Origin: Lepidodermella squamata | Taxonomy: Eukaryota > Animalia > Gastrotricha | Assembly (NCBI GenBank): GCA_047495785.1 | Contig: JBLDXI010000020.1 | Location: 434,001-498,000 of the forward strand | Reading direction: 5' to 3' | Length of the DNA stretch: 64,000 nucleotides | Shown here: piece by piece, positions 1 to 64,000 of the stretch | How positions within the stretch are numbered: position 1 is the first letter of the stretch | How the letters are laid out: each line of letters starts with the position of its first letter | The notes under the pieces: generated by a model | The model's input: the letters and a program-made list of their open reading frames with translations, nothing else | Database searches by the model: none | Told to the model about the DNA's origin: nothing | Translations under genes and position numbers: made by a program

Positions 1-46
1 TGCCTTTTTAGGTGGTTGAATTTAAGACTACATAGTTTGCCCAACA

Positions 47-1212
47 ATGCGTATCGATAACGATATCAAGTTGGATTTCAAGGTTTGCTCTCATCCCAGT
101 TTTCGTGGTTGTATAAATCATTGTTATGATTACAAAGGATGTTCTCATTAAACCGAAGCGAAGCACGATTCGCAGCCGTGCCGACGTAAATTTATTGAAT
201 ATTTTTAAATAATTTTTTTTAACCATTCTTCATTCATTTAAAGGCGGATCTCACTCGCGAATTTGTTTTCCGCAACTCGAAGGCGAAATACACGGGTGTT
301 CCGATCATGGCCTCAAACATGGACACCGTCGCGACTTTCGACATGGCTGCTGCTCTGCACAAGTTCGACATTTTCACGTGCATTCATAAACACTACCAAC
401 CCGAAGACTGGGCTCGGTTCGCTAAACAAAATCCTGATAATTTCCGCAACATCGCTGTAAGCGCTGGCATGTCTGATAATGACTTGAAACGCATGCGGGC
501 TATTGTCGAAGCTGTACCCGAGGCTCGCTACCTCTGCCTTGATGTAGCAAACGGCTATTCGGAGCATTTCGTCGACTTTGTTCGCCGAGTTCGCGAAGAA
601 TTCCCGAACCATACGATTCTGGCTGGTAACGTTGTCACTGCGGAAATGGTAGAAGAACTGCTGCTATCCGGCGCTGATATCATCAAGGTCGGCATTGGAC
701 CGGGTAGTGTTTGCACGACCCGCAAAAAGACCGGAGTTGGCTACCCTCAGCTGTCGGCTGTTATCGAGTGCGCCGATGCCGCTCACGGCTTGGGCGGGCA
801 CATCATTTCCGATGGCGGCTGCACGAACCCTGGAGATGTCGCTAAAGCCTTTGGAGCCGGTGCTGACTACGTTATGTTGGGCGGTATGCTGGCAGGTCAT
901 ACGGAATGCAACGGCGAGCTGATTGAGAAGAACGGGAAGAAATTTGTGAAATTCTACGGAATGAGCTCTTCAACTGCCATGCAGAAATACGCTGGTGGTG
1001 TTGCTGAATACCGTGCCAGCGAGGGTAAGGTGGTTGAAATCGAATACCGTGGCCCCGTTGCCGCCACCGCGCAGGACATTTTGGGCGGCCTTCGCTCGGC
1101 CTGCACTTACGTTGGAGCTGCCAAGTTGAAAGAACTGAGCCGTCGCACCACCTTTGTCCGAGTCACTCAGCAGACCAATGAGGTCTACACGCCATTCAAC
1201 GCTGGAAGTTGA
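47..1212 (+). CDS. GMPR: GMP reductase, 3 exons (47-82, 138-185, 244-1212)
   Basis: Spliced protein starts [21 protein letters not shown] and carries [32 protein letters not shown] and FYGMSS motifs; two GT-AG introns of 55 and 58 nt. Confidence 0.97.
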
Positions 1213-1563
1213 ATTCTTTGAGATTGATAACGATTTGAAAGAAACGTTTCAAATACATGCGAGACATTGTTCATTTTTATGAGTTTTTGCCGCTTTTTTG
1301 TCTTTTGGTCCGGCTATTGTGATAATCGCCTAGTCAAGTCATTGCCTCACATTCCGGTTTGAATCTGGTTTAAAATAGTGCTGCTCTCTGTTGTGCGCGT
1401 TTTGTTCATCTGATCACCGAATCTTCAATTAACAGTGTTGTGATATTTCACAGATGATATCGTCGCCCCTCTGTGAAATTGATCGGCTTTACTTACTCAC
1501 ACTTGAGCGATTAAAACAGGGGACTTTGTTTTACATGCTTCTTTTTTCTCATAGCTTAGAGAT

Positions 1564-3067
1564 ATGCACGCTTTTATATTAATTTTATTTTTGCTTTATC
1601 GAATCGACAATGCCTCAGCTGAGTCTCCTGAGACACTGACAAGGTTTGACATATTTACATGCATTTTTCAAATATTTACCTGTCATTTCAGCAGATATCT
1701 TTTGTACGACGTGAATCCGGTTGAAGGTTTTAATCTGCGGCGCGATGTTTACATGCGCATGGCCAATTTAGTGAAACTCATGAGGAAGAAGGACTCTGCT
1801 TGGACTTTGGTCCTACCTCCTTTTACCAATCTTTATCACTGGCGCTCGATTATTGATCAAGAAAAGCTACCCTGGTCTTACTTTTTTGACGTGGCTAGCT
1901 TAGCAAAACATGTTCCTGTGATTGAATTCATTGAATTCCTGGAAATCGCCAAAGCTAATCCTTTGTCTAAATCAGGCGATGTTTACAACGTAATAGACGA
2001 GTACTATCAAATGCAGCAGGATCAGGAGTTTTTTAAAACTGGAGTTTGGAGAGAGGGCGTTGAATTTGCAGCGTGTAACGAAGATCCCGAACTTCGCCTG
2101 ATCAATGGTGCGTATCGCGGCATTTTTTATGGCTACACTAATCTAGCCGCGGCCAAGTTTTCCTGCTTAACAGCATCGGCGGATATCGAGGTGTTCTCTC
2201 AATGGATATCATCGGCAACATCGGCTAAGGTTGTAATGTTGGGCCGTGCCGAAGTTCTAATTCACGGTAAGTATTCGGAATGGTCCGAGGAGTGGTGGAC
2301 CGCACGCAGAAGTATGCGATACGCCGGTCATCTTGTTGACATATCAAGTAACTATCGATCTGAATATTTGGAGTCGAGCGATGATCAAGAGGATACTAAA
2401 TTGCCTGCTGATTGGCGTGATGAGGTGAATTTTGTTTTATTATTTTTGTGGATTGAACTTTTTTTTCTTATCCTTGTAGAAGCCTGGTTCATCAGCGTCT
2501 GGTGGACCTTATTTGTGTGCTCATTGGCGTCGTGCTGATTACGTGCTCTCCTATCCTGAGAAGTCACCGGGACCCGGAGCGGCAGCTCGCCAATTGAAAA
2601 AATTGGCTAACGCATTGAGTCTATCAAAAATCTACGTCTCTACTGACACAAATGATATGGAAGTCCTTCGCCTTACAAAGCTACTTGAGCAGGACGATAT
2701 TAAGATATTGCGGTACAAACCCGATCGGCCTACTCTCCTGAAAATCAAAGATGGCGGTCAAGCTATTATTGATCAAGTGGGTAGCATCTGTTACGTATCC
2801 TTTGATTTTATGCTCAAATATATTTTCTAGATAATTTGCTCAAACGCTCGTTGGTTCATCGGTTCATATTCGAGCACGTTTTCGTTTCGAATTCAAGAGG
2901 ATCGCATGATAATGGGATTTTCGCCCGAGTCGACTTTTAATCGGCTTTGTGGCGACAACGAAACCGATTGCGAGCAGCCAACAAAATGGAAGGTTATTTA
3001 TCCTGTGGAAGTTCCCGCCAAGGCAACTAGCGATTCGAGTACTGAATCTGGTCACGAGGAACTGTAA
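1564..3067 (+). CDS. POFUT2: GDP-fucose protein O-fucosyltransferase 2 (introns 1644-1691/1694, 2425-2479, 2777-2830)
   Basis: Signal peptide, [68 protein letters not shown]; ends HEEL-stop at 3065-3067. Confidence 0.95.
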
Positions 3068-3340
3068 AACGCTTGCTCAAAAAGCCTCATTGTTGCTATT
3101 CAAGCTTTGATCATCTTTCATATAATGTCATTTGCAATTTATACTTCTTTTTATCTTTTTATTACTGCTCATTGTTGAAGATCGAAATGATATTATAAAA
3201 AGTTTCGTTATCACAGACGACAATTGAAAATAAAATCTAAAGCGAAGAAATTCAGAGTTGCTTATTGCATTCATCCTTTAATCAAATGCATTTCGAGTAT
3301 TCATGATTTTAAATTTCCGGTTTTCACTAATCGGAGTATT

Positions 3341-4537
3341 TTAGTTTCTTCCAGTTTGGGCTTCAATCATCAACTGCGTCGCCATGTCGGGGTCGTACTC
3401 AATGCTTTGTTTGAGGTAATATTTAGAGCGATTCTCGTCGGCTCTTACTCCTTTCCCCAACTGAAGACACCGGGACAGGTAAAATGCGGCAATTGATAAC
3501 CCACGACGTGCTGTTGTTGACGCAGAAAGAGCTGCCTCTTGCTGCCAAATGGGATCATTGAAATCGCTATTGCCGTACGTTTCCAAACACCTGCACAGAA
3601 TTGAATTAAATATAGAGTCGCAATTCAGCGTTTTTCAACCAACCTGACTGCCAATTCAACGCATTTGACATACAGCCTGCGTTTGTAGTACATTGCCGAC
3701 AGATAGCCCGTCGCAAAGCAGCTGCCGCGAGCGCTCGCATCGCGTAGGCATTCGAAGGCCGATTCTTCACTTCGCTGTATACCCAGACCCTTGTGATACA
3801 TGACACCTAAAGCACCTATAATTTCAACAAAAAGTAAGCTGAGTCCTCAGTCGTCTCCAAATTTATTACTCTGAGATTCCAAACTGCCGTTTCCAACAGC
3901 TTCCGAGTGCCAAAAGAATGCTTTCTCCAAGTTAGCGTGGCCTGGTCTGGAATAATACATTCCAAGAGCAGTTTGTGCGCGAACCGAGGCGATAGGATTT
4001 CCGTCATCGGCGGCTCTGATCCACCATTTTTCGGCATCTTCTGGAGATGTGTACTTGACGCCGACGCTGAGAAAATAGCAGCTTCCCACATTATAGCAAG
4101 CGGCAAATACGAATGGGTCGTTTTTCACGGGAAGTGAACCGATTTCTTTCATTATCTCAACGGCACTGAGCTGATTTTCATGTGATAGTTGGTACCCACC
4201 CAAACCGTCGAAAATCATAGTAGCGATCAAAAATCTAGCGCGATGGTCTTCCTTAGGCGCTTTCTCTAGCAAATCCTTTGTTTCATCGAAGCGTTTCTAT
4301 TTAATAGCATCGCCGAAGTGAAATACTTTCTCTATAGTTTAATCATACCTCGAGAAATAGATTTTGACACAGAGGGAAGATGGCAGCCGTGTCACCACTA
4401 TTTACCAAGGCGTACAGTTCCTCGACATCGCCGCGGGCATTTTCATCCATATATCTTCTGCTAACATCATATGCAGTTGCAGACATACTAAGTTTGTAGG
4501 CACCAGAATCGGCATTGCCGACATTTTGCTCTGACAT
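3341..4537 (-). CDS. LRP2BP: LRP2-binding protein (SEL1-like repeats), 4 exons
   Basis: Spliced product has SEL1 repeats [54 protein letters not shown] and AAFYLSRCLQLGKGV; short GT-AG introns. Confidence 0.9.
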
Positions 4538-5047
4538 TTTATGGGGCTAATTAATAAACACTTGGAATCAATGAATAGTTCAATGTAATAAATTATTTTG
4601 CGGCTTCAAATGGAAACGATACTGACGTCTCAACTATGCAGCCAGAAAATTAATGAGAGTATTTGGCATCATCCTAAATCATCTTCTTTTCTAATGATGA
4701 GCATTGATCCGTAGATAAATATGAACTTTTTAAAGTAAAACATTCCTCATGAGGTAACTAGGAGGCAGGAGATGATACCGTCAAGCCTCGATCGCATGGA
4801 TGGATGGATGGATGTTAGACCCTGACACCAATTCTGGTGATTTAACAGGGCTTGGGTTGATAAGTTAGACCTGTCACCGATAATTCGGTGTTAGGCGACC
4901 GTTCGTGAACGTGTGTAACTGACTTGACTTCGCAAGGTCATGCGAAGGCAATGAGCGTCTGTAGTTACTACTAATTGTGTTGTTTTTGAGTTTATAAAAG
5001 TAACATTAATTATTATTGATGGGTTTAATTTAACTGGTGTGAAGTTT

Positions 5048-5061
5048 GTTAACATGACAAC
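5048..5061. promoter_or_regulatory. Candidate RFX X-box in the LRP2BP/ENO4 divergent promoter
   Basis: Imperfect 14-bp palindrome GTTAACATGACAAC about 95 nt upstream of the ENO4 ATG, between two cilia/flagellum-associated genes; one departure from X-box consensus. Confidence 0.4.
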
Positions 5062-5153
5062 GAAAGCTTCATTGGAGGAAACGGCAATGTAGCATTCGGT
5101 ACGTACAGCACAAACAGCAGTCTTGCTACTCTCCGTGTTCGCGGCTGATTAAA

Positions 5154-7927
5154 ATGGATAAGCTTGAACGACTCAAAAAAATGACGCCGGAGGAGCTGAT
5201 GGCTTTGAAAGAAAAGGCTATGGTTTATTATGGAAAGAATGGAGTACCGAAAAAGATGGAAGAGGCACTTAACCAGATGTTTTTTGACTCGCCAACTGAT
5301 GTTTACGGTTATCTTGTTCACTTCTTCAAAAAGAACTGCTCTCCTACTATAATTGAGCATATTTGCTTGGAGCCAGCACTTTCTTCGATCGGTGAGATCA
5401 CAAATCAGCTGGATTTGATTGGGAAATTTGCGAATGTTTCTCAGTCCTACGCAACAGTTACATTGACCCCTAATTCTGCAATCGAGGGAGTGGGCGATCC
5501 GTCAACAGAAGTAAATGCGGCGGCCAACTTCTTGGAGTCTTTCAAAGAATTCGTACGATCCAATGGTGAACTCGTGGAGAACTATAAGAGCTGTATTTTT
5601 GACAAGTTTATCTAGTAAGTTATTTGACTTTCCGCCTTCGGAGTTATTCCGCTATTTAGTCCACTCTTTAGTATTAAGCAAACTGTCCTGATTTCTCCAA
5701 TTCTAATTTTCTCATTATTCAAGCTAAGAAGAATATTGGAGTAAGTGGCCACCCCGTTAACTTGGACTATTTGAACAGTAAGCCTTTGTGATTCCTCTAA
5801 ATAAGTCGAACTCACTGCGGGTCTCAAACTAAATTAAATGTTCCGAAATCTTGGCTTCCAAGATTGAACCCTTCATTAGAATCATGACATTTTTATTATC
5901 ATGTCTTACGGATTTCTTCGGGTCATATGAAAGATCTGAAAAATCTGAAAATGGAATAAGTATTCAAGATTCAAGATTTTCTCATAGCGATAATGATTTT
6001 TGAAGTTGGCATTCCATGAATTGATGTTATTTATTATTTAAAAAGTAATGAAGGCGGAATCACTCTTGTATCATGTTTATCACGAAACATTAATTTACCT
6101 TTCACAGTGAAGCATTTCGAACTCGCGAGAAAGATGTTGAAGCAGAATGGAGAAAAGAAAAACTGACAGAACAGCTAGCAGCTCCTTCTGAGTCGACAGC
6201 AACGGCACCCGAAACAAACAAAAAGGGCGGAAAAGTCAAAACTGCTTCAAAAAGACCAGTTCCAGTCGTCATAGAAACTCCACCGAAGCCTCCTGGTTTG
6301 TCGATGGTACCAGCGTTGTCAAAGCTGTTGTGCTTAGCGGCTGCCAAATCTTCAGAGCTAGCCCCCTATCAGCTGATTCGCGGTCTTCGACTTGCGGCCG
6401 AAGAATCATCGGTATAATCTGGAACTGATTGTGCACTAGAATTTCTCCTATTTGCTGTATTGCAGCCGGTAACGAATCTTTTTCCGTTGGGTGTTCTATC
6501 GCAAAACGGCAAAAACTCTCAAGGCAAGTTAAAATGCTTCAAAGAATTGTTCGTCATTCTCAACATCACTCGCTCAAATGAATCGGTAATTTGGCGATTT
6601 TGAATATCTGGACCTGTTATTAATTTACATTAATTTCAGACCTTGACAGACCTTTGGCGTTTGTTCGACGGCTTCAGAAACAAAGTCTTAGCTAAGGCTT
6701 CTCCCGGAGTGGTAACTTGAGATTTTTCGGATCACTTATAACATAACAACACTGTTATATAGGCAAAGCTAGTAACAGAGCTTGGTACAATATCGCCTCC
6801 TATCGATAGGCCTGAACAAATTTTGGACCTTGTTCAAGAAGTCGCAAATGAATGCGGCCTCCGGCCGGGAGTAGATATGCTTTTTGGAATCAACTGCAGC
6901 GCACAAGAGCTGTTTGACGCTGTGAGATTAAATGATATGACATGTTAGTTCGCTGGTGTTAAATGTTGCCTTTCGATCAAAATCTAGGACAAAGGCAAAT
7001 ATGAGCTCGTTGTAGGAGCAGCTAAAGCTCCTGAAGACGCTGCCGATTTCTGGGCTGATTTGGTGTTGCGTTATCCTATTGCGATTCTCATCGACCCTTT
7101 GCGCAAAGAGGTGAATTATATTGCCATCAGTTTATGCCAATTAAAACTCGAATTTTTGTTATAAAGGATGCCGTGGCGTGGCAGAAATTGTCAGATCGAA
7201 CGTCGGGTAAATGTTTCCTCTTCGCGGATCACGCTTTGGGGATCCGACTGGATCATTTGGCAATGGGCGAGATTCAAGATGGATTCCAATCTACCCAATC
7301 ATCTGTCGACCTATCATCAACACAGCCAGCTCAGCAGCAACAACTTCCAACTATCTCAGAAGGAGCACCGGCGGCTCCAACAGCTGGCAAGGCTCCCCCT
7401 GTCCAACCGCCAGCCCCAGCTCCTGGGCAAACCACGCGCCCGTCAACCGGTGCGACAGGGGCAACTTACAATAACGCTCCGCCAGTCGCGCCCATTCCAC
7501 CAGGAGTCACAGGGGTTGTTCTTAGATTCGACGGAACAAACCTGATGACAGTTAGTGCGGCTGCGAAATTGGCAGATTATCTTCAAGGTTAGAAATAGAA
7601 ATAATAAAAATAGTTTGAGGCCAATTTATTCGTTACAGATAACAACCTGAAAACGATGGTCTACGCCACGGCTTTCGATGGGTCTGACACCTTTTCTCTT
7701 GACCTGGTAAATTAAATTACGATTTAAACATTTAAACAAATTTATTCCTCTTTCAGGCTTTGGGCGTCGGGGCGCATTCATTGCTCATCGGCGGTCTTGC
7801 CAGGGGCGAGCGATCGGCGATTTTTAACAAATGGTATTCTTACACGAAAAAACTGGCGTTACCTGCGCCGGCCCTGAATCAAGCTGTACCAATCGAGCGC
7901 TATGCGCTATTTACCGAACAAAACTAA
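5154..7927 (+). CDS. ENO4: Enolase 4 (divergent, probably non-catalytic enolase), about 9 exons
   Basis: N-terminal KAMVYYGKNGVPKKMEEALNQMFFDSPTDVYGYL typical of ENO4; later IDRPEQILDLVQE, GINCSAQELFD, LIDPLRKED and GGLARGER; GT-AG introns, the first being 5615-6107. Confidence 0.88.
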
Positions 7928-8383
7928 CAGGAAATATTATTTTTTGTTTTAAAAAGACGATGGTACATCGCTTATTACGTTAGCGGTATGAAATAAAAAA
8001 GCACTGGAGCGCCGACTTGTTGTTATTTACCGCGTAGCGAAACGAAGCTTGAGACGCTTGGTCTCCCTATTGTGAGGTAACTAGCCTCCTCCACACGAGT
8101 CGTTTGTTGACCACTTGGCCGTGTCAAGTTGTTTAGGGCCATTAAATGGCCCCGTTACCTTTTCCATGAGACAGGCAGGCATTAATAATATTTTGCCCAA
8201 CCCTAGCGATGAATTACAAAGTTAACTACATTTTGATTGAATCAGAATTTAAGTCGGACGGCCGAGGTCATGTGCACTCTGCTGATCGAAGCCGCCTGGT
8301 CAAGCGCGTGCCTGATTTTACGCGCTCGAAAATTTCTTCGCGCCTCAACAGCTTATTAACTGATGCTGTTGCTGAGAGAAAAA

Positions 8384-8393
8384 GGGGCGGGGC
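8384..8393 (+). promoter_or_regulatory. GC box upstream of the Spinster gene
   Basis: GGGGCGGGGC (Sp/KLF consensus) about 300 nt upstream of ATG 8691. Confidence 0.4.
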
Positions 8394-8690
8394 TTGGCTG
8401 CTTTTTTCATGCCAACAACGCGCGACAAGTACGTAAGGCTTTTTTTCTTATCGCTATTCTTTCATTGCCGGGTTTATCGTGTAGTGCAAATAGTAGCCAC
8501 TCGTTTTTCCTCAATCATAGCAATTTTTACGAGTTCTACTTGTTCATATCAATTTGTTTCAGTGACCAACGCGATAAAGTAGCAAAATCAGTGGTTGTTT
8601 TTTTTATCATTTTTCTTATGTTGCCTGTCCGCATAGGTGCGCATTATTATCCTTGATAGTTGCAATTAATCATAGTATTAATTGTGCAAA

Positions 8691-10974
8691 ATGGCTTATC
8701 CAACGCCCGCGTTGGAAATGGGCACCTCAACCGACAAAGTTTATTACCAGTCATCGAAATCGCTGATAACTGGTTTGATGGCTCCTCACTGACCTTTGCT
8801 CAATATTCTAATATTTCTTAAATTATACAGGCTCGACGATTTTGAAGCCGGAAGATGAGAAAAAGAAGAAAACCGACGAAAAGGACGCTGAGCCTCCTCA
8901 GTTACCGATCACTGGTATGGAAATTTACACCGTTATACTGCTGCTCATGGTCAATCTTTGCAATTACGCTGACCGATACACCGTACCAAGTAAATTTTTA
9001 GAATTTTAGCGTGGAAAGTATTAATTCAAATTTATTCAGGTGTATTGCCTCAAATAAAGCAGGCGTTTAATAAAGACAACACTAATTTAAGCGACAAGGA
9101 GCTGGGATTGCTACAGACCGTTTTCGTCGTTGTCTACATGATTTTCTCACCGCTTTTCGGCTACCTCGGCGATCGATTCAACCGGCGAATTCTAATGGCT
9201 ATCGGTTTATTTGCATGGGGTGCTGTTAGCTTGGCGTCAGCCTTTGTCGACCCGGCATGGGAGAATGTGATTTTCCTTCATGTGAATGCATCGTCTATGA
9301 ATAACCTCATGATTTTTAGAGTTTCTGGATATTTCTTACCCTGCGCGCGATGGTCGGCATAGGCGAAGCCAGTTACGTGACTATCAGCCCGACCCTAATT
9401 TCTGACCTGTTTATTGGACGCCGGCGTACCTTTATTCTTCTTATTTATCAATCTACAATGCTGCTGGGCAGGTAATATTTCTACAACCAGCCGGGTTTTA
9501 TTCGAGTGCATAATTTGTGTTGCAATAATGCAGCGGTGTTGGCTACATGGTCGCCTCGTTAGTTTCTACTCTCACAGGATCCTGGCACTATCCGTTCATG
9601 GTATGGCCGCCTGTCGTTTTTCTTTGCATGCTTGGGCTGCTCTTCTTGAAAGAACCCGAGCGCGGCAAAGCCGAAGGTGTGACAAACGTGGCTGCTACAT
9701 CCTATGTTGCGGACCTGAAATACATTGCCAGCATGTTAGTCAATCAAGTTCTACAAGTATTTATTTAATCATACATGATCTTTTTTTTTAGAAAAAGCTA
9801 TCTTCTATGCACCTTTGGCTACACGGCGACTGTATTTGTCATTGGGGCTATATCGTTTTGGGCTCCTAGTTTTGCAGCTTACCAATACCGAATGACGGAC
9901 CCAGATTATCCTGAATCTACGTGTGTTTCAGACAAATTATTTCCTCCAGTATCGTCAAATTTTCAAATAATAGAGTTGGCTTCTATTTCGGCTTAATCAC
10001 CATTCTCGGTGGTGTCATCGGCGCCGGATTGGGAACTTTGTCGGCCAAGTACATGCGCCGTAACAAGAAAATCGGCGACGAAGCGGATGCCCTCGCATGT
10101 GGTATAGGCGCTTTGGTTTCTGGACCATTGATTTATTTGACCCTCGGAATCGCCGAGTTAGTTTTTTAATTCGACCTTTTATTATATCTGAAATATTTCA
10201 CCTCAGGTATTCTTCGATCGGAATGTGGGTCATGGTTTTTATGACCTTGACCTTCTTGTCGGTCAACTTGGTTCTGACTCAAGAAATCACGCTATATGGT
10301 AATTTTAATCAGTGAAAATTATCCGTAATATGAAATCTGGTTGAAATACTTTAGTCATGATTCCGACAACGCGAGCGACTGGAGCTGGCATGCAGATTCT
10401 ATGTTCGCATCTCTTCGGTGATGCTGCAAGCCCCTACATCGTCGGTCTTGTAAGTTCGCTATAAAAAATTGTAAATTCTCTAAATTGTAAATATTTCAAG
10501 ATTGTCGACGGCCTGAAGGCGAGCGAAGCTCCCAATCGCATACCAAATGCATACGAGGATTTCGTTTTTCGGCAATACGCGCTTTACTTCCTGTGCATCT
10601 TCTGCACAATCGGAGCGTTGCTGTACTTCATATGTTCGCTGTACGTCGTCAAAGACAAGGACGAAGCGACGATGTTGGCGGTGTCGATGAGCCGCAAGTC
10701 GACTGCCGCGAACTTGCAGCAGTACGAGATGATGAATTCAACGCCGCCCGCCGCTATCACCAATCCAGAGCCGAAAATGTCCATGATGGCAAACGGTGGC
10801 GTAACCAATACGTTCTTCATTCCAGAATCCCGTGCTTCGTCCGGTTACCTTTCGCATTCGAATCTACATCTAAATCCGCAAGCAATGTCGCCGCCGGTCA
10901 CCGTGGTCAGTACGTCGACTCTGGGCGAGAGAGACAGGGCGCAAGAGTTCAGCCCGGAGTCAACTGCGTTGTGA
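8691..10974 (+). CDS. Spinster-family MFS transporter (SPNS1-like), about 10 exons
   Basis: VNLCNYADRYTV, GLLQTVFVVVYMIFSPLFGYLGDRFNRR, RAMVGIGEASY and SHLFGDAASPYIVG motifs reconstructed across GT-AG introns in consistent phase. Confidence 0.92.
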
Positions 10975-11736
10975 AAACGTGACCGTCATCTTCGAAAAAC
11001 ATATTGCAGCTATTCAATGTGTTTTCTTGCGTGTTCCAGTTTTTGTCACATTTCCTTGTCTTTTTATACGGAGCGAAAACTTGCGGCTTGGTAACTCTCT
11101 CAATTAATCAGTTGTTGGGGTCAAGCGCTACGGCTGCCCTTCATCTTGCACGAACTTTGCCTAAAATTATGCAGGTACTTGGACACGCGTTGTTCGAGGA
11201 CAAACATTTGTTATTGAATTAGTCAAGCGAGTAGCAAGAAACGCCTTTCATCTTGTATATGAAATAGTTGAAAATTGCATTGATCATTGTACAGCGGAAG
11301 ATGCTGGCTGATCTTGATAATGTGATGCTGTAAATCCTGGAGATATTAATTTTATTATAATTTTTCCCCTATAATTTTTTTGTTTGCTGTGTTGATGATG
11401 GTGTACATTTCAGATGTAGACATACCGATTAAAACTATAAAACCGGTCTTTAAATATCAAGACTAATGCTTATTAAAAAAGTTATAATTTGAAGCGTTAA
11501 TGCCAAGTTTTTTCTGGAAGGATATACTGTAAAAAATATTTCGAAAGAATAAAGCGAGTAAACAATGGGTTCTACTCTTCTTTGTCTAGTAAACACGTTT
11601 TTTGTGGCGTAAGGTGCAACATCTATTGTTTGGCTCGTTTTTTACTTTTCGATTTCAGTGCGCCGATTGTTTTCGGCGCAAACAAAGAAGTCTTGAAGAT
11701 TTGGCTCTGAAATAAGTGAGGGTTCATGTTTTAAGA

Positions 11737-12165
11737 ATGCCCGAAGTGAGATTATTCAGCTTCATTGTTGCCTCGGTGATTTTGTTGTCAATCATCGATG
11801 GTTTCATCTCCTTGCCTCATCTGGAGCGAAGCCGGCGTCAAGCCGACCCACGCTGCGGCAGGAACATCACCCTCAACGTCGCCTGGCAGAGATGGAAGCC
11901 TGAGCGGCTAATGGCGATGAATGGCTTTAAAAATTATTGTCCACAGCCGATTTGGCGTTGGAGATTTTTCAACCGAACCTGCACGGAAGTACCTATATGC
12001 ACGAAAGCATGTTGGCCCAAATGCGATGATGAAGAGTCACCGACCTACGAGGAGCAAATGACTTTTCCAGGAAGGAACGATTGTGTTAAAGCGTGTCAAC
12101 CCAATGCGCTAACAACTGCTGCTCCTACAACTATATCAAACTATGATGTTTACGCTGATAGATGA
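11737..12165 (+). CDS. Intronless secreted cysteine-rich peptide precursor, divergent Kunitz-like
   Basis: Signal peptide MPEVRLFSFIVASVILLSIIDG, furin site RSRR followed by Gln, and 8 Cys with C..RWRF...C and F...DCVKAC spacing reminiscent of Kunitz/BPTI. Confidence 0.6.
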   Translation: MPEVRLFSFIVASVILLSIIDGFISLPHLERSRRQADPRCGRNITLNVAWQRWKPERLMAMNGFKNYCPQPIWRWRFFNRTCTEVPICTKACWPKCDDEESPTYEEQMTFPGRNDCVKACQPNALTTAAPTTISNYDVYADR

Positions 12166-13021
12166 ACAGTATTTCGCATCGTGGTCTCTATTGTTAGTTC
12201 ATCCTTTACACACATTTTACACAATTTCAATAAATATTTTACTCTTCCCAATCGAACTACTTTCCCAAGTACTAAAATGTGCCCATTTTCTCATGCATTT
12301 TCTAACTTCTGATCGTTTCCATTTTGAAAAAATAGACGGGCGATTTAGCAGCCACGCCGTTCCTCTCTCTGAACCGGTGTTGCTCCTTTTGTTACGGATT
12401 GCGCTGGATTTTTCCAGCAAATAATGAAAGCCGAGCTTTTTTCCGACAAGTTGTTAATTGGCAGTTTTTGAAAGTTCTAGTTGGCATTCAGTATTAGCGA
12501 ATAAGACACTACGGTTGGTGCATATTGGTTGGCTGACGTGGCTCTGGATCACTTTAGACATACTTTAGGCCTTTATTAGCTTCCAAGGTCAGAATTTTAC
12601 CCATATACATGCACGCGAGTTAAATGCTTGACAACAATGACGCCGTGTCGACGGAGAATAAACTCATGTCGTTTATTCTTCTATCACGGGTCAACCATTG
12701 AAATTTAATTGAGGCCTGTCATTGATTTGCCCAATCGAAGCTCACAATATATAATCGATCCTTGAAAAATACTCTAGGTCATATGAGCCCCGTTGCGAGC
12801 CTAAACCTGACATTTAATGGAGGCTATCAATTATCAGACACCAACTATGACAATATCTTCGGGCAGTATATGATGAGAAATAGTTTGCAGGTAGGAAGTT
12901 TCGAGGAGGTTTTAAATGTCAATTTTTAGTGTCGGCTCAGTGAAACAGGGATGATGAAGATTGAACACCCAAGCAGGCACGTTCGAAAAATGTCTACCAG
13001 CTTCCGAACGCTCCACCTATA

Positions 13022-13121
13022 TACAGCTCAACCTAATATAAAGTTGTATTATCCGGACTGGTCTAAACCGGACCATTTTGCCTGGCGCGACCCGAGTCCG
13101 GTATAGTCTACTTTCACTGTA
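13022..13121. mobile_element. Small TA-flanked MITE (Tc1/mariner-pogo-like termini)
   Basis: TA-CAG...CTG-TA ends; internal imperfect inverted repeat aagttgtattatccggact versus agtccggtatagtctactt. Confidence 0.55.
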
Positions 13122-13224
13122 TGTAATCCGATTGATTTCAGTTTCCCAGTTTTCACCCTATATTCGTGAAAATAAATTCGGATTCTCAGATGCCGATTCC
13201 ACATTTTGTCCTTAAGTTTACGTT

Positions 13225-13315
13225 AGAGAGGCTGGGTTGAGGTGTGTGAGTTTGTGTGACATAAGTGTGGCAGGCAGGGTTCAAATCCCGCAGCCTGCGC
13301 AGATTATTATTTTTT
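13225..13315 (+). mobile_element. tRNA-derived SINE-like or Pol III B-box remnant
   Basis: GGGTTCAAATCCC T-arm/B-box (13277-13289) inside a gcaggc/gcctgc stem, followed by a T-run; no complete cloverleaf. Confidence 0.4.
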
Positions 13316-13357
13316 GTTTGTTGGAAATGAGCACCTGAACTTTGCTGAACAAGGCGG

Positions 13358-13430
13358 AGCTAAAATTAGCTGTCAAACGGCCATTTTTACAGCTAATTTC
13401 AGGTAACTAGTTATTTCAGCTAATTTCAGC
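13358..13430. repeat. Direct and inverted repeats of CAGCTAATTT
   Basis: aaattagctg followed by two cagctaatttcag copies within about 70 nt. Confidence 0.55.
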
Positions 13431-13625
13431 TTTTTTGTGCCGATATGGGTCTATGGATTCCACATCATTATATTACAAACATTGGGGCATTTTGGGTAGG
13501 AAACGATGGTGACTCATTTCAGCGATAGCTTTAAATAGTTAGTTTGATCTCACAATTTGCAAAGCTTATCATAAGGTGATCTTATTTATCCTGATTTGAC
13601 GATTTTTGGCTGCGGATAACACCCA

Positions 13626-13765
13626 TAATACACGGGTTATATCGGTGGATGTCGATGGATACAGTCCTTCAACATTCCTACGGCTGCGCCTCAAGCCTGA
13701 ATAGCTATAGCCTTCCGGCCAATGTCCATCGCGATCCACCTATGATATACACCCGTATAAATTAT
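13626..13765. mobile_element. Palindromic MITE-like element
   Basis: Long imperfect inverted arms: acgggttatatc-ggtggat-gtcgatgga versus tccatcgc-gatccacc-tat-gatatacacccgt. Confidence 0.6.
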
Positions 13766-14299
13766 ATAATAAACTGAATCACTGTAGCGTGTGACGTTTC
13801 AAAAGAGTATGTTTCCACAATGAATGGACATCGGCGATCAAAATGACGACGGGCATCTGAGCTGTTCGTACACTGCCTGGACACTCATCCCTCTCACGTC
13901 TCTCACGTGTCCTTAATTTCTGTCCACGTGCTGCTCTGCTTCGGAACGCCCGTCATCGTAGAGCGCGAACTATAATTGCTGAATCATTGCGTAAGAACTA
14001 GAATCTCGAAGTTTACGATTTCGTTTGTGGCGTGACCAAACACCAAGAAATTATTCATCACTTTTTTTAGATAAAACGCGATTCAAATTACACAGGAAGG
14101 TGCCTTCTTATCGCTCTAAATTTCGGTGCGCAATTTATCGCAGCCGAGCCAAATGCATAATTATCATCACAAAAGCGACGAATACTTCTTGCCCAATTAA
14201 GTTTCCCAGACAAGCCTTTTTAGCACAAGGAAGTTCCTCATCACACACCTATCTTCGTTAGCAGCCCCTCCCTCTTTTTTCGATAGCAAAAGAAAAGGA

Positions 14300-15897
14300 A
14301 TGAACTTCCCGAGCGGCGGTTTGCCCAGCACCGCCTCGTTTTACGCTTCACCGCAAGCGGGCGTGCCATTTTGCGTCACGCCCAACGTTTGCGCCACGCC
14401 TTCCGTCAACTGGCTGACGGGCGCTTTTAGTGGCAGTAATAACAATACCGCTAACAACAACAACAACTACTACTACGAAGAAGCCTACATCACAACAACC
14501 CCGCCATGGATAGCAACGGCGAAAGCCGAGTGTTTCGACACATCCTTTGGTGCAAGTTCGATCGCGATCGATGACACTCATGAAACTTATGCATTATCTT
14601 CCCCGGGTCAAACAGCGAACCTAAATGTGGGCGACCTGCGGTTGAATCTATCGAACCCACCTGGTCTCACGAGCCCTGAACTTCCCAACTTCACCCTCGA
14701 TTTCATGCCTGATCAACAGCATCCACCAATTACATACCTCCAAATCGGGGCAGAGTCAAGTTTTTGCAAGATTCCCGCAGGATCCGCAGCGGGAATTCGA
14801 ATTTCTGGTAATGCAAATGAAACACCGTCTACTTTGTCTCCAACACTAAGGATCGACCAAAACCAAAACGCCCTTCTTTTGGCTGCACTGAGAAACGAAG
14901 TTGCAGACGCTGTCAGCAGCGACGACTTCAAGATGGAAACTGAAAATATATTGATAAAGCATCTGCAAAAAGGCAAACAATTGGAAAGTGGCACTTTAGT
15001 TGCTGATGTGGCGGCCAAGTCCACGACCATGAGATTGAGGTCTTGCTCAGATTGCGGCAAGAAATTCACGAAAAATTCCTACTTGACCACTCACAAGAGG
15101 ACACACACCGGTGAAAAGCCATACAAGTAATTTTATTTTGAAATAGTAAACAAATTCGAATATTAATATCAAAGCATTTGAAAAGATCACAATTAAATCC
15201 ATAGGGGAGAAATTCCTTATCAAACTTGAACACTGCAAAATTGTTTAATTATTTGTTTAATAGGTCAATTTATAGCTGCAGTAACCCATAAGTGATAAGT
15301 GACACTAACTAACTTCTCTTTTTTAAACCCTACAGCTGCAAGTATTGCAACTCGTCCTTTGTCAGAAGTGACATACTTAAGCGACACATGCGAGGACATT
15401 CTGGCGACAAGCCGTATCAATGCGTCGTTTGCGGCGTAACTTTCCCCAGGTCTGATCGTCTTTTGCAACATGTACGTCGACAGGGCCACTGGCTGGAATC
15501 CTCAGACTACGAAAACGTAGCTAGCAGCAACACCAGTAGTAAACCGAAGCGGCGCCGTGCCGGTGTTGGCAAGAGTTCATTCGCCAAAAATTCATCATCA
15601 AGCCTGACTTCTGCCTCGACGTCGGCGGATATTAATAGAAATGGTGATTATTCGAACTCAGAGAAGCCGGTGCCTTTGCCTTGGAGAACGCCAACTTTAA
15701 GTAAAATGCTGCCCGAAAATGTAGTTGCTCCGCCTGTGGTTATGCCGCCATTCTACCAAGATCCTTCGAGCCAAAAGTTCTTGCAACCTGGCGAGATGAG
15801 CTCAATTTTGCACAACGCGATATGGGATAATCAGAGTAATGATAATCACAATTCGCCTCTTCAAGGTGCCCAAACGGCGCCTGTTAATCAGCTGTAA
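14300..15897 (+). CDS. Three-finger C2H2 transcription factor, divergent KLF/Sp-like (2 exons)
   Basis: Fingers CSDCGKKFTKNSYLTTHKRTH-TGEKPY, CKYCNSSFVRSDILKRHMRGH-SGDKPY and CVVCGVTFPRSDRLLQHVRRQGH joined by one intron of about 207 nt. Confidence 0.8.
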
Positions 15898-17210
15898 GCT
15901 TACAGCATTTACGCTGCAACTACTAATATTCAGCTTTGAATCCCTGATTTGCAAATTAATAAATAGATTTATCGTTATTCAACTATCAAAGTTATGGAAT
16001 TACCTACTATGTGGAAGCTTGTGATGTTAACTGAAGTAATCGTTACTGTTGCCTGTCATAAAGATAAACTCTAAATAAACATGTTTACTGTAGCTACTTG
16101 TTGCACAGTTGAAGATGGTTATAGGAATCAATATTGATTCTTGGCATTCGCGCAAGACGTACGGTACCTTCCTACATTTTACATTAACTATCAAGTATCA
16201 CGCCAGTTACACATTAAATCCAGCCGAGTTCGTGTCAAAGTTGCATGAACAGCAGACAGAAACAAGTTTCAAAGGCCTAAATTGAAAGGGCTGATGGAAT
16301 AACCCTCGAATGGTTAACTTTAATCAAATCATTTACTCGATTATGCTGCAGCGATAGTTTCTTTTCAGCGGCCATAGTGATCCAATCAGTTGGATGAAAT
16401 GGAAAAAGAAGCGGTTTGTTCTTATAGCATTATCGGCATTATCATTGAGTTCATTCAGGCTCGTAGGAATAGAGCTTTTTGTCTCCTCAGACGGCGAAAA
16501 AGGCCGTGGATGACTCGTGGAATCCTTAGCCCTGACGAGCTCTGCTTGCCTGGGAGCTCTTCGCCTTGCGCTCTGCGCGACCTTGGAAACATGCGCCCAT
16601 AAAATTTATTAAAAACTTATGCAACAGTTTGTAAGTCTTTTTTATTAGGTTTTTACTGCCGAAATAAATATCTTTTTTATATTTAAATTCGGCCTTATTT
16701 AAACGAACGCCGCGGTGTTACTTCGAGTTTGACGAGTTTTTGCAGGTGAGAAAGAGTCGTCGAGAATGCCCGCAAGTTGCCACCCAGATTTAGCACCAGC
16801 ACCCAGAGCTAGCAGCTGGTCTTCTATCTTCCATTGCAGTCTTTAAGCATTAAATTTCGATAAGAACAGCGTTTTGTTTATTAAAATCAATACCTCGCCA
16901 GCAGTTAACTGCCATTTTTCAGGCATTTGACCTTTGAAATAGATGTCATTTCGTTTCTTAACGAACTTAGGGGAACTTATGATACGTGTCGCTGATCGTC
17001 GTTTGGGTATTTGGCAGTAAATGTGAAACGTTGCCGTATGAGACATGTCCACATGCCACGTAATGCACACGAGAGTTTGGACTCCGCCATGATCTCTGCT
17101 GGATCATGACCCTTCGCCTTTCTCATTCCTCTCGGCGATTTCCTACCAACATAGCTTTCAACTATTATTTTTTTTCGTTGAAATGTAGGTTTAATGTATC
17201 CGGATGAGAC

Positions 17211-20200
17211 ATGAAAGTTGATAAAACGAAAATTCGATATACGACTGAACTGGTAAGTTGAAAACATGGCCTCGTCATTTTCTTCTAATATGAGCTGTGA
17301 TTGACTTTAGCCACCGGACTGTAAAGTTGTTATCGAAAGGTTGAAAAAGTCATCTCGAACTGAGCTTGTTCAGTACCTACGCGAGTTTCAGCTTTGGAAC
17401 CTGAGCAAGGTGAGTTGTTATCCTGATGTCCAATTTTTGAATCAGAATCCATTCAACTTCTATCTATTCAGTCTGAGCTCGCTTACTGGAGTACTGTTCT
17501 TGATATTTTCGATGGCATTCTCGAGGAATGCAGCCAGCCCGTGAACTCTAACATTTGGTGTTTGTACTGTGATAAAGCGGAGAATGCAGAGGTAATCATG
17601 GCTATAATATTGATAGTTGATGGCTATTGAGAAACCCACCTTTTTCTAGCTGCGTGAGACGGCATGCTGTGTTCTCAATTTTATGGCGCTCCTTATCGAG
17701 CATACTTTTGGGAGACATATATTCAGCAGCATCGACAGAATTATTCTCCTGCTCAACACATCCGACGTTTCGCTGTTGAATGCAACTCTGTCACTTTTGT
17801 ACTCCTTCAGGTTTGTAATACCAAAATAGCTTGGCTTGTATTGTTTAACGATTTTATTTTATATTAACCAGTAAGCGTTCCAGTTTTATTCAGAGGCTCG
17901 ATGCGGATGTGCACGGCGTTTTAATGAAAAAGATGATGAGCATCTCGGAAAGTTGGGGCGAGCGTGAAAATGGATTCAGTTTAGCAGACTGCTGCCGACA
18001 CGCATCGGCCCAATCGTTTCCCCGAAATCCCCTGGCGTTTTCTTTCGAGTACTATTTTGTGCCGGAAATTGGAGATAATTCATCTTCCAAAAATCGGAAG
18101 ACTGCTGTAAACTCTGGTCCATCTCAGCTCGCCTGCTTGCGATGCGATCTTGCTGAAGATTCGTTTACTGGGCTTTCGACCGGTGAAATAATGATCAAAT
18201 TACTGTCAGAACACCGCATTCCAGAGGCTCGGCATCAACAGTTGTTCCACCGCCTTCGCTTAGCTAGGGGGTTCGCTGATTATCCTACTCGTTTGCAATT
18301 GATTGAGTCTCGTCTGTTAACTTTGACCACTCTAATTTACTGTCGAACGGTATCATCTTCTGCGATCACGGTCACATTCATCGAAGAGGTGGCTGAATTG
18401 CTACAGCTTGCCCCGTCTACAGTGGGTAAAGAATCCACCAGTCGTCTTTCTCAGCTCAAGGGCGCTGCGTTGAAGCTTCTGACAGCGCTTGTTCATGCCG
18501 AACTAAATGGCTATAAAAAGCTTTCAACAATAGTCGATTGCTTGGGTGTTAACGATTATCATGGCTTTTTACCAAGTTTATTCCGTCAAACTGTCCAGAG
18601 CCTGTTAGAAGAAAGCAAGTCAGAGTCCGGAGAGCTCACTCGGCCGAATGGATTCACGACCTGTATTTTTTCCCTCCTTTACCACATGGCTACAATCGAG
18701 CCAACTGGTTCTGGTGCTCTACTCACGGCTGGTCTGGTCGAACCATTGTTAAAGGTGGTAGGCTGGTATTCTCAGACTGAGGAGAACTTGGCCTACGTCA
18801 CCCGCGCGGTTCGCGTTGTTAATTTAATTTGCGACTATGATGCAACCAGCTTCTTTCAACTCGGTGGTCTCAACATCTGCGTTCAGCGCCTCGAGCATGA
18901 CGTCGAGGTGTGTCGTCGCGAGGAGCCGTTCGAAATTCAAGCCGAGTGGCTGCAGGTCTACATGGACCCTGCCCAAGGTGCTGAGCAACAAGCACAGCAG
19001 CAAGAAAACGCTGGTGATGCCCCTGCAGCCTCGCCGGGCGCGACTGGTATGGAGGTTGTGCCGCCAGTTATCAAGCCGGAGACGAGCACCCGATCAGCTG
19101 AATGCAGCCAGCAACGCATGGCTTTGCTAAAATCGCTTCTGGGATTTTTCAAAGACCTTTTCGCCAATCAAACACATGCGGACCAGATCAGACGTGTGAT
19201 GGACGCTGCCGTCCCGCGCTGCCTTCGTCACATAATCTCTAACCCTCAGTATTACGGTCCAACTGTGTTCCTGAACGCCGTAGATCTCGTTACTCGTTAC
19301 ATTTATCAGGAGCCGTCACTGCTGTCCCAGTTGCAAGACTCTGGTTTCACCAATGTCGTGTTATTCGCACTGATCATCCGCGATGTACCAGCCACGCGTG
19401 AGGTTCTTGCCCAACTACCGGCGGCCTTCAGCGCTCTGTGTCTGAATCAGCGGGGCCTTCAAACTTTCATTCGCTGCCGTCCATTCGATCGACTGATGAA
19501 GTTTTTGTTCTCACCCGAATATTTGCCAGCGATGCAGCGACGAACCGGCGGGAAAGATGCGGGTGGAAACAGTGACACTGCTCGATCGCTTGGTCTCGCT
19601 GTGGATGACATGATGCGACACCAGCCAGCGTTGAGGCCAGATACGATGCGGGCTCTCGTTAAGTTGCTCGAGCAACTGGGAGTGATGGGTCGTGATAAGA
19701 ACGCCACATGGGTGGGTGTTGTCTCGACTTCTGAATCGAATTCTGCTGCGAGTGGCAACGGCAACGAGCAGATTTTCCAACAGGCGAACGACGATGGTGG
19801 CAGCACGTCTGATGACGATGAAGATGGCGTCAATTTACCTCCACTTGCCGTCGTTGGGGTCAGTGTGAACAACAACTCGAACTCTAACCAGCAACCGTCG
19901 GCTGTTGGTGGCGGGGTTTCTCAAGGTGCGTCGAGCACACCTGCTACTGGAACTCCGGGTACTACTAACGCCGCAGCTCCGGGTGCCGAACCGACTCGCC
20001 GAAAACCTCCTGTCACAGAATTTATTTATAATACGGTGAGTTGTCGATAGTTATTTAGGTATTCATCGCAATGCATTGATCTTCGCTTAGATTCTAATTA
20101 TGGAAGTATTTTCGCGGAATAAGGCATTGCAACATAAATTCGTTATTTAGTTTTTATCCACCTAAATTAATGCCTATCGTTTTGGTGAATGCTAAATTTT

Positions 20201-23200
20201 GATACATTTCTTCTAGATGAGATTCATGGAAGCGATGTTGAGCTCGAATGCGACCGACGATCACTGTACTGCCTTCGCCAATCAAGGTGGAGTCAAGCCA
20301 TTGCTGTCTTTGCTGACTCTTCCGCATCTCCCGTTGGATTTCGCCGGCTATCATGCTTGCGATTCGATAGCCGCCGTTGTCAAGTCAATGATCGGCCTGT
20401 CCCGTAACGGCCAGTTGGTAACCAAGGCGTTTGAGCTGTTGAATGAACAACTTCGATTGCCTATTCTCGAAAATTTCTCAACCAATGCGTTACAACAAAA
20501 GTCGTCGAGCTTGTGGGCGGAGGCGAGCAAGGCACGCAGTGAGGAAGAATTAGCCGACCCTACATTTGCCCCTCTACTTCGTGCCCTTTCGGCCGTCCAC
20601 GCCATCATGAGCATGCTGTTTCATCTTTCATCAAACCAGCAAGAAGTTCGAGCTGTCCTGCTCACATCATGGGCGTCATCGGAGGGTCTTTCACTTCTCG
20701 TTCAATTAACCCAGCTCTATACTGCTTTGATATGGGAGTTCAGCCTTCTCGTGGTTGAGGCAGATAATATCGTTGCGGAACAACAGCAGCAATCTGAGTC
20801 TGACAAAATGGAGACAGCAAGCGGGTCGGCTGAAGCGCCCACCCCAACGACTCCAGCCCCGATGGTAATGACCGACCGGGTACGACTGTACAAGTTTGTT
20901 GCCGGACTGGCTGCGGACCAGTTGAAGACTTTCCACCAACTGTTCATTCATTTGGTCCGGCTAGCGGCTGCTACGCCGACACGTCGCACCCGGCTCGGCA
21001 TGATGGTCCCCCCAGTCAGCCCAGCCTCCCACTGCCTGGCAGCAACCGGGTGCCGGGCGATTCACGCCGCTCTTTCAGCATCTCTCCCAGCCGCAGCTGA
21101 CACGAAGGCCAAGCTGAAGTACTACCAAATCGCTGCGGGTACTTTAACATGGCTATACGATGATAGCAATCAGCCATACCACATTCTGTTGTCGTATTTC
21201 ACCCCGATCGGTTGCCGGGATGCGTTGAAATGGGTTCTCGAGTATCTGTTGACTCTCGACCCAGCCACCGTCCAACCTCACACCAGCGGGCAAGCGATTT
21301 CGTCGGCGACCGGCGCGACTCCTGGATCGGCTAATCGACCTTCCCTTCCTACAATGATGGCGATATCCGTGGACAGCACGTTGTCAGATTTGCTCACCGA
21401 ACTCCGCCGATTGTGCTCAACATCGGTCGTTGTCGATTCGCCCAACTCACTGCAGGCAACTGGCGGCACTGGGGCAGCTTACTTGCCCGGCATGAGCCCG
21501 TCAGCTCAGCGGAATGCCACGAATGGCAACTCTGGAGCTGACTTCGATGCGAGCTCTTTCGTAGCCGGCATGCATTCTGTCGCTTTTGCACTGCTTCAGC
21601 AGGCTTGGACATCTTCGAATCGCAGAATTGCCACATCTTCGGTTTCTCCCCTTCTCGTCGATATTATGTGCCATGTTGTCGGTTCTCCACAACTCTCCGT
21701 AAGTTACCTAACTATTGAAGCTTTTTAGAGATTATTTGATAGTATGATGTTAACATAAATGCATGTTTGATTCCTGATTGATTATTAGCTCTATCTGATT
21801 CTCGTATATTCTAGCCGTTGCAGTACAAAGATTTCGAAACACCGATTTTATAACTTATATATTTTTCAGGAGAAAACTGGCGGCGAAGAAGAGAAACTCC
21901 CGAATGGGCAACATTCAGCTGCTTCGACGTCTGCCAACGCTGCAGCGCCTGTCAGTGCCAATTCGGCTCACGAGTTGGCTGTCGCTAGCGCCGCGCGTTT
22001 AGCCTCGGTTATTCGTGAGGCCCAAGCTGCTCTTGAACCACCTGTTAGTCAGGATCATTTGCAACAATTGTGCGACATGGGCTTTCCTCGAGAACTCGCG
22101 GTAGAAGCCCTCCTCAATACCAATAATTTGGAACAAGCTGCTGACTACTGTTTGACCCATCCCGCTCCGCCACCTGCTGCTGCCGCGCCTTCAGCACCAA
22201 CCGGGGCCGCTGTCGAGCCTGCAGTCGTTGAACCAGCTGCAGCGGCGGCACCGCCACCTGCCAACAACGCTGGTGTTCCGGCGCTGCCACCAGCCCCGCG
22301 CTCGTTAGCAAGTGGCCCTGACTTTTTGAACTACATGATGATGAACATTCCACAAATGTCTCGAGCCCCATTTTCTGGACTGCCTCCTCTGCAGCCTGAA
22401 CCAAGCGCACCTGGCGAACAAAGCCAGGGCAAGTCGGCGACCCAGGCTCAGCAGCAAAGTCTTATCGACCCTGCCGATGTCAACGTTTTTTTGACAAAAA
22501 TCTTCAGTGGTTAGTTGAAACTTTTGCTCAGCTCTTATGTTTTTTATACTTTTTTGTTTGAATTTAGATTTGATGCTCCTAGTTGAGAGCAATCAGCTGA
22601 TTGTTCCCAAAGTTGCGTCGTTGTTGTCGAGTGCAATTCGCGCGAAGCAACCGATAAACGGCACCACATTGTTCACCATGCTTCTCGAGTCGACCATCCA
22701 GCTAATTGAAGATCCGAACCTGCTAACGACACAGGATGGCAAGAAGCGCCTTGCATCTCGGCTCTACTTGGCATCACTGCTGTTAAACGGCATCAAAATC
22801 TTCATCGATTGCTCTTCGGCAAGGTCTTTGGCGAATCGCTTGGTTGCCCTCCTGGCTAATGCTGATCTTGACTCGACGTCGAAACAGCAACCAGTGTGGA
22901 TCGCGCCGGCAATTTGCTACATCGACGTGTACATCGAATCAGCTGTCGGTGCTTACCTGCGCACATTCACCTTGAAAGCGTTGGAAAAGCCTCATCGGTG
23001 GCAATGGTACAAATCGGAAGACAGGCAACCGAAATGGATTGATTATTCAACGGCTGAAGGCAAGCTGCTTGATGCCGCCTACAAACGCGGCCAGCCAACC
23101 GTTCGTCTGTTTGTCAATTCTCGGTCAGTTGTTGGTGGCCCGCCCCAGGCTGGTAGTCGTCGCTCATACACGATCGATTTGCGGAAAATGCGCCAGGTTA

Positions 23201-26200
23201 GTATAAATGATTACAATAATACCTATTAATAACAGTGTGAAATTCGATGATGATCTACTTATGCATGCTTGATTCCTGATTGATCTATTAGCTCTATCTG
23301 AAATTGGATTTCTTATTGCGATTTGACTTCATTTGGCTGCAGTATTTACATCTCATTTTATTTTCAGGTGGCTGATGATAGCGGAACAGGACGTCGAATT
23401 CGAATTGCCGCATCGTCTGGCAAGCCATTGTCTCCTGCATCTGAGGGCCCGTCGACGAGCAATGACACGATGGAAGTTGACGAATCATCGACATTAGGTG
23501 GTCCCACTCGAGAATTCGACTTCGCGATCACTGAAAAATTCCGTCTCGTCGAATTCTGTGTCCGAATGCTGGGGCTCGAAGATTCTGATGGATCTTGCCA
23601 TCAAGCGGTGTTACTGCTTTTGGCTCGTTTGACCTCCGAAGCCGCATTGTGCTCTCATTTTGTGATTTGCGGTGGGTTGAGATCGCTGCTGCAATTGCCA
23701 GCGACCCCGACTATCCTATCGCTGTCATCGGTGGTCATGCTTTTATTGCGACATGTTCTCGAAGACACGACAACTATTCGAGCGATGATGGAGAGGCTTT
23801 GCCGAACGTTGGTTGGTCAGCCCACCGAGCGTGACCGTGAGCGTGAGATGATGTTGGGCCATCTACCCACCGCCAACGGTCAAGGTCAAGTTGGCTCTAA
23901 AGAGTTCCACTATTTTGTTCAGCTCATGGCACCTCTCATTTGCAAAAACATGGATTTGTGGCAAGAAGTTTGCGAAAGCGTTGTTCGTTTGCAAGCTCCG
24001 CCTAACAACAGATCTGACGATGATGAGAGAAGTGGAACCACCGCAGCTTACTGCCGCTTGGCCGCGCATTTGCAGCAGAGCGGTAGTGCCCACGGCACTG
24101 CGGCTTCGAACAGTCTCCCAGCTGGGAAAAGCGGCGGATCCCTTCCAGCGCCGCAACAAAATAATAGCTCGAGCTTGCCGATAACGCATCAACAACCTAC
24201 ACTGAATGAGTCTGCGACCTCTATGATTCGTATGTTGCTAGCTCTAGTCTGTGAAAAGGACGACGATGAAGCGGATGAATCCGCTGTAGCTGCGGAACCC
24301 GCGAAACAAGTCGAGGCGAAGGCCCCTGAAACAGCTGCGGCTGCTGAGGAAAAACCAGCGGCTACAGCGCCAAAGAGAACAAAACTTTTCTCTCGAAATT
24401 TTGTCCTGAGGGCTTTGGCCGAATTGGTCCGAGCGTCCCCTGCTGTTTCGCTTTTGGTTGTGCATTATCAACATCAGCCGATATTAATGAGCGCAACTGA
24501 TTCACAGGAGAACTCACCAACTGCCTTGTCGTTGATTTTCGACGACCTTCTGACCCGGCCAGCTGTTTCGAACGCTGCGAGTCGCTTGGTTGCTGCCGTG
24601 GCTGCTTGCTATCAATGCCCAGAGGCTCAAACAGGCCTGGTCAGTGAAATCAAATTAGCAATGGGTCGTGCTTTGGCTCAACCTGAAGGCCCGGCGAAAC
24701 ATAGACACTTGCGCTGTCTGGCGGAGGTAGTCCAACTCATGATTCAGGTGTGCCCCTCCCAACAACCGACTCCATTGCCGTCGACTATCATCGGCCGGCC
24801 GTCGGAAAAACTTCAGCCGATGAATAATATCATTCGTTTGATGTACAAACGCGGTTTATTGGCTGATCTTGCCAAGGCCAGCCACAGCCTCGACCTTTCA
24901 TCGCCAGAATTAGCTGGTACTATCAATGCCTTGCTAGGTCCGCTTGACACGTTGTGCCGGGCGGTGAATAGCCAACATTTGCAACAACAGATTCAGTCTC
25001 AGCAACAGTCGCAACGCGCGACGAACGCCGCGAATGCTGCTGGCGGCTCGGCGAGAACCACCGGGATCGCTGACCAGCAGACACAGTCAACTCAATCGCA
25101 TGGCGGTAATCAATCGCAAAATCGGCATCGCGAACGAAACGCGGCCGGTACTGCTGCCAACACTCACCGAGAATCAGCGAATTCGAACCAGACCGCCCAG
25201 CCAGGTGGTAATCTTGACTCTGGGGTCAACTCGGTCGCAACTATTACTACAGGTACGGCTGGGCAGGCAGCGGCAGGTGGTGCTGAAGGTGCCGACCTGG
25301 AGGAGTCGCTCGGCCCTGAGTCGATGCACCCGGCTGACGAGCCTTCGATGGAGCACATCCTCGAACGGCTGTTGACTGACAATCACTCACATGACATCCA
25401 CGACCTGTTGGGCGTAGTGCCGCCTGTCAATGTCGGCGGTGGGCGCCGTCGCCATCCTCAGATGGTTGTAATTGAAGACATGTCTTCGGGCGAAGATGAG
25501 GATGACGCGGAGGAGGGCGAGGAGGAAGAGCAAGAAGATGACGATGACCAGGACGGCGCCATGGCTGACAATAACGCAGGCGACGAAGCAGGTCGTGAAG
25601 GCGACAACAATCGTCAAAACGTCGAAGCAGCTGCGGGCCGCATGGAAGTCGGAGAGGTAGAGTCGGAGTTCGAAACTGCTGACGACGATGATGACGAGAA
25701 TGAAGATGGCGAAATGGGCGAAGATGACGAAACAAATGAGGATGAAGAGGGCGTCATGGAGGAAGAAGACTCCGAAGCCGATGACGATGATTACGGGGAC
25801 GACCAGGAATCTGGCGCAACCGAGGCTATCAGTGATGAGGCCGGCGATCATGTGCATGGTTTCATCCCAGGTGATATCGACCTGATGCTTGGCGCTTTGC
25901 CTGGCGATGATACTCCTACTTTGCCACCAGTCCCAGCTGCGAACGGAGCGGCGGCAGCCCCGATCCAACTACCATCAGCCGGTGGCAATGTTTTCGCCCA
26001 TCCTCTACTATCCCGAGCTGCTGTGGCCCCGACTGGTCACGCTCGCACCGCTCTGGGCACTGCTTTAACCGGCGGTTCGGGCTCAATCGGTATTTTCGCC
26101 AACGGACCGGGTGGTCAATTCCGTCAACCCCGTGGCATCGGTTTCTTCCCTCGCCAACGACAGAACGCTGGCGGTGTCGCCGGAAACAACATCCAGGCCA

Positions 26201-29200
26201 TGGTTTTCGAAGAGTTGAATGCCGACTTCTTCCGTCATGTTTTCGGTGATCTGCTCGGCGGTGAAGACGTCGACTACCGTTTACCTGGTGGTCACTTTGA
26301 CCAGTTCATCTCTGAATCTAACCGCCGACATGGTATCTTCCTCGGCGGTGGAGCTGGCAGTCGTGTTCGAGGCATGGACAATTTACTGCAAGACGGTTTG
26401 CCAGCTGGTGGCTGGCAAACAGTTGGTGGCATTGACGTGAATGGCCGATTTGACTCGCCATCTGCCGTTATTGCCGATGTTCCATCGACCTTACAACGCT
26501 GGTCGGAAGAAGCGAGATTGCTGTACGGAAACCATATCCACGACATGGTTTTGGCAGCTGACCGCCGTCTATACTCTGCGTTGTGTCGGGTACGCGAAAA
26601 GGAAATGCGCGAACAACAGCATCAACAACAGCAACAACAAGCTCAACAGCAGCAGCAGACTTCTGCTACGGCGTCGAGCGCTCTTTCGGCTGTCGGATTC
26701 GGCCAGGGCAATGCTGGACTGCGCGCCATTGGAATTGAAGAAGATATCCCAAATCCGATTGCGCCTAGCCGGTCTCGGCACCCGGCTGATCACACCGAGT
26801 CCCTTGGCCGATCAGCTCGAACCAACCCTCTACCTGCTGTCGAACAGATGGAGGCAGTTGCCGCGGCGCCCGATGCGCCGGCTGTTGAACCGAACCAGGC
26901 TGCCGAAGCGTTATTCCGGGGTGCGACCGGCCTCTCAGTCGATGAAATGCAGACGCTTGCCAGTCTTATGACATTTGGCGACAGTAGCACTGCTACAAGT
27001 AGCTCGGAATCGGCTCGGAACAGCGATTCAGTCCGGCCGGATTCAAATGTCGAACAGCCGATGGAGGCTGACGGTGCGCAATCTTCATCGCATGCGCCCG
27101 GCAGTGAATCGGTGTCGCCAGGCCGCCTGATGGAGGTTGTTCCTCCTTCATCGGAAGACACAACCCCCGCTGAAAACGTCCCTGCAACTAGCGGACCGAC
27201 AGATTTGTCTCGGGCTCGCCAGGCCAGTGCTACGACTCCCACACCCACTCCAACTACAGCAGCGCCGGTTGCTGAGGCTTCAGGTGGTCCGGCTCCCTCT
27301 GCCGCGTCAGCAAGCAACTCCGCCGCACCGGAGCAGCCAGTCGGCCTGGAAGGGATCGACCCGTCGTTCCTGGAAGCTCTTCCTGACAACATTCGGCAGG
27401 AAGTCATCGCCGAGCAAATTCGTTTGCAAAGTATGCGTCGCCAATTGCAGGAGAGCCGGGATGTATTGCAGCGTCTTGGTATCCCGCAAGACCAGGTCGC
27501 TGAAATATCGCCGGAATTTCTCGCTGCCCTTCCGCCGAACATCCAAGAAGAAATCGTCGCAGCTCAACAGGCAGAACGCGCGCGTTTGTTAGATGAGCAA
27601 CAGCGAGCCGCTGCTGCTGCCGCGGGTGGATCGGCTGCCGCTGCTCCAGCTGCTGCTGCGTCGGCGACCAGCAACCAGGCAGGTACATCGACTGGTCAAC
27701 AAGAGGGTATCGACCCTGCCACCTTCCTAGCTACTTTACCAGCTAACCTTCGCCAGCAAGTTCTCGCTGATATGGATGATTCGCTCGTCAATATTTTGCC
27801 GCAAGATTTGGCGGCCGAGGCTAGGCGATTACGCCAAGAGGCTGAAGAACGGCAAGCTCGCGTACTTCAACAGCGTTTGAATGACTTCCCGACCGGTCTG
27901 GAATTCGCCTATGGCCTTCGTCCTCCAGGTGTTGGCCGAGGTCGATTCGCCGCGTTCCGAACCTCGCTTCCTATTGGCCGTATGGGCCGGCCTCTTGCCG
28001 TGCAGCTGCGAGACGCGGCGGCTGAAGCTCGAGCTGCTGCGGCCGAAAGTGCTGTCAAGCAGTTGCTTGATCACGAAGGCCTATCTTGCCTCATCATTTT
28101 GTTGTTTGTTACGGAATCGCGAACCTACGCTGCACGACTAAAATCACTGCTGCTTTGCTTATGTCAGCATAAACCGACTCGGATATGGATTATTGATACG
28201 TTGATTTCCATCCTCAGACGAGCCGCAGACTCGGTCAGCTTACCTGACCAGCATATCAAAGTACAATACTTTTGACACCATAAATAACATAAAAATTACT
28301 TTTTTATAATTTAGAGCTCAAATGAAGCTGGTGGTTGGTTGAACATTGGCATGGAGTCAGCTCTCGGTGGCCGAACCCGGATTTTCCAGCTGCCACACGT
28401 TACTGGCAAGCGGGCAACTACCCACTCGCCATCAATCGGCATTCACCCGCAGGCTGCAACAACCGTTTGCCGGCAGGCGTTGGAAATATTGCAGGCTTTG
28501 GCGAAAAATTTCCCGAGCCAATTTGTGCAACCGATGATTAATCCTCTTGTTATCGACTCGTCTGGATCGCTGAATCCGCCACAGCAACAGCTAAGTCAAC
28601 CTGAACCTGATTTCTGGGAGGCACTGCTGAAACTTGACAATCCTCAATCGGCACCAGGTAATTTTTATTATCATAATTGAAATTGTTATTTGAATAATTT
28701 GTTAAAAATAGCTCCCAATGCCACACCCTCGACCCCATCGAAGCGTGGCCGGCTAAGAGGCGGTGTCAGTGGCACAAGTGAATCAGGTCCGACTCATGCA
28801 TCGTTGTCTTCGCCAACAGCCGTGGGTGTGGCCAGCACACCGCTAGCAGCTCTCATGGCCCTGTTAGGCGGTGCAAACGTCAAAAAATCACAACAGTTGA
28901 CTGACAAAATACTGGCGTTGATGAACATGGTTGCGCAATTGCCGAATTTGCCAGTTCAGATCAATGATTGCCAGAGACAGGCGGAGGCAAAGGAGCCGCC
29001 GGCTAAGACCACGTCGAGTGCCACTGCGGAAGAAATCAGCCAGTCGAAAGACTCTGACCAGCCTATCATTCCGAAGTTATTACCCCTTGTCATCAATGCG
29101 ATGATTGGGAAGGCGTGTTCGGAAGAAGGGCTGGAAGACGCGACATCGCTTCTCGGTCATTTATCTCTCGTCAATAAAGCGACGACCGAAACTGTGAAAC

Positions 29201-31293
29201 AGCTACTCATTGGGGCGGCTAGAGACGTCGGACGTGTGGTTTGCGCTAACGTCAGGAGTCTCTTGGCTGACATTGACCGGGTGTGCCCGCCATCTGAAGC
29301 CACTGATTCCTCAACATCGACAGATTCACACAATGTTGCTTCGAGTAGCTCGGGTGCTGCTGGTCGGCTGACTGACCGGTACACCGGAACAGAAGTGATC
29401 GTCTCTGCGCCGAAAAAGGCGCATATTTTGCCGGCTGATTTGCAACTCCCATCTGTTTCTTTGTTCACGAGCCGTACGTCAAGCCAGCGGTACCTACTGC
29501 GCATTTTGAAGGCGATTCGCCAGTTGCAGCAGCAAAATCAAGCAGCGACTACGAACGCGGCTAATATCGCCAATGTGCCGGGCGCCGCCAGGCAAAATTC
29601 AGTTGCTCCCCCACCACCAGCGGCGGCAGCAGCAGCAGCAGCTTCGACGGCTGTCCCAGAGCCAGTAGCGGCGTCTAGTGCCCAGTTGGAACAAGTTCTG
29701 CTAGCCGAACAAGTCGGCCTGGAAGATTTGTGGCGAGCCTTGAGCGATTCGCTTAGCCGGTTGGAGCAGAGTGCCGATCCTCAGGCTGTTCTGCTGTTGC
29801 AACCAGCTGTCGAGGCGTTTTTCATCGTGCATTCGAAACCACCAGAACGCCAACCAGCCGCTCAGGCAACGCAGCCTCGTGCGGGTCAGGCTCTGCAACA
29901 ACAAGCTGCGGCCCAGCAGCAGCAACAACAACCGGCCGCGCCTCATCACATAGTCCCGCCAGAGCCGATAAGCACTGCAGTGACACCGATGACGCCAACT
30001 CAGACGCAGTTACCGCCTGATCAACAACTTTTTGTCGTTTTTGCCGAAAAGCATCGCGTGGTTTTAAACCAGATTCTTCGCCAGTCGAATCAACCCCTTT
30101 CCGAGGGGCCCTTCGCTGTTCTGACTAACTACACCAGAATTCTGGACTTCGATGTCAAACGGCGGTATTTCCGGCAAGAACTCGAGCGGATGGACGAAGG
30201 CAGACGGCGTGACGATCTCGCCGTGCACGTTCGACGCCAGCAAGTGTTCGAAGACTCGTATCGCGAACTACACCGTCGCTTGCCTGAGGAGTGGAAGGCG
30301 CGATTCTTCGTCATTTTCGACGGCGAGGAGGGCCAAGACGCGGGTGGTTTGTTGCGCGAGTGGTTTGTCATTCTCAGCCGCGAGATTTTCAATCCTCACT
30401 ACGCTCTGTTCCGGACATCGCCTGGCGACCGTGTCACCTACGCGATTAACGAGCTGTCATCTTGCCATCTGGAACACTTGTCCTATTTCAAATTTGTCGG
30501 TCAGTTGATAGCGAAAGCTATCTACGAGAACAAATTGCTTGACTGCTACTTCACTCGCTCGTTCTACAAACACATTCTGGGCATCCCGGTCAAGTACACT
30601 GACATGGAATCTGAAGACTACACCCTCTACCGGAACTTGGTCTATTTACTCGAGCACAACGCAACCGAGTTAGGGCTCGATTTGACATTTTCGACTGAAA
30701 TCCCCGAATTCGGTGTCATGCGAGTTCGGGATTTGAAGCCGGATGGGCGCAATATAGCGGTCACTGAAGAGAACAAGCGTGAGTACGTGCAGCTGCTTTG
30801 CCAGATGAAGATGACCGGCGCTATCGAGCAACAACTCGACTCTTTCCTCGAGGGCTTCTACTCGATTATCCCACGTCGCCTCATTTCGATATTCAACGAG
30901 CAGGAACTCGAACTGCTGATATGCGGCCTGCCTACCGTTGACATCGAAGACCTGCGCGTAAACACCGAGTACCACAAGTATCAGCCCCAATCGCTGCAGA
31001 TTCAGTGGTTATGGCGGGCGTTGCGGTCGTTTTCCGACGCCGAACGGGCTCGGTTCATGCAATTCGTCACCGGAACATCCAAAGTACCGCTTGGCGGTTT
31101 CGCCAATCTCGAAGGTATGCACGGTGCTCAGAAGTTCCAGATCCATCGGGACGACCGTTCAACTGAGCGTCTGCCGACGGCACACACCTGTTTCAACCAA
31201 CTCGACCTGCCTCCGTATGAGACGTACGACAAGCTGCGCGAAATGCTGTTGATCGCAATCACTGAAGGATCGGAAGGTTTCGGTTTCGCGTGA
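17211..31293 (+). CDS. HUWE1: HECT E3 ubiquitin ligase HUWE1 (about 4,300-4,400 aa, about 11 exons)
   Basis: Spliced N-terminus [18 protein letters not shown]; ARM-like region, UBA ([13 protein letters not shown]), WWE, acidic tract, UBM repeats ([18 protein letters not shown]) and HECT ending [14 protein letters not shown]...EGFGFA. Confidence 0.97.
20066..20209 (+). ncRNA. Probable intronic box H/ACA snoRNA in HUWE1 intron 20036-20216
   Basis: Hairpin 1 gcaatgc/gcattgc with internal pocket; H box ACATAA at 20132-20137; hairpin 2 atttag..cacc/ggtg..ctaaat; ACA at 20204-20206 plus 3 nt; total about 143 nt. Confidence 0.65.
21740..21801 (+). ncRNA. Intronic box C/D snoRNA, SNORD44/U44-like (18S Am166 guide), copy 1
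   Basis: C box ATGATGT 21744-21750, D box CTGA 21795-21798, guide TATTAGCTCTA complementary to conserved 18S UAGAGCUAAUA; D box is 71 nt from the 3' splice site of intron 21699-21869. Confidence 0.85.
23241..23305 (+). ncRNA. Intronic box C/D snoRNA, SNORD44/U44-like (18S Am166 guide), copy 2
   Basis: C box ATGATGA 23247-23253, D box CTGA 23298-23301, same guide at 23286-23296, aatt/aatt terminal stem; D box is 66 nt from the 3' splice site of intron 23197-23367. Confidence 0.88.
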
Positions 31294-32001
31294 TCGGAAT
31301 GTATAAAAACTTTTTCAACCCTTGGAAAACATTGATGCTGTGAGCAAAAATTGGTCGTTTTTTAATTTCTTAAAAAAACTTTATCTTAGCCACATGTGTA
31401 TTAAGCGCTCGTCTTACCACAACTAAAATTTTGGTTACAATCTGTGACTGTATATATAGCGGTAGATGACAAATAAAATCGTTATATTCTAGCATTAATG
31501 ATCGAGTTCGAACTCTGTTGTGCTCTTCTCTAGTGTTGTCGCTTATCTTGCGTTGGTGTGGTTTAAGTTTTCTGATACATACCGTTCTGTTCGGACTCAA
31601 GAATGTGCAGAATTCTTATTCATTATACATATATATTCTTATTATATATAAAATGATATATATCAGTGTGGAAATGCAACAAAATGATTACATGATACCA
31701 CGCCGCTATTTGAAACTGTGGTTTTGTCAAAATGATATAATATCTATCTATCTTTGGTTGTAAATACAAAGAATCGTATAGCAGAGAAAGAAATATCTAT
31801 ACTGAAAAACTGTAATAACTATAATTGGAACAGCTATTCAAGGAAAATCGGCATGCCAGCTCTGAGCATCTAATGCGCAATGTTTCGGTCATTTTGTTCG
31901 TAAAATCTTGGCTTTGTCTCATTCAACAATAAAATAATAAAAGCAATCAATATGATATAAATCGGGCTCATTTTTTTTAATTTTAGGGCTGACTTTTTAA
32001 A

Positions 32002-33071
32002 ATGCCTGAAATCGACAGCGACTGCATGACTTTGACGCGCTTCGTGCTTTCGGAGCAGCGCAAACATGCTGGAGCAACTGGTGACCTCACCAAGGTACTG
32101 AACGGCCTCCTTACTGCGGTTAAGGCCTGCTCAAATGCTGTTCGTAAAGCTGGTTTTTCAATGCTCTACGGCCTGGCTGGTAGCACCAACACTACTGGTG
32201 ACGACCAAAAGAAACTGGACGTATTGTCGAACCAAATGTTCATCAATGTAGGTCCCCATATTTTCATCTAGATGAATTTTCAGTACACCTTGCTTTGCAG
32301 ATGCTCCGATCGTCTTTTGCTACTTGCCTGTTGGTATCGGAAGAGGACGAAACCGTGATTGAGGTGGATCCTGAACACCAGGGAAAGTACATCGTGTGTT
32401 TTGATCCCCTCGATGGGTCGTCTAATATCGACTGTCTCGCCTCCATTGGCACAATTTTCGGAATTTATCGTAAGACCCACGATGGCCCTGTGTCCCAATC
32501 GGACGCTCTGCGCCCCGGCCGCGAAATGGTGTGTGCTGGTTACGCTCTGTATGGGTCAGCTACTGCCCTAGTTCTCGCGACTGACTCCGGGGTCAACGAA
32601 TTCATGCTCGACCCTTCTATTGGCGAGTTCATTCTGACGAACCGCAATTTGAAAATCAAGCCCAAGGGCAACATTTACTCGTTGAACGAGGGCTACTCGA
32701 AGTCATGGGACAAGGCGGTTACCGAATTCGTAAACCGCAAGAAGAGCTTGCCAAAGCCATATGCTGCCCGCTATGTTGGCTCGATGGTTGCCGATATCCA
32801 CCGAACCCTGTTGTACGGAGGCATTTTCATGTACCCAGCCACCAAGGACGCCCCGAACGGAAAGCTGCGTCTGTTGTACGAATGCAACCCGATTGCATAC
32901 ATCATTGAAAAAGCTGGTGGCATTGCATCGAACGGTCGTATGCCGATTCTCGACATCCAGCCGACTGAAATCCACCAGCGGGCTCCTTTCTTCGTCGGTT
33001 CGAAGGAAGAAATGACCGAAATACTCCAGCTGTACAAGGAAATGGACTCTGCCAATGGAGTCGCGAAATAA
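32002..33071 (+). CDS. FBP1: Fructose-1,6-bisphosphatase (2 exons)
   Basis: [43 protein letters not shown] and [11 protein letters not shown] motifs. Confidence 0.96.
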
Positions 33072-33366
33072 ACCGGATTCTTCCTAACTGCTGATTCAGG
33101 AGATAACTAATATATTGATATAAAATGTCTAGAATAGACAGAAAAACTTCACGAACACTGATGTGCCCAATATCCTAATCCAATGTGATTTTTCTTCATG
33201 GTTATGCTGAAGTATTAGTTATTTTTCAGCCAGGATATGTTTAGTTTGACCAGGACCGGTACTAATGATAAAGTGCTCTACCAATTCCAACTTATTAATA
33301 AATGATGCAATTGAAGCTCCTCTGTTTATTTTTAGACCATTTTGAGCATGTAGAGAGAGGGATGAA

Positions 33367-35013
33367 ATGACTCTGCCTGTTACCAAAGCCGCTGTGATGA
33401 ACGACCCACTGGTCGGCACGCAAATTCTAGGCTACCGAATGGGTGTACGGCTTGGGCAAGGCTCGTATGGCACCGTTAGTAATCTTATACTTAAGCATTC
33501 CATTGAAAAACACTTCATTTTTCAGGTATATCGCGGTGAAAAAATTAGCTTCAGTGATCTTTCTGAACTTGATGGTTCCCTGCGGCAAGCCGTAGTCGCT
33601 ATAAAATGCATCGAAAGAGGCCGGCTGTCCAAATCTGGCGAGGACAACTTAGTCGGAGAAATCGCCACCTTGAAAAAGCTCATCCATCCTAATATAGTTC
33701 GACTAATAGACTTTTGGGTAAGTTAATTCCGGAACCTGGCACAGAACTTTCAATTTACAGTTTTATTCTTTTCAAAAGTGGGACAACTTTAGAGTCTACC
33801 TGTTGACTGAATATTGTGCAGGTGGCGATTTGGCCAACTACCTCGCGCGAAACGGAGCGTTACCTGATCACATGTTGCATAAGGTGACATCGCAGCTCGT
33901 CGAGTCACTTTACTATCTCCACGGGCTAAATATTGTGCACCTGGACATTAAGCCGCTGAACATTCTTCTGACGTCAACCGTCGATCCAGATGTTAAGCTG
34001 GCTGACTTTGGCTTCGCTCGAAAATTGGTCGCGCCAACGAAAGCGTTGGTTGGATCTTTGTTGTACATGTCCCCTGAAATGGTGCGTGACGGTGTGGTAG
34101 ACAAACAGGCCGATATGTGGAGCCTAGGCACAGTGCTGTACGAGTGTGTCTATGCGATACCCCTATTTGCGTCGAAAACTGAGGAGGAATTGCTCGAGAA
34201 GCTAACTTCCGAAGATCCGGTCAAGTTGCCGGCTACCCCGAAGATCAAAGAATCTTTTCGTGACTTGCTCTTCCACTTACTTCAACGAAACCCTAGAGAG
34301 CGTCTTTCAATCGAATCGGTGCATTCTCATCCATATGTCACGAAAGTGAAACCGAAACGTCCTGGCGCCCCGGGCCTGACGCGCCCGATGTCTGTGCCTG
34401 TCACTTTACAGAGTACAGCTAGAGTCGATGCGTACACGTTAGGAGTCGCCAAAGAGATCACGCGCTTCCGTCCTGATTTTGTTGATAAAGTAGCTAGGTC
34501 GATTCATTTGATTGAACAGGCGCTAGATGCCGAGAATCATCAGGATTGGCCGCATGCGTATCAGCACTACACTGGGGCTGTTGAGCTGGCCCTGCCTATT
34601 TATCAAAGTTTTCGCCAGGATGCAAATGCAACGACTGAATTAAAGTCAAAACTTCGGCAAATTGTAAAGAAAATTATTCTTAGGTTGTTCTATGATTATG
34701 TGGGTTTTTTAAGGTGGACGATTGGTTACGGCGTGGCGAGGAGGCGAAACGACGGACGCAAGTTGCCGATACTAAGCAGGTTGGCATTTACTGTGATCGA
34801 ACCCATTCAACTTCCACTTCGTTGCCTGTAACACAAATGACTGTTAATGTAATTCCTGAAATTGCTGCTAGGAAACCTGGCCGCGGCGCAACGCCAAGTC
34901 CGCTGCCGCCTGTAAACCCTCTCCAAAATGTGGATCAGGCGCCAAGAGATGATCTCATACAACCCGGTGGCAATTCTTTTGGTATGTCTGATTTTTGCGC
35001 TTATTTTACTTGA
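33367..35013 (+). CDS. ULK3: ULK3-like Ser/Thr kinase with one MIT domain (4 exons)
   Basis: LGQGSYGT, VAIKCI, NLVGEIATLKKLIHPNIV, HLDIKPLN, DFGFA and GSLLYMSPE; C-terminal MIT-like helices (A..LIEQALDAE...AYQHY...WLRRGEEAK). Confidence 0.8.
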
Positions 35014-35330
35014 ATTAAGATTTTCATTTTTCAGCGAACAGCTGTAATTTACAATAGAAATCACTCTCTCTCTGCTTTCTGCGATCAACAAACGTTTCGA
35101 TTTTAATACAACGACTTCTATTTTTGAATATCGATCAATAAAAGAAAAAAGAACGATTAGCAATTATTGTCTTTATTAAAAAGATCAACTTGAAAACAAG
35201 AAGATCAATAATTTGGAACCGGGTAAAGCAAGTAAACCGGATGATGTACAAATGCTTGATGTCATGATACTGAAATGGTCCAGCGAAACAATGTCGATTT
35301 GAATAATGCGATTAAAAATTACAGAGCCAA

Positions 35331-35826
35331 CTAATGACAATAAGAAACGAAATTACAAGAAACGATAAACGGCGAGCACATCGATTGTCGCCAGCATGGA
35401 GTCGGGTAGGCGGTTGCCAAGGGCTTGACTTCGGTTTGCAACTTCGGTGTCGTCGAACGGCTTGGTAACGCCAAACGTCGCTTTGAGGGCACGGTGCGTT
35501 TCTTTGAACTGATTTTTGGCGCAACTGGTTGCGGTGTCGGTGTTTGATAGCTTGGGCGACTGCCGAGGGAGTCTATACAAATTGTTAACGTTGTTTTAGA
35601 AAAAGGTTTCATGGCGCAATTCGCAAAATTTACCTCGGCAAGCAGCACGCGTCGGGGTTGGATTGCGAGGGCGTGGTGGCATGTCCGATCGATTTCGACG
35701 ACGGCTACAACGGCCAGCAGCCAGCAGCTCACGATCGCTCCAGTCGAAGCTGGCTGTTTCGAGCGAGTCGTCTTCGTGGCAGCGACGCATAGCTGATGGC
35801 GTAGGCGTTCGTGGACGAATAGACAT
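35331..35826 (-). CDS. Orphan small basic R/S/P/T-rich protein (2 exons, about 144 aa)
   Basis: ATG in gccATG context; GT-AG intron of about 60 nt joins ORF 35596-35826 to the frame of ORF 35331-35732; many TP motifs; TATA/CCAAT/GC promoter upstream. Confidence 0.55.
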
Positions 35827-35909
35827 GGCGAGTTTATAGCGTTAAGAAAAAGCTTGATTCTAGATTATCGTCTTGATTGCGAATGCTTCCTACGTGGACG
35901 AAACGCGAG

Positions 35910-36025
35910 GATTATATAGCGACTGGGAACGCGCACGCTGATTGGCTGTGCACTAGTGTCGTGCGCACGGCTCTAAGCTCCGCCCCCTCGACACAAGCGG
36001 GCGCACAAGTGGACTGGGGCGGAAG
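35910..36025 (-). promoter_or_regulatory. TATA, CCAAT and GC-box promoter
   Basis: On the minus strand TATATAA (35912-35918) and CCAAT (35941-35945), plus two GC boxes near 35980 and 36016, ordered toward ATG 35826. Confidence 0.6.
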
Positions 36026-37857
36026 GGACTCTTGAAGCTGTCAATTTCTAATGAAATCTGCATCAGCCACTTCTACTGTGAATCGGTGGTGATTTAATCG
36101 ATGTATCATCAACATTTCCTGCAAGTAGCTAAGGTGTCAAAAATGTCATAAACAAACGAATACATTGAAGAAATTACTTGAAACGAAAAAAAGTAGCTTG
36201 ATCTTTCTGCTCTGCGGTATTTATCAGCCACCCGTTATAATCAGTCGTGCTGCTCGTTTCTCGGCATAGTTATACGGAGTTTAATTTTTTTTATTTTCTT
36301 TTACGATCGGGGATTTCATCATCTTACTCATATTACTTGGGAATTGGCATGAACATTTTTGTAAACACGTTGACTATTTTTCGTTTTTATTATTTCGCTT
36401 GTAATTCGAGATCATCATTTTTATGCTTTTCATGATTTATTGCTGATTGCTGTCACTAGCAATTAACCTGTCGTCACACGTCACACCCCTCTCCTCTGAT
36501 CAGAGGTGAGTGACACTTCCGGGTGCATTCGCTGTTAACAAACAAGCAGGTGCGTTTGCACTCTTTTCGAGTGTTTCGGCACCGCTCATCAAATGGGCCG
36601 CAGGCCGCATATCACCGGATCGCTAAATTACGGAAAAACAAATCGCGCGTTCACTCTTCGACACCCCACCTGTGTGCTTACACCGCAAATCACGCAATTG
36701 ACTGCGCGAGCCAGGAAGATGAAGTGTTTGACGCGCTACCTGATTTGAGTATAAGTACATATTTCAATCACTCATGGACTCTCAAATGTTATTTTTATTC
36801 AGTCGCCGGTCTTTACTGACGTTAATTGCGGAAAATTTGAAATAATTTGGAAGTTGGTTAACCATGACGATAAAGCTTGTGAGTAATATAGTATATTATA
36901 TTACTCACTATATTACATATTACTCAGGTACTATTCAGGTACTATATTACTCACAAGCGATAAAGAGCCCACTGATGAGTGACACCTCGCACCAGGAACT
37001 CGAACAGTCACGGAGCTTTCAGAGGTGTTACTGCGAAGTGTTGCATCGTCTTGCACAGATGTGTGTTTATGTGTCTTCGCTAGGTTTTGCGATTCGCGAC
37101 GATGCTACTGATCACGGCTTGTTGTCATTAAGTGCTCCACTCGTTGACTTTTGATTCATTTGGTTAACGATTAGCGGACAACTTTATGGATAAATTATGG
37201 TTTATTACCAAACCTCACAAGACTCCAACGGTTACAACGGTCAGCTACATGGTAATATTTCATCTAGAACCAAATGTTTTTGCTGTTTCTGCTAATTTCG
37301 ATCGATGACACACAGCTCGGCGGTTGTATGATGAGCTGGGCACTCACGCTGTCAGCATAAGGATGAGTAATTCAGTTTACAATTGACGGCTAACCAACTT
37401 TACTACAAAGATTTTTTTATCACGATATCAACTGAACATCAAATATCTATACCTACAGCTAACCTTCGACACGCGAAAAGAACCAGATTTAGCCAAGGTT
37501 ACGGCGCCCTGAATTTTATCTGCAATATAATTGATAGCTGAAAGCCGCCATAGAGCGAAACCAGCCCACGCGCACCTTCTTGCGATTTTGCGATGTCGAA
37601 AGCGTGCCGTTCCGCTTTTGACGCACCGACGCGCCTTTGTCTGCGCGAAACCGCGACCGCACATTTGCGCGCGCGCGCCTGATGGGCCTAATGACTGGGC
37701 GCAAATGTTCGCGCTGCGGTTTCTCAACACATTTAACTTTACATCAACGATCAGATAAAATCAACGATGTCAGTATTAATACAGCGAGTTAGCCAAGGTA
37801 TAAGTCATTCATTCGCGCGTTCAAACGAATATTTCGAAACATTTCTACTGCATCGTG

Positions 37858-38372
37858 ATGTCTACTCGCATTGCCAAGTTTGTTGCTAGTGAGCTGCGCC
37901 ATTCATCCTCTGAGGCTTGTATCAAAGAAGAGTGTTTCTTCTCAACACCGTCTCCAACGCCATCGCCGACAATTTGCTGGACTCCGACCACTGATGAATC
38001 TGAACCACCGACAAAGAAGCAGCGTCGTTCAGTTACTCCTGGCTATGGTTAGTTGAACTGAAAAATTTAATTTACAGATCGTTCATTGTCTCTATTTTCT
38101 TTCCTTCAGAAGTCGCTGTGGTTGAAGCCAAGTGCTGTGACGTCGAAATCACTCGCTTGCGGCAAATAATCGCAGACAAAGCGTGCAAAATCGCTATTCT
38201 TGGCCAGCAAGTCCAGGAGCTGTCGATTCAGAACGAAGCGCTGCGTCAGGACGCCGCGACGTTCACCCGTCTTCGCGAGGAAAATCTGCGCCTGCTCGGC
38301 GAGCTGGAGCGAGTTCGCTTTACTGTCAGTGCTTTTGAGTCTCTCCTTCTTGAAGACAGCGATTCCGACTGA
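37858..38372 (+). CDS. Orphan nuclear coiled-coil protein (2 exons)
   Basis: SP/TP-rich N-terminus and NLS-like PPTKKQRR; GT-AG intron of about 62 nt; heptad-rich second exon ending EDSDSD-stop; AATAAA downstream. Confidence 0.6.
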
Positions 38373-38519
38373 GTCATTTGTTGTCTGTATTTTTGTGCTC
38401 TGCTCTTGTTTTTGTTATGACTGACGCTGCTTTCTCTTTCATCGCTTATCAATAAAATGAGAGGTGGAATTTTGCAGTCTTTTTTCCGGGTACCGTAGCG
38501 CAGGAATTTGTCGGAGAGG

Positions 38520-38797
38520 TTTTGGACAAAAAGTCGGGAATAACAAGCGCAAACCGAACAACGCACGCCGGATCGTCCAGCTAGCGAATTCGAAGTCGAA
38601 ATCGCTCGCCTTCGACGCCGTCGACTTCGCTTACTACAAGTTCAGCTAGTTAAACACCGCAGCTATCGACTGTCAATTCGCTGAAACACGAAAAAATGAA
38701 GCTTTCGAAAGATAACAGCCGACTTCGAACAATGCTGGCAATGCAGGCTGAAAAGCGGCCGAGCATGCTGAGACTATGGCTTACGCGTTTGTTCTAG
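38520..38797 (+). pseudogene. Degenerate partial paralog of the adjacent coiled-coil gene
   Basis: gaagtcgaaatcgctcgcctt (EVEIARLR) mirrors gacgtcgaaatcactcgcttg (DVEITRLR); coiled-coil-like sequence continues in another frame; no start codon. Confidence 0.4.
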
Positions 38798-39520
38798 TGG
38801 AAAAAATTACGGCGCCTTTCTATACAAAACTGTGTTATCGTGATTGTGTGGGTGTTACATTTAGCAACAACTAGGGACGCTAGAGAGCTGATTGGCCGTT
38901 AGAGAGTCACGCGAGAGAGACGCGTCCAAAGTTACCAGCTAATTCCGCCCATATTCCGTAGGTGATAAATATATCCGCCGTCTGCTGTGCAGGCCGGGTT
39001 GCGAGTGCTGCAAAAGAAAATGCGAAAAAATTTGAAACAAATAAACACAAGAAAGCCACAAAATATCATTTTTATTATTTCGATTAGGGATTAAGACTCG
39101 ATTTTACCAAAAAAGCAGCCTTATTCAGTTATTTCTACCGCAGTCAAAATTCATGCAGCAATATTAAGAGATTCACCCTATCTGTGCTTCCTTTTCGAAA
39201 CATTTTACAACACTTGGAGATGTGCCCATTTACAAAAAATAAAGAGCCGAAACAATCATTATACGATTCCATCCAGTAATATTTGGCTTCGTCGACAGAA
39301 GAAATAAAACCGTAAGAAATGATAAAGAGATAACAACTTTGCAGAGTTACATTTTAATATTTACTGGTTCGCACGGTCAAAAATCTACGAGTGCTAGCAC
39401 ACCAAGTCACTCGATCCAGGAGCACATGAGGACGGGGGTAAAGGAAAAGCAGGTGCTTGAAAATTGCAACCACAGTGGTAAAAAATAAGCAGATATATCG
39501 AGTGGCTGGCTTCAGCAGGG

Positions 39521-41132
39521 TCAATCGCTGTCGTTGCTGTTATAAGCTGGAAAATACGAGAAAATTCAGAATAATTTCAAGTTTGAATGAAACTATCATA
39601 CCTGCAGCGAGAGATGAAAGAGCCGAAGTTTTCTTGACAACAACTGTTTCCTGTTTAGTTTTAGACGATGCATCACTCGATCGCAGTCGTTTTACGACAA
39701 CAAATTCTCCAGCAGGGTTCTTCTTTACGACAGGCTCCGCAGCAGGAGGGTTTCTCTCGGTTTTCGCTGCCAGCGGTCGTTTCGAAGTTTGGCCTGGTTG
39801 CTGTGATTGCGGTGTACTGTTGATCTGTACTGTTGATGATGGTCGCTGCTGGTGTGGGAAATTCGCAGACCAACTTATCAAGGTGGACGCCGAGCCCGGG
39901 GGTCGTATCGGCGGCGGGCACGGCGGCGGATTGTAAAAAACGGGGTTCGCATGGCGAGGAAAGTCCCACAGAAACTCAGGCGGGGCAGGCGCCGCATGAG
40001 CAATAGGTGGCAGCATCGCCAGCGGGTACGTAACCGGCGGAATCGGCGGCGGGGGTATTGGGCAAACCGGACCGACTGGGAGCGAGTTCGGAAAATAATA
40101 CGTTGTCGTAGTTGTTGTGGTTATAGTTTCTTGGAGCAGAGGAGGCGACGAGGACGATGAGTAACAGTCAGGCGATGGAATCACCGGCGTGGGCGGCTCT
40201 TGTGTGAAAATGACAACCTGTTGCTGCGTAGGGGCACCGGTTATGCCGTGGTGGTCGGTGATTATGAGCTGAGTAGTTGTAGGCGGCAAGGATGACGGCA
40301 AAACAGCGAGCGGAGGCGGCAGGGGCGGAGGGCCGTACGGCGCGCCACAGCTCGATATCGGCAAGGTTACCGGTGGCGGGTTCAGTAACGCCATGGGTGC
40401 GCCGCTCGCGATAGAAATAGGAGGCGGTGATATCCATTCCGGCTTCTTCGACCTGGATTCATGCCACTGATAATACTGCTGGTGTACCTGGAAAGACATT
40501 GGTATTAGCGAGACTAATTTCATGGGGATATTTCAACGCCGCGTTCTCAAGCTCTAGTTATATTTGATCAACTGCAACTACAATGACGCTATACTACGGT
40601 GTGCAACTCAATCAACTTATACGGAACAAAGATAACTTTTTTCAAAAAATTTGGAGAAAGATAAGAAACCTACTGTTTGAATAAGATTTTCGGCCAATAG
40701 CTTTGCCTGGCTGAGACCCGAAGGTGATTGATGCCTGTAAAAAAAATAGAAATCTTAGAAACAGAATTAAAGTCGTCATTAAATTATTACTGTAATTGAA
40801 TGTGCAGAGCCTCGAAAGCTTCTGTTCCAGAATCCGGTTCCAAGCAGCCGGAACCTTTCCCACGAAGCCAACATTTCGCCCCGGTTAGCTGGATGTGACT
40901 GAGGTACGCATTCTGCCAATTAAACCAATGAAATCGATCAATTTGTCACTTCATTCAAATCACTTACATTTGGTCCAGTTAAACGATTTCTCAGATCGAA
41001 ACTCGCGTCGACATTTTCCAGAGCGACGAATACTTTATCTTGATAAAAATGCGGTTGACTAGAACTCGGATACCCGGGGTGAGCTGGGGGCACCACGCGA
41101 GTAGTAGCCATTACATCTCAAGGTGATAACAC
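39521..41132 (-). CDS. KHDC4: KHDC4/BLOM7-like protein with a single KH domain and Pro-rich tail; start unresolved
   Basis: Spliced sequence [12 protein letters not shown]...[41 protein letters not shown]...[16 protein letters not shown] matches the second KH domain of KHDC4; C-terminus [11 protein letters not shown]-stop. Confidence 0.8.
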
Positions 41133-42237
41133 CTAAATAATAAAAGTGAAAATTGCATGATTAAAATTCAAGTTTACTTTTTCAAAAATGCTTTTCTCCC
41201 ATTTTATGTGTACGTATTCATTTTCAGGTTATACCGAGATAAGAACGTGTGAACATGGCATTCTTCGTAGAGAACACGTAATTAGGTCATCGTAGCCAAG
41301 ATTAATAAATCGAAATGACATCAATTTTGTAAAAGCTCACCCTCCGCACGGTGCAGTAGACAACAACCTCATTTGACAACAATCTCAAGCAGCAACATTG
41401 TCCGGGTCATAATTTTTAAAAGAAGTCGGAAACAGAGAGCGACGCACGAGCCTAGGCGTCGGCAGTGAGCACTGATTTTTACCTGTTCAGTCTGATATGA
41501 ACAGATTTTTCTTGCATAGTATAGTACCATTGTCGAAGTGTTTCGCGGCGAATAACCCGGATATAAAAATTCATGCAATAATTTACAGGTACTTGTGAGA
41601 GATGTTTCAATTATAGGCAAAATATTACGTGCAGAGACGATGATTGTTTGAACAAAGCAATTATTTAATAACAACGCACCAGTTTAGTTAAGAAACGCTC
41701 TTTCCATTATTACAATATATTACTTTCTTATAAACGAGTAATTCTTCTCAGGTTAAAAGTGAACGAATCAAGTAGTTTTGAAGCGCTGTTATATCGAGCC
41801 TTACAGCTGACGCCTCCACGCGATGGACCATCAATTTTTAACACCCTTTTTCAACAAGTATCACCGTGTTACGAATGTAGCAGACAATATATAAAACAAG
41901 GATTAGTCCAACGAGCAGAGGAGAAAATTACAAATCCAAAATATTTGTTCTCTTGATGAAATAAGACATAATTAATCGCTAGGCGCACATCCGTAAACAA
42001 AACATCAATTTAATTCAATAATGAAGTAGCGATTTCCAACCGATTGTGGTTAGTGGTTGATAACATTGTTATTATTTTTTGTAATTAAGAAAGCGATTAA
42101 GTGGAAAAATGGAAGATGGTACGTAGTAGACTTCGAAACAGCAATTGAGAAAAATCTTGAACAAAATTGCGCTTTTACAAAATAGGATTTTCCTTGTTTA
42201 CGCTGTTCACTGGGAATACCAAGAGATTTCGACAGGC

Positions 42238-44794
<2,557 letters not shown>

Positions 44795-45561
44795 AAACGT
44801 ATTAGCTAATTACCTAAATAGAAATTGTATGCACAATTCTATTTTTTGTGCTAACAACACACGATACGTAACTTCAACCAGAACACACAGCGAACATCAC
44901 AGGCAAACAGCGAACGATCTTACGAGTGCTTGTTCGTTGAGGCAGACTCAACTCTCGAATTTTCAAGCAATTACAGATGGGTAACTTCGATACCGTCAGA
45001 TGACGATCGCTTTGCTCGTTCTGAGGTCTGGGTCTTGTTCCTGTCAAACGGCGCACTGTATATTGTATATTAACTTATTGTATTTCCGCAGCCTCGATGC
45101 TTGGCACTTGTTAACTGCAGCTCGCCCCTTGGAGCCGTCCCTGGCTGACAAACGCTTTCGAAACATATAGTCTCAAAACTTGGAGTTCATCTTGATCTCA
45201 CGCCTTCAATCATAGCAAAACTTGCGAAAGTGAATCGGTGCAAAGCTATGAAATAGCAGCTATTTCCGGCTTCAATACGTGAGTTATAGAGTTACACTGT
45301 CACCTGTCGCCTGAATTTATCGATTGTCGATCGTATCGCATATATCGAATTACAACTAGAGAGCTTACTAACCCCAGGGTAAGGACAGTGGGAGAAGAGA
45401 GAGGCTTGACTATGAGGTTTGCTTAAAGGTCTAGATTCTCGATCATACGATACACACCTCGTCGATACCCACATCGAAGTAGCATTTTCGCGAAGGAGAT
45501 GAACGAAAAATAGTGCAATTAACGGTTAACGGCGATTCATAGGTATTTAGTTAAGCTACCC

Positions 45562-45594
45562 GGCAAGCAACTGGCAAGCAACTGGCAAGCAACT
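45562..45594. repeat. Tandem repeat (GGCAAGCAACT)x3
   Basis: Three exact 11-nt units in the PI4KB/Bcl-2 divergent intergenic region. Confidence 0.9.
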
Positions 45595-46321
45595 ATGCGG
45601 CATGAAAAATGCGATCACAAACTAAAACTTGGAGGATTCTTTTTCTTGAGTTTTTCAGTTTTCGGAGTTCCGTCGTTTCTTACCTCTCATTCGAAAATCG
45701 GGAAATAATAAATATTAAATTTTGTTGCCCAATGAGGATTCTAAATAAGCAGTTTTATTTGTACACACGACGAATATTCTGTAGAAAACATGCGTGACTT
45801 ACAACCATTTATATTTTGGATTTTTGGCGCGCACACGAAAACAGTGCGACGATGATTTTAGTATATACCCGCTTTTGTCTTTTGTCCTACTGTTTCCACC
45901 TGCTTAGGTGTGCCCTGCCACTTCCCAGATCACTAATCCTGCTAAACATGACCAGCTTTTGTTTATACTATACATTTGTATAATTGTCTACTTCTGTATA
46001 TCAAATTGAACGCGCTGCGCCAGACGGTAAGCCACTAATGACGAGTTTCGGACCGAGTTTAACTTTTTTACGTGCTTTTCTATTTTCCACTTGTATTTAC
46101 ATTAAGCTTAGCATTTTTTGAAGTGCAGCCTTTTGAATTAATCAAATATGTGAAGGTGCGTACATATTTAAGAAAACCACATGCAGCTTATTTGTTACAG
46201 TGGTATCACATATCGTCCCAGTCTCTGGGATGGAAGATGGAATTCGTATCGCTGGCCCTGCCTTGGCTTTCTTCTAGCCATTTTGTAACTTATTTGCGTT
46301 ATTTCTAGAATAGGCATTCAG

Positions 46322-47106
46322 ATGCCATTTTCAGAAGTGACTTTGGCACAGGAACTACCTCCTGTTGGAGTTCAGAGCGTTGAAAATCACGCGAGTGGCA
46401 TTGTTCAGTCTTATCTTCATTACCGCCTAACTCGTGATCACATTCACTATGACAGCGAAGCTCCTTTGCCGAGCTTAGAAGACGAGCTGGATGAGGATTA
46501 TTTGTCGGAGCGTCACACGGGTCAACGACTCGCTGTGCTCTCAGAGCAAATCGAACAAGCCAATGGGAGAGATCTGGAGAGCCTCGTTCAGGTCTGAGGC
46601 GCTTTACATTTGAATGGCAGTTAGCAAGAGCTCATTGTTATTTTATTACAGAGCGTTCTTCATTTGACTGGGCCTTCTTCCTCCGATGGTATTTTATATA
46701 GTCTTAAATGGTGACAAGATTCTTAGCATATTGATGTTATATAGATGATTGGTTCACGGCTTTTCGGCTTGTCATTGATGGAGTTCTCGTTGGAGAATTT
46801 TCGTGGACGAAGCTTGTTTTAGTGTTTTGCTTCGGGTATCGACTTATTCAAAAAGCATGGACCAATGGGTGGCGTTCTGCGCTTACCCTTGCCTCTGCCG
46901 CTCTTGTGCGGTATCTCACACAGGAAAACGTGTTACGATGGATCGCACAGCATGGCGGATGGCTGGCTGCCAACTGTTTGCATGTTGCAAAAACTATGGA
47001 TCTCAAAAGCACGATAGCTCTCAGCGTCGGCACCGGAATCGCGGCGGCTTTGTTGTCCCTATCTGTTGTGTTTTTTGTTCGACGCCGGGCGCTTTCTCCT
47101 CCCTAG
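46322..47106 (+). CDS. Divergent Bcl-2 family protein, Bax/Bak-like (3 coding exons)
   Basis: BH3-like RLAVLSEQIE, BH1-like GEFSWTKLVLVFCFG, BH2 WIAQHGGW and a C-terminal TM anchor followed by RRR. Confidence 0.8.
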
Positions 47107-47299
47107 CTCATCTAATTAATTTTAAACCTTTTATGGCATAATCTTCAAAACTCATAATGTTTAAAACTTCTCAATTTTTCAGCTTTCATTTTCACTGATT
47201 GTTCGTCAGATTGTGAAAATAAAATACTTGTTTATTGAAGGCCCGATCTAATATTTTATCTTATTGCGTTTGCAATTTTCATAGGAGTAATAGCAAAAT

Positions 47300-50200
47300 A
47301 TGTCGCGTAAAGCTCGCCTGGTGGCTACTCGTGAGGTGCTTGCCGATTTGAATGAATCCGTGAAAAAATGTCTGGCGACTGATGCAGAAGAACTTTTCTC
47401 GTTGGCTGTCGGTTTCAAATCAGCTCTTCTGGAAACAGATTCTAATTTGTCCAGAATGATCACCATTATTGATTCCGATCGCTTTCCTGATTGCAAGAAA
47501 CTTCAAGGTCAAATTCTTGAATTAGAAAGCCTTGCTGTTCCCAGCATTGTCGACGAAGTTCGAAAACTGAAAGAAATGACCATGAAGGATCTTACGCAAA
47601 GTATAGTTGAAATCCAAAAATCCTTTCAAAACCAAAATTGCGTTGCGTTTTCAGTTCAGAAGTCGATCGCCGAGTGTCATGATCGAATGGCTGAAAAGTT
47701 GAAAACTAACTTCAGCGATGAAGATTTTAGGTCGATTTTGGCTTCATCTGTCGCTCCTACTAGAGTAGAGCCACTACAGGCTGTACCTGCCAGTATGTCG
47801 AATGCGTCTTCCAAAACTGTCACGCCAGTTCCGAGTGTGCTGGCAAAGGTGCCAGTTCAAACTCAGCAGCCAGCAAAACCTCAGCCTTCGCCGAAAAGAG
47901 AGCCAGTTGAGCAACAGAGACCTGTTTCTGCATCAGAGATTCGAATGGCAGTCAGAAACATGGTTTGAATAAAAAATTATGTATGGATAATTGCATTAAC
48001 TTGGTTCTACAGGCAAAAAATCAGAAGACTGAGGAAGAAATCGAAGACTTGCTGAATGCTATCCCCAGTCACTCTCCAGCATTTGTCGACGAGTGGGAGA
48101 ACGAGCCTTCTTCTACCCATTACGAGCATGATGATAGTGACGAAATTTACCCTGAAGATTCTGTTTCTAATGTTGGTTCACCCTCACTTCGCCGTGCCAA
48201 CTCATCGAATATCAACAAGCCATCAACTGCTCCTATCAACCCTGTTCGAATCACTCTTTCGAGCCTTCAGGCAAACTGTGCCAGAATAGTGGTTGGCTTA
48301 AAATTATTTGACGATTGCCATTTGCAGTGTAATTTTTGTTCAGGTTCCCCGGCGTGATTACAAAGAAGGCGACTCAATTCTTGGCGTGACTTGCGAGTGG
48401 ATTAGTGAGCAATTCCATCCGTACAAATTTTGGCTTCGCGTCGTTGATCCTCAATATGACCTGTTGCACAAGAAAATCTCATCACACAAACAAAATACTC
48501 GCCTGATTTCTGCTGAAGTAATAGGCAAGAGACTGTATTGCCTGGCTAAATACCAGGGCGATTGGTACCGAGCTTACATTTTGGGTAATCAGCCACCTTG
48601 AATTTAACCTGTTAAACTGTTTAGTTACATTTATCAAGGCGTCGATCAAGATTTTGCCACTGTTATTTTCATCGACTATGGAAATACTGAGCGAGTTGAT
48701 TTCAAAGAAATCGCTGAATTGCCCCAAGACTTGGCCGAGCTCCCCTGGCAAGCTTTCTGGGTCGCGCTTGGCTCTGTCAAGCCGCCAAGAAATCTCGGAA
48801 ATCCGAACAAATGCGACGGCTGGCCGGCTGAGACGAAAGCGTTCATGGAAGAAGTTTTCTCAGATTTGGAATACTCGATTGACTGTCGCATAGTTGGCTC
48901 AATCTCCAACAGGGTGCCATACGTTGTTACTATTCGGATGAACAAATTCGGTCAGGCGTCATTTCTATCACGTCTTCTCCGCGACCGCAACCTCGCATTG
49001 CCAGTCGTAAGTGACGCGATTAACATTTCACGTTTTATTAATAAAATTAAATATATTTCAGGAAAAAGCCGAGCAGTTCGATTTGCTGACCTCAAAAGCC
49101 ACCACTTCTGGTGCGGAATAAAAAATTGACTATTTTGTTTTAGTTTTTGTTTTGTTTTTCTGATTATATTTCTCCTGATTCGGATTAGCTTATTGAATTC
49201 TGTTCTTTTACTAGGCGTGGAATCAGTCTCGAAGGCTGTTACTCCTAGCGTTCACCCACAGGCTCCGCCTGTTCCTCATACCGCTCCATCTCAGCCAACT
49301 GCTCGTGTTCAACCTGTTGCACCGTTGCAGCGTTTGGCATCACTGGACCCAAATCTCTTGAACCCAGAAAAATCTCAAGCGAAGCCAGAGCATTCGTCTT
49401 CACCCACGTACTCACTACCAACCGTTGCGACCGCCTTTAATTCCGTAGTCGTGCATAACGGTAAGCCTATCGACCTCACCCCGCCCATACCAGTCGACAG
49501 AGAATTCAACGTGAAAATCACTGTCTTCGAACTGAGCGATGATTTCTACGTGCAACTGGCCGAGGGTCCTTACTTGCAGCCGAAGCTGTTTGTCGACCAA
49601 GATCTGGCCAAGAAATGCTGCGAAAAAGGCGATGCCACCGTTCGCCCTGGCCGTTATGTTGTCTACTATTCGCCGACGCGGTCTCTTTATGCCCGAGGAA
49701 AGATACTGTCGATTTCAAAAGATGGCGTTTCGTTGGAAATTCTCGACGTGGACACTGGCATCCTGGAGCGTGATATCGAATTTCCCGGTCAGATTGGCTC
49801 TTTGCCTCGAGAATTTGAAGCGTGCAATCGTATCTCTATCCGAGTCCGCCTGGATCGTCCTAGCGATAGTCATTCCTTACGATCGGATATTAAGGTGGGA
49901 GTGAAATTTCGCGATTACTAATGATATATTCTTGAAATTCATTGCAGAGTTTTTTCAAACTCCGTTTGAGCGATAAAATCTTGTCTGCTGAAGTGTCGCC
50001 AACTGCCGTATTCGAAAAGGCATCCTTGTATCGCACCAGCGCAGAACCCCTTCCAGTCATCATCAAGCTGATCGATGGAAAGAAGAAAACCGACATCAGC
50101 GAACTCGTCTTCATTTCGCCAGGTCAAAGACATTGAGATAATATTACGCATTCATCAATGAACTGTGAAATTACTCGCGCGATTGCTCAAAATTCAATAA

Positions 50201-51299
50201 ATATTTGTTTCTGCTTATCTCACCTGTCTTTTTGAACTATTTTTATTTTACAGAAGATCAATGCAAAGACTCTTCCCCTACGATGAATGAACCTTCTGTG
50301 GAGTGGAAATTTGACGACCAATACACCGAAAGGAATCAACTCGCGAGCGGAGGCATGGACTGGAAGTTTGCTGATGATTCCTCGGATGACTCTGAGGGGG
50401 ATGATCTCACGTGCCCATCCGATCCTGAGCGTTATCTACTTGGATTCACGCCCAAAGATGACGAAAAAATCTGCAAACACTTTCGGAAAACTGGCTCATG
50501 CCCTCGGGGCCAGTATTGCAACTTCAAACACATTCAATTGCCGCCATACCGGAGCACAGCTGAGCAGGAGGAATTCGGCGTTGTTGGTGCGGAACAACTA
50601 GAAGATGGCTCTCGAGTATGTTTGCGTCTTCCATGCGATTGGGAGGATTCGTTTTCCACCGAGCTGAAAAATCATCCCTCCGCCGGTGTCGTGCCGCTTT
50701 GGTTCCAGCTGCCCCAGGGCAGTGCGAATTGGCTGAACAAAGAGGGCCGTTTGATTGATGAAATGGAACGCGTTGATGTTACCGACTACGAGGGGCAGTA
50801 TTTGCAGATGGAAATCGAAATGTCTGAAGCGTATTTTTCTCGCGAGACTGTCTCCATGGCGGAACAAGCTGCTCGGCTGATCCCCACGCCTCAAATGAAC
50901 GTCGCAGTTCGAGTTTCACCTCGCCTCTTAGGTTCAGATGAGGACAATGATCAAAAATTGGCTTGGGTCCGAGGCGTTGTCGTCGAAACGATGCGTGACG
51001 ATTTCCATGCGAAAATCAGGCTGCATGACTATGGGCACATTGTTGTTGTGTCTGCTGAACATATCCGGCCATTGGAGGAACGTTTTGCTCATCAACTGCC
51101 GAGTCTCTCTACGCTGACCTATGTGGACCGAAACTCAGCGGAGAACTTCTACATTACCCACAAAGGCAATCATGATTCGGACTATCTTGTGCTATGCGAC
51201 GTCATCTCAAATGATCCTATTGCGGATGTACCTGTTGTCAAGTTGCTCACGGTTACTCGCAATCGATTCAACGATCAAGTCGTCATAAAACAATTTTGA
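47300..51299 (+). CDS. Multi-Tudor plus CCCH zinc-finger protein, Krimper-like (about 8 exons)
   Basis: Helical N-terminus; extended Tudor CLAKYQGDWYRAYI..VIFIDYGN; second degenerate Tudor; CCCH CKHFRKTGSCPRGQYCNFKH; third Tudor WVRGVV..IRLHDYGH. Confidence 0.8.
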
Positions 51300-54200
51300 G
51301 GTCAAAAACAGAATTTCTATTATTTTTGTGCTTGTGATTTAGATTAGCAGTTGTTCATGATGAAGTAATAAAGCAAACAATATGTAAATCGGCTGTGAAC
51401 TGAATGTTTTTCTCAAGATTTCCATGTCTGATTTCAACTAGATTTTAATGGATTCATGAATCCTTATACGGCCTGATATGTCGAATGAAAGGAGCTATTA
51501 CGCGGTTGGATGATTTTTTCATTGTATCGCGGTAATATATAAGCCTCAAACATCGTACCCTGAGAGCGGTGGAATGATTTTCAAGGGCAATTCAGCGAGG
51601 AGTTGCATTTTTTGCGCCATTCACGTTTGCAAATATATCGCTTATTTAATGCAATAATAAGTATATGCTGATAATCATAATACTATATCTGCGCCACGGT
51701 GACTGCTGCTGCTGTGTTTGACTTTGGCTATCATGCCAGGCCGGTGATCGATCGCCCGCAAAGCGCTGACGATTTATTGCTGTCGCGTCGCTATTTTATT
51801 CGGCTTGTGTTTTTTCTGAATTGACTCTCGCTTCCTATCGCTGCCCCGATGCTTAGAGGATTCGCATTTCGATTACGTTGGTGCTTAGTAAAAACGGAAC
51901 TGAGCTTGACTACATTATACATTATACTATTACGGTGATACGCTTTTATTTCGTGCTTCGCCTCAATGGCGACGGAAACAATCAAGCGGTTTTCTCGCTC
52001 TCTTTCGGTCCTTCAAGTTTGTCGGCAACGATAAGTTTAGGCTTTTTCACGAGAATACATCGCTCGAGCTGTTATAGCAACAAATCAAAATCACGTATAA
52101 TACGCCAACTCAAGTCTACCTTAGTTTTCGACCTCGTAGCGCTATAAGCTCGAATTTTATATAATTATCCGGAACCAAATGCAACATTTTGCTGCCATCG
52201 CGCATCTCCGCTGTTTCTGCAAGTGGCAATTGTCATCGCAATCTGGTATTGACAGCTGCGTTGCTTTTATCAACAAATTGAATGAGTTTTCATGCCCTTC
52301 GTCGATTGCCAGTCTTTTTTTTAACGCTCAACAAGTGACAGCTTTTAGTCTCGTCATTTGGGAGGGCAAGAATCGCGCCATCGATTATTTGTCACCATAT
52401 TTAGCCAGCTTTTTCGCGTGCGGCTGAGCCTCAAACACGTAATCCACGCCGATTCATTTCTCGTAAAAATCAAGTCTTTAGAAATTTACTACGATCCCGC
52501 TTTGTTTTATCTGCGCTAAATCACCTGAGTGCGAATTGGCGTGACTCGATTTAGTATTCGTTGATTGCTCGATCGGGGCTTGAGATCATAAGAAAACGAA
52601 ATAAACCTAGAACTGAGCTGCAGTCGGTCATTCATATAAAATCTCTCTATCCTGCGGAGCCGTGTTTCTTTGTATTTCCCGGATATAGTGGATCTTTTGA
52701 GGTGCACATTCATGTAATGAAGCATTTATTTCTGAACATTTAATAACTAGTATAAAACGCTTTGACACGCTCATATTATATGCCATGTTCACGACGATAA
52801 TGATGATGTTAGCGGCAGCCGCGGAAGGACGACGGTAGGCAAAGACATGCGCGTGCCCGAATTCGCGCAGGTACTTGTGCGCGATGGGAGGCAAGTGACG
52901 GCTTATAAAAAAGTCTGCACGAATGTCGCGATTGGAACACATAGTAATATGTTTGTTGGATAGCGGTAGATGGCTCGCATGCGCACAGGTGTATTCGTCC
53001 TAGTCGCCAAAATGTCGATATGCCGGTAAAGAACACACAACGGGCTCGCAGTCCCATGTCAGTTGGCAACATTTTTATTGCAGCGATAAACTGTGTCTAC
53101 CGGCCTATTTTGTTTTATAAAGCTTGACTTGCCAGCCGCCGCACTGCGTTTGTGGCTTGCCTCGATCGGCGGTAGCGATTCACTGCTAACGCCCATTCCC
53201 ACCGCAATTCATGTATAAAATTCAACTCGTAAAGGCTGTGTTCTGCATTCACTATCTGCATCATCTGAGAGCGATTCATATTCAATTTTAATTGCCTACC
53301 TATATTACTGTAATAGCAATTAACATGCAGTAGTGCAGCCTCGGTCTCAAGTGATTCGATTTTTACTTGACCGCGTTTTTGTAGTCAAACGTATTAGCCT
53401 CTACTCGTATATTGCAAAAATGTTAGGTATTATTCATTCAGTCCCGTCCTATCCTCAAACCCTGCGTGCATGAACATATAAATTGAATTAATTTTTTGCC
53501 GATAAATCTCTAGCCCGGCACGTTTAGGTAAAATTTTTATTGCATCAATGGGAAATACCTTTACTGAGTGATTCGTCCGTCAGTTTTATTGCCGCCCCAG
53601 TACACATTTATCGCAGCCGGCCGTATTTATAGGTCTACTTCGTTTCTTTGACAGTCGGCGAAAAGCGCGGGCCTTGGGTCTTAATTGCGCGTAGACAGCG
53701 ATGATTTTTAGCATCATCGATTGATGACGGCTATCTTTTAAACGTCAAAACGGTACAAGACCGAGGCTCGTCGGATGATTTCATGAGATTAACTTCATAT
53801 TAAACGATGGCGCCGTCATGTTGCGTTTTTTCAGATTTGATGCGGCATTGATGATAATAATAATGATGATATATTATTAGTTGTTATTGCAGTACGCCGC
53901 GCTGTCTCAATAATTTGATGCTAATATAGTAGCACTCGAGCTTATAAAATAATGCATTGTTCATTTACATAGGTTGACGCGTCTAGCAGCGTTTTTTGCC
54001 ATGCGGAAGAAAGCGCGCGGCGTTGGCGCTGTTTCGCTGTTCGCCGCTCGTCGCAAGCTTATACTCTTCACTCACAGGATCAGGGCATCGATGAGCTCAT
54101 CCGGGCGACTTCAAGTATTCGCTAGACAACGCCTGTTATTATTACGGCGCGGCTGCGATCGCCTCAATAATATCACCGCTGAGTTTCGTATATCGATAGA

Positions 54201-55706
54201 TAAAGTTCGCTGTCTTCACATACTATGAGATCAGTTTGTTTCATTCAGACAAGCTCTGATTGAGACGCATTTGAAGTAAGAACTCCTCCTAAATTTGTTT
54301 ACTTGAATTTTTTATTTATTATTTAATAACGATTAGTTGTCGGCGAAAAGCTTTAGTGCCATTTGTGGTTTCAAGTTCCAGGCGCTCTGCCCTCCTGGGT
54401 CCTCTCATCGCGCGATAAAAATATACCAAAAAAACTAAACGTTCTCAACTTTTTCATTTAAAGCCTCGGCTTTTAATTGCTTTGTTTTTCCTTTTCTTTA
54501 CATTCCTTTCTATCTCTTTATAATTGGCTATCATTCTTGAGGGGGTTGAAATTTAATTTTTATTTGCCTAGTATTACAGCGCACAGCATGTTTTCCCTGA
54601 AGCTCCTGTTTTTTTCTTCTCGTTTTTAAAATCACGCCTCGATGAGCCGCTCCGTTCATCAAAACCATTAGCCGACGGTGCCGTTGCTGCGCGGTAAAAC
54701 AAAAAAAAACATGTCATTGTGGTTTTTTCGTAATCGAAAATGACGCTGCGCCAGCCGGCGGTGTGTTGGCTTTTTTCACGGCGGCGAGCCTCGCCCTGAT
54801 CGCACTGGACCCTTGCATTTAGGCTCGTGTGTGCGCTGCTTGTGTGCGTACCTGGCGCGGCCTGGTAGGCGGGTATTCATAAAACCTGGCGGCGAGTATA
54901 TTTCCATGTTCTGCGCAAACATTCGACGTTTTTCACTCGCCGGCTTTCGCGCTCGCACTGCGACAAAGCTGGCGCGCGGCGATCAATGGCGGGCTCGGGC
55001 ACTCGATGAGTTAGAGGCAGGTAGCTGCTCACAGCCCATCATCGAAACCGCGCGGCGATTGTGTTCTTGTGTGTGTGCATGTGTGGTCGCTTTATTCATT
55101 TTTTATGTCATCGATAAAATCCACCCGTGAGCACACACACACACACACACTAGTAGTCGGTTGATGTCGGTGGCTTTACTCTGCGCAAGTATAGCCGTCG
55201 TCGATAGCGTGCTTGTCTCGCCGGTCGATGAGCGATCGATTAGCAGGCAACATCGCAGTAGCAGCGTCGAGCAGGGCCATCTCTACTACCAGTTTTTTTT
55301 ACCACCTTTGCGCACACGTTATGTGCAGCAGCATCGACCGACCGCACCGTGTTTATTACTGCGCGCGCGTGCGCTGGTATGGCCAGTAGATATGTACACA
55401 GTAGGCGACGAGTGTAGCGGCTTCTTTCGTCGTCACATTCGCATTTCGAGACTCGATAAGCGTGACGCTGCGCACCTCGCGAAAATCTATGTACTATATC
55501 AGAGCGCCGCGGCGTAATTTGTCGAATTAGATAAACAATTGTTTTGTTGTTCTAGATAGAGCTTAGCGTTTTACACATACGGTAGAGGGATGAATGAAAG
55601 CCGTGTGGATGACCGCGTCGCATCATCATCGGCTCGCCGGCTCTGATCGCAGCAGCAAGCACGAAGCCGCCTGCGCGCCGCCGATCGGCTCCGCCAAAAC
55701 CGATGA

Positions 55707-58539
55707 ATGTCCGAAAGGTCCGCCGGCGATCGCGATGAAAGTCTGGCGCGCGCCCGCTCAAGCCACAACGACGTCGTAGTGTGCGCCGGCTGCGTCGCCG
55801 ACTGGCTCACCTCAAGCCTCACCGCCAGTCGGGTCCCGCCGCCGGTGCCGCCGACCGCCTCCAGCGCCGCTGCCTCATCGCCTCCGCCTCCGCTTTCACT
55901 GCCAAAAACCGATGACGACGTCAGTAGCGACGATGCTGCCGGGTCTTCCCGTTCGCGCCTCGACTCTCCTCCTGCCAGCCACTCGGCGTGGCGCCGGCGC
56001 CGGCGGCGTCGAAAACCGGCGGCGGCAGCCTCGTCGTCAGTCGTAGCGACCTTTTTCTGCACTCTCTCAGTCTTTCTGTCTCTCGTGTCTGCCGGCACCA
56101 GTCCGCCGCCGTCGGCGGCCCGTCGCAACACCCGAATAGCGAGTGGGGATGGCGGCTCGTCTCGCCGCGGCCGGGAGGTGTCGCCGACGCTTTTCCCGCC
56201 CGAGATGCCGTCCTTCCGCAACGCCGACCTCGTCGAGGCGGGCGCACCTACTAGTGATAATAGTGAATCGAGCAATTACAAACTCAATGCTGCTGTTAAT
56301 ACTTCGAATTCGACAACCGTCTCTGTCAAAGAACCACCTGTTGTTTGGGTGCCTTATATAGGCGTCGTCGTTCTCTTCGCCGTTTTCATGGTGCTGATCG
56401 TAACATTTTGGTCTGTCCCATAATTCGCCACCGTTATCAGCCTCCTTAATTTTTTTATTTCCCAATAGGTTACACATACGTCGTTCTCGTTATCGCGCCA
56501 TTCAGCTCGTTAAAAGTTCCCCCAATTCTGAATGGAATGAGATTCAGCCCGGCCGTTGGGAGGCTTCTTACGGCGGCCACGTCTACACCGTTAACCAAAT
56601 CAATCAGACTAGGCAAGTTCGATCCACTGGGTTTATTTTATAGATGCCATGTATAAAGAGGTAGCTTCATCTTCAAAATTGGGATCATCAAAACTTTTAT
56701 TTTGGCTGTCCACCAAGTCTGACAGAGGTGCGAGATTAATTGATTTATAGCACACATTGTTTGCGAACGCGTTCTTATTCGATAAAAAAAGCAATGAATT
56801 CGGCTATGGCTCCCGCATATATGGTTCGGTGCATCGGAGCCGGGTAAAACCGGGTACTGGGAAGCCATGCTATATCGGGTGATAAATGAACCTCGCCCGT
56901 TATGGTGAACAAATTTATATTGAGCGTAAGAGCTCAACCCTGATTCTGCCGGAAACAACTGATATTTTTCAATTTTTTCTGTTGCAAAGTTTTGCTTTTA
57001 AGCATTTAATTTTTTATGCTAAATATTCTTATATTTTGTATGAATTTTGCCATTTTTTCCTATACAGTGAAGGGTAAAATTACAGAATCGAGATTGCTTT
57101 TGCCCTGAATGCTTTTGGCAGTACTAGTAATCCAGTTTAGATCACTGGATCGGGATTTTTGTACTGGCTATGTAGAGTTTTTCTGGCTATGAATATATTA
57201 CCCGTTGATTGTCTTCGTCCGAATTTATTGGAGCATGACCCGCTATAGTACAACATGCTCCATTTTTTTAGAAGATTTTCGTCAGATTTTTTGATTAGAT
57301 TATAACGAATTTTTAATTAACAGGGTGCTTGGTGCTATTGCCGCGGCCACTGTTGTAGCCATGGGCCAGGGCGTGAAGCGGGCCATTTCGGTGCAGGGCC
57401 TGGCGCAAGTCGACGAAACTTCTCAAGCGCCCGGCGACTCGTCCGTCTTCAACACCGTCGCCGAGGTTGAGGACGACGAACGCACCGGCTTGCTGATATC
57501 GCAGGCGGGCCAGTCGCCGCCGATCGCCCGCGGCGCGCCTCAGCGCTCGAGCCTCCGCAGCCAGCAGCGGCAAAGTAGCAGTGCTTCCGTAACAATTGCA
57601 TCAGGCCCGCCTCAACACGCTTCCAGAACAACCACCGCGCAAGTCGTGCCCGTATCCGACAGCATTTGGATGCTGACCGAAGAGCAGTTCATCGAGTCGA
57701 TTAAAACAGGCGCCGGCAGCCAGAAAACCACCCCGGTGCCGACGCCGACCACCGACGCGGTATCAGCAACCGGCAGCATCAAACGCTCGAGTGTCCCGCC
57801 ACCAGTGCCGCCCCGCCACTCCTACGGCACGTTCTCGCAGGGCAGCGGATCGCCGCCGACGGAAGTCGCCGCGAAACTAGCCCAGTCTGAGACGCAAAGC
57901 CGCACGTCGGGCCGCAGTGGCCACGCGCGGCTCATCTCGCAAAAATCTCTGCCTGCGTCGACCGGTGACATTGCGCTCGAAACGTTGTCGAATTCGAGCG
58001 CCTACTCGCCGCACGGCAGTTTGAACACGCGCTTCCACGGCGACGCCGACGCCCTGCTCGAGTCCGAAGACGTGTGCGGCGATCTGCCGGGCGGCAGCGG
58101 CCAGGCCGGCGGTGCTTGGAACAACGAGTCGTTCGGCAGCGACACCGCGCCGGAAGAGTTCGCGGCCTCTTACATCCCGCTAACAGTCCAGCACCCGCTG
58201 TCTCTCGACGAAATGACGCTGCCTGAGCCTGAGCCGTGGACGCCGAACGCCGGGACGGTGTATACGTCCCCGGTGGCTCGCAACCAGATGGCGAACCGCA
58301 TGCCACTGCAACGCTCGGCGACGCAGTCAGCGTCGAGCGGCGGCGGGCAGGGCACGGGCACAAGCGGCGGGTCGATGGGCGGTGGCATCAACATTTTGCA
58401 GGGCCGGCGCATCTCGGCGGTTCGCGGTTCGGTGCGCGGGCGGGGCCGTGGCGCGGCGGGTCGTGGCCAACTCAGCGCTATGATCGCTTATTCGAACATG
58501 TCGAAGAAGAAGGGCGGCTTTATTATTCCTCGCGGCTAA
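55707..58539 (+). CDS. Orphan single-pass membrane protein with long disordered cytoplasmic tail (3 exons)
   Basis: GC-rich coding-like exons 55707-56410, about 56469-56612 and 57324-58539 join in phase; hydrophobic segments FFCTLSVFLSLVSAG and WVPYIGVVVLFAVFMVLIVTFW. Confidence 0.7.
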
Positions 58540-59670
58540 CTCACATCATCTACTTCACTTTATTATCCGTGGGCTGAATGCTACTTCATTTTTTGTGGAT
58601 CGCTGGGTTTTATATCGTCCTGGCGGTGGCAAAACTTCAAATGTGATTTTATAGAGAGTTCTATACCTTGGCGAAACTAAGAGACAAATAGAGTTGCTTT
58701 GAATGTAAAACTACTCGGAATCGACGTATACCTTTGTCTGTTCTGATGATTGCAATTTTTATTCATGTAGCTGCTACTGTTCAGTTATGTGCTCATGGTT
58801 TGTTGTTCAATATTATAGGTTCAGATTTTCGATCTTACGAATAAGCCATCGTTCTATTTAACAGCTTCTCTTCCACTGCAAGATGAATTTTAGCGAATTA
58901 TGATTAGAATTTTAGGAATCGAGAAATGTAGCGATTTTTTTCGCCAATTATGAGAGTTGATTTATTCTGCCCGATTCGATTTTTGAGTAGTAGTCTGACC
59001 AATTTCCACCTTCTCAAATTAATAGTTCGATTCATGTTTGATGGATTTTTTGTTGATTTTATCGTGCTTCTTGATTGTTGGAAAAATGTACACCGCGGAT
59101 GTGCGGTCATAGAACATGACATAATTTTGTGGTTGCATTTCAATGTTTCATGTTTATGAGGTGAACCATTTTCAACTTGTTTGCTGTTTGCTATACGAAG
59201 AGAGGTGAGATACTTGCATAGCCTACGCTGTATAGCTTCGGAAGCGCCTTGTTGCATAAGGCAACAGAAGTGAACGCTATTTTTTGAACTCTAAAAATGA
59301 TATGAACGTTTTATTGAAATCATTGCTTGATAAATGCTTGTTATATATTTCTGTTAAATTAAATCAATTGATTGTTATTTTACTATTAATATTACTATTA
59401 TTATTATTATATGCTAAAACGATGAGAGAATTGCAAAGAAAAGAGAAACTACCCAATAAAAATTTGCAGACTACGATAATAATTCGCTATTGTGTCTTCA
59501 AACGGACGGTTCGAATCGACTTTTTACAGGATTCGGTTTGTAATCTCGACAGCGAGTGTCGTCTTTTTAGCAGCAGTAAATCACAACTGGAACTCTATCT
59601 CGCGTGTTTTCCAGCTTTTGAGCACGATAAAAAAGCTATAAATAAGTTATAAGCATTCCTCTCGCGTGTG

Positions 59671-62600
59671 TCAAGTAGCAGCTGATAGCCGCCTCAGTTT
59701 TGCCGCTTCTGTTTCTGCTTTTGGTTCCGGCAGTTTGACATTCGCTAAACCGAGCTTGTACTTGAATTGCAGTTCCTGGCCCCAAGCGTGAAGCGTCGGC
59801 GGCGATCGATGCGGTAAGTAGGTCAACATCGACATCGGTGCTCTGCCACATTTAATAATAATTTAATAATTTGACCTCGATTTTTAAGAAGGCAATAAAA
59901 TTACCTAGGGATCGATATAGTCACATTTTCCAGCAATTTCGTCACATCCATCGCATTGAAAACATCGAAGGCATGCATCAGCTTAGCCGCTCGACTTCTC
60001 ATCGTCAGTTCTTCGTCTCCAATAGCGTAAAGCACGCCGCAAATCATGAAACCGGTGCCATATTCTCGGGGTAGATGTATGTGGCGCCTGTTTCAAAAAC
60101 AGGTTAAATGTTAAATTCGACTCAGAAATATTGATCAAGTATATATTAAAAAACAAAAATAGAAGGGAAAATCGCGTACGGAAGTTGGAAATTGAACATC
60201 TTTTCGCTGACAGTAGCGTTTAAAAGAAGCTATGACGATATAGCTCGGTGATAATGCCAAAATAAAGTGCTGTAGCCTTCAAAACTTGGTAATAAGTATC
60301 CTCCTTAAACTCATTTGCTCCGAACAAAACTTATTCAGCTATTATCCCTATAAAATGTTTTGAATAATCTCATTTATCACTAGAGGTAAATCAGTTATTC
60401 CAGTTCATTAGGAATCTTCTTGCAAATTTAGCTAGATTAGCATTTTCAGGGATGCGTTGTATGGATGTGCGCAAAACCCACCTGAAAATGGTGTCAAGAG
60501 AAAATGGGTCGAGTTGGTGCACGACCAGAATTGATGCGTTGTGTCGATGCAGGTACATTGCCCAAAGTCCATTTTCGTCTGCAGCTAGTTTGATGAAGCC
60601 ACGAAGCCACCGATCAGCAGAAACGCCCACCAATTCGGCAGTTGTCGAGTCTTCGCTCGGAATGAGCGCCGGCTGGAGAGGTTCGAACATTGCGTCGGAA
60701 AAGTCTCGGGACACGCGTATCTCACCGGTGACGAAGCTGAACGCGACGATTGTGGCTGTGTTGACGCGATTGTAGATCAGCTCACCAGCGTAGACGATGT
60801 GGCCCGAACCGAAATAGCTGTTGCGTTGCAACAGGTTGTGCTCGCGAATCGGTCGAGACATGCGCGTGAAGTGTCCGAAGCTCTCATACTCGAAAACTTT
60901 GTGACCTGAAATAGGAAATTAATGAATATTTGATCGATGCTTTCAAACGATCAGCAAAACACTGTCAATTCAACAGCAATCAGCCATATCCTAATTTCTC
61001 AGCTGTGAATCTAAAACACATAAACCTTCTGATTCCTTAATTAACTCATGCTAATTTATGAATAATGACAAAACTCGTACCAAATGGGCCTTTCGTTTCC
61101 CAGACAGTTTCATCGCTTGGTCGTGCCGAGTCCATCATGTAAGCTCCGAAATTCGACTGAAGGCCTGCAACTGATGTTGGGGGCACAATTTGAAGTGATC
61201 TTTCACGTTGAGGTATTCCGATTTGCGCCAGGCGTAGAACACATTCTATTGTCAAGATTTCGATAAAAAGCACCGTTAAGGCGACGCCTAAAACTCACTG
61301 CTGGCAGATTCCTCCGGCGGTAAGTAAGATAAAGTTGGCAAGTCTGGCGAGGGTGGTAGCGTGGTTGTTGGATCTGTTGAAGATGGCGTAAAGGCCGTAG
61401 TGGTAGTCGTTGTCTCCGGCTCCACGGTTGTAGTCGTCGTTGTCGTTGTGCTTGTCGTTGAAGTTGAAGTTGAGCTAGAGCTTGTGCTACCTGGAGCAGT
61501 GGTTATCTTTACAGCCGGTATGAGGGTGCTGATAGCACCAGGTTGAGACGTTGAAGTTGACGCCCTGTCCTCTTCCTCAGCGGAATCTCCTGACCCTAAC
61601 GTCGTTGAGGACGAAACGCTTGGCGTGACAGTGGACACGCTTTGACCATCTTCAATGTTCGAGAAAAAACAATAAAACACATCCGAACTCTGTATTCAAT
61701 TTTATTGTTTTTAGTAAATTTAGCAAACATTGATTCCGTCACACAACAAATGAATGAAACGGAGTTAACATACAGGTTCAGGCGGTTAGAAACATATTCC
61801 CAAACTCAATGAAATAAAATGTAAAACTTTATCAAACACAAGCGTCAAGACAGGAGAATCAACGCTATTTACATTCAAAAAACGTTCGAAATTTTTCAGT
61901 GCTGTTTCTCCTCATGCATTGTTAGTTTCCATCGCCAAATGATACTGTATTCGATGATGAGTAGAAAAATTGTTATATTTTGGCACAACCTTGGTTATTG
62001 TCAGAGATTTATATCAAAGCTAAATTTTTTCAGTTTCGTCATCCAATAGCAAAAAGTTGTTTGAAAGCCAAGCCTTGCTGCTGTTACTCAATAACAAGGC
62101 TGGGGGCAAATGTTTTGAGCGCGCAAGCCGAAAAGGTTGCCGGTGGTCGAAAGGCTTGCCGATGACAAAGTCGTCGTCGCCAAGAGGCGAGTACGCGTCG
62201 CCATCGCTGTAGTCGTCTTCAGGTACGTTTGTAGTTGTTGTCATCAAAGCCGCGGCATTAGTCTTCGGCGCCAGTGTCGGAGCTGTTATAAGCATCTCAG
62301 CGTCCGGAACAGGCCGAACAAATACTGAGTTGACGATAGCGTCGTCGGCCTGGAGCGGCTCTTCGGTCGGCGCAGGTTTGCGCGGCGCCGACAAGGCCGC
62401 AGTGCCAGTGTGCAGGGCGCCGATGGCCGGGCGCTGCTCTTCGATTTTTCGCGACGAAAATGGCAGCGATTCGATAACTGCAGGAGGTCTATTGCCGTAG
62501 TTGCTTGGTGGTGCTGGTTGGCTGACGAAATTCGCCTGTGTCCGAGTTAGCGTTTGGCTAGCCGGCGACGGCGGCGGCGCCCTGAAATCTGCGGCTGCCA

Positions 62601-63492
62601 CCACAAAAATCGAATCGCATTTTTAGTATGAAAATAGCATAAAGAACCAATATTTGCAAAAGCGCGTAAAAAGGAAGACGGCGAAAATACTCGCTGTTAT
62701 TATTGCGAAGATAAGCGTATAAGCACGCAAGAGTTATGTTTTTACAACATCGGCTACAACACATCGTTGATAGTATTTTCCGCGCTTGTAAAACAACACA
62801 AAATATTTGGAGCTAAAATGAGCAGATATTCATAGCGGCGAATAAAGGCTATAGTCATCTCATGAGATATGCTAGCGACACAAGCAAGTAAGAGACTAGC
62901 GTCGAGCTAGCCGTGCTAGCTGTGATGCGCTGCTGTTGCTTCGCAGCCGGCGGGCGTTGGGTCGCAACTGCCACCGGCGCCTCGGTGGGTTCAGGACTCG
63001 GACTCGCTGAAACCTCGACGTCGTACGCTTCGCCTGTGGTGCTCGAGGGAAAGAAAGGTGCGTCTGACGAGACAAGGTTTAAAGGGGTGGTGGTGCTTGT
63101 GCCGAAGTAGTAGAATGTCATCTCCGTCGTCTGCTGTAGGCTGCTCTTCATGGGGGTCACCGGTTTCTCGGGTTGCCACGTCGGTTCTTCGATAATGACG
63201 CCGGTTTCGGGCGCTTCGGTTGCCTCTCCATCGTCGTTGTCGTTTTCGTCGTTGTCATTAGTTTCATCGTCGCCATCGACGTTATCCGGCGCATCCTCGG
63301 CGTTCTTGAACCAGTAGGTCGACGCCGTACCCGCAGCCCCACCGTTATTGCCGGTCGTGTAAGCCATCTTGTCTAGCTGTGCCGATTTTTTAGTGGTAAC
63401 AACAGAGGATTGTGGAAACGACAAGAACAAGGTTTTAGTGCCAACAGTTGTTGTTGCTGGCTGATAATCGCCACTTTTGCCTTGGAACAACC
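59671..63492 (-). CDS. Mucin-like S/T-rich protein with C-terminal olfactomedin domain; 5' end unresolved or outside window
   Basis: OLF motifs FGAYMMDS, FGSGHIVYAGELIYN, IKLAADENGLWAMY, GFMICGVLYA and MSMLTY...LHAW across GT-AG introns; upstream exons are Thr/Ser/Pro-rich. Confidence 0.85.
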
Positions 63493-64000
63493 CTGTCATT
63501 AGGCAATAATGAAGGTAAGACACATAAAATACCACCATTGGGAAAGGCTGAAAGTAATAATAATGCTAGTGCGCGTATTTTTCCAATTTGAAATAACCGC
63601 ATGTTTGATACTTATCCGATGAGAATAAAAAATTCAAAAATTCAATCACTTTGCAAATAACATTGAAAGCAGATATACGACGAAGCCAAAGCAATAACTA
63701 AAGTGACAATAATATGGCTATTGCAGTGAAAGCGAAAGCGAGACCGAATAGATAATAAATGGACGAATTTATTCTACGGACAAATCACAATTCATAAAAA
63801 GTTTTAGTGATTTGGAGACATGTTTGGCTCATCCTTTGGTGATATCGGATGAAAAGCGAATGAGCAGCGAAAATAAAATTGAAGAATGCAAAAAATAGCT
63901 AAGCGTAAAGATTGATTACCTATATGAATGCGAGCAACAGTACAGCTAAACTGACAATAGCAACAAACGACAGAAGTTTCATGAAGTTGGAAATCGAAGT

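Follow-up and report, generated by a model that had tools for sequence, protein, structure and literature searches.

The three oversized introns of the HUWE1 orthologue in the analysed DNA of Lepidodermella squamata (the whole stretch of 64,000 nucleotides, referred to as the window) are likely to be ordinary intron-encoded snoRNA genes, from which RNAs would be processed, assembled into snoRNPs and directed to rRNA modification. All three elements lie on the host strand (+), one per long intron, and a snoRNA-shaped insert was found in each of these introns as stated in the first-pass annotation: C and D boxes with a guide in two of them and a two-hairpin RNA with ACA in the third. The coordinates are collected in Table 1.

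The protein searches of HUWE1 were conducted exon by exon, and DUF908, DUF913, UBA, WWE, UBM and HECT were detected by Pfam in the separate exon translations in the order of HUWE1. The 11 exons were open and in phase, and their lengths summed up to 13155 nt. Seven of the 10 introns were 54–62 nt long, and the remaining three were 181, 171 and 171 nt; the lengths and coordinates given earlier for these three were exact. The segment between 20036 and 20216, with GT..AG borders, was precisely absent from one contig of the public run X2, therefore intron 5 is spliced in RNA. The gene order HUWE1-FBPase-kinase/MIT was common to the window and the relative L001. The search of JGI metagenomes with the WWE-exon alignment resulted in 269 matched pattern stretches, none of which was confirmed.

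Table 1. Positions of the HUWE1 gene, its introns and the predicted snoRNA elements in the window
Feature	Position	Strand	Remarks
HUWE1 orthologue, coding region	17211-31293	+	11 exons, 4384 codons plus stop; host gene
Intron 1	17253-17310	+	58 nt
Intron 2	17410-17471	+	62 nt
Intron 3	17592-17649	+	58 nt
Intron 4	17811-17871	+	61 nt
Intron 5	20036-20216	+	181 nt, GT..AG; host of putative H/ACA-like RNA
Intron 6	21699-21869	+	171 nt; host of predicted C/D copy A
Intron 7	22510-22567	+	58 nt, without cargo; internal control versus L001
Intron 8	23197-23367	+	171 nt; host of predicted C/D copy B
Intron 9	28261-28314	+	54 nt
Intron 10	28658-28711	+	54 nt
Predicted box H/ACA-like snoRNA	about 20066-20209	+	~144 nt; two hairpins joined by a 9-nt hinge, then an ACA tail; presumed ends
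Hairpin 1	20068-20130	+	fold; z -2.15 vs shuffles
Hairpin 1 lower stem	20068-20074 / 20124-20130	+
Hairpin 1 left pocket AUUGAUC	20075-20081	+
Hairpin 1 upper stem UUCGC / GCGGA(A)		+
Hairpin 1 right pocket (A)UAAG	ends 20123	+
H box candidate ACAUAA (ANANNA)	20132-20137	+	in hinge
Hairpin 2	20140-20202	+	fold; weakly supported, z -0.27 alone
Hairpin 2 lower stem UCG..AUUUAGU / GCUAAAU..UGA, upper stem CACC / GGUG		+
Hairpin 2 pocket UUUUUAUC / AAU		+
ACA box candidate	20204-20206	+	inside GAUACA; 10 nt ahead of 3' splice site
Predicted box C/D snoRNA copy A	21744-21798	+	intron 6; C box to D box
Copy A C box AUGAUGU	21744-21750	+	one deviation from RUGAUGA
Copy A D' guide AUGCAUGUUUGAUUC	ends 21773	+
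Copy A D' box CUGA	21774-21777	+
Copy A D guide UAUUAGCUCUAU	21783-21794	+
Copy A D box CUGA	21795-21798	+
Predicted box C/D snoRNA copy B	23239-23312	+	intron 8; including terminal stem; box-to-box 23247-23301
Copy B terminal stem GAAAUUC / GGAUUUC	23239-23245 / 23306-23312	+	7 bp
Copy B C box AUGAUGA	23247-23253	+	fits RUGAUGA
Copy B D' guide AUGCAUGCUUGAUUC	ends 23275	+
Copy B D' box CUGA	23276-23279	+
Copy B D guide	23286-23297	+
Copy B D box CUGA	23298-23301	+

Judged by their boxes and guides, the inserts of introns 6 and 8 are paralogous snoRNAs of the box C/D class. Both predicted copies were 55 nt long from C box to D box and differed by a U/C exchange (21766/23268) and a 1-nt indel. 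The identity of the cores was 89%, and that of the part from D' guide to D box 95%, whereas the flanks on both sides were 54–55% identical, which is the level of shuffled sequences; the boxes and guides are thus conserved above the surrounding intron, as had been anticipated. The 16-nt string of guide and D box occurred twice in the window compared to 0.03 expected occurrences. The D' and C' elements were almost contiguous in the copies. It is somewhat unlikely that only the copy of intron 8 works and that the copy of intron 6 is a decaying duplicate which does not assemble into a snoRNP. Such decay would agree with the deviating C box of copy A and with the lack of a terminal stem adjoining its C and D boxes, both features being intact in copy B. 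In contrast, the high identity of the guide-bearing part next to shuffle-level flanks argues for continued constraint on copy A, and intron 6 has not shrunk to the norm of ~55 nt.

The D guide formed 11 contiguous Watson-Crick pairs with 18S TAGAGCTAATA, starting from the second nucleotide upstream of the D box, and this target sequence was present in 114 of 114 fetched 18S loci. For three of these loci Rfam confirmed the SSU rRNA identity, and their target A was at SSU 161–163. The paired region belongs to the universal 18S sequence UAGAGCUAAUA, and the pairing places the equivalent of human A166 at the fifth position. Am166 of 18S rRNA is the SNORD44 site (PMC11550049). The SNORD44-like targeting of the A166 equivalent proposed in the first-pass annotation was supported.

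The proposal that the guides are aimed at the 5' domain of 18S rRNA held for the D guide and, as the best fit, for the pocket of hairpin 1 around 211–215, but not for the D' guides. No conserved rRNA target of the D' guides was found among the 114 rDNA loci at up to 2 mismatches and paired runs of at least 9; the matches of the scan were singletons or lay only on the 18S antisense strand. In an informal comparison of the D' guide with U1, U2, U4, U5, U6, 5.8S and U3, the best pairing was a weak one with U2 at about C28 (10 bp with 3 G-U), which was rejected as unconvincing.

The comparison of the introns with Rfam, also suggested earlier, was successful only in part. At the gathering score zero matches were obtained anywhere in the window, and intron 5 had no match even at E 10. 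Below the gathering threshold of 40, snoZ102_R77 matched copy A with 24.4 bits and copy B with 22.4 bits, sharing the string of guide and D box. The top-ranked match, SNORD11 with copy B, reached 25.5 bits and was also below threshold. In the E-value mode over the whole window, a SNORD47-like match (17828-17898) spanning an exon/intron border and matches to EBV sisRNA and CrcZ were the only ones obtained; all three were weak and regarded as spurious.

Based on its layout of hairpin, hinge, hairpin and ACA, the intron 5 RNA is probably H/ACA-like. A homologous RNA of 137–152 nt was detected in the same HUWE1 intron of the relatives L001, L120, L122 and possibly L119; in the comparison with relatives suggested earlier, hairpin 1 recurred in three other species. 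For two species, z values of -2.15 and -2.88 showed that hairpin 1 folds better than shuffled sequences. According to the script-made tabulation of covariation, the pocket strands of hairpin 1 were constant in the window, L001, L120 and L122, whereas the lower and upper stems varied in sequence with the pairing kept. The top of the pocket was located 12–14 nt upstream of the hinge box, the usual spacing in box H/ACA snoRNAs being about 14–16 nt. The H box of the window and that of L119 (AUAAAA) fitted ANANNA, and those of L001 and L120 (both AAAUUG) and L122 (AUAUAG) were one position off. GAUACA was found near the 3' end of the RNA in 4 of 5 species (window, L119, L120, L122); in L001 it was replaced by GAUAUA, with UUUUACA 10 nt upstream. 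The structure of hairpin 2 was not clearly conserved in L001. A covariance model built from the window sequence alone recovered L001 with 18.6 bits (E 0.23) and did not recover L120 and L122. The MAFFT alignment of the five intron 5 RNAs, which is non-structural, resulted in no consensus structure with RNAalifold. No intron interrupts the position of intron 5 in the two crustacean HUWE1 genes compared, those of Lepeophtheirus salmonis and Armadillidium nasatum.

The best rRNA fit of the window's hairpin 1 pocket was UUUA-UU-AGAUCAA at SSU 214 of L018, and for the pockets of all four species SSU 214/215 of L018 was the best site. The pairing at this site consisted of 4+7 bp in the window, 3+9 in L001, 4+7 in L120 and 5+7 in L122. 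Shuffled pockets reached the score in 7–16% of trials, corresponding to moderate significance, and two registers fitted, with either the first or the second U as the target. We take the UUUA-UU site to be the neighbourhood of yeast psi211, the yeast numbering being assumed. The pocket thus appears to fit best, with moderate significance, around the psi211 position in the 18S 5' domain. In yeast, 18S psi211 is guided by snR49 (PMC5699541).

It is unlikely that the intron 5 element is another conserved structured RNA, such as a guide with one hairpin or a hairpin acting in splicing or regulation, instead of a canonical two-hairpin H/ACA snoRNA. The non-canonical H box in 3 of 5 species, the second hairpin that is no better than shuffles, the missing Rfam match and the moderate pocket-target fit are in favour of such an RNA, and the ACA at 20204-20206 apparently reads UUA in a second haplotype (run X1). 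However, the size of ~140 nt is kept, the order is that of hairpin, 9-nt hinge and hairpin, GAUACA is close to the 3' end in four species, and the constant internal-loop strands, covarying stems and distance to the hinge box correspond to H/ACA geometry, which favours the H/ACA-like assignment.

It is extremely improbable that the inserts are mobile DNA remnants or box-like motifs that arose by chance, and that the introns are long for unrelated reasons: strings resembling UGAUGA, CUGA and ACA are common in AT-rich introns, but the paralogue conservation is limited to the box-to-box core, the 11-bp guide match falls on a known methylation site, the guide and D box string is repeated far above expectation, and hairpin 1 is kept with covarying stems in orthologous introns of four species.

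Intron length tracks the snoRNA cargo across species, as introns of ~55 nt are too short for a snoRNA. Intron 7 was 58 nt and empty in the window and 173 nt in L001, where the 18S guide recurred in a C/D-like element; intron 5 of L120, which contains the RNA, measured 175 nt, and that of L121, which lacks it, 56 nt. The claim that the long introns are the RNA-carrying ones was upheld by both comparisons. The arrangement of one snoRNA per intron was also found in HUWE1 orthologues. One relative had four long HUWE1 introns, in part with other snoRNAs including a large-subunit guide, and large-subunit guides occupied introns 6 and 8 of the orthologous gene in the closest relative; the theme of 18S guides only is therefore not conserved, and the 5' domain of 18S rRNA had to be abandoned as a shared trait. 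In the window's other genes, a crude and noisy GT..AG/ORF intron finder returned long candidates without clear boxes.

According to the proposed mechanism, the spliced intron lariats would be debranched, and the subsequent trimming would stop at the bound snoRNP proteins. Introns 6 and 8 would yield two paralogous compact box C/D snoRNAs, whose D guide on 18S rRNA would direct fibrillarin to methylate the ribose of the A equivalent to human A166; a conserved second guide lies upstream of D'. The product of intron 5 would be an H/ACA-type RNA, ~144 nt long, in whose first pocket, UUGAUC(U) / UAAG, 18S UUUA-UU-AGAUCAA would be bound. One of the two central uridines would become pseudouridine, either at the position of yeast psi211 or adjacent to it.

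A more far-reaching view, in which HUWE1 is an old, actively maintained snoRNA "docking" gene of this animal lineage and its pairing with snoRNAs is under selection as a co-expression module serving ribosome homeostasis and is not a passenger, is quite improbable. It would accord with the same few introns being long over large evolutionary distances and with the H/ACA RNA in intron 5 of at least 4 species. The C/D cargo was seen to be exchanged: an 18S A166 guide in the window and a large-subunit guide in a relative, with another copy in the kinase gene next to HUWE1. Since unassembled ribosomal proteins are removed by HUWE1/Tom1 (PMC5026473), a co-expression module of this kind is conceivable; the functional coupling of rRNA modification to HUWE1 expression put forward in the first-pass annotation is likewise hypothetical.

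Three probable snoRNA genes, with two guides having identifiable 18S targets and a further guide left unassigned, are added to what is annotated in a compact animal genome. The same intron being ~55 nt when empty and ~170 nt or more with a snoRNA, within and between species, represents a natural experiment, and this contrast supports intron length as an inexpensive means of detecting ncRNAs in genomes of this kind. HUWE1 appears as a host that keeps snoRNA-bearing introns during cargo turnover, while the general view of how snoRNAs work is unchanged.

In the literature search, HUWE1 was not found reported as a snoRNA host. The earlier statement that the host-guide pair was not known to be described agreed with this, as no describing paper was found; the host-guest pair is probably real and undescribed, and the kind of gene arrangement is ordinary. 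According to the first-pass annotation, human HUWE1 introns host let-7f-2 and miR-98. Human HUWE1 is listed among the miRNA host genes (PMC7016697).

In comparison with known systems, human SNORD44 (U44) resembles the predicted HUWE1 C/D RNAs in being an intron-encoded box C/D RNA with the guide directly upstream of D and in pairing with 18S UAGAGCUAAUA, the A166 equivalent being at the fifth position. In contrast to SNORD44, whose host is the non-coding GAS5, the HUWE1 C/D RNAs reside in a protein-coding E3 ligase gene, are far more compact with 55 nt from C box to D box, occur in two copies, contain an extra conserved D' guide and score below the Rfam thresholds. Plant snoZ102/R77 (RF00359, clan CL00060) was the second-best Rfam match overall and the best among those in agreement with the guide: 17 nt of its consensus, UAUUAGCUCUAUCUGAU, comprising guide and D box, were identical in the window copies. 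However, the 5' half was unaligned, and the kingdom and the genomic context are different. Yeast snR49 shares with the intron 5 RNA the predicted target area UUUA-UU-AGAU, which follows the A166 site at a distance of ~50 nt in the downstream direction, but no sequence similarity was detected, the intron 5 RNA had no Rfam match, and snR49 is an independent gene whereas the intron 5 RNA is intronic. Further targets of snR49 are psi120, psi302 and 25S psi990. The organization corresponded to that of intronic hosts in general (ribosomal protein genes, GAS5, UHG/SNHG, Drosophila Uhg), which like HUWE1 carry one snoRNA per intron and paralogous copies in neighbouring introns, and whose release of snoRNAs by splicing and exonucleolytic trimming would presumably apply to HUWE1 as well.

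The HUWE1 orthologue is encoded on the + strand at 17211-31293, as determined by Pfam domains on separate exon translations; all searches were run exon by exon. DUF908, DUF913, UBA, WWE, UBM and HECT occurred on the exons in the HUWE1 order, and all 11 exons (13155 nt in sum) kept an open, in-phase reading frame. A C2H2 zinc-finger gene is located directly upstream on the same strand (14300-15897). The lengths of introns 1-10 were determined to be 58, 62, 58, 61, 181, 171, 58, 171, 54 and 54 nt, respectively, and the coordinates of the three oversized introns in the first-pass annotation were exact. A contig of the public sequencing run X2 omits exactly intron 5 with GT..AG ends, therefore, this intron is removed from RNA. 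Run X1 is a DNA run of the same organism in which two diverged haplotypes are visible. Over 19500-23900 the haplotypes differ locally by up to ~8%, the stretch 22460-22782 showing 27 differences over 321 nt.

Long HUWE1 introns of the window, their predicted RNAs, and the intron at position 5 in the HUWE1 loci of more distant relatives
Feature	Position	Strand	Description
Intron 5	20036-20216	+	181 nt
H/ACA-like RNA	~20066-20209	+	fold: hairpin 1, hinge, hairpin 2, UACAUUU
Intron 6	21699-21869	+	171 nt
Copy A, predicted C/D snoRNA	21744-21798		in intron 6
Intron 8	23197-23367	+	171 nt
Copy B, predicted C/D snoRNA	23247-23301		in intron 8
L120, position 5			175 nt
L122, position 5			303 nt
L119, position 5			214 nt
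L121, position 5			56 nt, without RNA
L117, L123, two named crustaceans, position 5			intron absent

Introns 6 and 8 were alignable over a central block only, and the comparison supports two paralogous box C/D snoRNAs as the predicted inserts (copies A and B, respectively). The copies share 89% identity from C box to D box, rising to 95% when only the D' guide through the D box is counted; the identity of the 5' and 3' flanks was 54-55%, which is the value of shuffled flanks. The C box, AUGAUGU in copy A and AUGAUGA in copy B, is followed by a variable spacer, a conserved 15-nt D' guide stretch AUGCAUG(U/C)UUGAUUC and the D' box CUGA. The C' box is degenerate (UGAUUA and UGAUCU, respectively) and near-contiguous with D', and UAUUAGCUCUAU directly precedes the D box CUGA in both copies. 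The string of guide and D box occurred twice in the window against 0.03 expected, and no further C/D copy was found there. A terminal stem of 7 bp was detected in copy B (23239-23245 with 23306-23312), and none was found adjoining the boxes of copy A. One X1 variant contig matches the window to just past the D box of copy B (23302), diverging thereafter.

For the guide targets, 114 contigs with a conserved 18S segment were collected; complete SSU, 5.8S and LSU genes were carried by 3/3 tested rDNA contigs (Rfam). The D guide pairs with TAGAGCTAATA over 11 uninterrupted Watson-Crick base pairs in 114/114 loci, partly by construction as the search pattern contained the target site. The first paired guide nucleotide is the second one upstream of the D box, and the fifth-position nucleotide is therefore the A of UAG[A]GC, which corresponds to SSU position 161-163 in the rDNA loci checked. 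In human numbering this predicted target is A166. SNORD44 is the guide for human 18S A166 (table, PMC11550049), and the match at the A166-equivalent supports the proposed C/D guide to the SNORD44 site. The matches to the snoZ102_R77 family were sub-threshold (24.4 and 22.4 bits vs 40, Rfam), and an identical stretch of 17 nt, UAUUAGCUCUAUCUGAU, is common to the family consensus and the window copies. The sequences support a prediction that copies A and B act like SNORD44 / Z102-R77, without reaching the curated membership score.

Searches of conserved rRNA across the 114 loci yielded no target for the D' guide. As this guide is kept between the paralogues, it is probably in use, and its target may be a spacer, some other RNA or an rRNA segment specific to the lineage. 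In sequence, the D' guide region (21760-21777 and 23262-23279, UGCAUGYUUGAUUCCUGA) resembles the sense 18S 5' end (…GGUUGAUCCUG…, …AUAUGCUUGUCUC…), due to which its only recurrent matches were on the antisense rDNA strand; the likeness is probably a coincidence.

In hairpin 1 of the intron 5 RNA, a lower stem of 7 bp (GCAAUGC/GCAUUGC) is followed by an internal loop, AUUGAUC/(A)UAAG, with the upper stem above it. The hinge between the hairpins, AACAUAAAU, is 9 nt long and includes ACAUAA. At the ACA box candidate near the 3' end of the RNA, the second X1 haplotype apparently reads UUA. The fold of the whole intron was no better than those of shuffles, the z value of hairpin 2 was -0.27, and no Rfam match was obtained for the intron. 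The evidence from the window alone is weak, and the decisive support came from relatives.

With exon 9 as the query, a word search resulted in one protein, 54% identical, which is encoded on a pair of almost identical ENA metagenome contigs (L001 and L002). L001, the closest relative, carries an orthologous HUWE1 followed as in the window by FBPase and a kinase with an MIT domain. This order of HUWE1, fructose-1,6-bisphosphatase and MIT-domain protein kinase is shared by window 31300-34831 and L001:14699-18762, and FBPase is duplicated in tandem in L001. The short HUWE1 introns of L001 are 48-62 nt, and the long ones at the same positions are 177 (intron 5), 360 (6), 173 (7) and 166 nt (8). 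A second search with exon 5 gave more distant, intron-poor HUWE1 loci.

In L001, L120 and L122 the long intron at position 5 holds a hairpin that shares its pocket strands with the window, the left one being UUGAUC or UUGAUU and the right one UAA(G/U/A). The sequences of both hairpin 1 stems differ among these loci and the window with pairing kept, the lower stems of the relatives being GCAACGU/GCAUUGC, UUUGCGC/GCGCAAA and GUGCAC/GUGCGU. The intron 5 RNAs were 137-152 nt long with GAUACA near the 3' end, except in L001, where GAUAUA is found in its place and UUUUACA ten nt upstream. The H box was canonical in the window and L119 only, and the conservation of hairpin 2 among the relatives was not clear. 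Constant pocket strands, covarying stems and unconserved flanks are what a conserved guide RNA would show. A conserved box H/ACA-like guide RNA in intron 5 is thereby supported, and it appears to be old within the group.

In L018 rRNA, the pockets of 4/4 species had their best bipartite match at the same site, SSU 214/215: UUUA-UU-AGAUCAA(AA) or, shifted by one register, UUUAU-UA-GAUCAAA. Located ~60 nt 3' of the A166 site, it corresponds to the surroundings of yeast psi211. Yeast psi211 is guided by snR49 (PMC5699541). The fit was moderate, as 7-16% of shuffled pockets score as high somewhere in L018 rRNA, and the four pockets are homologous, hence not independent tests. The site is therefore graded as the probable, not established, target of the pocket.

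Introns 6 and 8 of L001 carry paralogous C/D snoRNAs with another guide, CACCAUCUUUCG, which pairs over 12 bp with large-subunit CGAAAGAUGGUG in 18 loci; the RNA resembles snoZ196 below threshold (37.2 bits, E 0.009, Rfam). A third copy (…AAAUACCAUCUUUCGAGUCUGA) was detected in an intron of the downstream kinase/MIT gene (L001:17700-17790), and the counterpart gap of the window (33727-33802, about 77 nt) is empty. The A166 guide, UUAUUAGCUCUAU, is located in L001 intron 7 downstream of an AUGAUGG box; window intron 7 (58 nt) is empty. In L001 intron 6 (4669-5028) the C/D snoRNA occupies 4890-4954. The ~200 nt upstream of it did not fold better than shuffled sequence (z -1.23); the intron could hold a second cargo. 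An extra intron is present inside the equivalent of window exon 6 in L120 (6080-6165), L121 (4195-4363) and L117 (11480-11552). It holds a conserved C/D-like element (…GUGAUCA…GAAGAUGAUCUAUUC(U/A)ACUGA) for which no conserved rRNA target was found.

From these comparisons, HUWE1 appears to be a snoRNA host across the group, its C/D cargo apparently exchanged between species and the intron 5 H/ACA RNA kept. The reading of the three long introns as predicted snoRNA genes is supported by the boxes, the guide match and the conserved predicted RNAs. The accompanying proposal of guides to the 18S 5' domain only did not hold as a conserved theme, because the C/D cargo of L001 differs and its introns 6 and 8 carry large-subunit guides.

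No paper naming HUWE1 as a snoRNA host was found in the literature search, in agreement with the claim that the host-guide pair is undescribed. HUWE1 is listed among human and mouse miRNA hosts (PMC7016697). HUWE1/Tom1 degrades unassembled ribosomal proteins (PMC5026473), which makes a ribosome-related snoRNA host plausible; the proposed coupling of rRNA modification to HUWE1 expression would be hypothetical. The copies are unusual in being so compact and in having nearly contiguous D' and C' boxes, yet they stay inside the known range for compact snoRNAs. By analogy, the HUWE1 arrangement would be of the standard intron-encoded kind, in which, following the well-known pathway, one guide per intron would be freed by splicing, debranching and trimming.
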